From a virus (Duplodnaviria; Heunggongvirae; Uroviricota; Caudoviricetes), in the IMG/VR virus record IMGVR_UViG_2695420403_000001: a stretch of DNA of 7,073 bases; one strand, given 5' to 3'. Positions within the stretch are counted from its first letter, which is position 1; the number at the start of each line of letters is the position of its first letter. A program made the position numbers and the translations under genes. Below the pieces are notes generated by a model that saw only the letters and a list, made by a program, of their open reading frames with translations, did not search any database and had not been told where the DNA came from. This document shows, piece after piece, positions 1 through 7,073 of this stretch.

Positions 1-654
1 CGCCTTTATGGTAACGCCAGCGACCTGGTCACCATGATCAAAACGCTTTCCGGTGTCAGCCTCGGCAGCGATCTGCAACCGCGCGGTGTCTGGAAAACGG
101 ACAGTAAAACCACCGCCACAGCGACGCAGCAGCGTAACGTGGTTGCCAGCACCCTTCGTACGACTGCAATCAGCGAAGCGGCGTATGCCGTTACCCGATT
201 GCCTGCGCCAACAACTTCCGCGGTGATGCAGAATGCCGCAGTGGGGCAGTCAACAACACCCGCGCAGAGCACCGGCTGGCCTTCCGTCACGCATCCGGCA
301 CTGAACAATGCACCGGCGGTGAAAAACACGGTTGACCTGCCAACGTGGGAAGAGCTGACCGACATTCGCGACACACTGAATACGGCAATTGATAAGGAGT
401 TGTCCCGTACAACCAGTGATGTGCTGTTTCTGGCGCTGCGCCGGGTGAAAGCAGATCTGAATGCGGATATCAACACGCGCCTTGAACAGTCTGCGCGGAT
501 CATTCAGCGTACGCCGGATGAGGTTTTACCCGCGCTGGTGCTGGCGGCGACCTGGTTTGATAACGCGGCGCATGACGCGGACATTATCCGGCGCAATGCC
601 ATTACACATCCCGGCTTTGTGCCGGTGATCCCTCTGAAGGTGCCAGTGCAATGA
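1..654 (+). CDS. 3' portion of a tail-module protein whose 5' end lies outside the window; by position directly upstream of the hub gene, possibly the C-terminal region of a Mu N/gp43-type DNA circulation protein
   Basis: Frame 1 is open from base 1 to TGA at 652-654 (ORF track 34..654 is the Met-initiated part). Product has a Thr/Ala/Ser/Gln-rich low-complexity stretch followed by a probable helical C-terminal domain. Stop overlaps the next start (ATGA). Function is assigned by synteny only. Confidence 0.5.
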   Translation, partial: RLYGNASDLVTMIKTLSGVSLGSDLQPRGVWKTDSKTTATATQQRNVVASTLRTTAISEAAYAVTRLPAPTTSAVMQNAAVGQSTTPAQSTGWPSVTHPALNNAPAVKNTVDLPTWEELTDIRDTLNTAIDKELSRTTSDVLFLALRRVKADLNADINTRLEQSARIIQRTPDEVLPALVLAATWFDNAAHDADIIRRNAITHPGFVPVIPLKVPVQ

Positions 655-1730
655 ACGATAACGTCACGCTACGGGTAAATGGCCGGGAGTGGAATGGCTG
701 GACATCGGTGCGCATCGGTGCCGGTATTGAACGGCTGGCACGGGATTTCAGTGTGGAGATCACCCGCCAGTGGCCGGGAGATGAGTGTATCACCACGCTT
801 CAGCCGCGTATTAAAAACGGTTCAAAAGTGGAAGTTCTGATTGGTGATGAGCTGGTGATCACCGGCTGGGTGGAGGCGACGCCCGTTCGTTACGATGCCC
901 GTTCGGTCAGCACCGGTATTGCCGGACGCAGTCTGACCGCTGACCTGATTGACTGTGCAGCCGAATCGACACAGTTTAACGGACGATCGCTGGTACAGAT
1001 TGCGCAGGCGCTTGCTGCGCCTTTCGGCATTGAGGTGGTGAACAACAGTGCGCCGTCGGGTGTTATTCCTGATGTCCAGCCTGATCACGGCGAAACGGTG
1101 ATTGAGGTGATCAACAAAATACTCGGTCAGCAGCAGGCACTGGCTTACGACGACCCGCACGGCAGGCTGGTGATTGGCGGTATTGGCTCAACGCGGGCAC
1201 ATACCGCGCTGGTACTTGGGGAAAATATCCTTTCCTGTGATACGGAGAAGAGTATCCGGGAGCGGTTTTCTGTTTACCAGGTGGCGGGGCAGCGTGCCGG
1301 AAACGACGATGATTTCGGTGAGGCCACCACCACCGCGCTGCGGGCCCGCACAGAGGACGCATTTATTGCCCGTTACCGTCCGATGTATATCAGGCAGACA
1401 GGGCAGGCTACGGGGGCAGGCTGTATTGCCCGTGCGGACTTTGAAGCCCGACAACGGGCGGCGCGGACGGATGAAACCACCTATGTGGTTCAGGGCTGGC
1501 GACAGGGTAACGGTACGCTGTGGCAGCCCAACCAGCGGGTGATTGTCTTCGATCCGGTCTGTGGTTTCGACAATACCGAACTGCTTGTCTCGGAAGTCAC
1601 GTTTACTCAGGACCAGAACGGCACCCTGACGGAAATCCGTGTCGGCCCACCTGATGCTTATCTGCCTGAACCCGAAGCCCCCGGCGCGCGGAAAAAGAAA
1701 AAAGCCAGAGTACAGGAGGACCCGTTCTGA
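651..1730 (+). CDS. Baseplate hub protein, Mu gp44 (gene P)-like; 359 aa
   Basis: Complete ORF, ATG 651 to TGA 1728-1730. Present in three full copies plus one fragment whose differences are almost all third-codon-position changes in this frame. Size and position upstream of a gpV-type spike gene fit the Mu P / P2 gpD hub family. Weak SD-like GAAGG about 10 nt upstream. Function by recognition and synteny, not verified. Confidence 0.7.
   Translation: MNDNVTLRVNGREWNGWTSVRIGAGIERLARDFSVEITRQWPGDECITTLQPRIKNGSKVEVLIGDELVITGWVEATPVRYDARSVSTGIAGRSLTADLIDCAAESTQFNGRSLVQIAQALAAPFGIEVVNNSAPSGVIPDVQPDHGETVIEVINKILGQQQALAYDDPHGRLVIGGIGSTRAHTALVLGENILSCDTEKSIRERFSVYQVAGQRAGNDDDFGEATTTALRARTEDAFIARYRPMYIRQTGQATGAGCIARADFEARQRAARTDETTYVVQGWRQGNGTLWQPNQRVIVFDPVCGFDNTELLVSEVTFTQDQNGTLTEIRVGPPDAYLPEPEAPGARKKKKARVQEDPF
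1714..1719 (+). promoter_or_regulatory. Shine-Dalgarno (AGGAGG) for the spike gene, embedded in the 3' end of the hub gene
   Basis: AGGAGG lies 10 nt upstream of ATG 1730. The same element recurs at 4333-4338, 5768-5773 and 6421-6426 in the other copies. Confidence 0.6.
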
Positions 1731-2278
1731 TGAGGACGATTGAAGCCATGCAGCGACAACTTCTCGGCCTTATTGGGCGGGCAGTGGTGAAAAGCATCAG
1801 TGCCGCCACGAAATGTCAGACCGTGGATGTGTCCCTGATTGCCGGTGAACCCAAAGCCGGGGTTGAACATCTTGAACCCTACGGTTTTACCGCAAGGGCA
1901 AACAGCGGTGCGGAAGCGGTGGTGTTGTTTCCGGATGGCGACCGTTCTCATGCGGTGGTTGTTACGGTGTCGGACCGGCGCTACCGCCTGAAAGGGCTGC
2001 AGACGGGTGAGGTGGCTGTCTATGACGATCAGGGGCAGTCTGTGACGCTGACCCGGGAGGGGATCGTGGTGGACGGTGCAGGTAAAACGATCACGTTTCG
2101 CAATGCGCCCAGAGCACGTTTTGAAATGGACCTAGAAGTGACCGGACAGGTGAAAGACCTGTGCGACTCCGGCGGCACCACCATGTCAGCGATGCGGCTT
2201 GCCTATAACGGCCATCGTCACAGAGAGAACGGTCAGGGCAGTAACACCGACAAACCGGATAAAGCGATGGAGGCATGA
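1730..2278 (+). CDS. Baseplate assembly protein V / central spike, Mu gp45- or P2 gpV-like; 182 aa
   Basis: Complete ORF, ATG 1730 overlapping the upstream stop (TGATG), stop TGA 2276-2278. N-terminal region typical of gpV-type OB-fold proteins and a C-terminal His-x-His (HRH, 2213-2221) as in metal-binding phage spike tips. Strong SD upstream. Confidence 0.75.
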   Translation: MRTIEAMQRQLLGLIGRAVVKSISAATKCQTVDVSLIAGEPKAGVEHLEPYGFTARANSGAEAVVLFPDGDRSHAVVVTVSDRRYRLKGLQTGEVAVYDDQGQSVTLTREGIVVDGAGKTITFRNAPRARFEMDLEVTGQVKDLCDSGGTTMSAMRLAYNGHRHRENGQGSNTDKPDKAMEA

Positions 2279-2618
2279 TGGAACTGTGGCTGACGGTGAA
2301 CGGTAAACGCACCTGCGCCAGCGCACCGCTGGATCCGCTGACCCGCGCCGTGGTGATTTCCCTGTTCACCTGGCGGCGGGCGGAGCCTGATGACAATGCC
2401 GACGTCCCGATGGGATGGTGGGGGGATACCTGGCCTGCGGTACAGAATGACCGTTACGGCTCCCGACTGTGGCTGCTTCAGCGCAGCAAACTGACCAATC
2501 AGCTGGTGCAGACGGTAAGGGGGTATATCCGCGAATGCCTGCAATGGATGATTGATGACGGCGTGGTGTCCCGTATTGATCTGGATATCCGCCGCACCGG
2601 GATTAATGAACTGGGTAA
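2278..2618 (+). CDS. Phage GP46-family baseplate protein (Mu gp46-like), 5' part only; truncated by the N run
   Basis: Starts at ATG 2278 (GGAGG 2269-2273 gives about 4 nt spacing; an alternative in-frame ATG at 2275 is too close to the SD). Translation MELWLTVNG...GWWGDTW...GSRLWLL is characteristic of GP46-family proteins as I recall them. ORF is interrupted by Ns at 2619. Confidence 0.7.
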
Positions 2619-2629
2619 NNNNNNNNNNN
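2619..2629. other. Assembly gap (11 N) joining unit A to unit B
   Basis: Run of n characters. Sequence on either side is not contiguous: upstream is the GP46-like gene, downstream restarts in the tail gene seen at the window start. Confidence 0.95.
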
Positions 2630-3273
2630 GTAACGCCAGCGACCTGGTCACCATGATCAAAACGCTTTCCGGTGTCAGCCTCGGCAGCGATCTGCAACCG
2701 CGCGGTGTCTGGAAAACGGACAGTAAAACCACCGCCACAGCGACGCAGCAGCGTAACGTGGTTGCCAGCACCCTTCGTACGACTGCAATCAGCGAAGCGG
2801 CGTATGCCGTTACCCGATTGCCTGCGCCAACAACTTCCGCGGTGATGCAGAATGCCGCAGTGGGGCAGTCAACAACACCCGCGCAGAGCACCGGCTGGCC
2901 TTCCGTCACGCATCCGGCACTGAACAATGCACCGGCGGTGAAAAACACGGTTGACCTGCCAACGTGGGAAGAGCTGACCGACATTCGCGACACACTGAAT
3001 ACGGCAATTGATAAGGAGTTGTCCCGTACAACCAGTGATGTGCTGTTTCTGGCGCTGCGCCGGGTGAAAGCAGATCTGAATGCGGATATCAACACGCGCC
3101 TTGAACAGTCTGCGCGGATCATTCAGCGTACGCCGGATGAGGTTTTACCCGCGCTGGTGCTGGCGGCGACCTGGTTTGATAACGCGGCGCATGACGCGGA
3201 CATTATCCGGCGCAATGCCATTACACATCCCGGCTTTGTGCCGGTGATCCCTCTGAAGGTGCCAGTGCAATGA
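2630..3273 (+). CDS. Second copy of the 3' portion of the upstream tail-module gene (same as 1..654), 5'-truncated at the gap
   Basis: By my base-by-base comparison 2630-3269 appears identical to 11-650. Stop TGA at 3271-3273. The ORF-track entry 2275..3273 is a chimera reading through the Ns. Confidence 0.5.
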
Positions 3274-4349
3274 ACGATAACGTCACGCTACGGGTAAATG
3301 GCCGGGAGTGGAATGGCTGGACATCGGTGCGCATCGGTGCCGGTATTGAACGGCTGGCACGGGATTTCAGTGTGGAGATCACCCGCCAGTGGCCGGGAGA
3401 TGAGGGTATCACCACGCTTCAGCCGCGCATTAAAAATGGTTCAAAAGTGGAAGTGCTGATTGGTGATGAGCTGGTGATCACCGGCTGGGTGGAGGCGACC
3501 CCCGTTCGTTACGATGCCCGTTCGGTCAGCACCGGTATTGCCGGACGTAGTCTGACTGCTGACCTGATTGACTGTGCAGCCGAACCGACACAGTTTAACG
3601 GACGATCGCTGGTACAGATTGCGCAGGCGCTTGCTGCGCCTTTCGGCATTGAGGTGGTGAACAACGGTGCGCCGTCGGGTGTTATTCCGGATGTCCAGCC
3701 TGATCACGGTGAAACGGTGATTGAGGTAATCAACAAAATACTCGGTCAGCAGCAGGCACTGGCTTACGACGACCCGCATGGCAGGCTGGTGATTGGCGGT
3801 ATTGGCTCAACGCGGGCACATACCGCGCTGGTACTTGGGGAAAACATCCTTTCCTGTGATACGGAGAAGAGTATCCGGGAGCGGTTTTCTGTTTACCAGG
3901 TGGCGGGGCAGCGTGCCGGAAACGACGATGATTTCGGTGAGGCCACCACCACCGCGCTGCGGGCCCGCACAGAGGACGCATTTATTGCCCGTTACCGTCC
4001 GATGTATATCAGGCAGACAGGGCAGGCTACGGGGGCAGGCTGTATTGCCCGTGCGGACTTTGAAGCCCGACAACGGGCGGCGCGGACGGATGAAACCACC
4101 TATGTGGTTCAGGGCTGGCGACAGGGTAACGGTACGCTGTGGCAGCCCAACCAGCGGGTGATTGTCTTCGATCCGGTCTGTGGTTTCGACAATACCGAAC
4201 TGCTTGTCTCGGAAGTCACGTTTACTCAGGACCAGAACGGCACCCTGACGGAAATCCGTGTCGGCCCACCTGATGCTTATCTGCCTGAACCCGAAGCCCC
4301 CGGCGCGCGGAAAAAGAAAAAAGCCAGAGTACAGGAGGACCCGTTCTGA
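3270..4349 (+). CDS. Baseplate hub protein, Mu gp44-like, copy 2; 359 aa
   Basis: Complete ORF colinear with 651..1730. Differs from copy 1 at about 13 positions, all within roughly the first 560 bp of the gene, of which 3 change the amino acid (C46G, S->P, S->G). Confidence 0.7.
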   Translation: MNDNVTLRVNGREWNGWTSVRIGAGIERLARDFSVEITRQWPGDEGITTLQPRIKNGSKVEVLIGDELVITGWVEATPVRYDARSVSTGIAGRSLTADLIDCAAEPTQFNGRSLVQIAQALAAPFGIEVVNNGAPSGVIPDVQPDHGETVIEVINKILGQQQALAYDDPHGRLVIGGIGSTRAHTALVLGENILSCDTEKSIRERFSVYQVAGQRAGNDDDFGEATTTALRARTEDAFIARYRPMYIRQTGQATGAGCIARADFEARQRAARTDETTYVVQGWRQGNGTLWQPNQRVIVFDPVCGFDNTELLVSEVTFTQDQNGTLTEIRVGPPDAYLPEPEAPGARKKKKARVQEDPF

Positions 4350-4659
4350 TGAGGACGATTGAAGCCATGCAGCGACAACTTCTCGGCCTTATTGGGCGGG
4401 CAGTGGTGAAAAGCATCAGTGCCGCCACGAAATGTCAGACCGTGGATGTGTCCCTGATTGCCGGTGAACCCAAAGCCGGGGTTGAACATCTTGAACCCTA
4501 CGGTTTTACCGCAAGGGCAAACAGCGGTGCGGAAGCGGTGGTGTTGTTTCCGGATGGCGACCGTTCTCATGCGGTGGTTGTTACGGTGTCGGACCGGCGC
4601 TACCGCCTGAAAGGGCTGCAGACGGGTGAGGTGGCTGTCTATGACGATCAGGGGCAGTC
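4349..4659 (+). CDS. gpV-type spike gene, copy 2, 3'-truncated at N 4660
   Basis: Appears identical to 1730-2040 of copy 1 and stops abruptly at a single N. Confidence 0.7.
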
Positions 4660-4660
4660 N
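4660..4660. other. Single-N junction between unit B and unit C
   Basis: Flanking sequence jumps from the middle of the spike gene to the last 15 codons of the upstream tail gene; this is not an ordinary ambiguous base call. Confidence 0.9.
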
Positions 4661-5815
4661 CATCCCGGCTTTGTGCCGGTGATCCCTCTGAAGGTGCCAG
4701 TGCAATGAACGATAACGTCACGCTACGGGTAAATGGCCGGGAGTGGAATGGCTGGACATCGGTGCGCATCGGTGCCGGTATTGAACGGCTGGCGCGGGAT
4801 TTCAGTGTGGAGATCACCCGCCAGTGGCCGGGAGATGAGGGTATCACCACGCTTCAGCCGCGCATTAAAAATGGTTCAAAAGTGGAAGTGCTGATTGGTG
4901 ATGAGCTGGTGATCACCGGCTGGGTGGAGGCGACCCCCGTTCGTTACGATGCCCGTTCGGTCAGCACCGGTATTGCCGGACGTAGTCTGACTGCTGACCT
5001 GATTGACTGTGCAGCCGAACCGACACAGTTTAACGGACGATCGCTGGTACAGATTGCGCAGGCGCTTGCTGCGCCTTTCGGCATTGAGGTGGTGAACAGC
5101 GATGCGCCGTCGGGTGTTATTCCGGATGTCCAGCCTGATCACGGTGAAACGGTGATTGAGGTGATCAACAAAATACTCGGTCAGCAGCAGGCGCTGGCTT
5201 ATGACGACCCGCACGGCAGGCTGGTGATTGGTGGTATTGGCTCAACGCGGGCACATACCGCGCTGGTACTTGGGGAAAACATCCTTTCCTGTGATACGGA
5301 GAAGAGTATCCGGGAGCGGTTTTCAGTTTACCAGGTGGCGGGGCAGCGTGCCGGAAATGACGATGATTTCGGTGAGGCCACCACCACCGCGCTGCGGGCC
5401 CGCACAGAAGACGCATTTATTGCCCGTTACCGTCCGATGTATATCAGGCAGACAGGGCAGGCTACGGGGGCAGGCTGTATTGCCCGTGCGGACTTTGAAG
5501 CCCGGCAACGGGCGGCGCGGACGGATGAAACCACCTATGTGGTGCAGGGCTGGCGACAGGGTAACGGTACGCTGTGGCAACCCAACCAGCGGGTGATTGT
5601 CTTTGATCCGGTCTGTGGTTTTGACAATACCGAACTGCTTGTTTCGGAAGTCACGTTTACTCAGGACCAGAACGGCACCCTGACGGAAATCCGTGTCGGC
5701 CCGCCTGATGCTTATCTGCCTGAACCTGAAGACCCCGGCGCGCGGAAAAAGAAAAAAGCCAGAGTACAGGAGGACCCGTTCTGATGAGGACGATTGAAGC
5801 CATGCAGCGACAACT
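4661..5815 (+). repeat. Module copy C, colinear with A positions 607-1761
   Basis: Offset 4054. Contains the last 15 codons plus stop of the upstream gene (4661-4708), a full hub gene, and the first 10 codons of the spike gene (5784-5815). Confidence 0.85.
4705..5784 (+). CDS. Baseplate hub protein, Mu gp44-like, copy 3; 359 aa
   Basis: Complete ORF. About 30 nucleotide differences from copy 1 by my manual count, with only about 5 amino-acid changes (C46G, S->P, NNSA->NSDA, A->D near the C-terminus). Confidence 0.7.
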   Translation: MNDNVTLRVNGREWNGWTSVRIGAGIERLARDFSVEITRQWPGDEGITTLQPRIKNGSKVEVLIGDELVITGWVEATPVRYDARSVSTGIAGRSLTADLIDCAAEPTQFNGRSLVQIAQALAAPFGIEVVNSDAPSGVIPDVQPDHGETVIEVINKILGQQQALAYDDPHGRLVIGGIGSTRAHTALVLGENILSCDTEKSIRERFSVYQVAGQRAGNDDDFGEATTTALRARTEDAFIARYRPMYIRQTGQATGAGCIARADFEARQRAARTDETTYVVQGWRQGNGTLWQPNQRVIVFDPVCGFDNTELLVSEVTFTQDQNGTLTEIRVGPPDAYLPEPEDPGARKKKKARVQEDPF

Positions 5816-5816
5816 N
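5816..5816. other. Single-N junction between unit C and unit D
   Basis: Sequence jumps from codon 11 of the spike gene to an internal codon of the hub gene (equivalent to position 1110 of copy 1). Confidence 0.9.
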
Positions 5817-6437
5817 ATCAACAAAATACTCGGTCAGCAGCAGGCACTGGCTTACGACGACCCGCATGGCAGGCTGGTGATTGGCGGTATTGGCTCAACG
5901 CGGGCACATACCGCGCTGGTACTTGGGGAAAACATCCTTTCCTGTGATACGGAGAAGAGTATCCGGGATCGGTTTTCAGTTTACCAGGTGGCGGGGCAGC
6001 GTGCCGGAAACGACGATGATTTCGGTGAGGCCACCACCACCGCGCTGCGGGCCCGCACAGAGGACGCATTTATTGCCCGTTACCGTCCGATGTATATCAG
6101 GCAGACAGGGCAGGCTACGGGGGCAGGCTGTATTGCCCGTGCGGACTTTGAAGCCCGGCAACGGGCGGCGCGGACGGATGAAACCACCTATGTGGTGCAG
6201 GGCTGGCGACAGGGTAACGGTACGCTGTGGCAACCCAACCAGCGGGTGATTGTCTTTGATCCGGTCTGTGGTTTTGACAATACCGAACTGCTTGTTTCGG
6301 AAGTCACGTTTACTCAGGACCAGAACGGCACCCTGACGGAAATCCGTGTCGGCCCGCCTGATGCTTATCTGCCTGAACCTGAAGACCCCGGCGCGCGGAA
6401 AAAGAAAAAAGCCAGAGTACAGGAGGACCCGTTCTGA
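5817..6437 (+). CDS. Baseplate hub gene, copy 4, 3' fragment (last 206 codons)
   Basis: In frame with the hub ORF and ends at TGA 6435-6437. The ORF-track entry 5784..6437 is a chimera of the spike start plus this fragment. Carries one unique E->D change. Confidence 0.65.
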   Translation: MNKILGQQQALAYDDPHGRLVIGGIGSTRAHTALVLGENILSCDTEKSIRDRFSVYQVAGQRAGNDDDFGEATTTALRARTEDAFIARYRPMYIRQTGQATGAGCIARADFEARQRAARTDETTYVVQGWRQGNGTLWQPNQRVIVFDPVCGFDNTELLVSEVTFTQDQNGTLTEIRVGPPDAYLPEPEDPGARKKKKARVQEDPF

Positions 6438-6985
6438 TGAGGACGATTGAAGCCATGCAGCGACAACTCCTCGGCCTGATTGGGCGGGCCGTGGTGAAAA
6501 GCATCAGTGCCGCCACGAAATGTCAGACCGTGGATGTGTTCCTGATTGCCGGTGAACCCAAAGCCGGGGTTGAACATCTTGAACCCTACGGTTTTACCGC
6601 AAGGGCAAACAGCGGTGCGGAAGCGGTGGTGTTGTTTCCGGATGGCGACCGTTCTCATGCGGTGGTTGTTACGGTGTCGGACCGGCGCTACCGCCTGAAA
6701 GGGCTGCAGACGGGTGAGGTGGCGGTCTATGACGATCAGGGGCAGTCCGTGACGCTGACCCGGGAGGGGATCGTGGTGGACGGTGCAGGTAAAACGATCA
6801 CGTTTCGCAATTCACCTAAAGCACGTTTTGAAATGGACCTAGAAGTGACAGGACAGGTGAAAGACCTGTGCGACTCCAGCGGCACCACCATGTCAGCGAT
6901 GCGGCTTGCCTATAACGGGCATCGTCACAGAGAGAACGGTCAGGGCAGTAACACCGACAAACCTGATAAAGCGATGGAGGCATGA
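6437..6985 (+). CDS. gpV-type spike protein, copy 4; 182 aa
   Basis: Complete ORF colinear with 1730..2278. About 12 nucleotide differences from copy 1, including S->F, A->S, R->K and G->S replacements. Confidence 0.75.
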   Translation: MRTIEAMQRQLLGLIGRAVVKSISAATKCQTVDVFLIAGEPKAGVEHLEPYGFTARANSGAEAVVLFPDGDRSHAVVVTVSDRRYRLKGLQTGEVAVYDDQGQSVTLTREGIVVDGAGKTITFRNSPKARFEMDLEVTGQVKDLCDSSGTTMSAMRLAYNGHRHRENGQGSNTDKPDKAMEA

Positions 6986-7073
6986 TGGAACTGTGGCTGA
7001 CGGTGAACGGTAAACGCACCTGCGCCAGCGCACCGCTGGATCCGCTGACCCGCGCCGTGGTGATTTCCCTGTT
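6985..7073 (+). CDS. GP46-family baseplate gene, copy 4, 5' fragment running off the window
   Basis: ATG 6985 (alternative 6982) with the same GGAGG upstream; translation begins MELWLTVNGKRTCASAPLDPLTRAVVISL as in copy 1. Confidence 0.65.
   Translation, partial: MELWLTVNGKRTCASAPLDPLTRAVVISL

Follow-up and report, generated by a model that had tools for sequence, protein, structure and literature searches.

The window analysed here is the entire 7,073-bp record CYDW01000050.1 of the E. coli draft assembly GCA_001283865.2, deposited as a single-isolate assembly. This small scaffold is made up solely of repeats of a phage baseplate module, and both of its ends fall within the module. A literature search for CYDW01 or GCA_001283865 (project, pipeline) gave no matches. 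N characters occur only at three places, where they split the window into four pieces, called A to D below, with the following content:

1-2618, + strand: piece A, the longest copy; C-terminus of the DNA circulation gene (34-654), gp44/P-like hub gene (651-1730), gp45/V-like gene (1730-2278), N-terminal part of the GP46 gene, cut by the gap (2278-2618)
2619-2629, no strand: junction 1, 11 N, from the middle of the GP46 gene to the middle of the DNA circulation gene
2630-4659, + strand: piece B; C-terminus of the DNA circulation gene, complete hub gene (3270-4349), first 311 nt (~104 codons) of gp45
4660, no strand: junction 2, 1 N, from mid-gp45 to the end of the DNA circulation gene
4661-5815, + strand: piece C; last 15 codons of the DNA circulation gene, complete hub gene (4705-5784), first 10 codons of gp45
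5816, no strand: junction 3, 1 N, from the beginning of gp45 back to a point midway through the hub gene
5817-7073, + strand: piece D; C-terminal 207 codons of the hub gene, complete gp45 (6437-6985), start of the GP46 gene

All three joins truncate a gene. The hub protein (359 aa) carries the Pfam domains GpP-like_1st, Gp44-like_2nd and GpP_4th, the gp45/V protein (182 aa) Phage_Mu_Gp45, and the N-terminal 113 aa present of the GP46 protein the GP46 domain, in each case above the gathering score. Upstream of the hub lie the C-terminal 206 aa of a DNA circulation (or circularization) protein, identified by way of the RefSeq annotation given to the homologous region. No Rfam family matched the window on either strand.

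Collinear genes, Pfam domains and RefSeq annotation agree in describing an SfV/SfII-like tail module with a Mu-type baseplate. The Shigella flexneri serotype-converting phages SfII, SfIV, SfI and SfV match piece A along its full 2,618 bases at 97.5-97.9% nucleotide identity and have the same gene order: DNA circularization protein, baseplate hub, baseplate assembly protein V and GP46-type wedge subunit. The protein families also match those of the phage Mu baseplate genes 43-46 (DNA circulation, P/gp44 hub, gp45 spike, gp46). The likeness to Mu is however limited to the tail module, since the closest phages carry an integrase, an excisionase (xis), cI/cro/cII and a lambdoid-type terminase. No Mu-type transposase was found in the closest complete phages (these relatives, and not the source genome, were examined), and SfIV is reported to have no overall similarity to Mu (PMC3851460). 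Judged from these relatives, the elements appear to be lambdoid, integrase-carrying prophages of the SfV/SfII/SfI/SfIV type with a Mu-type tail module, and the "Mu-like prophages" of an earlier note on this DNA, made from its letters alone, is an imprecise term for them. In natural relatives the module sits in a complete-prophage context, downstream of the head, sheath, tube and tape measure genes; attachment sites near ssrA/smpB occur among them. SfV/SfII-type phages and closed genomes carry it once per prophage, followed by gp47/J, gp48 and the tail-fibre genes, whereas the window breaks it off three times, each time at Ns, and begins it anew.

The earlier note described one baseplate module in four copies, at offsets 2619, 4054 and 4707 and with different internal starting points. 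BLASTN comparison of piece against piece, together with the Pfam domains, confirmed this exactly. The four pieces are collinear, in the same order and all on the + strand, and each comparison gave a single gapless alignment in one coordinate frame, here that of piece A (A-coordinates). Piece B corresponds to A 11-2040 (offset 2619; 99.31% identity, 14 mismatches), piece C to A 607-1761 (offset 4054; 97.40%, 30 mismatches) and piece D to A 1110-2366 (offset 4707; 97.85%, 27 mismatches). Repetition of such length and identity lies far beyond chance expectation.

The pieces differ at 47 variant sites, without any indel. Thirty-seven of the 47 affect the third base of a codon (P = 2e-10), and 35 leave the amino acid unchanged. 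Because the differences are so overwhelmingly synonymous and third-position, the pieces would represent natural, selected and distinct intact alleles rather than errors; nearly all variant bases are indeed alleles seen in natural genomes. The claim that the copies are non-identical (97.4-99.3%), and not the duplication of one template, is well founded. Three haplotypes can be separated within 2 bp (A 1047-1048) and up to four within 46 bp (A 1226-1271). All 14 differences between B and A are confined to A-coordinates 786-1226, the two pieces being identical across stretches of 775 and 814 bp. Diversity-generating or cassette-type variation was also considered and rejected: the changes affect all genes and are for the most part synonymous substitutions at third positions, and every copy is truncated.

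Each piece has close natural matches: 98.9% for A (E. coli 2017-19-1CC), 98.9% for B, 99.7% for C (strain TUM12357) and 99.0% for D. Among retrievable alleles, none matched a piece at 100% on the DNA level (best 98.9-99.7%), so that single pieces may themselves be chimeric paths and the count of four templates is insecure. At the protein level, the hub allele of piece B is widespread (at least 1,000 contigs), that of piece C is listed by 669 blocks of the collection, and the gp45 allele of piece D is carried in normal context by other E. coli contigs. For the hub allele of piece A (CTX30165.1 / WP_139991977.1), CYDW01000050.1 is the only contig on record.

We then asked whether the junctions exist elsewhere. 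As the earlier note stated, every copy boundary in the window coincides with Ns (2619-2629, 4660 and 5816), and none of the three junctions contains real sequence, as a genuine tandem or segmental duplication would. Nor was the arrangement recovered from independent closed genomes. Among 5,426 complete E. coli genomes there is none in which the sequences beside junction 1, or those beside junction 2, adjoin. For junction 3 only normal collinear spacing was seen: in 67 of the 67 full-coverage places listed for complete E. coli genomes the two flanks lie 649-652 bp apart in normal gene order, and never at 401 bp; the exact junction-3 pattern had no match in 185,579 GTDB species representatives. 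The module itself is common: it is present in 1,109 of the 5,426 complete genomes, at 1,263 places, with a median of 1 and a maximum of 4 per genome. In closed strain 165, two intact collinear copies lie 376 kb from each other and align without gaps at 98.0% identity.

The positions at which the pieces end are informative. With polymorphism judged within the window or in a 14-allele panel (site density 5.3%), a polymorphic site is the immediate neighbour of six of the eight ends, the window's own two ends among them (binomial P about 6e-7). The polymorphic outward neighbours are A-coordinates 0, 606, 1109, 1762, 2041 and 2367. Piece A starts directly after A-coordinate 0, and piece D stops (A 2366) directly before 2367. 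Polymorphic sites adjoin both edges of junction 2, where piece B stops at A 2040 directly before variant site 2041 and the other edge meets A 606, as well as both edges of junction 3 (A 1762 and A 1109). The remaining two ends lie on either side of the 11-N gap. One of them, the left end of piece B, lies exactly 10 nt inside A-coordinate 1, the SNP-adjacent start of piece A. For the other, the right edge of piece A (2618), the panel contains no adjoining polymorphic site, the nearest being 2610 and 2628. Ends at polymorphic sites are a signature of contig breaks, or of stalled greedy extension, between near-identical repeat copies, since both graph assemblers and greedy gap-fillers come to a halt at such sites. 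SNP-adjacent break points offer a simple way to recognise such artefacts without reads.

As a separate observation, the 11-N gap agrees only in part with a single N to which 10 nt of trimmed edge are added: its right edge fits this reading (B starts at A 11), its left edge does not.

Taken together, the window is very probably an assembly artefact, in which partial contigs of several near-identical prophage modules were chained across gaps, and not a real tandem array. This is essentially the concatenation of related contigs by an assembler or scaffolder which the earlier note proposed, now supported by the N joins, the absence of the arrangement from closed genomes and the SNP-adjacent ends. 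The following scenario can be envisaged. The sequenced DNA would have contained three or more copies, probably four, of the SfV/SfII-like tail/baseplate module, near-identical to one another (about 97-99%). Short-read assembly would have failed to separate them and left partial contigs, breaking, or stalling in greedy extension, exactly at SNPs between copies. A paired-read scaffolder would then have chained the mutually overlapping pieces, since the stretches they share supply read pairs that connect one piece to another. Finally, a gap-filler would have extended the edges until a base was again ambiguous, and placeholders of 1 N or 11 N would have been left.

As for the software, Velvet, SSPACE and GapFiller are our guess, suggested by the accession type (ENA), the occurrence of single Ns and the offset of 10 nt. 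In SSPACE/GapFiller output, single Ns may stand for negative or over-filled gaps. The GapFiller paper holds no explicit statement on a single N in over-filled gaps (PMC3446322). It does describe gap edges grown base by base under a 0.7 majority-vote ratio, which applies at allelic differences, the trimming of 10 nt at gap edges, and difficult repeated areas that stay open (PMC3446322); SSPACE and GapFiller are both described as greedy programs that can make false joins (PMC5320598). The window resembles short-read misjoins of this type in its N-only joins, its edges stalling at allelic differences, its one 10-nt edge offset and its multi-copy repeat, which exceeds a short-read fragment in length; this behaviour agrees with how these algorithms are described in the literature.

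The source of the variants can be seen in two ways. We infer that the templates were co-resident prophages of one genome rather than those of mixed strains. In a mixed or contaminated culture, several E. coli strains would each contribute one SfV-like prophage; the scaffold would still be a scaffolding artefact, and only the origin of the variants would differ. Up to four haplotypes within 46 bp are compatible with such a mixture, as are the single copy in most module-carrying complete genomes, where four is the observed maximum, and the hub allele of piece A, unique to this record. Multi-copy closed genomes do exist, however, with the module at up to 4 places and strain 165 carrying two intact copies, and the record was deposited as a single isolate. 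We consider a mixed culture possible but rather unlikely, while nothing in the window itself separates it from several prophages in one genome.

Two other readings were considered. Recombination among co-resident SfV-like prophages could have produced a genuine array of truncated baseplate segments arranged head to tail, the Ns being short unassembled junctions. Co-resident homologous prophages are known recombination substrates, all pieces share order and orientation, and a scaffolder needs some read-pair support for its joins. Against this, real sequence is present at 0 of 3 junctions, the adjacency is absent from the 5,426 closed genomes, the break points fall at SNP positions and not at arbitrary recombination points, and the copies keep the codon-position pattern of intact selected genes although the joins truncate them. 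Unique flanking DNA that would anchor an array is absent, because both scaffold ends lie inside the repeat, at SNP-adjacent positions. An array of this kind is highly improbable, in keeping with the statement of the earlier note that it could not be demonstrated from this sequence. The repetition might instead be a software duplication of one locus, with errors on a single template, and the identity of A and B over 775 and 814 bp could mean that the same reads were assembled twice. Random errors, however, should hit all codon positions equally and be mostly non-synonymous, in contrast to the 37 of 47 third-position and 35 of 47 synonymous differences; moreover nearly all variant bases are natural alleles and indels are lacking. 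We regard this last explanation as scarcely credible.

The genes concerned are ordinary and well known, about one complete E. coli genome in five carries them, and the window is of no biological importance. The relevance of the chained prophage pieces is one of data hygiene only: records of this kind will continue to be flagged whenever sequences are scanned for repeats, gene fusions or cassette arrays. The false joins create three chimeric ORFs that run through the Ns (2278-3273, 4349-4708 and 5784-6437), and these are called as genes in the public collection. In addition, the possibly chimeric hub allele of piece A stands as a singleton with GenBank, RefSeq and UniRef identifiers.

Pairwise BLASTN brought each pair of pieces into a single gapless alignment. 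The 13 N of the window, at 2619–2629 (11 N), 4660 and 5816, delimit four such pieces (A to D), and positions along piece A serve here as common A-coordinates.

Genes of piece A and placement of pieces B to D
34–654, piece A: DNA circulation (circularization) protein, last 206 codons
651–1730, piece A: baseplate hub, 359 aa (Pfam GpP-like_1st, Gp44-like_2nd and GpP_4th, E values 1e-18 to 1e-27)
1730–2278, piece A: gp45/V protein, 182 aa (Phage_Mu_Gp45, E value 1.5e-24)
2278–2618, piece A: GP46 protein, first 113 codons (E value 1e-30)
2630–4659, piece B: A-coordinates 11–2040, offset 2619, 99.31% identity to A
4661–5815, piece C: A-coordinates 607–1761, offset 4054, 97.40% identity to A
5817–7073, piece D: A-coordinates 1110–2366, offset 4707, 97.85% identity to A

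Identities between B and C, B and D, and C and D were 98.3–98.9%. The alignments confirmed what an earlier note had read from the sequence: one gene set recurs with these offsets from unlike starting points, every copy boundary falls on an N, and the copies are not identical. An exact search with the hub protein of piece A gave one contig alone, CYDW01000050.1 (7,073 bp, range 1–7073) of the draft assembly GCA_001283865.2, so that the window is an entire small scaffold of that assembly.

Over the full length of piece A, the Shigella phages SfII, SfIV, SfI and SfV share 97.5–97.9% DNA identity with it, and E. coli prophages up to 98.9%. The SfII annotation includes integrase, excisionase, cI, cro, cII, terminase and gtr serotype-conversion genes. 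By this gene set, the relatives are temperate lambdoid phages in which the tail module is of Mu type, and not transposable phages like Mu; the ‘Mu-like prophages’ of the earlier note were therefore not borne out. SfIV was likewise described as being without overall similarity to Mu (PMC3851460). No Rfam family matched either strand of the window which, beyond the scaffolded module, holds nothing else of note.

The junctions were examined in all complete E. coli genomes (n = 5,426), using as query 200 bases on each side of the N run and counting flanks as adjacent if one place covered at least 80% of the query. Flanks of junction 1 (2619–2629) were adjacent in 0 of the 1,105 genomes matching the halves, and those of junction 2 (4660) in 0 of 1,092. 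Flanks of junction 3 (5816) lie ~250 bp apart in normal gene order, so that the search joins them. Each of the 8 best rows, and each of 59 full-coverage rows taken at even intervals down the ranking, gave a two-piece match spanning 649–652 bp, the normal collinear layout (A 1110–1761); the 401-bp span of a true junction 3 was absent from these 8 and 59 rows. Nor was the exact junction 3 pattern, allowing 0–25 unknown bases, found in 185,579 species (one genome each).

For every one of the eight piece ends, the adjoining outer base was then checked against a panel of 14 natural alleles built in A-coordinates. It was polymorphic at six ends: A-start (0), C-start (606), D-start (1109), C-end (1762), B-end (2041) and D-end (2367), and sites 1109, 1762 and 2041 also vary among the copies in the window. 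Given 155 polymorphic sites in 2,900 positions (5.3%), chance would yield at least six of eight with P = 6e-7; if the 47 sites that vary within the window are used alone, three of the six internal ends adjoin one (P = 1e-4). Both single-N gaps are SNP-adjacent on both edges, and the two remaining ends are the edges of the 11-N gap, where piece B starts (A-coordinate 11) exactly 10 nt inside coordinate 1, at which piece A starts after polymorphic site 0. SNP-adjacent edges are expected from contig breaks at branch points between near-identical repeats, or from greedy extension halting at the first ambiguous base. GapFiller, whose edge extension is of the kind that fits this pattern, uses a 0.7 majority-vote ratio ‘in a situation of allelic differences’ and trims gap edges by 10 nt by default (PMC3446322). 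The Sanger assembly-improvement paper describes both SSPACE and GapFiller as greedy, with false joins as a possible outcome (PMC5320598). The ENA-type form of the accession, together with the N pattern, suggests that GCA_001283865.2 may have been made with these programs.

Three ORFs stay in frame across the N junctions (2278–3273, 4349–4708 and 5784–6437), and the public collection lists them as genes of 331, 119 and 217 aa. In one, the N-terminus of GP46 is fused to the C-terminus of the circulation protein; in another, that of gp45 is fused to the final 15 aa of the same circulation protein; and in the third, the opening 10 aa of gp45 lead into the C-terminus of the hub. These are artificial fusion proteins, which protein databases may hold.

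Sequencing or consensus errors were rejected as the source of the differences between copies: 37 of the 47 variant sites are at third-codon positions (binomial P = 2e-10 versus one third), 35 are synonymous, there are no indels and nearly all variant bases occur as alleles in the natural panel. The sources of the pieces are therefore separate, intact genes under purifying selection. Three haplotypes are told apart within two adjacent bases (A 1047–1048) and four within 46 bp (A 1226–1271), so that the sequenced DNA contained at least three templates, and probably four. None of the natural alleles retrieved was DNA-identical to a piece (best 98.9, 98.9, 99.7 and 99.0% for A to D), and A and B differ only within A 786–1226, so that any one piece may be a chimeric path through the repeat graph. 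The hub allele of piece A (651–1730; CTX30165.1 / WP_139991977.1, Escherichia coli; UniRef n = 1) is on record only from this contig among ~15 billion proteins, and its bases 786T, 1047A and 1226T, among others, are absent from the panel. This allele, although it has a RefSeq identifier of its own, may be rare but real, or it may have arisen through misassembly.

The ‘four-fold reiterated baseplate module’ is thus a scaffold of overlapping partial contigs. Their source is a set of SfV/SfII-like prophage tail modules that are nearly identical to one another, and the joins between the contigs have no sequence support. Concatenation by an assembler or scaffolder, already proposed from the sequence, is supported and gains further weight from the closed-genome junction tests and the SNP-adjacent break points; a genuine rearranged array has nothing in its favour and is very improbable. 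As to the templates, a single E. coli genome with several prophages is the likely source, and a culture of several strains a distinctly less probable one. Several copies in one genome are plausible: the module is present in 1,109 of 5,426 complete E. coli genomes, at 1,263 places and up to four per genome. The closed chromosome of strain 165 (NZ_CP020509.1) carries the complete module twice, at a distance of 376 kb, and each copy lies in an uninterrupted series of tape-measure, circularization, hub, V, GP46, J, YmfQ and fibre genes. The two copies differ, gapless, at 52 sites over A-coordinates 1–2618 (98.0%), a divergence of the same kind and degree as between the pieces. In strain SX12, equal matches (98.9%) were observed at the chromosome record end (NZ_CP142783.1, 4857894–4860511) and in a separate 55.6-kb record (NZ_CP142787.1, 4835–7452); this pair of matches may reflect a prophage in excised or circular form, or else a single prophage assembled twice.

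Other observations concern public-collection loci with homologous tail genes. In L007 (GCA_949281505.1, CASDMF010000066.1), the head/tail-sheath region upstream of the module (1–6369) shows duplicated, fragmented gene calls, with the capsid called twice, the connector/HCP gene fused and the sheath split into pieces. This suggests a further assembly problem, or a frameshift-rich consensus, in another record of the SfV/SfII-like family. In the metagenome scaffolds L021 and L022, which carry the piece-D gp45 allele, most of the Baseplate_J call is missing (3063–3569) between GP46 and a 123-aa Baseplate_J_C fragment; as seen from the gene calls, either a deletion or a gap may account for this. Tail-fibre and fibre-assembly genes (Collar, Caudo_TAP, Gp53-like_C), downstream of the baseplate genes and beside a resolvase/DNA-invertase gene, lie in opposite orientations between genomes (L002 13677–15850 versus L004 13677–15853; also L008, L009 and L010), and look like a classical Gin/Pin-type invertible host-range segment in both states. 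Finally, GmrSD-family (PF03235/PF07510) and AbiTii genes located between the tail-fibre region and smpB (16104–19807 in L002, L004, L006 and L007) resemble cargo for anti-phage defence, carried at the end of the prophage next to an integration site near smpB.

Follow-up and report, generated by a model that had tools for sequence, protein, structure and literature searches.

A mosaic patch in the baseplate hub gene of SfV-like prophages: circulating alleles in a scaffold of near-identical variants

In phage Mu and in the Shewanella prophage MuSo2, the baseplate hub gene (gp44, or gene P, in Mu) is preceded by a gene for a DNA circularization protein and followed by gp45, gp46, Baseplate_J, and gp48. 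These neighbors are shared by the locus described here, whose hub protein is homologous to Mu gp44 and to the MuSo2 protein over the full length and has the same three Pfam domains. Unlike in Mu, a transposable phage, the module is carried here by a lambdoid-type serotype-converting prophage; a functional difference is not indicated. The tail modules of SfV, SfII, SfI, and SfIV have 97.5%–97.9% nucleotide identity with our locus across 2618 bp, with the same gene order, the same gene lengths, and zero indels, and they differ from it just by scattered, mostly synonymous substitutions. Temperate phages and resident prophages recombine, and the temperate-phage mosaicism described by De Paepe et al. 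(2014; PMC3945230) involves the same exchange of allele blocks between close temperate genomes that we consider below. In contrast to that work, we deal here with fine-scale allelic shuffling in genes that are ∼97%–99% identical, not with whole-module replacement, and the recombinant junctions in our record are candidates that may not be biological.

We analyzed a window of 7,073 bp, which is the complete record CYDW01000050.1 of draft assembly GCA_001283865.2 and thus a small scaffold in a draft genome. The locus is a Mu-type baseplate module (gp44/P hub, gp45, and gp46) of SfV/SfII-like prophages, with all genes on the plus strand. The window opens with the C-terminal part of a DNA circularization (Mu gp43-like) gene (1–654, open from base 1), annotated from E. 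coli genomes and Sf phages; its full-length neighbors carry PF07157. The first copy of the hub gene (Mu gp44/P homolog) follows at 651–1730 and encodes 359 amino acids. Its GpP-like N-terminal (PF21683, 82.5 bits), Gp44-like second (PF22255, 93.6 bits), and GpP fourth (PF21929, 66.8 bits) domains all score above the Pfam gathering cutoff, which is 27 for each. The protein matches the PDB structures 1WRU (Mu gp44; residues 1–348, E = 5.4e-51) and 3CDD (the 43-kDa tail protein of prophage MuSo2; E = 1.9e-53). Next come the gene for baseplate assembly protein V (Mu gp45 homolog; 1730–2278, PF06890) and a gene of the gp46 family (2275–2618, PF07409), which is truncated at the end of the first contig. 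Taking the window and its complete neighbors together, we found the full Mu-type order of gp43-like, gp44, gp45, gp46, gp47/Baseplate_J, and gp48; the complete neighbors carry PF07157, PF06890, PF07409, PF04865, and PF10076. Consecutive baseplate genes have stop/start overlaps (ATGA or TGATG-type) at 651–654, 1727–1732, and 2275–2280. Such overlaps are typical of translational coupling in phage tail modules.

The record consists of 7 kb of tail module, and its near-identity to the Sf phages over that module suggests an SfV-like prophage. The module was found in 1,109 of 5,426 complete E. coli genomes (about 20%), with one to four copies per carrying genome (median one), and is among the commonest prophage tail modules in E. 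coli and Shigella.

Runs of N at 2619–2629, 4660, and 5816 divide the window into four plus-strand pieces, A–D, which align to one another gap-free, with zero indels. Positions common to the pieces are given below as columns in the register of A. Piece A (1–2618) holds the 3′ part of the DNA circularization gene, the hub gene, gp45, and the 5′ part of gp46. Piece B (2630–4659) equals columns 11–2040, with an offset of +2619, and contains a second copy of the hub gene (3270–4349), which encodes the commonest protein variant in public data. Piece C (4661–5815; columns 607–1761) has a full hub gene at 4705–5784, and piece D (5817–7073; columns 1110–2366) has the 3′ part of the hub gene, gp45, and the start of gp46. 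Because N runs separate the copies, the pieces are separate contigs and not contiguous tandem copies. All three joins interrupt genes mid-ORF, truncating or fusing them. The ORFs that cross the joins fuse unrelated gene fragments: gp46 to the DNA circularization protein (2275–3273), gp45 to the tail of the DNA circularization protein (4349–4708), and the start of gp45 to the 3′ half of the hub gene (5784–6437). Two such fusions (2278–3273, 331 aa; and 4349–4708, 119 aa) are among the gene calls in the collection index. We found no tandem copies of baseplate genes in more than 100 related loci, which have one gene order throughout. Given this single order and the joins in mid-ORF, the tandem order of the four pieces is a scaffolding artifact; a genuine tandem duplication was rejected, with Ns at every join and genes cut.

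The piece ends coincide with known variation. We assembled a panel of 101 independent copies of the module from IMG/VR, GTDB genomes, and NCBI or ENA assemblies, which gave 79 distinct full-length haplotypes in a gap-free alignment. Seven of the eight ends directly adjoin a site with a minor-allele count of at least two in this panel (columns 0, 606, 1109, 1762, 2041, 2367, and 2619), and such sites make up 9.5% of columns. Piece A starts one base past polymorphic column 0 and stops one base before column 2619, which is polymorphic in the panel; B ends one base short of polymorphic column 2041, and D one base short of polymorphic column 2367. Both single Ns fall on variant columns in either adjoining register: 4660, between B and C, corresponds to column 2041 in B and column 606 in C, and 5816, between C and D, to column 1762 in C and column 1109 in D. 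The eighth end, the start of B, is displaced by exactly the 11-N run at the A–B join, which occupies columns 0–10 in the register of B.

Contig ends at variant sites are the pattern left by greedy extension that halts where several continuations have equal support. GapFiller is described as removing 10 nt from each edge of a gap and as not closing gaps in repeats whose alternatives are equally well supported (PMC3446322); a paper on a widely used pipeline cautions that SSPACE and GapFiller work greedily and can produce false joins (PMC5320598). Our record resembles drafts of this type in being a small scaffold of repeat-derived contigs only, with gaps of 1 N and 11 N, contig ends at alternative-base sites, and flanking sequence written more than once. 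The 11-N run would fit one N plus 10 bases removed by the default edge trimming of GapFiller, and the N pattern points to a Velvet/SSPACE/GapFiller-type pipeline; this is a likeness of pattern, from which we infer the software.

Comparison of A with B shows differences at 14 columns, all of them within the hub gene: 786, 809, 818, 836, 881, 929, 938, 966, 1047, 1070, 1091, 1109, 1160, and 1226. The divergent patch spans 441 bp (786–1226 in A, hub codons 46–192; 3405–3845 in B). On either side the two pieces are identical, over columns 11–785 (775 bp) and 1227–2040 (814 bp). Eleven of the 14 differences are synonymous, the exceptions being C46G, S106P, and S133G; 10 are transitions and four are transversions, of mixed types. 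An earlier note on this DNA had counted 13 differences within 786–1213, 10 of them synonymous. Our gap-free comparison reproduced those counts exactly, with the same three non-synonymous changes, and the identity that the note described holds upstream up to column 785; downstream, its starting point of 1214 overlooked the synonymous difference at 1226, and identity resumes at 1227.

The clustering of these differences is real and highly non-random. For 14 sites placed at random along 2030 bp, the probability of a span of at most 441 bp is 2.7e-8, and when we limited a permutation to sites polymorphic in the panel, none of 200,000 replicates reached the observed clustering. The earlier note was also right about which copies share alleles. 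B mostly matches C in the patch (12 of the 14 sites) and shares single sites with other copies, namely with A against C at 1045, 1048, 1139, 1148, and 1178 and with D at 1160. In the 3′ half of the hub gene, C and D share nine synonymous changes that set them apart from A and B (1271, 1451, 1490, 1526, 1550, 1568, 1589, 1649, and 1673), along with one non-synonymous change at 1678 (A343D). An even spread with no incongruence between segments is not what the data show: the differences are clustered, and sites 1160 and 1271 have all four gametes among the four pieces.

Hub codons 132–133 (columns 1045–1048; 3664–3667 in B and 5099–5102 in C) are the sole place with three different amino-acid states in A, B, and C (NS, NG, and SD, respectively). 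Both codons are polymorphic in the panel, and they may lie where the second gp44 domain has a surface loop that tolerates change.

We found that the patch is composite, consisting of two tracts of differing affinity. In the first (786–966), A is exactly the sequence of panel haplotypes L001/L023 over columns 787–1046, and B is exactly that of C and of haplotype L020. In the second (1047–1226), A equals L003/L004/L009 exactly, and B equals L002 exactly and is identical to D over 1110–1226. Over its full length, A is a clean two-parent mosaic, of the L001/L023 type at 87–966 and of the L004 type at 1047–2134 (permutation P < 5e-6). B requires three sources and, relative to the other pieces, can be composed from A (11–785), C (786–1044), an L002-type block (1045–1109), D (1110–1261), and again A (1227–2040). 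Its sole allele unseen in the other pieces is 1109A, which falls exactly on the N of D. A test within the window identified B as a significant mosaic of A and C (P = 0.002). At least three alleles coexist within 2 bp at columns 1047–1048 (AG, GG, and GA). The switch points fall in invariant gaps of 44–78 bp (741–808, 967–1044, and 1227–1270).

The variation itself is ordinary. The alleles in the patch are genuine, circulating ones: 13 of the 14 at which A and B differ are standing alleles, and of the 47 sites that vary among A–D, 44 are standing polymorphisms in the first, 83-sequence version of the panel, which we used for this check. Sequencing error was rejected for these 44 sites, as they are polymorphic in independent sequences. 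The alleles absent from the first panel are 786T (A), 1262T (D), and 572A. The last of these lies in the DNA circularization gene and is common to A and B (3191 in B); it reflects either a true SNP of the strain, carried by two or more copies, or double assembly of one stretch of DNA.

At the level of the population, evidence for recombination was abundant. The PHI test on the panel was significant (P < 0.001), and the Hudson–Kaplan minimum number of recombination events (Rmin) was 68 for the full 2.6 kb, 30 for the hub gene, and 15 for the 441-bp patch itself. Mean r2 was 0.065 below 100 bp and ∼0.035 beyond (panel columns 1–2618). Linkage disequilibrium that is nearly gone past ∼100 bp, together with an Rmin of 68 among 79 haplotypes, implies that exchange tracts are very short and exchange very frequent. 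For the patch, comparison of A with B gave a dN/dS ratio of 0.09; the pooled value for the panel was 0.025. Taken together, these results indicate that short-tract homologous recombination under purifying selection is real and dominant in the module. The earlier note, which had read the patch as recombination among co-circulating related phages under purifying selection, is therefore borne out for the population, both by the recombination tests and by the dN/dS ratio. For the four sequences themselves its reading is not supported in that form, as A–D are contigs of one draft scaffold and not four phased phage genomes, and the junction combinations of A and B were found in none of the independent genomes searched.

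Among the panel sequences, a 5.8-kb contig of a MAG labeled Bacillota bacterium (JAEWTL010000032.1) has the module at 97.6% identity, which is probably a case of mis-binning or contamination. The draft genome of Edwardsiella hoshinae NBRC 105699 has it at 96.4%, reflecting either cross-genus spread or contamination. The finished genome of Shigella flexneri SFBU0723 (CP182557.1) has two copies, at 24203–30279 and 4679936–4686012, which lie ∼43 kb apart across the record origin and are identical except for two single-base indels; they represent either a recent duplication or two sibling prophages. Being identical but for these indels, the two copies are uninformative as a phased comparator for patchy divergence.

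We then looked for the haplotypes of A and B in independent genomes. None of the four pieces had a 100% match over its whole length in the 5,426 complete E. coli genomes or the phage collection; the best whole-piece matches were 98.9% (A and B), 99.7% (C), and 99.0% (D). Intact A and B patches were absent from 1,232 copies of the module in the complete E. coli genomes, in which the best patch matches were 99.3% and 99.1%, respectively. The hub protein of A was not found elsewhere among 153 billion indexed gene positions; those of B and C are common, with that of C occurring in many independent genomes. We also searched for strings spanning the switch points (A, 960–1095; B, 735–825, 930–1095, and 1155–1275). 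All were absent from the panel and from 568 relatives in IMG/VR, and the A string was absent from JGI metagenomes as well. A non-junction string of similar length (135 nt), used as a positive control, was found in eight contigs. Overall, the A and B junctions occurred in none of about 1,800 independent copies. When 136-nt windows were slid along A and B, those absent from the panel lay only over the junctions or over the alleles at 572, 786, and 2134, which are rare or absent in the panel.

How unusual this is can be judged against genuine haplotypes. In any single junction window, 13%–29% of these are likewise unique, so the uniqueness of a junction is moderate evidence only; 15% of genuine patches are at least four mismatches from their nearest panel relative. 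Uniqueness in the three B windows together is seen in just two of the 79 genuine haplotypes. A hypothetical haplotype joining the left part of A to columns 1047–1109 of B and then to D would lie ∼15 mismatches from L002, which is only modestly nearer than A and B are to their own closest relatives and is not decisive.

We consider it more likely than not that the contrast between A and B arose in the assembly of three or more near-identical prophage copies, rather than being a phased record of recombination. The two assembled versions carry different, genuine, mostly synonymous alleles of the hub gene of an SfV/SfII-like prophage. These come from a prophage population in which short-tract homologous recombination intensively shuffles the tail module while purifying selection is strong. 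The sample held at least three variants of the module, in co-resident prophages or as a mixed sample. A short-read assembler would have ended each contig where the following base was ambiguous, and a scaffolder would then have joined four such contigs with Ns. The identical flanks around the 441-bp patch would most likely stem from assembly, with the same underlying sequence written twice; this is also the simplest account of A and B sharing all flanking bases, including the private 572A. B, and perhaps A too, would be a chimera whose path jumps from one co-sampled variant to another in the gaps at 741–808, 967–1044, and 1227–1270, with junctions that are probably the work of the assembler rather than of the cell. 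Given that the A and B junction combinations are in no independent genome and that the contigs are cut at ambiguous bases, the specific mosaic may be an assembly chimera. A specific recombination event is not readable from the patch, because assembly itself may have shuffled the variants. Some observations speak against a chimera. Recombination is frequent in properly assembled genomes, as the Rmin of 15 in the patch attests; gene conversion between co-resident prophages would likewise leave B as a patchwork of stretches identical to those in A, C, and D; and if the k-mers or reads were longer than the 44–78-bp gaps, as they may have been, phase would have been preserved during assembly.

These points lead to the most serious alternative, a sharper form of the earlier note's reading, to which we assign a clearly lower, though appreciable, probability. 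Here A–D would be the true haplotypes of four SfV-like prophages co-resident in one genome, with A and B as sibling copies, and B would recently have received one or two gene-conversion tracts (∼180–260 bp each) from co-resident C-like and D-like copies via RecA or a phage recombinase. The tracts of B are indeed identical to C (786–1044) and to D (1110–1261), both present in the same sample, and the private 572A shared by A and B fits a very recent common ancestry. Short-tract exchange is abundant in the population, recombination between temperate phages and resident prophages is known (PMC3945230), and genomes with up to four copies do occur. Against this, were A–D all real, columns 1226–1271 would call for four distinct copies, which is the maximum seen in the 5,426 complete genomes; two adjacent tracts from two different donors are needed inside 441 bp; and every junction is unseen in the other genomes searched. 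Moreover, these sequences derive from a repeat region in which the scaffolding is demonstrably wrong and the contigs stop at ambiguous bases, the setting in which phase can be trusted least.

A mixed or contaminated sample, with several strains that have one prophage each and pieces that are true or chimeric haplotypes of co-circulating phages, strikes us as improbable. It would accommodate the three or more alleles within 2 bp at columns 1047–1048, and most genomes are single-copy (median one), but the record belongs to a submitted genome assembly and not to a metagenome, multi-copy genomes exist, and there is no sign of strain mixture outside the prophage within the 7-kb window. Least plausible by far is that the hub protein is under diversifying selection there, for instance for altered receptor or partner specificity, or that the patch is a local hotspot of mutation. 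The three non-synonymous differences between A and B do fall in the patch, and codons 132–133 have three states in A, B, and C. However, 11 of the 14 differences are synonymous third-position changes with a dN/dS of only 0.09, all but one of the alleles already circulate in the population, as blocks found unchanged in other genomes, and the 10 transitions and four transversions reveal no base-specific mutation bias. We therefore rejected a mutational hotspot, diversifying selection, and targeted hypervariation on the grounds of the synonymous bias, the mixed spectrum, and the 13 of 14 standing alleles.

The record holds a methodological lesson. Small draft scaffolds joined by Ns can pass the contigs of a multi-copy prophage off as tandem copies, and a mosaic among such contigs mimics the signature of recombination, whether its junctions are biological or not. 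Without read-level phasing, such mosaics should not be scored as recombination events, and genes fused across the joins should not be annotated. The weight of the finding for biology is small: close temperate phages are well known to shuffle alleles on a fine scale under purifying selection, and neither explanation would make the phenomenon a new one. Intragenomic conversion, if true, would let one observe directly how long the tracts of prophage–prophage conversion are and how often such conversion occurs.
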